Below the pieces are notes generated by a model, which saw only the letters and a list, made by a program, of their open reading frames with translations, had not been told where the DNA came from and did not search any database. Positions 1 to 33,848 of a stretch of 33,848 nt of DNA are shown here, piece after piece. The DNA lies in IMG/VR virus record IMGVR_UViG_3300049070_000231, positions 1-33,848 of that record, one strand, 5' to 3'. A program made the translations under genes and the position numbers. Each line of letters opens with the position of its first letter. Positions within the stretch are counted from its first letter, which is position 1. This DNA is from a virus (lineage: Duplodnaviria > Caudoviricetes).

Positions 1-97
1 AGAATGGAAGGCATGTCTTACTCCCTCTTTGTGGTTGCTCGCCTTTCGGCTGCTGTGAAGGATTCGCCGAACACGGTCGGACGCGCCGCCCTCTTCC

Positions 98-478
98 TCA
101 TGTGCTTGTCACCCCGGCGCGGGTCCAGAACTCCATGCAGACGTACATGGACGAGACCGCGATCAGGGAAAAATTGGTCGTGCCGCGCGCGAGTTGGAAA
201 ACGCGCCCCTCGCCGAGGCTCACGGGGATGTTGAACTGCGATGAGCCTTGGGTCGAAATACCGTGGGCGGTTGTCGGCAGCGCCGCCTTGGTCGATCCCA
301 TGTTGAGAAACACGGTGTGGAAACCAGCCGCCGTGGAGCCGCACGAGAGGCGGAACAGGTCCGTGTTCGGCGGAAAGTCGAAAGACTCGGCGGTCGCGGC
401 CGTCAGCAGCTTCGTGAGAATCGTGTCCGGATTGACCGGGTGCTGAGGCGTGGCTCTCTGGCCAAAGTAGCGCGGCAT
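98..478 (-). CDS. Hypothetical protein, Thr/Ser/Gly-rich, possibly virion-associated
   Basis: 126-aa ORF with a GGAGG RBS just upstream of ATG 478. Same strand as the operon and downstream of a terminator. Confidence 0.6.
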   Translation of the reverse strand: MPRYFGQRATPQHPVNPDTILTKLLTAATAESFDFPPNTDLFRLSCGSTAAGFHTVFLNMGSTKAALPTTAHGISTQGSSQFNIPVSLGEGRVFQLARGTTNFSLIAVSSMYVCMEFWTRAGVTST

Positions 479-490
479 CTAGCCCTCCGG

Positions 491-524
491 AAAAAGAAAG
501 GCCGCGACGGTTGCCCGGGCGGCC
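491..524 (-). terminator. Intrinsic terminator after the sugar cluster
   Basis: Minus strand GGCCGC..GGCAAC..GCGGCC hairpin followed by TTTCTTTTT. Confidence 0.7.
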
Positions 525-569
525 GGAAAGGGGTGAATCATCGCGGGTTAGATTTTGGGATTGTTCGAT

Positions 570-1409
570 TCAGCCTCGCTTACCGCCTGCTGCCCTTCGA
601 AGGTTGAGGTGCGGCTTCTCGGATTCCGTCGGCCCGTAGCGCACTTCGCCAACAGCTGCAGCGGCGCGCCGGCACTCCGTGACCATCTGCGCGAACTCGG
701 TCGGCTCCATGCTGAAGGCCGCGTCCGGCCCGCCATCCGCCCGGGATAGCGTCAGGTGCTTCTCGATCACGTCCGCGCCCAAGGCGGCGGCTGCCACCGC
801 CACCCCGATGCCGAGCGAGTGGTCCGAGATGCCGACCTTCGGCGCATGCGCCCGCAGATCCTGCATGGTCCTGAGATGGGCGTCGCGCGCGTCAGCCGGG
901 TAGGCGCTGGTGCACTTGAGCAGGGTGAGATCAGGGCAGCCCCCGTCGAACGCTGCAGCAGCGGCCCTGAACACCTCGCTCTCGGACGCCATCCCCGTGG
1001 AAAGGATGAGCGGCTTGCCGGTGCGCGCGGCGTACGCGACCAGGTCGGTGTCCGTGAGTTCGAAGCTGGCGATCTTGTACATCGGGCAGCCCAGCTTCTC
1101 TAGGAAGTCCACGTCGTCGGGGTGGAACGGGGCCGAGAAGGCGGTCAACCGCAACCACTTGGCGAGATCGAACAGCGGCGCGTGCCAGGAGCGCGGCGTG
1201 TGAGCTTCACGGTAAAGGTCCAGAGCCTTGCGACCCGCCCAAGGGCCTGCTTCGATGACCTTTTCAGGGTCGACCATCTGCTCGGGCGTGAAGGTCTGCA
1301 GCTTCACCGCATCCGCGCCGGCCGCTGCTGCGGCCTTGACGATGTCCACCGCCCGGTCGAACGAACCGAGGTGGTTCGCCGACACCTCCGCGACGATGAA
1401 TGGCTTCAC
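570..1409 (-). CDS. pseI: Pseudaminic/sialic acid synthase (PseI/NeuB family), lacking the C-terminal SAF/antifreeze-like domain
   Basis: Motifs AEVSANH, ADAVKLQTF, KIASFE, ILSTGM, LLKCTSAYPA, GISDHS, IEKHLTLSRADGGPD. 279 aa. Confidence 0.9.
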   Translation of the reverse strand: MKPFIVAEVSANHLGSFDRAVDIVKAAAAAGADAVKLQTFTPEQMVDPEKVIEAGPWAGRKALDLYREAHTPRSWHAPLFDLAKWLRLTAFSAPFHPDDVDFLEKLGCPMYKIASFELTDTDLVAYAARTGKPLILSTGMASESEVFRAAAAAFDGGCPDLTLLKCTSAYPADARDAHLRTMQDLRAHAPKVGISDHSLGIGVAVAAAALGADVIEKHLTLSRADGGPDAAFSMEPTEFAQMVTECRRAAAAVGEVRYGPTESEKPHLNLRRAAGGKRG

Positions 1410-1927
1410 TTCGCCCTTGCGAGCGCCTGCAGCGCGGCAGCGGCTTCCCGGATCGTGGCTTCCGAGTATTCCCGGCGCCCGAGGTCGCTCAAGAGAGAAA
1501 CCGCGACCGCTCCAGCCGTGTCGCGATACCTGCGCACCCGATTGGCCTCGTCGCGCAGCTTCGCGTCCTCCTCATTGTTCTCGATCGGCTTGATCGCGTC
1601 CCTGGAGCCCTTCTTCACCAGCGCCACCACCACGTAGGGCCTGGGCGGCTCGCCGGCGAACGCGGGCACCGCCCTGCGCCCGGCCATTGCTGGCTGCGCG
1701 GCGCGCGCCGGCAGGCCCTGAGGTCGCGCTATGTGCACCTCCGGGGTGGCTTCCATGTACTCGCAGGACGCGCGGAAGCCCGCGATGTCTTTCTCGGTGA
1801 TTTGCTCCACCATGTCGGGGTTCGCGTGCCGACGCTTCCACAGCAGCAGCTGCACAACCAGCGCAGGGTCGGCTACCGCCTCCTCAGCGAACTGGTCGAG
1901 CGCGTCCTTCGGTTTCCTCTTCGCCAT
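1406..1927 (-). CDS. Hypothetical protein
   Basis: 173 aa with a purine-rich RBS (GGAGGAGAGG) before ATG 1927. Stop overlaps the pseI start (GTGA). Confidence 0.7.
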   Translation of the reverse strand: MAKRKPKDALDQFAEEAVADPALVVQLLLWKRRHANPDMVEQITEKDIAGFRASCEYMEATPEVHIARPQGLPARAAQPAMAGRRAVPAFAGEPPRPYVVVALVKKGSRDAIKPIENNEEDAKLRDEANRVRRYRDTAGAVAVSLLSDLGRREYSEATIREAAAALQALARAK

Positions 1928-2381
1928 CCTCTCCTCCTGGTAGTTCGTAGGTCAGTTGAATGAGCCGCCCGCTCAGCTTCCCGCCGAACAGGTGCTTGGA
2001 ATGCTCGTTGCTGGGCGCGACGTTGGCGATCCACTTGCCGCGGCGCTCGCTCGGGATTGCAGGCAGTGGTTCGTGCTTCTCCATCAGCGCGCGCACGGCC
2101 TGCTCGCCGTAGCCCTTTCCGCGGTGCTTCTTCAGTAGGAATATGCCGATCTCGTTGTGGGTGGTGGCGTTGACGTAGCCCACCAGCGCGCCCTCGACCT
2201 CGATCAGGTACCAGCAGCGGTACGGGCGGCGATGCACGAACTGGCGATGCTGTTCCGGCGTCGGCATCGTGAACGAGATGTTCATCTCCGGGTCTGCCGC
2301 ACGCTCCGCCATTACCTCGTAGAGGAAGTCGATGGCGCCCGGCAAGATGCCGGTGCCTTGGTAGACGTCGACCAGTTTCAT
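1884..2381 (-). CDS. GNAT N-acetyltransferase (PseH-like)
   Basis: Acetyl-CoA motif A (EIGIFLLKKHRGKGYG) and ANVAPSNEHS. Lies in the sugar cluster with ATGA coupling to the upstream gene. Confidence 0.8.
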   Translation of the reverse strand: MKLVDVYQGTGILPGAIDFLYEVMAERAADPEMNISFTMPTPEQHRQFVHRRPYRCWYLIEVEGALVGYVNATTHNEIGIFLLKKHRGKGYGEQAVRALMEKHEPLPAIPSERRGKWIANVAPSNEHSKHLFGGKLSGRLIQLTYELPGGEDGEEETEGRARPVR

Positions 2382-3130
2382 ACGCGGGCCTTTATTCCGT
2401 TCGCCTGCAGGAACCTCGATGCTTCCTTCGGCGTGGCATCGGTGAACTGGAACAGCGCCCCGGCCGCCACGGCGTTCGCGCCGGCCTTGATCGCTTCAAC
2501 CATGTCCGGGTACCCAGAACAGCCGCCGTGGGCGACCACGGGAACACGCACCGCGGCGCGCACGCTGCGGATCAGGTCGAGGTCGTATCCCTGCATCGTC
2601 CCCTCGCGGTCAACCGCAGTAAGCAGGATCTCGCCGGCGCCCTGCTCGGCTATCCAATTCGCCCTTTCCGGCGCCACTTCGCGCATGCACCGAACGCCCG
2701 GCCTGTCGTCGTCGACGTCGTCGCGCGCTTCGACCACATCGCAGGTAACGACTATGGCTTGACTTCCCACCGTATCGGCCGACCGGCGCACGAGGTCGCC
2801 GCCGATCCACGCCGCCGTACCTATCACCACTTTGTCGGCGCCGGCGCGAAGCAACGCCTTGACATCCGCCAGAGTTCGCACGCCTCCGCCGACAGCGATC
2901 GGCACAAACAGTACCTCGGATAGCTCGGCGATGAGAGAAAGGTCCGGCCCCCTGCCCTCTGGCGTCGCGCCGACATCCAGCAGCACTACCTCGTCGACTC
3001 CTCGCGTGGCGTGGATGCGCACCGCCTGCGCAGCGATCCCGACAGAGCGCCACGAATTGAAGCGCTTGCCCTTCACGAGCGCGCGCCCGCGGCAGAGGAT
3101 GGTGGGGATCACGCGCTTGGCGAGGCCCAT
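2378..3130 (-). CDS. HisF-like cyclase of the glycan amidation type (WbuZ/HisF2)
   Basis: KRVIPTIL, LVKGKRF, GVDEVVLLD, PIAVGGGVR, GADKVVIG, GAGEILLTAVDREGTMQGYD. Start placed at ATG 3130 (TGATG overlap). Confidence 0.88.
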   Translation of the reverse strand: MGLAKRVIPTILCRGRALVKGKRFNSWRSVGIAAQAVRIHATRGVDEVVLLDVGATPEGRGPDLSLIAELSEVLFVPIAVGGGVRTLADVKALLRAGADKVVIGTAAWIGGDLVRRSADTVGSQAIVVTCDVVEARDDVDDDRPGVRCMREVAPERANWIAEQGAGEILLTAVDREGTMQGYDLDLIRSVRAAVRVPVVAHGGCSGYPDMVEAIKAGANAVAAGALFQFTDATPKEASRFLQANGIKARV

Positions 3131-3294
3131 CAGCCCGGCACCTCGTAGCGCACCGCACCGCCCTCGGCCACGTAGCGCACGGTCATGCAGGTCCCGCAGC
3201 GCGAAACCTGCTCGCCGTTGTCCTCCTTGCCGAGGTCGGCGAAGCCGTGCTCGTAGCCTGGCCGGCACGGTGGTTCATCAAGCTGCGGCTTCAT
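3130..3294 (-). CDS. Small hypothetical protein (54 aa, CxxC)
   Basis: MKPQLDEPPCRPGYEHG...RCGTC...YEVPG fills the gap between two genes and is coupled to the HisF-like start. Below the ORF-track cutoff. Confidence 0.55.
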   Translation of the reverse strand: MKPQLDEPPCRPGYEHGFADLGKEDNGEQVSRCGTCMTVRYVAEGGAVRYEVPG

Positions 3295-4378
3295 GCGTCG
3301 CTCCTTTCAGCTTCAGCGTCTTGTCGCCGGGCTTGGCGTCGAAGAGATTCCAGTTCGTGTGCTTGTCCAGCGCTTCCCAGAAGGCCGTCGCGGTCATGCC
3401 GATGCGCTCGAGCACCTCGTGCAGCTCCACGCCGGCGTACCAGTACGGGAAGCGCCCGTCCCTGGCCTTGACCAAGGCCAGCGCCCCTTCGCGCGTCATG
3501 AGCCCCGCTCGGACGTCTACCGAAAGCTGCGCAGCGAAGCGCCCGAACCCATACTTCCGGTACATGCCGTGGTCATGAATCCCCGTCTGCCCGTTGTCGA
3601 GGTTCTCGTGCGACCACCAGTTCGTAATGCTCGGAGTGACTTGGCGCATACCTGCTGCCTTGGCGATCTCCGCGTTGCGGTGCGAGTCCCACGGCAGGTA
3701 CTGGCCGAGGAAGTGCGCCTCGAAGTGCTGGTCGATGTCGGCCGGCAGAACGTAGTCGACCAGGTCGCGCGAGCCGAGGCCCTCGACGCCGATGAGGTCC
3801 TGCGGGCGCAAGCCAAGGAAGCCGCCGAACTCCGAGCGCCAGCGCCGGTTCATGGTCTTCGCTTCCTGGCTGTCGAGCGGCCCGCCGTACTGGTTCTGCG
3901 GGTTCTCGCCGTAGAAGATGAGCGGCCGGCGCAGGTCGCGCGCCGCGACCATGGGCGTCGTGAAAATGCTGACGTGCTCGGGCCAGCTGATGTCGCCCAC
4001 CATGGTGAGGCCGATGCGGTTCAGCTTGGCCCGCACGGTGGCGTTCGGGCTCACCTCCACGGTCTTCGCGTAGCGCTTCAGGTTGTCGATGTTCAGCCTG
4101 CCCACCGGCGTCAGGTGGCAGGTCGTCGCCGTGACCACCGTAACGTCCGCGCCGCGCTTCAGGAGTTCCAGCACTTGGTAGTGGCTGTCCTTGCCGCCGC
4201 TGGAGGGCACGATGCACTCGCCGTTGAAGCGGTTGAGCAGTTCAACCAGCGCGCGCTCGCGCGCCTGCCAGTCGATCTGCGGGCGCTGCTCGTAGGCGAT
4301 GCAGGCGGAGCAGATGCCGTTCACGAACGCCGTGTCGGGACGCGTGTCTGGAATGACGCAGCGGAGGCAGCGGATCAC
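3278..4378 (-). CDS. N-acetyl sugar amidotransferase (WbuX/PseA-like PP-loop)
   Basis: N-terminal CxxC...PDTRP...GICSAC and IDW, PP-loop SGGKDS, GENPQNQYGG, YRKYGFGR. GTG 4378 overlaps the HNH stop. Confidence 0.9.
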   Translation of the reverse strand: MIRCLRCVIPDTRPDTAFVNGICSACIAYEQRPQIDWQARERALVELLNRFNGECIVPSSGGKDSHYQVLELLKRGADVTVVTATTCHLTPVGRLNIDNLKRYAKTVEVSPNATVRAKLNRIGLTMVGDISWPEHVSIFTTPMVAARDLRRPLIFYGENPQNQYGGPLDSQEAKTMNRRWRSEFGGFLGLRPQDLIGVEGLGSRDLVDYVLPADIDQHFEAHFLGQYLPWDSHRNAEIAKAAGMRQVTPSITNWWSHENLDNGQTGIHDHGMYRKYGFGRFAAQLSVDVRAGLMTREGALALVKARDGRFPYWYAGVELHEVLERIGMTATAFWEALDKHTNWNLFDAKPGDKTLKLKGATHEAAA

Positions 4379-4716
4379 GACAGAGCCCTCCGGAACGTTC
4401 TCATGCGATGGCAATTCGCGCAGACCACTTCGCATTTGGCGACCTCCGCCAGGAGCCGCTCTACGCTGGTAGACGACACGCGCCGACTGATGGTGAATTC
4501 CTTGTCGCGATTGATGTGGTCGAATTCCATAACTGGCGGCGGATACTTGACGCCACAGTCCTTGCAGGGGACGTCCTTGATCTTGTTGAGCACTTCTATT
4601 TTTCTGCGGCGCGTGTTTTGAGCGGCCAGTTTTTTCCGCTCGGGAAACTTGGTCCGCCAGCGCAGGTCGGCTGCACGCCCAGCGGCCAATCTTTGCTCTC
4701 GGTCTTTGTAAGGCAT
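4375..4716 (-). CDS. HNH endonuclease
   Basis: CKDCG...MEFDH...KCEVVCANCHRMRT with a basic N-terminus. Start ATG 4716 (TGATG overlap). Confidence 0.85.
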   Translation of the reverse strand: MPYKDREQRLAAGRAADLRWRTKFPERKKLAAQNTRRRKIEVLNKIKDVPCKDCGVKYPPPVMEFDHINRDKEFTISRRVSSTSVERLLAEVAKCEVVCANCHRMRTFRRALS

Positions 4717-5294
4717 CAGCGTTTGACCAGAAGCCATGCGCGACATTGGTCGAACCCTTGCGCCACCGTGTCCGCGACCATGGTCAGCCCCATCGCCTCA
4801 TAGAGGTCGCCGAACGGCCGCTTCCACAGCCGCTCGGCGTTCCCTCGGTACAGCACTTCCTCCTCCTTCGGAGCCGCATACTCGACCGCCAGCACCCAGC
4901 GGCGGCTCGCGTTGATGATGGCCTGCATGGTGTCGGGCAATTCGGCGGGCGCGACGTGGATCAGCACGCCGGAGGTACACACGAGGTCGAAGTGCTCGCG
5001 ATACCATCTCCCCGCGACGCGCGCGGACATGAGGGAGGCGTCAAGTCCCCCGTCGCGGGCTTCCACCACCGCATCGGCGTTCACGTCCACGCCAACGGCG
5101 ATAACCGTGCGATCCGCCGCTCGGATGGCGCGCAGGTTCCAGCCCGCGTTGCAGCCCACGTCGAGCACCGAGCGCGCCTGCGTGATGGCCAAGATGTTGC
5201 GCCAGAACGGCACGCGGTCTAGCCAGTTCACGCGGTTGCGCAGCGTGTAGGCGGTCCCGAAGTCCCCGGCCCAGAATTGCTCTTGAGCGTTCAT
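4716..5294 (-). CDS. Pseudaminic acid biosynthesis-associated SAM methyltransferase
   Basis: QEQFWAGDFG..Y..RN N-terminus, SAM motif VLDVGCNAGWNL, FDLVCTSGVLIHV, YRGNAERLWKRPFG. Confidence 0.88.
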   Translation of the reverse strand: MNAQEQFWAGDFGTAYTLRNRVNWLDRVPFWRNILAITQARSVLDVGCNAGWNLRAIRAADRTVIAVGVDVNADAVVEARDGGLDASLMSARVAGRWYREHFDLVCTSGVLIHVAPAELPDTMQAIINASRRWVLAVEYAAPKEEEVLYRGNAERLWKRPFGDLYEAMGLTMVADTVAQGFDQCRAWLLVKR

Positions 5295-5373
5295 GCGGAG
5301 GGGTCCGGGATGATCAATCTACTGCTGGCGATCTTCGTTGGATTCATGGTCCCTGCAATGGTTGTGGGAGCGT

Positions 5374-6003
5374 TCACCGGGGATCCATCCCTTCAGACGT
5401 TGGCTGGAATCGTCGGGGCGATCTATGCGGTGTGGGTGAATCTGCGGAAGCCTTGAGCGCCGCGTACATCTCCTCGGCGCGCTTCCAGTCTTCCTCGGTG
5501 TTGATGTCGATCCAACGGCCCTCGGGGCGAGTGAGCCCGACGAAGCTGTCGAGCGGCACGTCTTCTAGGAAGTGCGCCGATGGCCCCCAGTACAGCCAGC
5601 CCTCGATGTAGGTGTAGTTGAGACGGCTTTCGCGCAGCCACTCGTACATCTCGGTGATGTCGCTCGCGCGCATCATCGGCGCGGTGGCATAGATGCAGCA
5701 GGCGTAGCCGATATGCTTGGGCTCCGCCAACATGATGTCTCTCAGAACTCTGGCGGCAACTTCCTGCGTACCCACAGCATCGACCGCAAGCTCCTCATCT
5801 CTCTCAATCCACTGCGCGCCGCAGGCTTCGGCAATGCCCCCGATCTCGTGATCCTCGGTCGAAACCACGATCCTCTCGAACAGCCCGCTCGCCTTCGCCG
5901 CCTCGATGCTGTAGGCGATGATCGGCTTGCCGTGGAATGGACGGATGTTCTTCCTCGGGATGCGCCGCGAGCCACCGCGAGCCGGGATGATGGCTACTCG
6001 CAC
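5374..6003 (-). CDS. pseF: CMP-nonulosonate synthetase (PseF/NeuA cytidylyltransferase)
   Basis: AIIPARGGSRRIPRKNI, GKPIIAYSIEAA, IVVSTED, CCIYATAP, DINTEEDW. Start placed at GTG 6003. Confidence 0.88.
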   Translation of the reverse strand: MRVAIIPARGGSRRIPRKNIRPFHGKPIIAYSIEAAKASGLFERIVVSTEDHEIGGIAEACGAQWIERDEELAVDAVGTQEVAARVLRDIMLAEPKHIGYACCIYATAPMMRASDITEMYEWLRESRLNYTYIEGWLYWGPSAHFLEDVPLDSFVGLTRPEGRWIDINTEEDWKRAEEMYAALKASADSPTPHRSPRRFQPTSEGMDPR

Positions 6004-6263
6004 AGCGCCCTCTCCCTCTGCGCCTTCAGGCGCTTGCGCCGATGCCCCGCCACGCTGCCGATGTGGTAGCCGCGGCAGACCGTGCAGTGGTAAACGTTGG
6101 TCACTTTGCGCAGGTCGATGCGGATCGTGCGCTGCGCCGACCCGAACGAGTCGAAGCGATGCTTGCCCTCGCACTCGGAAACCCTTCGCCTCTCCTCCAT
6201 GCGCCTCGCCACCGCGTCCTCTTGCACGAGCGTTCGTAGCTCGAAGAATTCCTCGCGCCTCAC
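5994..6263 (-). CDS. Phage hypothetical protein with a Zn-binding motif
   Basis: CEGKHRF...YHCTVCRGYH. GTG 6263 overlaps the upstream stop. Confidence 0.65.
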   Translation of the reverse strand: MRREEFFELRTLVQEDAVARRMEERRRVSECEGKHRFDSFGSAQRTIRIDLRKVTNVYHCTVCRGYHIGSVAGHRRKRLKAQRERALCE

Positions 6264-6610
6264 ACTTGCCTCCCCTGCGCCATCGCCAGCACCACGTCCA
6301 CGATCTCCAGCGCCGCCTTTTTCGGCGTCCACTTCTTCTGGTACAGGTTGTTCATCACGATGGCCGCGCGAGCGACCATCGCATCGCGCAGGTTGTCGGT
6401 GACGCGGGCGCGCACTTGCTCGGCGATGTAGCTGCCGTCTTTGATCGGCTCGCCGGGAAACTTGGCGTTGTGCGCCGCGCGCGCCATGCCCTCGGCGATG
6501 GGGAAGGCGTCGCCAGGCTCCATGACGAGGTTCTGCGTCGGCTTGGAGAATTGCAGGATCACCTTCCCGTCGCGGGACTCCACGACGATCTTCGTCTTTG
6601 GCTCGCTCAT
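6260..6610 (-). CDS. Hypothetical protein
   Basis: 116 aa, coupled by 4-nt overlaps at both ends. Confidence 0.7.
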   Translation of the reverse strand: MSEPKTKIVVESRDGKVILQFSKPTQNLVMEPGDAFPIAEGMARAAHNAKFPGEPIKDGSYIAEQVRARVTDNLRDAMVARAAIVMNNLYQKKWTPKKAALEIVDVVLAMAQGRQV

Positions 6611-7269
6611 TGGAATATCGCCATTTGAGATAGGTCCGGGTAATCATCCGAAGGCAGCGGGTCGTTGTGCTTCGGCAGCGCCGCCATCGCCCACAGCAGG
6701 CGCGTCGATACGTCCGGCGAGAGGTAGCAGTGCCATCCGATCTGGGTGAAGTTGTCCATATTTGGCGGCACGCCCTCGGTACGACCGTCGAAGCGCGCGC
6801 GCCGCAGCCATTGGTCGGCCTCGTAGTTGTCGTGCAGGATCGCCCCGCCCTGCGTGTCGGCAAGCGTCTTCGTGGCGTGGAAGGACACGCAGACCATCGC
6901 GTTGCTATCCACGGTCCAAAACTGGTCGGAGTCATACATTCCGCTTGTGAGCCATCGCGCGGAGTCGAAGACCGGCAATGGCTTCAACTGGTACGCGCCG
7001 CGCCACGCCTCGTCGCGGAACGTCGGCCGCCCGCCCGCGTGGATGATCGACATCGGCACGCTGACGTAGGTGCGTTTGGGGATTTCAATGGGCGTGCGTC
7101 GGAACTCGACCCACTCGCGCCCGTCCTCGATCGTCACTTGATTACGTAGATGCCACGCCACCGCGAGCAGCAGCGCCATCGTGCAGCTGTTCACCGCCAC
7201 GGCGTACCGCGCGCCGGTGTACTGGCACAGCGCGCGCTCGAAGTCCTTGGTCACTTGGTGCGGGTTCAT
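6607..7269 (-). CDS. Short DegT/DnrJ/EryC1/StrS PLP aminotransferase (PseC-like)
   Basis: FERALCQYTGARYAVAVNSCTMAL, DSA, PLP-lysine motif SFHATKTL..QGGAI. ATG 7269 (ATGA overlap). 220 aa. Confidence 0.85.
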   Translation of the reverse strand: MNPHQVTKDFERALCQYTGARYAVAVNSCTMALLLAVAWHLRNQVTIEDGREWVEFRRTPIEIPKRTYVSVPMSIIHAGGRPTFRDEAWRGAYQLKPLPVFDSARWLTSGMYDSDQFWTVDSNAMVCVSFHATKTLADTQGGAILHDNYEADQWLRRARFDGRTEGVPPNMDNFTQIGWHCYLSPDVSTRLLWAMAALPKHNDPLPSDDYPDLSQMAIFQ

Positions 7270-7490
7270 AGCCACCACGGCCTTTTCATCTCGAAGAATG
7301 TGTGCGCTAGGACCGCGTTGTGCTTGAACCACCCGGCACCGAGCAGCCGCTCCCTGATGCGCATGTCCTCCATCGCAGCTTGGTACGGAGCGGGCGCTTC
7401 CTGATGAATCTCCGGCAGGTCGACGAACGAGAAGCGCGGCGCGACGCCGAGAAACGAGGGCTGGCCACTGTCGTGCGAGATCGCGCTCAC
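7266..7490 (-). CDS. Hypothetical protein
   Basis: 74 aa, coupled by 4-nt overlaps to pseB and the aminotransferase. Confidence 0.55.
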   Translation of the reverse strand: MSAISHDSGQPSFLGVAPRFSFVDLPEIHQEAPAPYQAAMEDMRIRERLLGAGWFKHNAVLAHTFFEMKRPWWL

Positions 7491-8323
7491 GCCACCGCCT
7501 TCAGCCGCTCGCGCAGCTCGGACAAGTCTAGGCGCCGCGCCGTCTCGCTGGAGTTCCCGGCCTTCATCGACTCGTGCGGCTTCTCCCAGTCCTGCAGCCC
7601 GATGTGCCGCAGCTTCTCCGCGCCCATCGCTTCCGCAAGGTCGCCAAGCCTGAACGCTGGCAATTCAGGAATGGCGAGTTCTCCGCCCTGCATCGACATC
7701 AGCGTGTCGACCACCAGCTTTGCCGCCTCCTCCTTCGTCATCCAGAATCTCGTGCAGTCTGGGTCCGTGATCGGCACCGGCACGTCCTTGGCGATGAGCT
7801 CGCGCCAGGTCGGGATCACCGACCCGGTCGACCCTGCCACGTTCCCGTAGCGCACCACCGAGAAATGCGGCCCTTGAGGATCATTCGCGGCGAGGAACAG
7901 GCTTTCCGCCATCGCCTTCGACTGCCCGTACGGCGACACCGGCTCGAACGCCTTGTCGCTCGACACGAGCACCAGCCGCCTTACGCCGGTCCTACGCGCG
8001 GCCTCGATCACGTTCATCGATCCGAGCACGTTCGTCTTGATCATCTCGTCCGGGCAATAAGCCCCGACCTCGATGCGCTTCAGCGCTGCCGCGTGGATCA
8101 CGCAGTCCACGCTCTTCATCGCCCTCTCCAGGCGCTCAACGTCGCGCACGTCGCCGATGAACCAGCGCAGCCGCGGGTCGTCGTTCAGGGCCGAGCGCAT
8201 CCGCGCCTGCGGGTACTCGCCGCGGGAAAAGATGCAGATGCGCTGGTGGCCATCCTTGAACAGGCGCTGCACCAACGCCTGGCCGAGAAACCCAGACCCG
8301 CCGGTGATCAGGATCCCGCTCAT
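7487..8323 (-). CDS. pseB: UDP-GlcNAc 4,6-dehydratase (PseB/FlaA1 family)
   Basis: ITGGSGFLG, IFSRGE, FIGDVRD, IHAAALK, KTNVLG, SSDKA, YGQSK, VRYGNVAGSTGSVIP, TRFWM. Confidence 0.9.
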   Translation of the reverse strand: MSGILITGGSGFLGQALVQRLFKDGHQRICIFSRGEYPQARMRSALNDDPRLRWFIGDVRDVERLERAMKSVDCVIHAAALKRIEVGAYCPDEMIKTNVLGSMNVIEAARRTGVRRLVLVSSDKAFEPVSPYGQSKAMAESLFLAANDPQGPHFSVVRYGNVAGSTGSVIPTWRELIAKDVPVPITDPDCTRFWMTKEEAAKLVVDTLMSMQGGELAIPELPAFRLGDLAEAMGAEKLRHIGLQDWEKPHESMKAGNSSETARRLDLSELRERLKAVA

Positions 8324-8622
8324 GTCGACACACAAGTGGCCGACAGCCCGTATTCGTAGCGGTATGGCGGCCCCGTGCGCTCGAGATTCCCGGCCGATGA
8401 CATCTCAGTCAGGCGCCGGCGCAGCGTAGAGCCAGGAACGTGAGGCAGCGCGCGGTAGAACTGCCTGCACGTCAGCCGGCTCGCGCTTTCCCTGAGCACC
8501 GACACAATCTCCGCCCCCGCCTTGCGTAGCTTGTTCCGCTGCTGACTGCTGAGTGGTTTCCCGGTGGTGACGGGCAGCAGCCACGTAGAGCCGATTGTTT
8601 TTTTCATTGTTGGGTCCTTCAT
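8320..8622 (-). CDS. Putative winged-helix DNA-binding protein
   Basis: IVSVLRE..RLTCRQF...GSTLRRRLTEM..AGNLER pattern. ATG 8622, coupled at both ends. Confidence 0.55.
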   Translation of the reverse strand: MKDPTMKKTIGSTWLLPVTTGKPLSSQQRNKLRKAGAEIVSVLRESASRLTCRQFYRALPHVPGSTLRRRLTEMSSAGNLERTGPPYRYEYGLSATCVST

Positions 8623-8930
8623 GCCATCACCTTCGCGCCGAGCACCAGCCGCACCGCCTCCTCGGGCGACCGAGCAATGTGGATCTTCCCCGGCCAGCGC
8701 GCGATGAACTCGACCTGGTCTTTCGTGTAGGCGTCCTTGCCGTCCGGGTTCTTCACCTCCATTAGTTCGGTCTTGCCGTCTGGCAGAACGCCGTTGCAGT
8801 GCGGACACCACGCCCTCGACCACAGCAGCAAGTCCAGCGGCTTCCCGATGCTCTCGCTGGCGATCCCGGCGTCCTTCATCGCTTTCACGATTGTCGGCTG
8901 GTTGTCGTCGATCTTGGCAGCGCGCCTCAT
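8619..8930 (-). CDS. VRR-NUC/PD-(D/E)XK nuclease, Holliday-junction-resolvase-like
   Basis: MRRAAKIDDNQ..IV...G, PLDLL, LMEVK, T.DQVEF..W, SPEEA. Confidence 0.8.
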   Translation of the reverse strand: MRRAAKIDDNQPTIVKAMKDAGIASESIGKPLDLLLWSRAWCPHCNGVLPDGKTELMEVKNPDGKDAYTKDQVEFIARWPGKIHIARSPEEAVRLVLGAKVMA

Positions 8931-9283
8931 GCTGCGAGCCTCTCGGCCTCGTAAGCAGCCATCTCCGCCTTCCACCTCGGGTCGCTCCACTCGACGCCCC
9001 TGGTATTCCCGAACGCGTAGAGCAAGGTGATGAACTGCGCGCCGTCGGTCACGTTCAGATCCTTGGTGCGCCGCTTGTTGCGCAGCACGAAGATCGGCGC
9101 CGATGGCAACTCGCCGCGCATCGGGTTCTCCAGCACCTCCTGGCCGTACAGGCACGCGAAAAAGAACGTCCACCACTCGTCCTTCGACGCCATCTCGCCA
9201 TAGAGCGGAACCTGTTTCGCGATGTCACCCACCATGGCTCGAGCCTTCCGGCGTTCCTTCGCGCTGATCGGCGCGTCGTTCAT
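8927..9283 (-). CDS. ninB: NinB/Orf-like recombination protein
   Basis: AMVGDIAKQV..YG....DEW, RTKDL, FITLLYAFG..RGVEWSD. Nin-region position. Confidence 0.75.
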   Translation of the reverse strand: MNDAPISAKERRKARAMVGDIAKQVPLYGEMASKDEWWTFFFACLYGQEVLENPMRGELPSAPIFVLRNKRRTKDLNVTDGAQFITLLYAFGNTRGVEWSDPRWKAEMAAYEAERLAA

Positions 9284-9431
9284 AGCGCGGCGGCGTCAGT
9301 TGGCACGGCAACCGGCCTGCGTACCAGTGCGCGCGCGACGTAAACTCGCAAAGCACGAAGCCGGTGTCTTCGCCCTTGATCAACTTCGTTTCCCCGTGTG
9401 CGCAGTCGCCGCATTTCTCTTCTTTCACCAT
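9225..9431 (-). CDS. Small Cys-rich hypothetical protein
   Basis: CGDCAH..C..C with a GAGAGGG RBS before ATG 9431. Confidence 0.5.
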   Translation of the reverse strand: MVKEEKCGDCAHGETKLIKGEDTGFVLCEFTSRAHWYAGRLPCQLTPPRYERRADQREGTPEGSSHGG

Positions 9432-9638
9432 CCCTCTCTATCTCCAGCCGACGCCCCCCAAACCCCCCGTGAAAACGGGAGATTCGAAGAGCGGCGCTCC
9501 AGCCCGCTTACGCGGTTCCTCGTCATGCTGTGAGCCGTCGGACCTCTCACAGCCCCCGGGCACGAGGTCTACGCCACCCGGCAGGTTTACTTCCCTGCTT
9601 CCCCCTGTCATGAGTGCGGCCGGGGGTTCGCCCATTTG

Positions 9639-10508
9639 CTATGCCGCGTCCGCGGCCCGCGCTCTGACGGGATCTCGTATCAAGTTCGCCAGCGCTCGCA
9701 GCCCGTCGCGCTGGTGCATATCGTTCGCATCGGTCCCTACCTCGGGCGGCATCACAAACGGCAGGCCGGTGTCTTTTGCAGCTTTCTCCCCTGCCCCGCT
9801 CTCGTCGTTGTCCGCCATCACATAGGATGGGTTACGGACGAGACGTCCGATGTGCGCGAGATTCGAAGCTGAGAAGCACACGATTACCTGCGCGGTGCGG
9901 TGCAGTTCGCGCAACGCTGCTCGCACTGAGAGTCCGGTCGCGTAGCCCTCAACCAGCCATCGCTCGTTGGCGACCATGGGGCCAATGAAGAACACGGAAC
10001 TCTTCGCTTTGCCGCCGGGCAGGAATAGCTTCGAGCCGTCGGCGGAGATGCGTTGCAAGCTGTTCAGCGTGCGGTAGCGCGAGAACTCCCTCATTGGGAT
10101 CAACAGCTCGCCGTCGAGTACCAGCCCCCTCTCTTCCGGGAAGCCCTTTTTTACGAGGTACGGGTGCGTTTGCGGCGTCGCGCGCTTGACCATGCCGTCG
10201 GCGTCGCGCCGGGCCTCGTCCTGCTTCGCCTTCGTCTCTGCGTCGCGGATCACGCGCTGCGCGCGGAGCATTGACTTGTCCACCTTGCCGACGTTCGCGC
10301 CGTCGCGATAGGCCGCATAGTCCTGCATCGTGGCGAAGTTCTTCACCACCCCTCGCTGCCCGTCGAAGAGATAGGCCCCGTTGCGCTTGCGCGGCTTGTC
10401 GTCGGTCGGCACGCGATGCCAGCGGCCATCCGCGATGAGGTCGTGGATGATCAGGCCGTGGGCGGCGGCGTGTGCGATGAAGCTCAGGCCGCCCTCCTGT
10501 TCGCCCAC
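9639..10508 (-). CDS. TOPRIM-domain DNA primase
   Basis: DGRWHRVPT..KP..RNGAY, HPYLVKKG, SLQRI..DGSK.FL.GG, LVEGYATG, ADND, DAND. Start codon uncertain (10508 or 10487). Confidence 0.88.
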   Translation of the reverse strand: MGEQEGGLSFIAHAAAHGLIIHDLIADGRWHRVPTDDKPRKRNGAYLFDGQRGVVKNFATMQDYAAYRDGANVGKVDKSMLRAQRVIRDAETKAKQDEARRDADGMVKRATPQTHPYLVKKGFPEERGLVLDGELLIPMREFSRYRTLNSLQRISADGSKLFLPGGKAKSSVFFIGPMVANERWLVEGYATGLSVRAALRELHRTAQVIVCFSASNLAHIGRLVRNPSYVMADNDESGAGEKAAKDTGLPFVMPPEVGTDANDMHQRDGLRALANLIRDPVRARAADAA

Positions 10509-12025
10509 GCGATCAGCTGCGACTTGACCTTGGACACCAGCCGCGGGTCAGGCGGTTCGATATTCAGTACGTTGAACTCGGCCCGCGGCCAGGCCAGGTA
10601 GATGTTGCGGTACTGCGCGAGCGCGAATTTCTTCGCAGCTTCCTGGTCTCCGCGCTTCTTCTCGAGCGCGAGGTGGCAAAGCTGGCGCCATACCGCGTCG
10701 CGATCGGAGGCCCAAGACGGCAGGCGGGCGACATCACCTTTCATGTCCACCGCGTGGAGCTCGCCGCCTATCTCGCGCACCATGCTGCGCGGCCTCGGTC
10801 TTTCCCAACCGCATGCTGGGCAATGCGAAGCCATGCCCATGAGGAACTTGCAGGCGCCGCATGAGAACGCCGTCTTCTCCTCCTCGGTCGGCTCCTTGCG
10901 CACCTTGGCGTCGTACTCTTTGCGGTCGAGCCGCGCCACGCCATCGGCGAAGACCTCCTGCGTGTCGGCGATGAAGCGCAGGAAATTGCCAGAATGGTCG
11001 AGCCACAGCGCAAACTGTTTGCCGGGGTAAGGTCGCATCACGCGCCCGAGCTGCTGGATGTGGCCGGAAAGGGACTTCCGATATGGGCGCGCGGAGATAC
11101 CGCACTTGATGTCGGGAACGTCGAAGCCTTTCGCCAGCGCCTCGCACGACACGAGCCCCATGATTTCCGAGTCTGGCTGGCGGAACTCTTCGATCAGCGC
11201 GCGGCGCTTCTCGTCGTTGCCGTCCTTGTAGCTGACCTGCTGGAAGTTGTAGCCGGCTTCCTGAAACCGGCGGCACAACTCCTCGCCGTGCGCTACGGTC
11301 GCCGAGAAGACGATGGTCTTGACCGGGCCGTCGAAATGCTGCGCGGTCTTCGTGATCCACTCGGACACGACGTCCCCGATAATCGTGAGGCCGCGCTTCT
11401 CCATCTCGTCTTCGGCCCACTCGCCGTCGAACTTCGTGCGCGCGCCGGCCATGTCGGCAGCCTTTCCGGCGTACGCCTTGACCGGCACGAGATAGCCCTC
11501 GGCAATCAACTGATCCGTGGTCGACACGTTGACCACGTTCGTGAAAATGGCACCGAGCCCCTTGCTGAACGGAGTGGCGGTCAGGCCAACAACGATCACC
11601 TCGGGGTGCTCGGCAATGAAATCGGTCACGCTCTTGTAGAGCGTGTGGCACTCGTCGTAGACGAGAAGCTGCAACTCGCCGTTCTTCCAGCCGCGGCGCG
11701 CGAGCGTTTGCGCGGAGGCGACCTGGATGCGCTCCCAAGGCCGCGCGCGCCAGTGGTCGGCCTGCATGACGCCGTGCGCAATGCCGTAGGTATCGAAGAC
11801 CTTGCTGGTCTGGTCGACCAACGCAACGCGGTCGCACACGAATGCGGCGCGGCTCATCTTGTTCGCCGCCTCCTGCATCAGGTGAGCGGCGCAAACAGTC
11901 TTCCCGGAGCCTGTCGGGGCGGTGAGGATCTGGCGCTTATTCCCGGCACGGACTCCCTCGCGCAGCGCGAGGATGGACTTCGACTGATACGGGCGAAGCT
12001 CTAGGTTGCCGGCGGTGTCGGTCAC
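10484..12025 (-). CDS. Superfamily II DEAD/DEAH helicase with C-terminal Zn finger
   Basis: LRPYQ, APTGSGKT, DECH, GLTATP, GFDVP, QQLGRVMR, CGAC..CPACG. Confidence 0.93.
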   Translation of the reverse strand: MTDTAGNLELRPYQSKSILALREGVRAGNKRQILTAPTGSGKTVCAAHLMQEAANKMSRAAFVCDRVALVDQTSKVFDTYGIAHGVMQADHWRARPWERIQVASAQTLARRGWKNGELQLLVYDECHTLYKSVTDFIAEHPEVIVVGLTATPFSKGLGAIFTNVVNVSTTDQLIAEGYLVPVKAYAGKAADMAGARTKFDGEWAEDEMEKRGLTIIGDVVSEWITKTAQHFDGPVKTIVFSATVAHGEELCRRFQEAGYNFQQVSYKDGNDEKRRALIEEFRQPDSEIMGLVSCEALAKGFDVPDIKCGISARPYRKSLSGHIQQLGRVMRPYPGKQFALWLDHSGNFLRFIADTQEVFADGVARLDRKEYDAKVRKEPTEEEKTAFSCGACKFLMGMASHCPACGWERPRPRSMVREIGGELHAVDMKGDVARLPSWASDRDAVWRQLCHLALEKKRGDQEAAKKFALAQYRNIYLAWPRAEFNVLNIEPPDPRLVSKVKSQLIAWANRRAA

Positions 12026-12753
12026 TTCTTCTCGGCTTTCTTTTTCCAGAAGCCGACCTGCTTCTTGAGCTCGGCGTTCTCGCGCATCAGTTCGTCCCGG
12101 CGGCGCTTGCAGGACCGAAGCTCAAGGCGGAGAACCTGCATTTCCTTGAACTCCTGCTTCTCCTCGAACGCCTTGGCCGACTGCGCCAGATCGCGCATCT
12201 CGGCGAGCGAGTCCTTGGTCTCGCCGAGTTCGGCCTTCACCTCCTCGTAGAGCTTTTCGAACTTGGGATCGGCAGCGACTACCTTCGGCTTCGGTGCCCG
12301 CGTGCTGGCGACCTTGGCGATGGCTTTGCCGACTGCCGCGTGGTCATCGCGCACCGCCTCGAAGTCCTTGTCTGGGAGGTCGGCCAATTTCTGCGCCATG
12401 GCCGAGGTCTTCTTGTCGACCCCCAGCTCGGCCAACGTGGGACGATCATCCGTCGGCGGTTCGCGCAAGGAACCGCCGACGTCGCGGCCATTCATGCGGC
12501 GCCCCTCGTTCTTCGGGGTTTCCTTCAGGATCTCGCCCAGCTTGCGCAGCGCCTCGATCTTCACGGCGTGCGCGAAGTCGATGGCCTCCTCGCCAAGCTT
12601 CTGGCGCCGGGCGTAAATCTCGGCCGCGGCGGCGACGTCGGCGATGGACTTGGACTGCTGGATGGTCTTCGCCTCGGAGAGCGCCGTGCGCGCCGCCTCG
12701 AGGCGCGCGATGACCGTGTCGTTGCGTAGTGCTGGCAATGCCGCTGATGTCAT
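12022..12753 (-). CDS. Phage hypothetical protein with C-terminal coiled coil
   Basis: 243 aa from ATG 12753 with a GGAGG RBS. KIEALRKLGEIL and TLAELGV segments of a kind seen in phage replication-region proteins. Confidence 0.75.
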   Translation of the reverse strand: MTSAALPALRNDTVIARLEAARTALSEAKTIQQSKSIADVAAAAEIYARRQKLGEEAIDFAHAVKIEALRKLGEILKETPKNEGRRMNGRDVGGSLREPPTDDRPTLAELGVDKKTSAMAQKLADLPDKDFEAVRDDHAAVGKAIAKVASTRAPKPKVVAADPKFEKLYEEVKAELGETKDSLAEMRDLAQSAKAFEEKQEFKEMQVLRLELRSCKRRRDELMRENAELKKQVGFWKKKAEKK

Positions 12754-12797
12754 CCGATCCTGCCTCCTCCTCACCATTTCAACTAACGGCGAGGGCG

Positions 12798-12823
12798 AAA
12801 AAAAGCGCGGTCGTTGCCGCGCT
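12798..12823 (-). terminator. Intrinsic terminator downstream of the CII-like gene
   Basis: AGCGCGG-CAACGA-CCGCGCT stem-loop followed by a T run on the minus strand. Confidence 0.8.
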
Positions 12824-12830
12824 GGTTTAT

Positions 12831-13226
12831 TTAGGCCACGCGAAGCTTTGCGCGCGCCTCTTCGATCTTGGGTTGCAGTGATGCCCTACGGTTTTCGACG
12901 TCGATGTACTCGCGCAGCAGCCTGGCGAGCTCGGTCTCTGGCTCCTTCGGCTCCGGTGGGGTGTAGCCGGCTTGGTCGCAGATCCATTTGATCGGCTCGT
13001 GACAGCCAACCTCGCGCCCTTTCTTCAGCAGCCACAGGATGTGTTCGGCATCGAACTTCTCGCGGCGCTTCGGGTTGAGGCAGTCCTTCACCCAACCTGC
13101 CGCGTCTTCGCTCGTCTTCTCCGGCTTGAGCGTCAGGCCCACTTCCTTGGGGCCGCCCAACGCTCGCACGAGATCGCCGAGCGCGTCGTGGATGTCCGTG
13201 ATGAAGAGCTTCTCCTGCTCGCTCAT
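12831..13226 (-). CDS. CII-like phage regulator
   Basis: DAL..LV.ALGG.KEVG..L.P, DCLNP.RREKF. Lies between cro and the replication genes. Confidence 0.7.
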   Translation of the reverse strand: MSEQEKLFITDIHDALGDLVRALGGPKEVGLTLKPEKTSEDAAGWVKDCLNPKRREKFDAEHILWLLKKGREVGCHEPIKWICDQAGYTPPEPKEPETELARLLREYIDVENRRASLQPKIEEARAKLRVA

Positions 13227-13327
13227 AGCGAGTTCCGCCCCTGTCCGAGATTCACGGACAACCGCGGACAGCGGTTTGCGGGAAAAAAATATATGCTGGC
13301 CTCGGGCTTAGACGAAGGGAGGCCGCA

Positions 13328-13855
13328 ATGCGGTACTTGCTTATCCTGCTGCTCGCCGGCTGCGCCAGCGACGCGATCAAACTCGCGGAGCCGCGAGACG
13401 TTGCTGTGTACTGGTGGCGCCATGCGCCGGACTGCGCCGAGTGCTTCAGCACGCTCACGACCGAGCCGGACTTCTCGGTGTGCCACCTCACGGCGCTTGA
13501 GTCGGTGCCCGACGCCGTGCTCGGCCGCGAGTTTCGGCGCTGCTTCGGCTACTCGATTCCCCGCGGCGACTCGTGGCTCGCATCCGGCTCGCCGCACGAC
13601 TACAGCCGAGACCTGGTGAAGATTGTCGAACCGACGAGCGTGCGGGTTTCCTGGAGCCGCGAAGCGCCCACTCGGGATACCTGCCGCAATGTGCGCGTCG
13701 TCTCGCCGCACGGCTGCGCCCAGGTCGCAACGGATCACACGCGCTGCCGAATCATTGCCCACGAGTGGTCTCACGACGCCCTGCTCGGGCATGAACTGCG
13801 CCACTGCTTCGGCTGGAAGCACGAGGCCGACTTGAAGCTGCGGAGCGGGAAGTGA
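13328..13855 (+). CDS. Lipoprotein with two internal repeats and a C-terminal HExxHxxGxxH zinc-metallopeptidase motif
   Basis: GGGAGG RBS, lipobox LLLAGC, motif HELRHCFGWKH, and a degenerate first copy REFRRCFGYS. Confidence 0.8.
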   Translation: MRYLLILLLAGCASDAIKLAEPRDVAVYWWRHAPDCAECFSTLTTEPDFSVCHLTALESVPDAVLGREFRRCFGYSIPRGDSWLASGSPHDYSRDLVKIVEPTSVRVSWSREAPTRDTCRNVRVVSPHGCAQVATDHTRCRIIAHEWSHDALLGHELRHCFGWKHEADLKLRSGK

Positions 13856-13866
13856 CGCTGCGGTTC

Positions 13867-14064
13867 TCACGCGGCGCGCGTCTCTAGGCGGCGCCGGGCG
13901 CGTTGGATGCGCTTGTCGATGTCCGGATGGATGCCGCGCAGCTCGTTCTGGCGACGATCAGGGACGTCGTCGCCCCACTGGCAAACCGCAGAGCGGGAGA
14001 TGCCGAACTGCTTGCCGACCTCCTCCATGGAGCCGAACACCGCGACGAGGTCTTTTGTCTTCAT
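13867..14064 (-). CDS. cro: Cro-like repressor
   Basis: MKTKDLVAVFGSMEEVGKQFGISRSAVCQWGDDVP..RQ. 65 aa, divergent from cI. Confidence 0.85.
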   Translation of the reverse strand: MKTKDLVAVFGSMEEVGKQFGISRSAVCQWGDDVPDRRQNELRGIHPDIDKRIQRARRRLETRAA

Positions 14065-14074
14065 GTCGGCGCGA

Positions 14075-14139
14075 GTTAAGCACACTTCGCATTGCTACGT
14101 CAAGTGCACTTAGCCGGCCCCTTGTTAAGATCGCTTAAC
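14075..14139. promoter_or_regulatory. Right operator: three 16-bp operators (GTTAAG-N4-CTTAAC consensus)
   Basis: GTTAAGCACACTTCGC 14075-14090, GTCAAGTGCACTTAGC 14099-14114, GTTAAGATCGCTTAAC 14124-14139. A minus-strand TTGACG -35 sits at 14098-14103. Confidence 0.85.
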
Positions 14140-14589
14140 ATGAGCACGCTGCACGACAGGCTGCTGGAGATCGCCACGGCCATTGGCAACGACGCCGAAT
14201 TGGCCAGGATCGCGAATGTCAGCCGCAGCAACGTCCGGCAATGGCGGACTGGGGATGTGAAAACTCTTAAAGCATTGAGCGCCCTAAACATTCAGGAGCG
14301 CGCCGGCTATTCCGCGCGTTGGCTGGTTCTTGGCCTCGGTCCGAAAAAACTTACCGGAAAGTCCGATTTACCAGAAAGTAGTGCGCTTCCGTACACTACT
14401 CAGAAGCTCTCCCCTGCCAACGAGAAGAATCTCCTTGTTGTCCTGAGGTCGTTTCTCAACACTGACGACGAAGGGAAGGCTCAGATAGTTGAGGCTGTTA
14501 AGGCTGTGACAGGAGCAAATGGCTCAACCTCCGGACAACCGGCCAAGCACCAGTCCTCTAAGCGACGAAGAGGCAGCGTTAATCATTGA
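14140..14589 (+). CDS. cI: CI-like XRE-family repressor without an S24 peptidase domain
   Basis: HTH segment DAELARIANVSRSNVRQW and YSARWLVLG.G. ATG directly follows an operator, so the mRNA is probably leaderless. Confidence 0.8.
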   Translation: MSTLHDRLLEIATAIGNDAELARIANVSRSNVRQWRTGDVKTLKALSALNIQERAGYSARWLVLGLGPKKLTGKSDLPESSALPYTTQKLSPANEKNLLVVLRSFLNTDDEGKAQIVEAVKAVTGANGSTSGQPAKHQSSKRRRGSVNH

Positions 14590-14725
14590 TTATCGGCGCT
14601 GTTCCCCGCGGCGCCAAGCAGCGGTAAGACGGTTTGCCAGCAAGCTCGCGGTGATGGACATCCTCCCCGCGCTGATCGACATCACCACCAACGTAATCGA
14701 GTTCAAGCGCCGCAAGGACGACTAA
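14519..14725 (+). CDS. Small protein resembling a repressor C-terminal helical domain
   Basis: LSDEEAALIIDYRRCSPRRQAAV and NVIEFKR. AGGAG RBS before ATG 14519. Confidence 0.65.
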   Translation: MAQPPDNRPSTSPLSDEEAALIIDYRRCSPRRQAAVRRFASKLAVMDILPALIDITTNVIEFKRRKDD

Positions 14726-14738
14726 AGCCGCGAGCGGT

Positions 14739-14778
14739 GCTTAGTGCACTTGACTGAACATCGTTAAGTGTGCTTTAC
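14739..14778 (+). promoter_or_regulatory. Left operator/PL: two 16-bp operators overlapping a TTGACT -35
   Basis: GCTTAGTGCACTTGAC 14739-14754 and GTTAAGTGTGCTTTAC 14763-14778 are near reverse complements of the OR sites. Confidence 0.82.
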
Positions 14779-14786
14779 TCTCTCCC

Positions 14787-15089
14787 ATGCAACGGGAGGG
14801 AGCGATGGGCAACCAGCAGTCGGAAGAACTCAGCCTCTGGAAGCGCGTTAGCGGCGCCCTTGCCGTAGCCGCGCTGTTCGCGGTGATGGCGGCGCTGGAC
14901 CGCGAGCCGGAAGTCACCGCCGCCCACGTCGCCGACGCCGACGACCGTAAGGCGCTCAAGCCCGGCGAACTCTGCATCTCTCAATTCGGCGCCGGCGAGC
15001 GCTGGACCAAGCACCACCACGTCTACGAGTGCGTCAGCGCGGCGCGCGAGATCCCCTCCTACATCCTTTCGATGCCGGTGGCGCAATGA
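14787..15089 (+). CDS. Hypothetical membrane-anchored protein, first gene of the PL operon
   Basis: Hydrophobic segment VSGALAVAALFAVMAAL. The true start may be the second Met, after GGGAGGGAG. Confidence 0.6.
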   Translation: MQREGAMGNQQSEELSLWKRVSGALAVAALFAVMAALDREPEVTAAHVADADDRKALKPGELCISQFGAGERWTKHHHVYECVSAAREIPSYILSMPVAQ

Positions 15090-15283
15090 ACACCGTCCCG
15101 ACGAACCGCGGGCCGATGACGCCGAAGGCGGTGATGGACGAGCTCACCTATTCGGCCTACGCGCACGAGCGGCGCCGGGCGCCGCACATCGGGCCGAGCG
15201 CGTGGAAGCAGTTCCTGAACAACGTCGACGCCATGGAGGCGCGCTTCCAGGCCGAACTCGCAATCGAAAAGGCGGCGTCGTGA
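15086..15283 (+). CDS. Hypothetical protein
   Basis: MNTVPTNRG..., ATGA overlap. Confidence 0.55.
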   Translation: MNTVPTNRGPMTPKAVMDELTYSAYAHERRRAPHIGPSAWKQFLNNVDAMEARFQAELAIEKAAS

Positions 15284-15480
15284 GGCGGCGCTACGAACCG
15301 GTCGAAGAGTACGCCCCGGGCAACGAGGACTACGAATACGACGAGTGGCGTCAGCGCCGCGACGACGAACGCGAACTCGACGAAATCGAGGCGCACGCCG
15401 AGGACGCTCGGCGCACGGCAGCGAAGCGTGCAGCGTCTGGCATCTCGCCCGAGCTGCTCTTCAACAAGGAACCCGCATGA
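15280..15480 (+). CDS. Acidic hypothetical protein
   Basis: GTGA overlap. DYEYDEWRQRRDD. Coupled to recT. Confidence 0.55.
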   Translation: MRRRYEPVEEYAPGNEDYEYDEWRQRRDDERELDEIEAHAEDARRTAAKRAASGISPELLFNKEPA

Positions 15481-16406
15481 ACGACCTGATCACCCTGATC
15501 GACGCGCAGCGCGACACCTTCGAGAAGGTGGTGTCGGACAAGGCCATCGAGTTCGAGCGCGAGAAGGGCTTCGCGGTGCAGATCATCACCGCGAACGACT
15601 ACCTGCTCAAGGTGGCGATGCAGAACAAGGAGTCGCTGAAGAACGCGGTTACGAACGTCGCGGCAATCGGCATCAGCCTGAACCCCGCCAGCAAGCTCGC
15701 CTACCTCGTGCCGCGCAAGATCAAGGGCGTGATGTCGATCTGCCTCGACATCTCCTACATGGGGCTCATGGATGTCGCGCAGCGCGCCGGCGCGATCCAG
15801 TGGGGCCAGGCGAAGCTGGTGCGCAAGACCGACACGTTCCGGCTGAACGGCCTGGACAAGACGCCGACGCACGAATACTCGCCCTTCGACACCGAGCGCG
15901 GCGACGTGGTGGGCGTGTACTGCGTCGTGAAGACCGACGGCGGCGACTACCTCACGCACGCCATGACCATCGCCGAGGTCCACGCCATCCGCGACCGCTC
16001 GGAATCGTGGAAAGCCTACAAGGCCGACAACACGAAGAAGTGCCCGTGGGTGACGGACGAGGGCGAGATGGTGAAGAAAACCTGCGTGAAGCAGGGCTCG
16101 AAATACTGGCCGCGGCGCGAGCGCCTCGACACCGCCGTGCACCACCTGAACACCGACGGCGGCGAGGGCATCACGCTCAAGCCGAACAAGATGCCCGACG
16201 AGGAGTTCGAGGGGTTCAAAAAGGCGATCCTCGAGACTGACACCAAGGACGCGGCGAAGAAGAAGTGGCAGGAAGCCGTCGTCATCTGCAAGGACCTGGG
16301 CGACGTCGACAGCGCCGAGCGCCTGAAGACCGTGATGCTGCGCCACGCCATCGTCCTCGACGGCGGCGATCCGGACGCGCCGGCGGTGGAGAAGAAAGCG
16401 GCATGA
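15477..16406 (+). CDS. recT: RecT-family single-strand annealing recombinase
   Basis: [60 protein letters not shown]. Confidence 0.9.
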
Positions 16407-17041
16407 GCCTGCAAGGCACAGAAGCTTGGGCGCTCGACCGCTGCGGCCGGGCGACGGCATCCGAGTTCTCCTGCGTGCTGGCGAAGGGTGAGGGGAAGAC
16501 CCGCCTCGCTTACCTGCGCCGCGTGGTGACGGAGCGCCTGATCGGCAAGCCCATCGAGAACGCCTTCAGCAACGGCCACATGCTGCGCGGCACGGTGCAG
16601 GAGCCACTCGCGCGCCTCGCCTACGAGGCCGCGACCGGAGAGCCGGTCGAGCTCGTCGGCTTTATCAAGCACCCGACGCTGATGACCGGCTGCTCGCCGG
16701 ACGGGCTGATCGGCAAGGACGGCGGCGGCGAGTTCAAGTGCGTGATCCCCACCGTGCAGCTCGAGACGATCCTCCGCGGCGACTACCCGCCCGAGCACCG
16801 CGCGCAGGTCCAGGGGAATCTCTGGATCACCGGCCGCACGTGGTGGGACTTCTGCTCCTACTCGCCGGACATGCCGGAACACCTCCGGCTCTACACCTTC
16901 CGCGTGCAGCGCGACGAAGCGTACATCGCCATCCTCGAGCGCGAGGTGATCAAGTTCCTGCAGGAGGCCGACGCGCTCCACGAGCGGCTGATGCGCATGC
17001 GCCTGTCGCTCGCCGAAGCGCTGGAGGCGTCGCTCGCATGA
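16403..17041 (+). CDS. YqaJ/lambda-exonuclease-family protein
   Basis: QGTEAW...[46 protein letters not shown]. Confidence 0.92.
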
Positions 17042-17283
17042 GCGCGTGGCAACAAGCGTTGCAGAACACGCTGGCGGCGGCGCCGACGGCCAGACCAGCG
17101 CACCAACGACCGCGGTCCAGACGGGTGCCGGATCGCCCTCTCGACCATGCGTCAGTGCGCGAGTTCGGGCGCCGCATCCGCGCGATGACGGCGCAAGGCT
17201 TCACGGGGCAGGAGGTAGCGGATGCGCTGCACTGCTCCCTGTTTACGGTTCGTCGCCACATCAGGGAAGGGAAGAAGAAATGA
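17038..17283 (+). CDS. HTH domain protein
   Basis: [22 protein letters not shown]. Confidence 0.65.
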
Positions 17284-17417
17284 TCGCCAAGCTGATTTGC
17301 CTTCTGAAGGGCCACAAGCGCGGGAAGTTCCTGCGCGCGGAGGAGAACGGAAGGGTGAAGTTCTTCGCCTGCCCGCGTTGCGGGCGCGAGACGTCCTACA
17401 AGGCAAAGGCGGCTTGA
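17280..17417 (+). CDS. Small Zn-ribbon phage protein
   Basis: [13 protein letters not shown]...CPRCG, 45 aa, ATGA overlap. Confidence 0.6.
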   Translation: MIAKLICLLKGHKRGKFLRAEENGRVKFFACPRCGRETSYKAKAA

Positions 17418-17746
17418 ACACCAGAATCCTCCCGCCCGGCCTGACCTTCGAACAGGCGCTGCGCCTCGGGTACACGGGCGAGATCCGCTTGCCCGGGTAC
17501 ATCAAGTGGATCAAGACGCTGCCGTGCCACAACTGCACCGCCCCGGCGCCGAGCGACCCAAGCCACCCGAATTTCTTCAAGAGCCAGAGGAGCAAGGCAC
17601 CGGATCCGCTCGCGATCCCGGAATGCCGCAAGGACCACGAGCTCTACGAACACGCTGGCGTGCCCGACGAGCAGCGCCGCCTTGCTCGAGCCGCCTTGTA
17701 CATGCTGCAAGCGATTTACGAACGCCGCCTCGTATGGGTCGGCTGA
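17414..17746 (+). CDS. DUF968-like (HNH-like) protein
   Basis: YIKWIKTLPCHNC...DPSH...KAPD..AIPECRKDH. TTG start overlaps the upstream stop. Confidence 0.7.
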   Translation: MNTRILPPGLTFEQALRLGYTGEIRLPGYIKWIKTLPCHNCTAPAPSDPSHPNFFKSQRSKAPDPLAIPECRKDHELYEHAGVPDEQRRLARAALYMLQAIYERRLVWVG

Positions 17747-17830
17747 TGCAAACACTACCAATCACGATGATTTACCAACTGTGCGCGGACCTACCGCTGA
17801 CCGCCGCGCCTTCACAAGGAGAAGCCTCCA

Positions 17831-18802
17831 ATGGAAGTCGTTTCAAAGCCGCGCGTGGCCTACGCGCAATTCATCGCTTCAAAGCAACCGGGGACGGTGG
17901 CGTGGTTGATCGAGCGCTACATCAAGGAAATGAACGGGCTGGATGGCCGGCCCGCGGTCAAGACGCTCGGGGCCTCGCACGAGTACACGCTGCGCATCCT
18001 GCAGCGCTCGCCGATCGGCGCGAAGCTGGCGCTGGATCTGAAGAAGACGGACGTGATCGAGCACTGCCGGTTGCGGCGGATGGAAGTCTGCGCGGCGACG
18101 GTCATGCAGGACATCACCTTCCTCACCGGGGCGCTCAAGTACGCCGGGGCAGCCTGGGACGACTGCGAAAAGATCTCGGATACCGCCGTCAAGAATGCGA
18201 AGCCGTTCCTCATCAAGCACCAGCTCATCGGGAAGAGCGCGCCCCGGCGGCGCAGGGTGGCGAACGAGGAACTGGAGCGGCTCATCGCGCACTTCGAGGA
18301 GCGCAACCGCAACCCACGCACGAAGGTGGACATGGTGCGGGTGACGCTCTGGCAGTTCTACTCCTCGCGCCGGATCGGGGAAACCTGCCGCCTCTTGTGG
18401 TCGGACTGGAACCGAGAGGACCAAACGATCCTCGTGCGCAAGATGAAAGACCCGCGCAACCGCTCGAAGGACAAGCTGGTGGCGCTCACGACTCAAGCGC
18501 AGGCGATGCTGGAGGCGCTGTGGGAGATCCGCGACGAATCGGAGCCGCGCATCTTCCCCTACGTGCGGCAGACGTGCATTTCCAACTACGTCGAGGCCAA
18601 GCACCAGCTCGGCATCAAGAACCTGCATCTGCACGATTCGCGCGCCGAAAGAGCTACGCGCCTGGTCGAGGACGAGAAGCGCACGCCGGCCGAAGCGATC
18701 CTCGTGACCGGGCACGACACGACGGCGGTTTTCGAGCGCACGTACATGCGCCTCGATGCGCGCAAGTTCAAACGCGACGAGCTAGCCGCAACTCCAGCAT
18801 AG
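17831..18802 (+). CDS. Second tyrosine recombinase, not att-adjacent
   Basis: Catalytic set RRIGE (R), RKMKDP (K), LHLHDSR (HxxR), TGH (H), ERTY (Y). AAGGAG RBS. Confidence 0.88.
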   Translation: MEVVSKPRVAYAQFIASKQPGTVAWLIERYIKEMNGLDGRPAVKTLGASHEYTLRILQRSPIGAKLALDLKKTDVIEHCRLRRMEVCAATVMQDITFLTGALKYAGAAWDDCEKISDTAVKNAKPFLIKHQLIGKSAPRRRRVANEELERLIAHFEERNRNPRTKVDMVRVTLWQFYSSRRIGETCRLLWSDWNREDQTILVRKMKDPRNRSKDKLVALTTQAQAMLEALWEIRDESEPRIFPYVRQTCISNYVEAKHQLGIKNLHLHDSRAERATRLVEDEKRTPAEAILVTGHDTTAVFERTYMRLDARKFKRDELAATPA

Positions 18803-18808
18803 CTAGGC

Positions 18809-19069
18809 ATGGGGAATGACATGAATTTCAAATGGCTACTCGTACCGTTCAGCAACAACACCAAGAAGGTCCAAGTGGCGCAGCTTTGGGAGGTTCGCTG
18901 GATATCTCTCAGCGGCGACGCAGATTTCACATACCACCGTCCTGAAATGGAGGCGTTCACGAGCGAAGAGGAAGCACGCCATTTCGTGCGGGCCCTGAAG
19001 AACGCCGTGGAACTGTTGCGCCACGGAGTGGACTACGAGATCGAAATCGAAAAAGGCAAAGGAGCATAA
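18809..19069 (+). CDS. Hypothetical protein
   Basis: 86 aa, operon orientation. May start at ATG 18821. Confidence 0.6.
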   Translation: MGNDMNFKWLLVPFSNNTKKVQVAQLWEVRWISLSGDADFTYHRPEMEAFTSEEEARHFVRALKNAVELLRHGVDYEIEIEKGKGA

Positions 19070-19125
19070 CGCATGTATCTCGACACGCAACCGCAGGGCA
19101 AGCCGAGTTGGGAGCTTTGCTGACC

Positions 19126-19398
19126 ATGAGCGAGCCGATCAGGGCTGGCGATTGGGTAGTTGTGGTGAGGACGTGCTGCGACGGAACTGCCAAGGAATCG
19201 CTTGGGCTTATGGGGCCCGTGCAATACATCAAGAATCCGATCTGGATCAGATGCCACTATTGCAAGAAAGAGGCGACGGTCAACAGGGCCAGATTCAACG
19301 ATGGCGAATGGCCGGTGGCCCCTCTCGACTGGCTGAAGCGCATCCCGCCCATGTCCGAGCTTGAGGGCGAGAAGCGCGACGAGGAGATCACCGCGTGA
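19126..19398 (+). CDS. Hypothetical Cys-containing protein, paralogue of 21192..21482
   Basis: GDWVVVVRTCC...CHYC...WLKRIPP...DEEITA. Confidence 0.7.
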   Translation: MSEPIRAGDWVVVVRTCCDGTAKESLGLMGPVQYIKNPIWIRCHYCKKEATVNRARFNDGEWPVAPLDWLKRIPPMSELEGEKRDEEITA

Positions 19399-19435
19399 AG
19401 GTCAGCCGCTCCTTCGGATCGACTCGATGAACAAC

Positions 19436-19593
19436 GGACAGCGCTGTGGAGTTCGCGTAGCTCAGCAGAGAGCACCGGCCGAGCCGGGGGTCGCTGGGGG
19501 TAGCTCCCAGCCGCGAATGAAGCAGAAAGACCAATCTGCGCCTAGGCATGCGGAAAGGTCGAAGCAGGTATCCAGCCCTGCCGCTGTCCACCC
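19436..19593 (+). ncRNA. Candidate structured RNA containing a tRNA-like cloverleaf (19451-19519) with a 3-nt anticodon loop
   Basis: Inner acceptor GTTCGCG/CGCGAAT, TAGCTCAG..GAGC D arm, CCGGC-CGA-GCCGG, GGGTC, GCTGG/CCAGC. Outer GGACAGCG/CGCTGTCC stem. Fills a 200-bp gap in a tightly packed operon. Confidence 0.65.
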
Positions 19594-19601
19594 TATTCGC
19601 C

Positions 19602-19814
19602 ATGACTGACTCGACGGAAAAAGATGATGCCGACAAAGTGCTGCGGGAACACCCGCTGGCCACCAAGCGCGGGCTTGAACTCATGCTCGGCCTACTGCTT
19701 CACACCGGCGCGATGTGCCCGAAGTGCGGCTTCGGGACTCGCGTGACGAGCAAGCGATGGGCGAAGTGCAAGAAGTGTGGAGAGCGCGTCGAGCGCAGGG
19801 AGTTACCGAAATGA
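19602..19814 (+). CDS. Zn-ribbon hypothetical protein
   Basis: CPKCG...CKKCG. Confidence 0.6.
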   Translation: MTDSTEKDDADKVLREHPLATKRGLELMLGLLLHTGAMCPKCGFGTRVTSKRWAKCKKCGERVERRELPK

Positions 19815-20053
19815 CGAATCGCTGCACGGACGAAGGAGCGCTTCGGCTTCGGGTCATCAACAATCCGAAGCCGGGCGACAAGCTGGCGAGCAGGTCTGCG
19901 GCGCGGCACAAGACGCGCAGGGTGACAGATCGGACGCTCGGCGGTGACGTTCACTACTGCTGGGATGAGCGCTCGAATTACCGCGACCGCTGCACGCTGC
20001 TGGAATGGCAGGAGTTTTGCGCCTACGCGCGGATCATCAAGGTGGCGAAGTGA
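19811..20053 (+). CDS. Hypothetical protein
   Basis: ATGA-coupled 80-aa ORF. Confidence 0.55.
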   Translation: MTNRCTDEGALRLRVINNPKPGDKLASRSAARHKTRRVTDRTLGGDVHYCWDERSNYRDRCTLLEWQEFCAYARIIKVAK

Positions 20054-20598
20054 CCCGCCCCTCCGACAGCTACTGCGAAGCCTATGAATCGCTGATGCAG
20101 AGGTGCAAGAGCCTAGCTGACTTCCACCCAGATACCAAGTTCGCCAGCATCGGCGACATCTGGCAGGCCATGTACAAACGCAAGGCGCTGCGCCATCCGG
20201 CAGCGGAATTGCTCGTCGGCTACCTGTCCGAGTTCATCGACAACCACTTCCATCGCGACGTGCCTGGAGCGATCAAGCTGGCCGTGCTATTCCACGAAAC
20301 CTACGAGCGCCTCGCGCCGCAGTACGGCTACGAGACGAAGCCTGAGACGCGCGTCTTCGATGCCTCCAGCCCGAACGGCAAGCTGATGATCGCGGTCTGC
20401 CGGGAGATCCGCAATGCGCTCAGTGGGCCGCTCGATAGGGCTTCGATCATCGAGGAATGCGCGAAGGCTGCAGAGGGCTACAACTGGGTGGACGACGAGA
20501 AAGTGCAAAGCCCAGACGAACACCAAGCGGCTCTGGCTCGGGCGATCCGCGCTCTCATACCGCCTGCCACACTCGATTCCAAAACGGAGGACCGATGA
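20050..20598 (+). CDS. Hypothetical phage protein
   Basis: GTGA-coupled. FHETYERLAP.YGYET segment and an IIEECAK..A.AIRAL tail typical of early phage ORFs. Confidence 0.65.
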   Translation: MTRPSDSYCEAYESLMQRCKSLADFHPDTKFASIGDIWQAMYKRKALRHPAAELLVGYLSEFIDNHFHRDVPGAIKLAVLFHETYERLAPQYGYETKPETRVFDASSPNGKLMIAVCREIRNALSGPLDRASIIEECAKAAEGYNWVDDEKVQSPDEHQAALARAIRALIPPATLDSKTEDR

Positions 20599-20819
20599 AG
20601 AAGCTACCGACCTTCCAAGATCAGGTGCATTTCATGTCTCGGCAGGCGGAGTTGCTAGACGAGCAAGGGCACGACGTTTCGGCCAACGTGATGCGCGACT
20701 GCATGAACGTGCTGGTCGCCGAGCACGCCAGATCCGAACGGCTCGCCCTCGCTCTGCGTGAACTGTACCGCCAGCACCCTGACGTTCGGGCTGCGGTGAC
20801 GGAGGCGCTGCATGTCTGA
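20595..20819 (+). CDS. Hypothetical protein
   Basis: GGAGG RBS, ATGA overlap. Confidence 0.6.
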   Translation: MKKLPTFQDQVHFMSRQAELLDEQGHDVSANVMRDCMNVLVAEHARSERLALALRELYRQHPDVRAAVTEALHV

Positions 20820-21192
20820 CCCGCTCCGCTCTACCCCAGTGGAACGACTCGAAAAGTATCAGGAAATATTCGAGAGCCTGCGCCGCGAGAATCACCGCCA
20901 AGGCAATCACGACGGCCAGGCTGCCATGGAGTTCGCCCTGGAACAGATCAGGCTCGTGCAGTCGGAGACGAAGCTCGACGAGGGCTATCCAGGCATCGCG
21001 CACGACTTCGAGACGATGCGAACGGCCCTGCACGATCTGGAGCAGGCGGCGCTGCGCATGGCCCAATGCTGGAACAAAGCGGACGAGCGCGGCGAGGGTG
21101 TCACGGTCGCCGAAGTGAACGCGGCGCGGCAGGGCGTGGACGAGGCCCGCAAGAAAGCGCGGGCTGCTCTCCGGGTGAAAGGGGTCCGCTGA
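20812..21192 (+). CDS. Hypothetical protein
   Basis: GGAGG RBS, 126 aa, helical character. Confidence 0.6.
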   Translation: MSDPLRSTPVERLEKYQEIFESLRRENHRQGNHDGQAAMEFALEQIRLVQSETKLDEGYPGIAHDFETMRTALHDLEQAALRMAQCWNKADERGEGVTVAEVNAARQGVDEARKKARAALRVKGVR

Positions 21193-21482
21193 TGCCTTCC
21201 ACCGATAAGCACGACTCTACGCAGGTCAGCGTCGGCGACCTGGTCGTCGTCCTGAAGGGCTGTTGCGACCGCGCGATGCAAGGCGTCGTCGGTGTCCACG
21301 CGACCGTGCTGCGGTTCTACGACGATCCGAACCGGCTCTGCTGCTTCTGCGAGTCGCCCATCCCGACCAAACGCGCGGAACTGGATCACCCGAAGTGGAA
21401 CTGTCCGGTGCCGTGGCTAAAGCGCATCCCGCCGCTCGCCGAGCCGGAACGAGAGCGCCACGACGAGGAAATCACGGCATGA
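21192..21482 (+). CDS. Hypothetical Cys-containing protein, paralogue of 19126..19398
   Basis: GDLVVVLKGCC...CCFC...WLKRIPP...DEEITA. TGATG overlap. Confidence 0.7.
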   Translation: MPSTDKHDSTQVSVGDLVVVLKGCCDRAMQGVVGVHATVLRFYDDPNRLCCFCESPIPTKRAELDHPKWNCPVPWLKRIPPLAEPERERHDEEITA

Positions 21483-22262
21483 CCACACCCACGGACAAGC
21501 AGGAACGCACGCCGCAGGAGATCGGCAGGGCCATCGCTGACAAGCTTTCCACCGGGGATAACGATTCGGTTCGCGCGCTCGCCAAGGAAGCCTTCTGCCC
21601 GGCTTCCGACGACGAGTTCGATGACATGTGGAACGACGGCGACTTTCGCAGGTTCTGCTGTTTGCCGGTCAAGCTGGCGCGCGAATCAGCCGCTCCCTCC
21701 GGTGGATGCGACGTGTGCGGTGCCGAGCCGGGGCGCTGCATGACCTCGACCATCTGCGCGCAGGAACGGGAGACTCGGCGCGAAAACGCGCGAGCCGCCG
21801 CTTCATCCGACATTAACGAACACCTGAAGGGCGACGATCCGAGGTTGGAGCCGTGCGGGGGAACTCGGGGAGCCAATACGCCGCAGGACAGCAGCGGGCC
21901 GCACACCGCTGCCGCTGCCCAATCATCCAATGAATGCGGCGAGATCGCTGGTTACGTCGAAGCCAGCGCCCTGAAGGACCGTCCCGCTCACGAAGGACTG
22001 CGAGCACAGCGGCATGATCCCGCTCTTTCGCGCGGTCGAGTCAGCTTCTTCCTCTACAGCGCTCACCCACACCGACCACCCGCTGCGGCACTTCGACCGA
22101 ACGTGCCCGGCGTGCGTCGCCGAGTCCGCAAGTAGAGAGCCCTTGAACGCGATCTACCAGAAGACGTTCGACCAGAAACCCGCGCACATCATCCTCCGCG
22201 AGATTCAGGAACTGGCGATGGCCGGACTCGCCCCACTGCCGGAAGCTGAAGGGCCGAAGTAA
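21479..22262 (+). CDS. Mosaic early phage protein, apparently frameshifted near 21975-22013 (ORFs 21479..22135 and 22014..22262)
   Basis: ATGA-coupled start. The second frame ends at a TAATG overlap with the next gene. Confidence 0.45.
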
Positions 22263-22654
22263 TGCCGCTCTATCGCGTCACGCTCAAGGAAGTGAAGGAC
22301 CGGGAGTGGCCGTTCAACCCGTTCAAGGTGCGCGACATCTTCGCCGCGAGCCGCGTTCGCTGCCGGGTATGGGAGATCGAGGCGAAGGACGAGGCCGAAG
22401 TCCGCAGCTACTACGACGAGGCGAAGCGCGATGGCCTAGAGAACGTGCGCGGCTACGTGCTGGACAGCATCGCACTCGCTCCGCTCTCCGCAACAGCGCG
22501 TGGCGACGAAGCGCTGGCGATCCTCGCCGAGATGCACCGGCTGATGGATTTCCAAGAGCCGATTGCGGTCGATAGCACCTGCGTAGGCGACCCCTCGGCC
22601 ATGAACGCCGTCTTCGCCAGAGCCTACGCGCTGCTCGACGGAGTCGCAGAATGA
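22262..22654 (+). CDS. Hypothetical protein
   Basis: 130 aa, TAATG overlap. Confidence 0.6.
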   Translation: MPLYRVTLKEVKDREWPFNPFKVRDIFAASRVRCRVWEIEAKDEAEVRSYYDEAKRDGLENVRGYVLDSIALAPLSATARGDEALAILAEMHRLMDFQEPIAVDSTCVGDPSAMNAVFARAYALLDGVAE

Positions 22655-22806
22655 AGTGCGTCCACGGCGTCAGGATCGACAAGCCCTGCCCGGACTGCGA
22701 GTACGAGGAGGACTGCCGCCGTCGTGGCGTGAAGCCCGAGAACCGTTGGGAGGATCACCCGCTGAATCCGAACCGCACAGCAGTTCCGGAAGAAAAGCGT
22801 GGCTGA
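22651..22806 (+). CDS. Small Cys-rich hypothetical protein (51 aa)
   Basis: MKCVHG...CPDC, ATGA overlap. Below the ORF-track cutoff. Confidence 0.5.
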   Translation: MKCVHGVRIDKPCPDCEYEEDCRRRGVKPENRWEDHPLNPNRTAVPEEKRG

Positions 22807-23017
22807 AAGACTGAAGAAATTCGTGCAGCGCAAGTACCCCTACGCCGGCGCGCAGTTGTCAGCGATGCACGGCTGGCAGATTGTGGACTACGGCGAGGAC
22901 GGGTACGGAACAACGGTTATCGGGCGCAGCGGCAAGAACGAACTGATGGCGTGGTCGAATGCCGCCGCCCGTATTCGCCGTCGAGTCGCTTCCCCACATG
23001 GAAAGCCCTCGCGGTGA
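22799..23017 (+). CDS. Hypothetical protein
   Basis: 72 aa. Stop overlaps the start of the next gene. Confidence 0.5.
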   Translation: MAERLKKFVQRKYPYAGAQLSAMHGWQIVDYGEDGYGTTVIGRSGKNELMAWSNAAARIRRRVASPHGKPSR

Positions 23018-23880
23018 ACCCGTACCGCATCGAAGGCCCTGCAGAGATCGGCTTCAGCGGCGGGCGCAGCTCGGCCTACATGCTCCGGCACATCTTGGAC
23101 GCCCACGGCGGCGAGTTGCCTTCCGACGTGCATGTCGGCTTCCAGAACACCGGCAAAGAGCGCCCCGAGACCTTGGACTTTATCCACCAGTGCTCGACGC
23201 GCTGGAGCGTGCCGGTGACGTGGCTGGAATACCACCGCACCTGGGGTCAGCCGGAGGATCAGCCAGCTTATCGGGTGGTCTCGTATGAGACCGCGAGCCG
23301 GAACGGTGAGCCGTTCAGGATGATGTTGGACTACTACCGACAGTACAGGGAAGAGGTCAAGGACGCGCCCCCGATCCTTCCTAATCCAGTGAATCGCATG
23401 TGCACCTCTTACCTAAAAATCCGGGTAGCGAAGCAGTGGATGCAGAGCTTCGGATACGAAGCCTGGGATGCGGTGATCGGCATTCGAGCCGACGAGCCGA
23501 AGCGCTACACCCGCATGTCTGCCGCCAATGGACGGGAGCGATGGGAGAACGTTATGCCGATGTACGAGGCCGGCGTATCCAAGGAGGACGTAAACGCCTT
23601 CTGGTCCGCGCAGGACTTCGACCTCGGCATCGACTCTGACCTCGGCAACTGTGACCTGTGCTTCTTGAAGCACGAGAACAAGATTTACCGGGCGCTGCAA
23701 GTGAACCCGGAGCTGGGCGACTGGTGGATCGAGCAGGAGGAGCGCACTGGACAGCGCTTCCGAAAGGACCGCCCTGGTTACAAGGAAATGAAGTGGGTGG
23801 CCGTGCAGATGAACAAGCAAATCCCGATGTTCGGCACGGTCGAGGAGGAATCCTTGGCCGACTGCATCTGCGGCGAATGA
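23014..23880 (+). CDS. PAPS-reductase-family (PP-loop) phage protein
   Basis: FSGGRSSAYM, FQNTGKE.PETLDF, RMCTSYLK, IGIRADE..R, GNCDLCFLK, C-terminal CIC. GTG 23014. Confidence 0.88.
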   Translation: MNPYRIEGPAEIGFSGGRSSAYMLRHILDAHGGELPSDVHVGFQNTGKERPETLDFIHQCSTRWSVPVTWLEYHRTWGQPEDQPAYRVVSYETASRNGEPFRMMLDYYRQYREEVKDAPPILPNPVNRMCTSYLKIRVAKQWMQSFGYEAWDAVIGIRADEPKRYTRMSAANGRERWENVMPMYEAGVSKEDVNAFWSAQDFDLGIDSDLGNCDLCFLKHENKIYRALQVNPELGDWWIEQEERTGQRFRKDRPGYKEMKWVAVQMNKQIPMFGTVEEESLADCICGE

Positions 23881-23908
23881 CCATATCCCCTATGAACAGC
23901 GGCGGGAC

Positions 23909-24496
23909 ATGAATCTTTGCGGCGAAAGCATCAGGGTGGTGCATCCGTTGTTCCCAACGGAAGGGGGCGGTTCGATCCCGACCTCGCCGCTCCAACTCTT
24001 CATGGGCTGGATCGACATGGACGTGGCCGTGCCGCTCAACGAGCTTTGGCACTCCCGCCTGCCGCTCTTCACCAGCCCGCCCGAGAAGTGCAAGGCCATC
24101 GCCGCCGAGCACGCGGGCATCTTCTACGCTGCCGCGATCTGGTCGCCGCCGGTAGCCCGCAAGCTGAACTGGACAGGCCGCTACGAGCTGCGCCGCTTCG
24201 CCATTGCTCCCGACGCGCCGAGACATACCGCGAGCCGAATGCTGCGCGTGATGCGCCTGCTGATCGAGCAGGACATGCCCGACGTGGCGATCCTGATGTC
24301 CTACCAAGACGCCGACTCTCACCTCGGGACTATTTACCGGGCCGCAGGATGGGTCAAGGTGGTCGAGAGCAAGGTGCCCGTGGAAGGCTGGTCAACGCGC
24401 GCTGGCCGAGCGAAAGCGCAGACCAACGCCAACAAGGTGCGTTGGGAGTACGTCATACGCAGACCTCAGAACGATATTAGACAGGAGAAGTCATGA
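23909..24496 (+). CDS. Mom-like (GNAT-fold) DNA adenine modification protein
   Basis: WHS.LP, AIWSPPVAR, YELRRFAI..DAPR..ASRML, LMSYQD..H.GTIYRAAGW, KVRWE. Confidence 0.72.
   Translation: MNLCGESIRVVHPLFPTEGGGSIPTSPLQLFMGWIDMDVAVPLNELWHSRLPLFTSPPEKCKAIAAEHAGIFYAAAIWSPPVARKLNWTGRYELRRFAIAPDAPRHTASRMLRVMRLLIEQDMPDVAILMSYQDADSHLGTIYRAAGWVKVVESKVPVEGWSTRAGRAKAQTNANKVRWEYVIRRPQNDIRQEKS
23919..23994 (+). tRNA. tRNA-Gly-like cloverleaf with encoded CCA, embedded in the 5' end of the Mom-like ORF (non-canonical)
   Basis: Perfect acceptor GCGGCGA/TCGCCGC + T + CCA, D arm GCATC/GGTGC, anticodon arm TCCGT-TGTTCCCA-ACGGA, T loop GGTTCGATCC. Confidence 0.75.
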
Positions 24497-24864
24497 GCCA
24501 CCGCGATGAATGCCCGACCGACTACGAAGCACGTCGCCAAGGTGAACGCGCTTACGAGCGCGGCGACGGAAGCTGGCGCAACCCGTACAGGGACGACTAC
24601 AGCGGCGAACGATGCGAGGACGCCGAAAGGTACTGGCGGCGCGGCTACGAGGCCGCAGAGCAGCGCCATGAGGAGCAGATGGCCGAGGAGCGGTCCGCAC
24701 AACGCCGGGCCGAGGAACGCGCTCAAGAGGAGCGGTACTACCTGCAAATGCAGGAGGAGGCGTACTACCGCGAGATGGAAGAACGCGCCTACGCCGAGCA
24801 AATGCAGGAAGAGCCGCAGCCCGATCCCATATCGCCCGCCGCACACGATTCGGAGTCCAAATGA
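24493..24864 (+). CDS. Charged low-complexity hypothetical protein
   Basis: AGGAG RBS, ATGA overlap, E/R/Q-rich. Confidence 0.65.
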   Translation: MSHRDECPTDYEARRQGERAYERGDGSWRNPYRDDYSGERCEDAERYWRRGYEAAEQRHEEQMAEERSAQRRAEERAQEERYYLQMQEEAYYREMEERAYAEQMQEEPQPDPISPAAHDSESK

Positions 24865-25091
24865 CCAAGCGCTGCATTGACTGCAAGCACTACGTCGCCG
24901 GGAACGTCACGCCGTACATGTATTTCCCGTCAGCCTGCACGCACGAGAACAACCGCAGCCTAGTAGATGGCTCCTGCCGAGATGGACCGGAGGAGTTGCG
25001 CTACAGCCATCACTCCAAGGCTTGCGGCGAGATTGGCCGATGGTGGGAGCAGAACAAACACTCCGCAGCACCAGGGGGCAAATCGGAATGA
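24861..25091 (+). CDS. Small Cys-rich hypothetical protein
   Basis: CIDCKHY...C...C...CG..GRWWE. Confidence 0.65.
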   Translation: MTKRCIDCKHYVAGNVTPYMYFPSACTHENNRSLVDGSCRDGPEELRYSHHSKACGEIGRWWEQNKHSAAPGGKSE

Positions 25092-25198
25092 ACGTCTATT
25101 TCCCGAAGAGATGGCTATGGCTGTGGGGGTGGCAAACACACCGCACCTACATCTGCTTCCACTTCGGCAAGATCGACGTGATGATCGCTTGGCGATGA
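25088..25198 (+). CDS. Small Trp-rich peptide (36 aa)
   Basis: MNVYFPKRWLWLWGWQ..., ATGA overlap. Confidence 0.35.
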   Translation: MNVYFPKRWLWLWGWQTHRTYICFHFGKIDVMIAWR

Positions 25199-25225
25199 CC
25201 TATCGCCCTCTGGAGGGGAAATAAC

Positions 25226-25375
25226 ATGACCGACGAACAACTACTTGCCGAGGCTCTGCGGCTCTGCGAACTGATGGAGGCCGACGACCGCGATTTCCTT
25301 AAGGGAGAACGCATCGGTCTAATCTGGCAGATTCAGGGGCAGCTTATCGCGGCCTTGCGTAAGCGGCTAGGCTGA
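25226..25375 (+). CDS. Small hypothetical protein (49 aa)
   Basis: GGAGGGG RBS. MTDEQLLAEALRLCE... Confidence 0.55.
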   Translation: MTDEQLLAEALRLCELMEADDRDFLKGERIGLIWQIQGQLIAALRKRLG

Positions 25376-25403
25376 ATGCGTCCTTCCCTGAAAGCGGCGG
25401 ACC

Positions 25404-25556
25404 TCAGCGCTTCTTGTACTTCGCCGGGTCCTTCGCTATCGCCCGGTAGATGGTGGAAGGGGCTATGCCTACCTTCTTCGCTGCGGCGAAAGGCGGCATG
25501 CCCTTCGCTACCAGCTTCAGCGCCTTCTCGGTCGCTGCTGAGGGACGGCCGCTCAT
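25404..25556 (-). CDS. Stand-alone resolvase-type HTH protein (50 aa)
   Basis: MSGRPSAATEKALKLVAKGMPPFAAAKKVGIAPSTIYRAI. ATGA-coupled to 25553..25735. Not in the ORF track. Confidence 0.7.
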   Translation of the reverse strand: MSGRPSAATEKALKLVAKGMPPFAAAKKVGIAPSTIYRAIAKDPAKYKKR

Positions 25557-25735
25557 TCGCGGCCTACGCGATCAACCAGGTTCGCGCCGTCTTGATAGAC
25601 CGAGCAGATTTTCACCCCCTTCAGGAAGGGCAGCGCCGACTTGATGAAAGCCGCCATCTCGGCGTGTTCGGCGGCCAGTCTCGCCACAGCGGTGCAAAGC
25701 TTGTCGTTGCGGCGGTCGATTTCGGTCAGTTCCAT
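25553..25735 (-). CDS. Hypothetical protein
   Basis: 60 aa with a GGAGG RBS at about 25741-25745. Confidence 0.6.
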   Translation of the reverse strand: MELTEIDRRNDKLCTAVARLAAEHAEMAAFIKSALPFLKGVKICSVYQDGANLVDRVGRE

Positions 25736-25825
25736 ATTGCCCTCCGTTGTTCGGTGGTTGAGGTCGGCGTCCCTAGTGGACCGTTTGGCCTTGGCCTACC
25801 CTTGCAACCCTCAACCTTGGGACGA

Positions 25826-25868
25826 ATGCTAGCGCATCTTGCACTAGTGCGCAATATGGTGTTATATA
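25826..25868. promoter_or_regulatory. Overlapping divergent sigma70-like promoters
   Basis: Minus strand TTGCGC-17-TAGCAT (25854 to 25826). Plus strand TTGCAC-18-TATATA (25839-25868). Central palindrome GCACTAGTGC. Confidence 0.55.
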
Positions 25869-25872
25869 CAGC

Positions 25873-26061
25873 ATGAACCAGCCAAGCCGCTCCGCTAACG
25901 GGGCTGAAGGTCATCACATCTGGTGCAACTACTGGGGCACGCCGGTCGATACCTGCGTTTCCTGCAAGACGCTCAAGAAGTTTTACCCGGAGGATGGCAA
26001 GACGCCGGACGAGCTACAGCGGGAACACTTCCCCGACGCTCTCAAGCGGGAGGGCACATGA
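25873..26061 (+). CDS. Hypothetical protein
   Basis: 62 aa with HHIWCN...CVSC, directly after the promoter. Confidence 0.6.
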   Translation: MNQPSRSANGAEGHHIWCNYWGTPVDTCVSCKTLKKFYPEDGKTPDELQREHFPDALKREGT

Positions 26062-26468
26062 ATAATTTCGGACCCATGAAACAACTTAGCGAGAAGGAAT
26101 GGAAGCGACTCGTCCGGCTTATTTCTCGGGAGTGGGGTAAAACCGAGGAAGAGATTGTCGCTTGGATCAATGACGACGACGCCCCGACATGGGATGGGAA
26201 CATGGACGTTGATAACCTTGAGTGGAGCGATCGCCTGTCCGATCTTTTAGCGGACGTGCGTTTCTTCTACACGGGGAATCCGACCGGCGGGAATCTGCAC
26301 GTCTGCCTAGACGACGGAAACATGTCGGACGGCAACGTATGGTGGTGTTTGCAGCACGCGTCGGGCAAAAAGGACTTAGAGGCGGTGCGGCTTGCCTGTC
26401 GATTGCTTTCCTTCACCGAAGAAGAGCGCGATGCCCTGTATGAGCGCTATGACGAGTACACAAGATGA
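26058..26468 (+). CDS. Hypothetical phage protein
   Basis: GGAGG RBS, ATGA overlap. GGNLHVCLDDGN motif. Confidence 0.65.
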   Translation: MNNFGPMKQLSEKEWKRLVRLISREWGKTEEEIVAWINDDDAPTWDGNMDVDNLEWSDRLSDLLADVRFFYTGNPTGGNLHVCLDDGNMSDGNVWWCLQHASGKKDLEAVRLACRLLSFTEEERDALYERYDEYTR

Positions 26469-26480
26469 TTCCCCTCGCCG

Positions 26481-26720
26481 ATGGAGGCAACAGGAACGAG
26501 CATGGGACAAATTACTGAAGATTTTGTAAGACGCATGGAGGTCAACGCCCAACAGGAGAAGCACACGGCGACGACATGTTGGGAGCAGCTACAACTCGCC
26601 CGCGCGTGGCTGGAACTACAGACAGCCAGAAACCTCCTCGCACGTATCAGGGGGGAGCTCGGTGTAGAGGACGACATCGAGATCATCGACGCCATCGACG
26701 ACTTAAAGGACCAGGAGTGA
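26481..26720 (+). CDS. Hypothetical protein
   Basis: 79-aa ORF in operon orientation. May start at the second Met. Confidence 0.5.
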   Translation: MEATGTSMGQITEDFVRRMEVNAQQEKHTATTCWEQLQLARAWLELQTARNLLARIRGELGVEDDIEIIDAIDDLKDQE

Positions 26721-26772
26721 GCAGTTCCATCGACTGCGCTGACTCTAAAGCGATTACCACCAGGGCCGAGAG

Positions 26773-26892
26773 ATGAGCGATTACGGTAGTAAGTCGTTAT
26801 CGACCAAGGCTATCGACACGGTATTGGTTGTGCTTTGGGTAATCGTCCTCCTGACCTGCATCGGAATGGCCGCCTACTACGCCAGTCTATGA
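26773..26892 (+). CDS. Small single-TM peptide (39 aa)
   Basis: MSDYGSKSLSTKAIDTVLVVLWVIVLLTCIGMAAYYASL. Confidence 0.45.
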   Translation: MSDYGSKSLSTKAIDTVLVVLWVIVLLTCIGMAAYYASL

Positions 26893-27001
26893 CCCGCCCC
26901 ACCTCAAACTCGGTGTGCTGGTACTGCCGCCCGATGCTGACGCGAGGCCCGTGCCCGTACTGCGGGCAAGGAGGCCAGATCCACCCTGTTGCTCAGGCGG
27001 T

Positions 27002-27277
27002 ATGAGCTCGCACCTCTCCGACGACGAGATCGCCAGCATCACGAAGCCGCTCACGCAGGGCGCGGCGAGGATCAAGTATTTCCGTCGGCTCGGCGTGCGC
27101 GCCGAGGCCCGGCCCAACGGGCAGCCGCTGGTGCTGCGCATCGACTTCGAGCGCCGGCGCCAGGAAGCAGCGAACGACAGCCGCAAGGCGGCGCCGGATT
27201 GGACCGAGTTCGAGAAAAGGGTACGCTATGGCCGGGATGGGGAGAAAGCGGAAGGACGGAAACCCGCTCGGGCTTGA
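27002..27277 (+). CDS. xis: Putative excisionase (DUF4224-like)
   Basis: LSDDEIASIT..L.Q.AA...YFRRLG......PNGQPLV..., PDW. Overlaps the int start. Confidence 0.75.
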   Translation: MSSHLSDDEIASITKPLTQGAARIKYFRRLGVRAEARPNGQPLVLRIDFERRRQEAANDSRKAAPDWTEFEKRVRYGRDGEKAEGRKPARA

Positions 27278-28319
27278 GCCGCGGGTGGAGTTTCACCACG
27301 GGCAGTTCCGGTATCTGCACCGGGACGGCCGCAAGGAATCGCTCGGCAAGGACATCGGCAAAGCCAATGCTAGAGCGCGCGTCTACAACGACCCGGACGG
27401 CAACTTCGGCACGAACAGCCACTTCCTGCGCCTCTTCCTGGCGGATGCGCGCGCCGGGCGACTGCCCGCCGGCCGCAAGCTGAGCGAGCGCACGATCGCC
27501 GACTACGAGGCCGAGGCGAACATCTTCGCCCTCTCGCCGCTCGGCAAGATGACGCCCGCCGACTTGGTGCGGGATCCGAGCCTGATCAGCGACTACCGGG
27601 ACCGGCGCATCACGGAGTCCGGCAAGGGCAAGGTGCAGGCGAACCACGCCCTCGCCATGCTCTCCTCGATGTTCTCCTGGCTGATCGAGCGTGGCCACAG
27701 CCCGGGCCTAGCGGTCAACCCGGTGAAGCTGATCCGGCGCTTCGCCCGCAAGCCGAAGGACCGCTACGTCGAGGACAGCGAGTACCGGCCGGTCTACGGC
27801 GTCGCGCCGCGGAGCGTTTGCATGGCCCTGCGGCTCGCCTACAAGACGCTGCAGCGCCCGGCGGACCTCCTGCGCCTAACGCCCTCCCCCGTGCGCCTGA
27901 AGGCCGTGGCGGGCACTGAGAAGCGCGTCCTGACCTTCCAGCAGGGCAAGCGCGGGCGCATCGTGGACATCGAGGTGGACGCCGAACTCGACGAGATCCT
28001 CGGCATGCTGCGCAACTCCGACGAACGCGTGGTGCGGCTGCCGCAGGCGCTGATCCACGGCCGCGGCGGCAAGGGCTACACCGAGGACGGGCTGGGGTCG
28101 ATGCTGCGGCGCTACTGCACGGCGGCCGGCGTAAAGACCTTCGGGCTGATGGATGTGCGCGCGAAGGGCGCCACCGACATGTACCTCGCTGGCGTACCGC
28201 TCGAGAAGATCCAGCTCCTGATGGCGCACAAGTCGGTGCAGACCACCGAGATTTACATCAAGCGGCTGCTCGCCACCATCTCCACGGTCGCGCCTAACGC
28301 CGTCGCAGTGGGGAATTGA
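27228..28319 (+). CDS. int: Phage integrase (tyrosine recombinase)
   Basis: N-terminal MGRKRK arm domain, QRPADLL (R), QQGKRG (K), MDVRAKGATD, AHKSVQTTEIY (H, Y). Adjacent to attP. Confidence 0.92.
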   Translation: MAGMGRKRKDGNPLGLEPRVEFHHGQFRYLHRDGRKESLGKDIGKANARARVYNDPDGNFGTNSHFLRLFLADARAGRLPAGRKLSERTIADYEAEANIFALSPLGKMTPADLVRDPSLISDYRDRRITESGKGKVQANHALAMLSSMFSWLIERGHSPGLAVNPVKLIRRFARKPKDRYVEDSEYRPVYGVAPRSVCMALRLAYKTLQRPADLLRLTPSPVRLKAVAGTEKRVLTFQQGKRGRIVDIEVDAELDEILGMLRNSDERVVRLPQALIHGRGGKGYTEDGLGSMLRRYCTAAGVKTFGLMDVRAKGATDMYLAGVPLEKIQLLMAHKSVQTTEIYIKRLLATISTVAPNAVAVGN

Positions 28320-28545
28320 ACTCGCAAGTAGTTGAACGGCAAGGGACGCACTTTGCCATTTTTCGCACTTTTCATTCCCCGGCGCTCGCGGTGATTCTCC
28401 GACAGCGCACAGTGTTGCGCGATTTCCGTCCGTGGACTGTTAATCCGCAGGTCGTAGGTTCGAGCCCTACTCGGGGAGCCAATAATCAAGTAGATACGAG
28501 CGACGCGAAGCCAGCGTTCCGCAGAATTTTCCCCACTGGGGAATA
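28306..28545. repeat. Putative integrase arm-type sites flanking attP
   Basis: CAGTGGGGAA (28306-28315), its exact inverse TTCCCCACTG (28529-28538), and CTGGGGAATA (28536-28545). An IHF-like AATCAAGTAGATA lies just 3' of the core. Confidence 0.6.
28434..28481 (+). other. attP core: 3' half of tRNA-Asn(GTT)
   Basis: GGACTGTTAATCCGCAGGTCGTAGGTTCGAGCCCTACTCGGGGAGCCA gives the anticodon arm, T arm and 3' acceptor strand with CCA. No 5' half upstream. Confidence 0.9.
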
Positions 28546-28551
28546 TCAAGC

Positions 28552-28746
28552 CTACTTGATCGGCTCGAAGGAGCGCACCAGCTTCATCCCAACGGCGACG
28601 GCGATACTCGGCCCGGGCTTGCACGTGCCGCACAGGACGTTGGCGACATAGCCCTGCGAGAGACCGTGGTTCTGGGCGAAACGGCTCTGCCCGCCCTCCT
28701 CCTTCACGCGCTGCCGGAGCAGCTTGAGAAGGTCGTCGGTGTTCAC
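28552..28746 (-). CDS. Small XRE-type HTH protein
   Basis: GGQSRFAQNHGLSQGYVANVLCG...PG. Confidence 0.7.
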   Translation of the reverse strand: MNTDDLLKLLRQRVKEEGGQSRFAQNHGLSQGYVANVLCGTCKPGPSIAVAVGMKLVRSFEPIK

Positions 28747-29157
28747 CTACCCGCCGTTCTTCTTCACTTTCTCGATCGACCTGTACGCGCCCAGGCCGAG
28801 GATCCCGAACAGGATCTGCATGGTGATCGTCGTGTCGAGCGCCGGGAACTCACCCTCATAGTCGAATGCAACCTTGGCGACAAAGCGTGCTACGGGCTCG
28901 AGCAGAGCCGCATAGCCAAGGGCAAGCGCGCCGATCCAGCCGCACGCCGGTCGCCATCCAGCGACGAACCAGTTCGTCGACTTGGCCTCCTCCGTGTTGA
29001 CCTTGATCTGCTCGAGTGCCAGCGAAAACTCCTGCGACTGGGCAACGGCCGCGAACTCCAGCTTCGCCTTCTCGGCGGCGGCTTTGTCCGGGATGACGCG
29101 GTCGAATATCTTGTCGGCGATGCCGAGGATGGCGGGAAGTATCAGCGGGAGAGCCAT
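28747..29157 (-). CDS. Holin (3TM/GTA-holin-like)
   Basis: KIFDRVIPD, QIKVN.EEA.S..WFVAGWRP.CGW, GILGLGAYRSIEK. AGGAG RBS before ATG 29157. Confidence 0.85.
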   Translation of the reverse strand: MALPLILPAILGIADKIFDRVIPDKAAAEKAKLEFAAVAQSQEFSLALEQIKVNTEEAKSTNWFVAGWRPACGWIGALALGYAALLEPVARFVAKVAFDYEGEFPALDTTITMQILFGILGLGAYRSIEKVKKNGG

Positions 29158-29165
29158 AGATGCTC

Positions 29166-29588
29166 CTACGGGAAAAAGACGCGCCGGCCTGATTTCGGCG
29201 CTACGGTTTGTACGTGCAGCCAGCCCTTCGTGCAACTCGGGTGCTCCATCCACAGTCCGATCGCAGCGAGGCTGTCCTGGTGCTCGAGGCACCAGTCGTC
29301 GAGCACCCCTTCCGGGTCGTAGATGTCGGCTGCTTCACCGGTCATGTGCTTGGAACGCGGAGCGGCGTTCGCGACCTGGCCGTTGATCTGCGGAGGGCGC
29401 CAGCCGCTATTCAGCATCGACTTCGTGCGTGGGTTCTCTTCGAGCGGCATGCTCTCCGCGCGCAGCACCGCGAATAGCGCGTTCACCAAGGCGACGGTGC
29501 GCTCGGCGTTCTTCATGATCTCCGGCGTGAGCTCGGCCGGGTATAGCTTCTCGCGGCCCATCAGGTAGTCGTCGAGGCTGATCTTCAT
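29166..29588 (-). CDS. Endolysin, peptidase M15 family
   Basis: NSGWRP..IN..V..A..SKHMTGEAAD...WLH zinc ligands. Next to the holin. Confidence 0.88.
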   Translation of the reverse strand: MKISLDDYLMGREKLYPAELTPEIMKNAERTVALVNALFAVLRAESMPLEENPRTKSMLNSGWRPPQINGQVANAAPRSKHMTGEAADIYDPEGVLDDWCLEHQDSLAAIGLWMEHPSCTKGWLHVQTVAPKSGRRVFFP

Positions 29589-30760
29589 TGGATCATCGAG
29601 ATGTCGCAGCGGTGCCGCTCCACCTCTCCGTATTCGCGGTGCATCACGATGGCGTACATGTCTCTCCCAGAGCGGTAGCCCATGCTCGCGGCCCACGCAT
29701 CCAGCGGGGCGAGCGTCCGGAACCATTCGATGCGAAGCCCAGGGACTTCCTTTTCCCCGCGCTCGTGTAGGTGCCCGTGGTAGAAGTAACGAAACTTGGT
29801 TTGCCCCCAATCCTCGGGGCGGTCGGAAGCCATCACGCCCAGAAGATCCTTGCCCCTCGTCTTGTCGCCGTGCGTGGCGCCGAGCAGAACCTTTCCGAAG
29901 CGGTAGTACCAGAACGCGGCCGGCGACAGGTCGATCGTCACGCGCTCGTTGTTGCTGAAGTGCTCGGCCAGGGCGAGCGCGATGGCGAAGGCTGCGTGCG
30001 GGTCGTGGTTGCCCTCCACGAATCGCACCACCACCAGCTTGTGCTTTTCCAGCAGGCGATAGATGGCGTGCTTCATCGCCTTCAGGGCAACCATCATTAC
30101 CTTGCGGTGCCGGGTGTCGACGTCGAGCACGTTCCCGGACTGCGGGGTACGGTTCTTAGCGTCGTCCGCGTGCATGAGATCACCGAGCGGCAGGAAGATG
30201 GCGACCTCCGAAGAGGGCGCGCTCGCTACGAGCCGGTCGACCGCGGCCGTGGTGATGGACTCGGCAATCTCAGTGTCGAAGTCCTGCCCGGCTTCCGCCT
30301 TCCAGGCGTACATCCCGAAGTGCGGGTCGCCCATCGGGTACACGGTGAGCAGATCGGCGTTCGAAAGCTTGGGCGGAGGGACTAGCCTGGAAGTCCCCTT
30401 CGCCTCGTCCATGAGGCTCCTGACGAATTCGCGGATGACTTGCTCGACCTGATATTGATCCAGCTTCGTCTTGACCCACTGCCCAGCTTGCTCGCCTTCC
30501 TTGTTGAAGTAGGTCGAGACTCCCTTCACCACGAAGGGTGCTGGCACAGTCTTGGTCATCCCGTGGGCTGGCGCATAGCCGCAGAGAGCGGCTTTCTTCT
30601 CCAGGGCGTAGATCGCATCCCTCACGGTGCTCGGGGACAGTCCTAGCTCCTTTGCAGCCCGCCCCATGCTGCGATACTGATTCACCGCGTCGACCATTTT
30701 TCTCTGGGTCTCGGTGGCGTACTCTTTCAAACCTTCGTCTATTCGGTAGCGCGGTCTCAC
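29585..30760 (-). CDS. Calcineurin-like metallophosphoesterase with N-terminal HTH
   Basis: GDPH, GDLMH, GNHD, THGD, HGHLH, and HTH SMGRAAKELGLSPSTVR. GTG 30760. Confidence 0.88.
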   Translation of the reverse strand: MRPRYRIDEGLKEYATETQRKMVDAVNQYRSMGRAAKELGLSPSTVRDAIYALEKKAALCGYAPAHGMTKTVPAPFVVKGVSTYFNKEGEQAGQWVKTKLDQYQVEQVIREFVRSLMDEAKGTSRLVPPPKLSNADLLTVYPMGDPHFGMYAWKAEAGQDFDTEIAESITTAAVDRLVASAPSSEVAIFLPLGDLMHADDAKNRTPQSGNVLDVDTRHRKVMMVALKAMKHAIYRLLEKHKLVVVRFVEGNHDPHAAFAIALALAEHFSNNERVTIDLSPAAFWYYRFGKVLLGATHGDKTRGKDLLGVMASDRPEDWGQTKFRYFYHGHLHERGEKEVPGLRIEWFRTLAPLDAWAASMGYRSGRDMYAIVMHREYGEVERHRCDISMIQ

Positions 30761-31191
30761 CAGCGCCACTTCACCTGAAGCCCGATCGCGCCGGCGTTCG
30801 AGTTCGTCGGCGGTACGATGGGGATGTTCAGGCCGAGGCCGTGATAGTCGATCGACACCACTGGGAAGATCGCCTTCACCAGCTCTGGCTCCTCCACGGT
30901 CTCGTAGCCGCCCACCAGCAGCGCAGCGATTCCGAGGCTGACTAGGCCGAACTTGAGCGGCGCCCACGCTGCGCCGAAGTACAGGCTGTCGCGCCGGTGA
31001 GAATTACGGTACACGCCGCCGGCCACCGCGAACGAGTCCGTCAGCCGTTGCTCTATGCCGAAGCCCCAGTTGCGCTGCTCGTAATCGCCGCTGCCCGTGT
31101 AGTGGTAGGAAGCGAGCGTGCCGACGAACCATGTCTCCCCGGCGATAGCGGCAAGCGGGATAAAAAGGAGCGCGACAGCGAACCGCTTCAC
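30757..31191 (-). CDS. Small outer-membrane beta-barrel protein, PagP-like
   Basis: Signal peptide, SYH....YEQRNWGFG, YRNS, alternating amphipathic strands, C-terminal aromatic residue (GLQVKWRW). Confidence 0.7.
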   Translation of the reverse strand: MKRFAVALLFIPLAAIAGETWFVGTLASYHYTGSGDYEQRNWGFGIEQRLTDSFAVAGGVYRNSHRRDSLYFGAAWAPLKFGLVSLGIAALLVGGYETVEEPELVKAIFPVVSIDYHGLGLNIPIVPPTNSNAGAIGLQVKWRW

Positions 31192-31604
31192 ACGCCCTCC
31201 GGCGCGAAAGAACTGAGCGGGAGCGGTGTTACGTCAGAGGCTTCGTCGATGATGACCGCGTTCCCATCGCGCTCGACCCAGCACGCCTTGTAGTCCTTGC
31301 CCTCGTACCGCATCGCGGCTTCCTGGAGAAGCGGCAGGATGTGCGGAACAACGATGCCCTTGATCTCGCTCGACGTGCAGGGCTTGCGCCATATCTTCAC
31401 GAAGTCGCCGTCGATCCTGCTCTTGATGATTAGAGTTGGGGCTGCATCGGCGGCGCGCGCGTTATTCCAGTACAGCAGCGAGCCGAAGACCAAGATTGCC
31501 GCAACCACCGCGCCGACAATGGGGCGAAGCCTGCTTCTCTCGTCTTTGTTCAGGTCCGTGAGTTCGACGCGCCGGCCGCCGAAATAGTCCTTGTCTTCGC
31601 TCAT
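31188..31604 (-). CDS. Membrane-anchored/exported hypothetical protein
   Basis: TM segment IVGAVVAAILVFGSLLYW followed by ARA. Two Cys (PC, ACW). Confidence 0.7.
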   Translation of the reverse strand: MSEDKDYFGGRRVELTDLNKDERSRLRPIVGAVVAAILVFGSLLYWNNARAADAAPTLIIKSRIDGDFVKIWRKPCTSSEIKGIVVPHILPLLQEAAMRYEGKDYKACWVERDGNAVIIDEASDVTPLPLSSFAPEGV

Positions 31605-31897
31605 CTGCCTCTCCCTTCCCGCGCGCGCTGCGCGGCATCCATGGAATCGAGCTTGCGCAGGATCGTTTGCACGTCCTGCTTCACTTCCTTCACGTCGTTT
31701 TTGATTTCCCCCTGGTCGCGGCGGAAAGTCGCGCGATCCTCGGCTTGGCGCTTCTCAAGCGTCTCGACCTTCTCGGTCAACCTGCCGGTTTGCTGCCCCC
31801 AGACGAACCACGAGCCCCCGATGGAGGCCACGGCGACCACCAGCGAGATCGCGGTCGCTAGCGAGAGGCGGCCGTTCTTGCTCTTTTCGTCCGACAA
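31601..31897 (-). CDS. TM plus coiled-coil protein (lysis-associated, holin/spanin-like)
   Basis: N-terminal TM then heptads (VETLEK..IKNDVKEVKQDV). TTG start with GGGAG RBS. Confidence 0.65.
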   Translation of the reverse strand: MSDEKSKNGRLSLATAISLVVAVASIGGSWFVWGQQTGRLTEKVETLEKRQAEDRATFRRDQGEIKNDVKEVKQDVQTILRKLDSMDAAQRAREGRGR

Positions 31898-31930
31898 GGA
31901 GGGCTCCCTGTGAAAACCTCACTGCATGGA

Positions 31931-32051
31931 GAGCCCGAGAGTGGTAGCGTTGCCTTCCCCGCGTGGGGTGGAGGGCCTTCGCCACTGCTCGGGCTCATCG
32001 AGCGGAGGGGCCGTCGATGCTGGTAACATCTGCGGTCGCCCTCTTTTATTT
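31931..32051 (+). ncRNA. Candidate antisense structured RNA ending in an intrinsic terminator
   Basis: 14-bp bulged stem 31931-31944/31982-31996, then hairpin 32005-32043 followed by TTTTATTT. Confidence 0.45.
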
Positions 32052-32138
32052 CCGATGAATCTGAAACGAACGCCGACACCCGACTGCGGAGAGCCGACAC
32101 CGCAGCAACCGCTTCAGGACCGCGGAGAGCCGACGCCA

Positions 32139-32927
32139 TCATTGGACGGCCCCACCGTTCTGTACGAGGGGTGGCTGATCGCCTGGAACGACTATCGATT
32201 CCTTCACAAGCAGACTGGAGTCGTTGATGTAGGGCATCCCGATGACCCCGCCGGTGAAGGTGGCGCCGCTCACAAGAACAAGTGACTGCCACACCATCCA
32301 GATGTAGGCATAGAAGGTCGGCATTCCCCAGTTGAGGATGTCGCAGTTCATCGTCAGGTAGGACTGCGCGCCGACGGCCGCGTGATACGTTGCCGAGCCT
32401 ACGATCCTGATCCCCCCGAGACAATTCGCCTTGCTCTTCTCGCCCAGCGAGATGTGGATGCCGCCTGGCATCGCGTTGAAGTCGATGTACTGGTAATCGA
32501 GAATGGTGTATTGCCGCGTGACGACTCCTTTGGAGCCGGAGCCCGACGAGCTGAGCCGCATGCACTTCAGACTCACGATGGCGAAATCCTCGAGCGTGAA
32601 GGCCGCCTCGTTAGCGGGCGCGATGATGTTGACGTTGGCCGGCTCGCTGCAGTCGCCTTCGAACGCCATGAATCTGTAGTAAAGGACACGAGCGCCGCCG
32701 TAGTACGTGCCGGGCGCGATCTTGATATGACCACCGCCTGTCTGTGTGCCAGATCCTCCGCTCGCTACCTCATACGCGCGCTGTGGTGTTGCGCAGGGCG
32801 TCGCTTCCGTCAGGCAGTCGTTCGCATCGCTGCCGATACCGTGCGGCGGTGGCGGTGCGACGTGCGCATTGACAGCGCAGACCGCGGTCGCGAAAGCCAT
32901 CACGAACGCCGCAGCCAAAGCCCTCAT
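32139..32927 (-). CDS. Signal-peptide protein with a pectin-lyase-like beta-helix (tailspike-like domain)
   Basis: MRALAAAFVMAFATAVCA signal, GSDANDCLT..PCAT.Q.A, IKIAPGTY, EGD...PANV, C-terminal PG....GG. Confidence 0.7.
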   Translation of the reverse strand: MRALAAAFVMAFATAVCAVNAHVAPPPPHGIGSDANDCLTEATPCATPQRAYEVASGGSGTQTGGGHIKIAPGTYYGGARVLYYRFMAFEGDCSEPANVNIIAPANEAAFTLEDFAIVSLKCMRLSSSGSGSKGVVTRQYTILDYQYIDFNAMPGGIHISLGEKSKANCLGGIRIVGSATYHAAVGAQSYLTMNCDILNWGMPTFYAYIWMVWQSLVLVSGATFTGGVIGMPYINDSSLLVKESIVVPGDQPPLVQNGGAVQ

Positions 32928-33848
32928 CCCATGATCTCCTGAACTTGGAGATAAGAGTTGTAGACGCCTCCGTAGAGCCTCGACCCGGCCGAGCCGTTGA
33001 AAGTCGTGGTCCCGGCACCAGACCCTCCAGCCCGGAGCCTGAAGGTCGTGGCGGACGTCGTGCTAGCGAGGATCATCTTGTCGAGGAAGACAGGGCCGAG
33101 GCGGTTCACCGTTGCGCCCAGGATCGTGGTTTCCACCGTCGCGATCGCGTTGGCGGTCGCGTCTTGGAAAAGGGAGGTGATCATCGCCACCGTACCGCCG
33201 TTGCTGTTGGCGAGCTGAGCTTTCGCGGTGATGCAAAGAGCATTCGCCGCTGACGTCGGCGTGATGGCCTGCGTCATGTACTGGTCGCCTTCCGTGATCT
33301 GCGGGATCGTGTCGTCGTTCGGCACGGTGGTCGTGCCTGTTGCCACCGCCCCGGTGTCAGTGCGCGCGGTCTGGATGAGCCGCCCAGGCAGCGGTACATC
33401 TGGTCCGAAGAGTTGCAGCCTGGTCGGCACGCTTGCGTAGACACCGGCGGTGCCAAGGCCGGACTCATAGGTGGCGTACCCGAGGACTGTGTACGCTTTT
33501 GAAGAGACCGCAGTGCCGGTATAGAAAACTTGCGGAGAATCCGCACCACCCGCGCCACCCTCGGCCGTGGACGAGGCGATACCCCAAGCCGCAATGGGCA
33601 AAATGATTGTGACGTCTCTACCAGCGCCGCCACCGGCGGCGGTGCTCACGCAGTTGATCGCTCCAATGCGCACCGTGCCCGCGTCATTAAAAGCGACGAT
33701 CCAGAGCCGGTTCGCGACGTTCGCGTTCGTCCCCAGGGTAGAGCCGTTTGAAAGAACAAGGGACGTCGCAGCCGTGAGCATGACCCAGCTGTAGTCTCCC
33801 GTCGCGGCGGTCGCGCTCCTGAACGGGATGAAAACCGGATTCGTAGCC
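32924..33848 (-). CDS. Tail fibre protein, C-terminal part (5' end outside the window)
   Basis: Reading frame is open to the window edge. Ala/Gly/Thr-rich, with DDTIPQITEG, ITPTSAAN and S.LQVQEI ending. Confidence 0.78.
   Translation of the reverse strand, partial: ATNPVFIPFRSATAATGDYSWVMLTAATSLVLSNGSTLGTNANVANRLWIVAFNDAGTVRIGAINCVSTAAGGGAGRDVTIILPIAAWGIASSTAEGGAGGADSPQVFYTGTAVSSKAYTVLGYATYESGLGTAGVYASVPTRLQLFGPDVPLPGRLIQTARTDTGAVATGTTTVPNDDTIPQITEGDQYMTQAITPTSAANALCITAKAQLANSNGGTVAMITSLFQDATANAIATVETTILGATVNRLGPVFLDKMILASTTSATTFRLRAGGSGAGTTTFNGSAGSRLYGGVYNSYLQVQEIMG

Follow-up and report, generated by a model that had tools for sequence, protein, structure and literature searches.

The window, i.e. 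the whole stretch of 33,848 nucleotides that was analysed, is a 33.8-kb linear virus record, about 46% complete, carrying temperate-phage genes (Cro-like, RecT, YqaJ recombinase, two integrases, primase and helicase). The element described here covers 158 nt (positions 19436 to 19593, + strand) and is intergenic, on the gene strand of a rightward operon of small genes. Two ORFs lie next to the RNA: a small ORF of 90 aa (19126..19398, +), which ends 37 nt before the element, and a 70-aa ORF with a weak zinc-ribbon likeness (19602..19814, +), which starts 8 nt after the ACCC that terminates the element. No evident Shine-Dalgarno sequence was found between this ACCC and the start codon at 19602. 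The region was recovered with zero differences in soil runs of two different studies, namely in one assembled contig of run X1, possibly the source of the record, spanning 19354-20000 and in a 151-nt contig of run X2 spanning 19538-19681. A 69-nt repeat (19330-19398 and 21414-21482, 75% alike) forms the 3' ends of two small ORFs, and this ORF end recurs in contigs of runs X1 and X3.

A predicted ORF at 19361-19609 was considered as a coding alternative and rejected, as it has no homologue and no Pfam or PHROG match. Its GC content by codon position is flat (0.65/0.59/0.63), while the third-position GC of five neighbouring genes is 0.67-0.90. No conserved coding signal was thus found in this ORF. 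The element is non-coding, and the proposal of an earlier note that it is a non-decoding tRNA mimic is supported. The RNA is predicted from its sequence not to decode.

The predicted fold of the whole element has a free energy of -77.7 kcal/mol (z -3.7), equalled by one of 200 shuffled sequences. Its frame, referred to as the outer shell, consists of an 8-bp acceptor-like helix formed by 19436-19443 (+) and 19582-19589, of which the 5' strand is followed at 19444-19457 (+) by the region that aligns with the D arm of related RNAs (see below). On the 3' side, a conserved A precedes a T-arm-like hairpin with an 8-nt loop (19563..19581, +; hairpin proper 19564-19581), and the 3' strand of the helix is followed by A73 and CCC, without CCA (19582..19593, +). 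The 8-bp stem, the T-arm-like hairpin and the ACCC were all found where the earlier note had placed them. The GCAGA/TCTGC hairpin that it had drawn inside the element obtained a pair probability of 0.0; in its stead, a 4-bp helix (19444-19447 with 19522-19525, +; probability 0.99) closes the inner cloverleaf across a 3x3 internal loop. Pair probabilities of 0.93-1.0 were obtained for the outer helix, the outer hairpin and the inner acceptor. The rest of the middle contains a bulged hairpin (19529..19560, +; z -2.2) that takes the position of an anticodon arm and lacks an anticodon loop. The middle taken alone is also far more stable than expected (z -3.3), none of 200 shuffles being as good. 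The nested fold is real.

The inner cloverleaf (19451..19519, +) has stems of 7, 4, 5 and 5 bp with 21 of 21 pairs formed. The acceptor (19451-19457 with 19512-19518) contains 7 bp including one G-U and is followed by U8-A9; the D stem (19460-19463 with 19470-19473) closes a 6-nt loop without GG; the stem at the anticodon position (19475-19479 with 19483-19487) has 5 bp and a loop of only 3 nt; and a variable loop of 5 nt leads to the T stem (19493-19497 with 19507-19511), which lacks TTC. G19519 occupies position 73, and there is no CCA. The earlier description of this part (7-bp acceptor, U8-A9, 5-nt variable loop, 3-nt loop, neither TTC nor CCA) was accurate; it is added here that the 'T loop' zips up to give an 8-bp hairpin with a 3-nt loop. 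All stems are whole, and all three loops are devoid of tRNA loop bases.

Using a relaxed cloverleaf scanner, 21 of 21 pairs were found in none of 3000 dinucleotide shuffles of the 120-nt middle, and in one of 1126 tiles of the window, which was the element itself. The best global alignment to 66 tRNAs scored 60, compared with 39+-3.5 for 100 shuffles (best shuffle 52). A sequence-only tRNA profile gave 3.1 bits, a value topped by 7 of 2000 shuffles. ARAGORN called neither a tRNA nor a tmRNA on the element, and Rfam returned nothing over it at E<=10. Measured against canonical tRNA (RF00005), the inner element shows the geometry (7/4/5/5 stems, U8, 5-nt variable loop) and lacks the 7-nt anticodon loop, the TpsiC loop, the GG and a score at the family cut-off. 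It is built with the geometry of a class I tRNA, and we consider an origin from a tRNA probable. An assignment to tRNA-Asp, with which G73 and the variable loop agree, was rejected, since the best alignment was to a phage tRNA-Gly and tRNA-Asp came fourth. An attachment-site remnant was also rejected for the inner element, of which no direct repeat was present among the repeat families listed. An attP-like tRNA half sits elsewhere, just past the integrase gene at 27228-28319: positions 28434-28481 (+) correspond to a tRNA 3' half comprising an anticodon loop with GTT, a T arm and CCA, and judging from this sequence it is likely an attP with tRNA-Asn as target.

No second copy of the inner element was obtained by a D-arm pattern search or by blastn. 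The exact D-arm pattern gave one chance match, and blastn gave short matches alone, in phages and plasmids. An 18-nt match in cluster M mycobacteriophages was rejected as a second copy as it does not fold as a cloverleaf. In Mycobacterium phage Bongo (locus L368, 2926-3290), an unannotated structured stretch between the tmRNA and tRNA-Asn genes carries this 18-nt match to the inner T arm. In Ochrobactrum phage POI1126 (L333, 4128-4145), a T loop that departs from the family type described below shares six bases with the inner T loop of the window, possibly by chance.

The outer shell, on the other hand, has many relatives. An exact search with the outer T arm led to an unrelated AT-rich phage (L002) with the same arm, in which the acceptor helix differs from that of the window copy yet still pairs, and the middle differs as well. 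A relaxed T-loop search gave four more loci, which have a D arm in common. Scanning for this D-arm motif produced 119 loci in 15 of the 64 parts of a viral collection, from which about 510 stretches are estimated. A shell was completed in 107 of 120 D-motif matches, 102 of them distinct, and removal of three forced pairings left 99 members. The order of parts is a 7-bp helix of free sequence, a CG linker, the D arm, a middle, an A, the T arm and the 3' strand of the helix. The middle, which replaces the anticodon and variable arms, measures 45-209 nt (median 83), and the T loop has 8 nt in 91 of the 99 members.

Covariation was analysed with 55 aligned members picked by length and good pairing. 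Both sides of a pair changed in 168 cells, compared with 36.6 in shuffles, and 11 of 16 pairs covary, i.e. all seven of the acceptor helix and four of five in the T stem, while slid controls of the alignment dropped to 29-43% paired. Since the D arm was itself the search motif, its invariance in this sample is built into the scan; the counts for T55, C56 and A58 are likewise partly built into the shell finder. The covariation sought by the earlier note is thus strong for the outer shell across the family, whereas the inner cloverleaf, with no copy to be compared with, is left without such support.

A CCA is encoded in 4 of the 99 members, position 73 is free (A/C/G/U 39/21/21/18) and G3-U70 occurs in one of 99, which indicates that no aminoacylation identity has been kept. 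The closing helix exceeds 7 bp in 82 of the 99 members and is longer by at least 3 bp in 37 (41% and 6%, respectively, when permuted), and, in keeping with tRNA-like handling, U is found at position -1 in 41 of 99.

No Rfam family was found over any member in scans of 5, 20 and 11 loci. Unannotated members were identified in four cultured phages: Caulobacter phage DMCA, Acidovorax phage AP1, Ochrobactrum phage POI1126 and Pseudanabaena phage Pan3. Among 401 genomes of one betaproteobacterial order, the D motif was present in five and the full shell in three; a genome scan gave 34 matches with two copies, both in one MAG; and blastn in 5,426 E. coli genomes gave no member. A metagenome scan, whose pattern was too loose, gave 117 matches in 38 of 64 parts and a full shell in none. 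In the literature searched, which included few subscription papers, neither the shell family nor the nesting of a tRNA within a tRNA-like RNA was found described. The family is apparently undescribed and widespread in phages; it may be among the models of a survey of 10,006 viral RNAs (PMC10690425), which was searched in part. A separate small RNA candidate lies at about 330-460 of locus L037, between a -10-like box and a terminator; it has a hairpin with the same 8-nt loop and scored only 14 bits with the family model.

The window copy was compared with these members in several ways. Its T arm scored 25.5 bits on the T-arm profile, above 24 of 91 members (range 10.6-34.2), the next site in the window reaching 3.1 bits; in seven phage records, 674,342 positions in all, a score of 25 bits was attained by family members alone. 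The outer helix is close in sequence to its counterpart in member L169 and has one pair more. With the covariance model the window copy obtained 26.3 bits and the third-best site 12.3 bits. This score alone proves little because a chance D-arm motif at 6866-6976 (+), on the antisense strand of a DegT gene and the source of false matches of 26-31 bits, received 28.1 bits. In anatomy, an 8-bp helix (at least 7 bp in the family) is stacked on a 5-bp T stem, an A precedes this stem, the T loop is an 8-nt loop of the family type, and a middle within the range of 45-209 nt, without anticodon arm and without CCA, lies between genes on the gene strand. What the copy lacks is the CG linker and the D arm with GG, of which only a vestige is left at 19442-19457, skipped by the model. 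In the aligned region (19444..19457, +) a family-type D hairpin has probability 0.0: positions 19444-19447 are now paired with 19522-19525, and the 3' strand of the vestige has become the inner acceptor strand (19451-19457). The copy is an outlying member of the family, with a typical T arm and an eroded D arm. The earlier note had centred on the inner cloverleaf, which was seen at no other locus; conservation applies to the outer shell.

The T loop of the window also carries C57, while a purine occupies this position in 98 of the 99 members of the D-motif sample. With the GG of the D loop lost as well, the outer D/T elbow is probably weakened, whereas typical members keep it. These losses raise the question whether the window copy is simply a member interrupted by a captured tRNA gene, both of them decaying and the copy doing nothing, the stems persisting because they are GC-rich and recent. 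Apart from the missing GG and purine, no second copy with the window middle was found in any scan, and short contigs of relatives (151 nt, depth 2; X3 record 13 and X4 record 16) join the flanking genes to other DNA. The middles of the family are moreover no more structured than shuffles (median z -0.25), which suggests that the slot tolerates junk. Against such decay, none of the inner (21), outer (8) or T-stem (5) pairs is broken although all three inner loops have changed, two helices foreign to tRNA are present (the closing helix and the zipped T loop), and the middle is far more stable than shuffles. C57 is shared by five other members (L002, L238, L344, L352 and L366), of which L002, L352 and L366 have an altered D arm around an intact shell. 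An inert, decaying insertion is considered rather unlikely, but is the strongest competitor of the reading preferred below.

The 102 middles fall into 98 clusters. Such hypervariability, together with a length of at least 45 nt, would suit an antisense carrier, in which the shell serves as processing and stability frame and the variable middle pairs with phage or host mRNAs. A precedent exists in the C4 RNA of P1/P7, an RNase P-processed phage regulatory RNA (cited in PMC4919922, consulted in part). The search for long matches spoke against it. At 63 loci, the longest antisense match of the middle was 8.8 nt in its own flanks and 8.6 nt in foreign flanks. The longest match within the phage's own transcript was 11-12 nt, equal to shuffles and to foreign middles, and among eight whole or near-whole phage records only DMCA stood out (15 nt), with a same-sense match inside a gene. 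No long host match was seen in two genomes, C4 RNA was not matched, and the middle of the window is folded shut. An antisense carrier is regarded as very unlikely, although pairing by a short seed or with targets in other phages may still occur.

Another reading is a signal in cis, the shell being an RNase P or RNase III site and protective 5' structure that sets the stability or translation of the next gene. In the window, 8 nt separate the end of the shell from a start codon that has no evident Shine-Dalgarno sequence, and across the family an SD-like motif plus start follows within 70 nt in 46 of the 99 members. A -10-like box is present 4-9 nt upstream of 12 of the 99 members, compared with 2-6% at control offsets, only 2 of 102 are followed by a terminator-like hairpin, and long closing helices are common, all of which count for this reading. 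Conversely, the next gene is on the opposite strand (convergent) in two of the four annotated phages (DMCA and Pan3), members occur within tRNA arrays and in tandem, and the genes downstream of members have no family in common. As for the downstream ORF of the window (19602..19814), the RNA is absent upstream of 13 relatives, ten of which were covered by a further scan. A cis-acting role appears unlikely.

The company of the family points to tRNA rather than to a particular gene. A tRNA gene is present in 10 of 62 family loci and in none of 37 control loci, which were unmatched (p 0.007), and all 27 tRNAs at family loci are on the same strand as the member. In L200 and in phage POI1126 the member lies a few bases before a tRNA gene, and tandem copies occur in L238, L209 and L200. 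No recurring neighbour was found among 110 ORFs flanking members, which makes a host partner likely. At L002 (3048-3145) the member is directly followed by a second tRNA-like RNA, which shares the acceptor sequence and has a canonical TpsiC loop and a long irregular arm at the place of the anticodon arm. Directly downstream of the member in L198, an abiF RNA was detected at 1381-1416 (-) with 41.1 bits, above the Rfam cut-off.

A second case of nesting was found in Pseudanabaena phage Pan3, a cultured cyanophage. Inside its family shell lies a tRNA relic whose D and TpsiC arms are intact and whose anticodon arm has collapsed (34.9 bits, Rfam cut-off 29). This relic differs in sequence from that of the window and follows a family D arm that is intact, which makes independent capture of the two likely. 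Nesting is rare, as no TpsiC arm and no cloverleaf above 17 of 21 pairs was found in the 99 middles of the D-motif sample. The middle of L241 contains a D-arm-like piece (4.7 bits), and near the family member of L232 there is a tRNA at 890-1037 (-) (Rfam 33.7 bits) whose anticodon arm is replaced by about 89 nt.

A pairing of the T arm with the 3' end of 16S rRNA was also evaluated and rejected. The T-arm stretch gave -20.1 kcal/mol with the last 25 nt of E. coli rrsH and -7.7 kcal/mol with the free last 13 nt, a value about equal to the -7.4 of the T-arm hairpin itself; the pairing averaged -5.7 over the 99 members.

By analogy, the shell family appears most like T4 RNA C, C4 RNA, YrlA and the tRNA-like domain of tmRNA in its working, in that a tRNA frame is used without decoding. 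The window element nevertheless falls outside each of these groups, as well as outside T4 RNA D and the allo-tRNAs. The acceptor and T arm of tmRNA enclose a large insert at the place of the anticodon arm, YrlA has an acceptor-like helix that is internal, and C4 RNA is a cloverleaf-like frame with a payload. The acceptor-like helix of the shell RNA is formed by its two ends, as in tRNA. The tmRNA layout of an acceptor and T arm around an insert, the same as here, is also summarised in part of PMC4201824. tmRNA differs in that G3-U70 is found in one of 99 family members and that the window has no G3-U70, CCA, tag frame, or ARAGORN or Rfam match. YrlA, a bacterial Y RNA, is encoded beside Ro60 according to the part of PMC4201824 used here; for the shell family, no TROVE gene was found in five member-bearing records or among 63 ORFs of the window (a contig about 46% complete), and the Rfam YrlA model matched neither the window element nor the member loci scanned.

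C4 antisense RNA of P1/P7 (RF01695) is a phage regulatory RNA too, made from a precursor on which RNase P acts (Hartmann 1995, cited in a passage of PMC4919922); the window shows no RF01695 match and no complementary target nearby. RNA C and RNA D of T4 (rnaC and rnaD; species 1 and 2 RNA) are small RNAs of a phage as well; they measure 119-139 nt and their genes lie within a tRNA array. Their roles are given as unknown, and no nested tRNA is reported, in the part of PMC3014915 relied upon here. The fold of RNA C places a TpsiC hairpin beside a terminal helix and large non-tRNA arms, like the shell family, yet the T loop of RNA C is of the canonical 7-nt type, its predicted fold shows no family D arm, and it scores at most 4.8 bits with the family model; RNA D gave no match. 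The allo-tRNAs and irregular polycistronic tRNAs are likewise tRNA-like genes of phages and soil, with irregular stems and often clustered, and some genes of this type are inactive in translation (Mukai et al., PMC5389517, in part). As described there, the acceptor branch of allo-tRNAs has 12 bp (8/4 or 9/3), and these tRNAs also retain a long V arm, an anticodon arm and G73 or U73. The outer shell of the window, by contrast, has an 8/5 branch without any anticodon arm and carries A73, a position that is free across the family. The family motifs are absent from the running text of the PMC5389517 supplement.

Our leading reading, which is held tentatively, is that the 158-nt stretch is an outlying member of the shell family with a likely tRNA-derived cloverleaf inside, likely matured by the host from an early-operon transcript, and likely acting as an uncharged, non-decoding decoy by its shape. 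The rightward operon would supply the transcript that contains the RNA. That RNase P makes the 5' cut, about 12 bp away from the outer T loop, and that the 3' end is trimmed back to the helix is somewhat probable; RNase P cleaves model substrates made of an acceptor plus T arm and stacks on the tRNA elbow (PMC11143913, in part). The host tRNA-maturation enzymes would in this manner release a stable RNA that is neither charged by a fixed synthetase nor used in decoding, and tRNA shape would be what selection keeps. The tRNA gene presumably entered the middle by recombination and lost its loop bases afterwards, a loss that would protect the outer RNA from internal cleavage by RNase P and anticodon nucleases. 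Were the middle cut all the same, the shell would remain joined by its helix.

Two functions suggested earlier for the mimic are not supported for the inner element. PrrC reads anticodon sequence, modifications and stem breathing, as stated in sections of PMC3014915, and the inner 3-nt loop would make a poor bait for anticodon nucleases since PrrC needs the anticodon sequence and its modifications. An RNase P signal in the inner element is opposed by the absence of the T loop on which, following the portion of PMC11143913 cited, RNase P stacks; the RNase P site, if any, is likely the outer one. As the likeliest use, a decoy for host proteins that read tRNA shape is proposed with less than even confidence. 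Against the leading reading, the long closing helices do not fit a plain pre-tRNA end, and the outer elbow of the window copy is eroded. A wider proposal is quite doubtful: phages would possess a natural tRNA scaffold, matured and protected by host enzymes and open to any RNA cargo, and at least twice the cargo would have been a tRNA that afterwards lost its cleavable or readable loops, the two tRNA-shaped bodies of the resulting RNA soaking up tRNA-targeting defence enzymes while escaping both destruction and the ribosome.

What phage tRNA-like RNAs such as T4 RNA C and D do is a long-standing question, and tRNA is the target of several bacterial defences. Should the family turn out to be an RNA-based counter-defence, it would add a new class to the RNA weapons of phages. 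Should it be a natural scaffold, it would parallel the engineered tRNA scaffold used for stabilising RNAs. As the nested copies demonstrate, a whole tRNA body can be accommodated in the middle, which is relevant to the origin of these RNAs and to whether selection acts on shape only. As members are present in cultured phages with growable hosts, processing and function are directly testable.

Other features of the window were noted. Two tyrosine integrases and a PAPS-reductase-like gene adjoining a Mom-like gene are found among 17831-18802, 22951-24496 and 27228-28319, the latter two genes possibly constituting a DNA modification pair. A 47-nt inverted repeat (14068-14114 and 14739-14785, 77% complementary) occupies the divergence region beside the Cro-like gene. 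Finally, a sugar-nucleotide cluster at 570-8335 (-) encodes NeuB, a GNAT, a HisF-like protein, a methyltransferase, a cytidylyltransferase, a DegT aminotransferase and Polysacc_synt_2, and resembles a pseudaminic or legionaminic acid pathway.

What the first reader, a model, noticed from the sequence alone, without database searches (positions are those of the whole stretch)
23919..23994. A tRNA-Gly mimic with CCA is written inside the 5' end of a Mom-like DNA-modification gene
Seen: a 76-nt cloverleaf with a perfect 7-bp acceptor, G1-C72, C2-G71, G3-C70, discriminator U73, encoded CCA (23992-23994), a TTCCC-containing anticodon loop and a canonical TTCGA T loop. It is read in frame as CGESIRVVHPLFPTEGGGSIPTSPLQ. 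Departures from a decoding tRNA are A at position 8, an 8-nt or further-zipped anticodon loop, and a 6-bp T stem with a G.A mismatch. Established: these acceptor pairs, U73 and C35/C36 are bacterial GlyRS identity elements. The Mom adduct is formally glycine-derived, and Fem ligases use dedicated tRNA-Gly species that evade EF-Tu. I recall reports that Mu Mom uses Gly-tRNA(Gly) as donor, which should be verified. Inference: the gene either supplies its own non-ribosomal glycyl carrier RNA, or carries a substrate mimic through which the enzyme or GlyRS autoregulates its mRNA. Excising the RNA would also destroy the message. This is the best candidate for an undescribed system here.
Basis: partly seen in the sequence, partly recalled or inferred. 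Interest (0 to 1): 0.92.

Follow-up and report, generated by a model that had tools for sequence, protein, structure and literature searches.

The report
Mom enzyme's private glycine-carrier tRNA
The first 29 codons of this phage's Mom DNA-disguising gene also spell a conserved, deformed glycine tRNA; the same RNA sits at the start, at the end, or just outside hundreds of other Mom genes, so it is likely the enzyme's own glycine carrier rather than an on/off switch, which nobody has yet tested.

Summary
The cloverleaf at 23919-23994 is real and selected as RNA. In 127 in-register homologues all four stems covary (15 of 21 pairs change on both sides; 0/500 shuffles), including pairs between synonymous codon positions. 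GlyRS identity bases are near-invariant. It is also translated as Mom's disordered N-terminus. One correction: the T stem is 5 bp with a bulged A at the EF-Tu contact site, not 6 bp with a G.A mismatch.

RNA-first scans gave 164 distinct copies: 77 in frame at Mom's 5' end, 49 in frame at its 3' end, 13 beside Mom or straddling its end, and 25 without a Mom profile hit (16 show Mom-like C-terminal motifs). Two cultured phages carry non-coding copies after the Mom stop, one a tandem pair with a shrunken D arm. Position independence favours a trans-acting, non-ribosomal Gly carrier for Mom, which uses Gly-tRNA(Gly), over autoregulation. Processing, charging and use are untested. Mu and 14 of 15 sampled cultured-phage Moms lack it.

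The embedded pseudo-tRNA was noted without function in Dehalococcoides (2011), and this scan found the 5' form before on other DNA.

The parts
23919..23994 (+). 76-nt tRNA-Gly-like cloverleaf (7-nt D loop, 8-nt anticodon loop, bulged T stem, U73, CCA)
   Evidence: covariance model R1 scores 87.9 bits, but the window was in its training set
23909..24496 (+). Mom-family GNAT gene, 195 aa; residues 4-29 are encoded by the cloverleaf
   Evidence: Pfam PF25680 E 2.6e-10; phrog_1384; profile hit to Mu Mom 8bv8; Foldseek top hit 8bv8, E 1.2e-8, TM 0.62
23909..23911 (+). Likely start codon, 3 codons before the codon holding G1
   Evidence: A start codon lies within 8 codons upstream in 114/127 homologues, mode 3 codons
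23952..23954 (+). Anticodon-like TCC carrying identity bases C35 and C36
   Evidence: C35 and C36 in 127/127; TCC in 126/127
23966..23983 (+). T arm: 5-bp stem, 7-nt loop, bulged A at 23981 between canonical pairs 51-63 and 50-64
   Evidence: EF-Tu reads the first three T-stem pairs (PMC7826273 passage)
23991..23994 (+). Discriminator U73 and encoded CCA
   Evidence: U73 121/127, A73 6/127; CCA 108/127
23995..24493 (+). GNAT core: R96, S109, D134 and Y143 align with Mu R111, S124, D149 and Y159; no Arg at Mu R151
23877..23912 (+). 11-codon mini-ORF overlapping both the upstream stop and the mom ATG (possible translational coupling; untested)
   Evidence: sequence
22951..23880 (+). Upstream PAPS-reductase-like gene; a neighbour, not a conserved part of the system
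   Evidence: PF01507 and phrog_424; no relative in 192 Mom loci

Best explanation
The mom gene encodes both a Mom-family enzyme and, in the same letters, a conserved tRNA-Gly-like RNA that is likely cut out of a share of the transcripts, glycylated by host GlyRS and used as the enzyme's private glycine donor for DNA adenine modification. Shown here: the fold, Gly identity bases, T-stem bulge, dual coding, tight linkage to Mom and position independence. Known: Mu Mom transfers glycine from Gly-tRNA(Gly) to N6 of adenine in dsDNA. Inferred: (1) RNase P cuts at G1 and a 3' cut or trimming frees CCA (the 19/127 copies without encoded CCA would need CCA addition); (2) GlyRS charges it through G1-C72, C2-G71, U73, C35 and C36; (3) the bulge among pairs 49-65, 50-64 and 51-63 keeps it off EF-Tu, so it neither decodes nor competes with translation, and the 8-nt loop cannot cause frameshifts; (4) in 5'-embedded copies like this one a transcript is either translated or processed, which may also limit the enzyme level.
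For: Covariation in all stems. On a tree built from the Mom core only, positions 5 and 68 need 42 and 40 changes singly but 43 jointly, and the ten best joint-saving pairs of 1225 are all stem pairs. Pair 5-68 joins two third codon positions: it pairs in 67/71 Gly/Pro and 46/46 Ala/Ala cases. Tertiary-contact signals appear (canonical 54-58 rank 13, 10-45 rank 16; G55 goes with A18 in 20/21). The consensus Gly identity set is G1-C72, C35, C36 and the 10-25:45 triple (PMC9976931 passage). In the second RNA-first set, where the anticodon was not in the pattern, 101/108 keep CC in the anticodon loop and 32 have A before it. Of 164 distinct copies, 139 lie at a Mom profile hit: 77 in frame at the 5' end, 49 in frame at the 3' end, 4 upstream out of frame, 4 free downstream, 5 straddling the stop or in another frame. 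16 of the other 25 have Mom-like C-terminal motifs upstream. Psychrobacter phage vB_PmaS_Y8A has two tandem 68-69-nt CCA-ending copies without a canonical D arm just after the Mom stop; Salinibacter phage B2_17 has one free copy after Mom. Staphylococcal non-proteinogenic tRNA-Gly provides a precedent, including TGC T loops, which occur in 59/108 of the second set, whose pattern allowed TTC or TGC.
Against: No experiment or read data show the RNA as a free, charged species. Mu Mom works with all three E. coli tRNA-Gly isoacceptors, and 14 of 15 cultured-phage Mom loci examined, Mu included, lack the element, so it is dispensable in many lineages. Among 102 cluster representatives with room for it, only 65 keep the peptide signature. 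19/127 lack encoded CCA, and the host-CCA test was inconclusive. An irregular U73 tRNA was not charged by E. coli GlyRS in another study (PMC5389517 passage), so identity bases do not guarantee charging. This short Mom clade lacks Mu R151 and the HTH-like insertion, both needed in Mu; its activity is unproven. The tree-aware sign tests were underpowered (50-62: 6 of 6, p 0.03; 5-68: p 0.125). The tertiary pair 17-54 ranks only 78 of 1225.
Confidence: 0.7

Rival explanations
1. The cloverleaf works only in cis as an uncharged substrate mimic: Mom, GlyRS or RNase P binds or cuts it in the mRNA to repress or time expression of a potentially toxic enzyme, as the thrS operator does for ThrRS (recalled).
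For: In the 5' clades G1 lies 1-5 codons after the start in 110/127, where structure could block initiation. 19/127 lack CCA. Mu lacks the element and instead has Com, annotated as translational regulator of Mom.
Against: 49 copies are the last codons of Mom, and others lie wholly outside the ORF, including a tandem pair after the stop. An initiation attenuator would not work there. U73, CCA and C35/C36 are kept in most copies. Regulation may still be a second role of the 5' copies.
Confidence: 0.14
2. The RNA is released but acts as a decoy or reserve against host tRNA-targeting defences (anticodon nucleases, Gly-tRNA acetylating toxins), or tops up translation, rather than being Mom's preferred donor.
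For: Free copies exist. TacT recognises U73 and G71 of Gly-tRNA(Gly) (PMC9976931 passage). 18/127 have a canonical 7-nt anticodon loop, and ARAGORN names 8 of 60 loci tRNA-Gly.
Against: Linkage to Mom is near-exclusive: only 4 of 164 copies lack any Mom sign despite at least 550 nt of flank on both sides. The bulge, 8-nt loops, loss of the D arm and a variable base before CC argue against decoding.
Confidence: 0.09
3. It is a relic of a captured tRNA-Gly gene or an integration scar, now kept only because the encoded peptide matters.
For: The peptide is under some protein-level selection: Leu in 124/127 by all six codons and never TTY, and no in-frame stops where about 19 are expected. PLF- or SP-like remnants persist in proteins that lost the signature. 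Four distinct close homologues have a decayed fold.
Against: Compensatory changes at synonymous positions; TTC in 126/126 Phe codons against 179/501 in the core; non-coding copies keep the same fold; residues 1-22 are predicted disordered. A bulge absent from ordinary tRNAs is not expected in an attachment site.
Confidence: 0.03

Closest known systems
76-bp tRNA-Gly-like 'pseudo-tRNA' in the mom homologue of Dehalococcoides ssrA genomic islands (McMurdie et al. 2011, PMC3146451; passages and the supplement 1 legend seen, the figure itself not readable)
   Same: 76 bp, inside the first 150 bp of mom, anticodon DCC. My model finds 76-77-nt copies with the same bulged A at 7 of 20 PF25680 loci in Chloroflexota genomes, very likely the same family.
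   Different: No function was assigned, Mom was thought to methylate, and it was seen in 16 modules and one fosmid. The bulge, dual coding, 3' and free forms, and the link to Mom's Gly-tRNA donor do not appear in the passages I saw.
Phage Mu Mom (PF25680, PDB 8bv8; Silva et al. 2026, PMC13219725)
   Same: GNAT fold; R111, S124, D149 and Y159 equivalents are kept; Gly-tRNA(Gly) is the donor in Mu.
   Different: Mu uses host tRNA-Gly and has no such RNA. The window protein has 16% identity in the structural alignment, no R151 and no HTH-like insertion. 'tRNA-like' and 'mimic' do not occur in the main text.
Staphylococcal non-proteinogenic tRNA-Gly for Fem ligases (PMC7826273; introduction and passages)
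   Same: UCC tRNA-Gly tuned away from EF-Tu at T-stem pairs 49-65, 50-64 and 51-63, with TGC/TGT T loops, serving a GNAT-fold transferase.
   Different: Those are free chromosomal genes using weak pairs, not a bulge. They are not overprinted on the enzyme's reading frame and they feed cell-wall synthesis.
selC* tRNA-Cys and 8/4 tRNA-Sec with a T-stem bulge A51a (PMC5389517, PMC7609411; passages)
   Same: A bulged A in the T stem.
   Different: 8/4 architecture, bulge on the 5' strand, Cys/Sec identity, translational role; that bulge was dispensable.
sufD frameshift-suppressor tRNA-Gly (PMC4238358; passage)
   Same: A tRNA-Gly with an extra base in the anticodon loop can function, so an 8-nt loop need not block glycylation.
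   Different: sufD is a lab mutant that enters the ribosome.

Membership tests
Mom family (PF25680) | Profile match above the curated cut-off | tested here: met
   40.8 bits against a cut-off of 27.1
Mom family (PF25680) | GNAT fold closest to Mu Mom | tested here: met
   Model pLDDT 86; top Foldseek hits 8bv8_B and 8bv8_A
Mom family (PF25680) | Catalytic R111, S124, D149, Y159 | tested here: met
   R96, S109, D134, Y143; invariant or at least 90% in 96 homologues
Mom family (PF25680) | R151 and the HTH-like insertion that are essential in Mu | tested here: not met
   D136 aligns with R151; a coil of about 21 residues replaces the insertion
Mom family (PF25680) | Forms 6-NcmdA on dsDNA | not testable with these tools
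   Needs LC-MS of DNA
Canonical decoding tRNA-Gly (RF00005) | Score above Rfam or ARAGORN thresholds | tested here: not met
   Window: none. ARAGORN of 60 homologous loci, 8 as Gly and 19 as undetermined
Canonical decoding tRNA-Gly (RF00005) | Unbroken 5-bp T stem and 7-nt anticodon loop | tested here: not met
   Bulge in 127/127; a 7-nt anticodon loop in only 18/127
GlyRS substrate | G1-C72, C2-G71, U73, C35, C36 | tested here: met
   127, 126, 121, 127 and 127 of 127
GlyRS substrate | Free 3' CCA and actual glycylation | not testable with these tools
   CCA is encoded in 108/127 but is internal to the transcript
Non-proteinogenic tRNA-Gly (Fem type) | Altered T-stem pairs at the EF-Tu site | tested here: inconclusive
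   The alteration is at that site but is a bulge, not A49-U65/A51-U63; EF-Tu binding was not measured
Non-proteinogenic tRNA-Gly (Fem type) | Preferred by its partner transferase | not testable with these tools
   Only genetic linkage is shown
Dehalococcoides mom pseudo-tRNA-Gly | 76 bp, first 150 bp of mom, DCC anticodon | tested here: met
   Window: 76 nt, 10 nt after the ATG start, TCC. The paper's own sequences could not be read

The most novel reading that the evidence does not exclude
A widespread two-product gene: the Mom transcript is both the message for a DNA-modifying enzyme and the precursor of that enzyme's dedicated aminoacyl carrier, a bulged, EF-Tu-evading tRNA-Gly that has moved between the 5' end, the 3' end and outside the ORF, and has shrunk to 68-71-nt forms without a canonical D arm.
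Probability: 0.6. Interest if true: 0.9.

Novelty: new variant of a known kind. Interest (0 to 1): 0.8.

Why it matters
[quoted passage not shown] It would extend dedicated non-ribosomal tRNAs from cell-wall synthesis to DNA modification, and give a case of a tRNA overprinted on the gene of the enzyme that consumes it. It gives a testable function to a pseudo-tRNA left unexplained since 2011. Two cultured phages (Psychrobacter Y8A, Salinibacter B2_17) carry free copies, so direct tests are possible. In practice gene callers truncate these ORFs or miss the RNA: the database entry for this window's protein starts at M32.

Tried and rejected
Single-protein locus search in viral contigs: nothing. 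No RNA holder was listed for the window; this says nothing about expression, and no reads could be laid. Host-CCA test, inconclusive: elements without CCA lie in MAGs with 18/54, 2/45, 21/28, 3/31 and 1/79 CCA-pattern matches per tRNA match; elements with CCA in MAGs with 2/40, 5/79, 28/41, 54/57 and 2/45 (binning is uncertain). The trailer after CCA is more AU-rich than the core in 113/127, but amino-acid constraint could cause this, so I did not count it. No promoter or terminator was found near the gene on its strand. The first RNA pattern was off by one base and was redone. A separate tRNA upstream of a gene starting at ATG 24002 is rejected for this clade: only 30/127 have a downstream ATG, while SD-like motifs precede 41/113 upstream starts against 40/491 internal ATGs. 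The PAPS-reductase neighbour is not conserved (0 of 192 loci). BLAST of element DNA against annotated phages and plasmids gave only weak hits apart from the two phages named. Biases: protein-first loci were partly found with patterns from the element's own peptide; RNA-first patterns forced CCA, the bulge spacing and part of the T stem, and both scans stopped at 120 rows; acceptor starts were chosen by best pairing. One negative (L101/L195, 19 bits) rests on unpublished genome G002. One supplement of PMC13219725 and the figure in supplement 1 of PMC3146451 could not be read, and bioRxiv supplements were closed; they may bear on priority.

Full report
Observation. The 76 bases at 23919-23994 form the cloverleaf described and are read as residues 4-29 of a 195-aa ORF, 23909-24496. 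The window is a whole 33,848-base virus record. The ORF is a Mom-family GNAT: PF25680 above cut-off, phrog_1384, Mu Mom as the only solved-structure sequence hit and the top Foldseek hit. Alone, the RNA is unremarkable to standard tools: z = -1.8, no ARAGORN call, no Rfam tRNA over threshold.

Conservation. I fetched 192 loci with a protein alignment. 180 had a strong Mom core, 174 could be anchored and 136 were distinct. Of these, 126 plus the window are in 76-nt register, five are 79 nt with the frame kept, one is 77 nt with a broken frame and four are decayed. Of the six unanchored loci, three still hit the model and three do not. In the 127, 94.1% of cells pair and 15 of 21 pairs change on both sides; 0 of 500 shuffles reach this, and slid controls give 39-50%. 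The eight strongest mutual-information pairs are all stem pairs, followed by the canonical tertiary contacts 10-45 and 18-55. On a tree from the Mom core only, 5 and 68 need 42 and 40 changes singly but 43 jointly; 49-64 needs 15, 15 and 15. The ten best joint-saving pairs among 1225 are stem pairs; 54-58 ranks 13, 10-45 ranks 16 and 18-55 only 78. Sign tests on well-supported branches were underpowered. Pair 5-68 links two third codon positions and pairs in 67/71 Gly/Pro and 46/46 Ala/Ala cases, so selection acts on the RNA. Phe is TTC in 126/126 here against 179/501 in the core.

Anatomy. G1-C72 (127), C2-G71 (126), C35 and C36 (127) and U73 (121; A73 in 6) match the glycine identity set (PMC9976931 passage). 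CCA is encoded in 108. The T stem is 5 bp with a bulged purine (A 125, G 2) between canonical pairs 51-63 and 50-64, not 6 bp with a mismatch. These pairs set EF-Tu affinity (PMC7826273 passage). 109 copies, including the window, have a 7-nt D loop, nearly all with an 8-nt anticodon loop (105 clear, 4 ambiguous); 18 have an 8-nt D loop and a canonical 7-nt anticodon loop.

It is also translated. A start codon lies within 8 codons upstream in 114/127, and only 30 have a downstream ATG. SD-like motifs precede 41/113 such starts against 40/491 internal ATGs. The coding frame has no stop in 127 sequences (about 19 expected; the search favours open frames), whereas the other frames have stops in 116 and 102. 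One codon is Leu in 124/127 by all six codons and never TTY. Residues 1-22 are predicted disordered.

The RNA moves. 77 are in frame at Mom's 5' end, 49 are in frame as its last codons (47 of these stop within 13 codons of the CCA), 4 are upstream out of frame, 4 are free downstream, 5 straddle the stop or lie in another frame, and 25 have no Mom profile hit. Of the 25, 16 have Mom-like C-terminal motifs upstream in short flanks and only 4 have long flanks without Mom. Pfam confirms Mom for the 8 such ORFs tested. All keep five T-stem pairs around the bulge, two of which the second pattern left free. In the second set, 101/108 keep CC in the anticodon loop without being selected for it. Lengths run from 68 to 79 nt, with shrunken D arms in the short forms. 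Psychrobacter phage vB_PmaS_Y8A has two unannotated tandem copies (68 and 69 nt, 4 nt apart, each ending in CCA) 7 nt after the Mom stop. Salinibacter phage B2_17 has one, annotated tRNA-Gly and lacking CCA, just after a Mom gene. On a 127-protein FastTree, 5' against 3' placement changes 3 times and coding against non-coding 3' placement 8 times (deep branches are weak). The element also occurs at 7 of 20 PF25680 loci from 401 Chloroflexota genomes.

It is optional. 14 of 15 cultured-phage Mom loci, Mu included, lack it. With a query lacking the N-terminus, 65 of 102 cluster representatives with room keep the peptide signature. Mu Mom accepts all three host isoacceptors.

Mechanism. Mu Mom transfers glycine from Gly-tRNA(Gly) to adenine N6 (PMC13219725). 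An RNA with complete Gly identity, a lesion at the EF-Tu site, tolerance of non-decoding anticodon loops and D-arm loss, near-exclusive linkage to Mom and indifference to position is best read as a dedicated carrier acting in trans (0.70). Release by RNase P and 3' processing, charging, EF-Tu evasion and use by Mom are all inferred. A purely cis regulator (0.14) fits the 5' copies but not the 3' or free ones, though regulation may be a second role, since excision destroys the message. A decoy or translation role (0.09) does not explain the linkage. A relic (0.03) is contradicted by synonymous covariation. Caveats: this short clade lacks Mu R151 and the HTH-like insertion; identity bases did not ensure charging for another irregular tRNA; the host-CCA test was inconclusive.

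Prior knowledge. McMurdie et al. 2011 noted a 76-bp tRNA-Gly-like pseudo-tRNA in the first 150 bp of mom in 16 Dehalococcoides modules and one fosmid, without function (passages). I reached that paper through earlier notes of this scan, which had found the 5' form on other genomes. Six searches of the held library aimed at Mom with tRNA, or at tRNAs embedded in genes, and term look-ups in the two Mom papers found no text linking the element to Mom's donor or describing 3' or free forms. The library lacks most subscription journals. Staphylococcal non-proteinogenic tRNA-Gly is the functional precedent. The thrS operator analogy and the sliding-clamp motif label are recalled, not from a call.

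Verdict. Real, strongly conserved and mechanistically suggestive. It is a new variant of the dedicated non-ribosomal tRNA idea, with an overprinted layout that was seen once before but not explained. Interest 0.8.

Noticed in passing
window 570-8335 (- strand): A pseudaminic-acid-type sugar pathway on a virus record: PseI above the NCBIfam cut-off, plus PseB-, PseC-, PseF-, WbuX- and WbuZ-like genes below cut-off, a methyltransferase and a GNAT.
   Followed up: no
window 23877-23912: An 11-codon mini-ORF overlaps the PAPS-reductase-like stop and the mom ATG; in 53/93 homologues a long upstream frame ends near the mom ATG.
   Followed up: partly
P0165, P0227, P0253, P0264 and others; window 23817-23831: Mom relatives that lost most or all of the tRNA peptide often keep or gain QxxLF-like N-terminal motifs, and the upstream PAPS-reductase-like protein has QIPMF near its end; these resemble a sliding-clamp-binding motif (label recalled).
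   Followed up: no
L357:2154-2228 (-), Microbacterium phage Appa: An ordinary, unbulged tRNA-Gly(CCC) lies convergently just after the Mom gene.
   Followed up: partly
L482:870-1492, Salinibacter phage B2_17: The Mom gene appears frameshifted near its 3' end; a YPK-containing tail in another frame stops directly before the RNA.
   Followed up: no
L041, L055, L057, L063, L070, L074: Six copies have discriminator A73, the archaeal/eukaryotic Gly state, all in the 7-nt anticodon-loop class.
   Followed up: no
L221:789-1400; L482:365-886; L357:969-1502: A ParB-domain gene directly precedes Mom in three unrelated cultured phages; a ParB gene also precedes mom in the Dehalococcoides module.
   Followed up: no
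L296, L363, L367, L375: Bulged tRNA-Gly-like copies with no Mom within at least 550 nt on either side; the partner enzyme is unknown.
   Followed up: no
window 17831-18802 and 27228-28319: Two tyrosine-integrase-family genes, plus RecT, helicase and primase genes elsewhere in the window.
   Followed up: no
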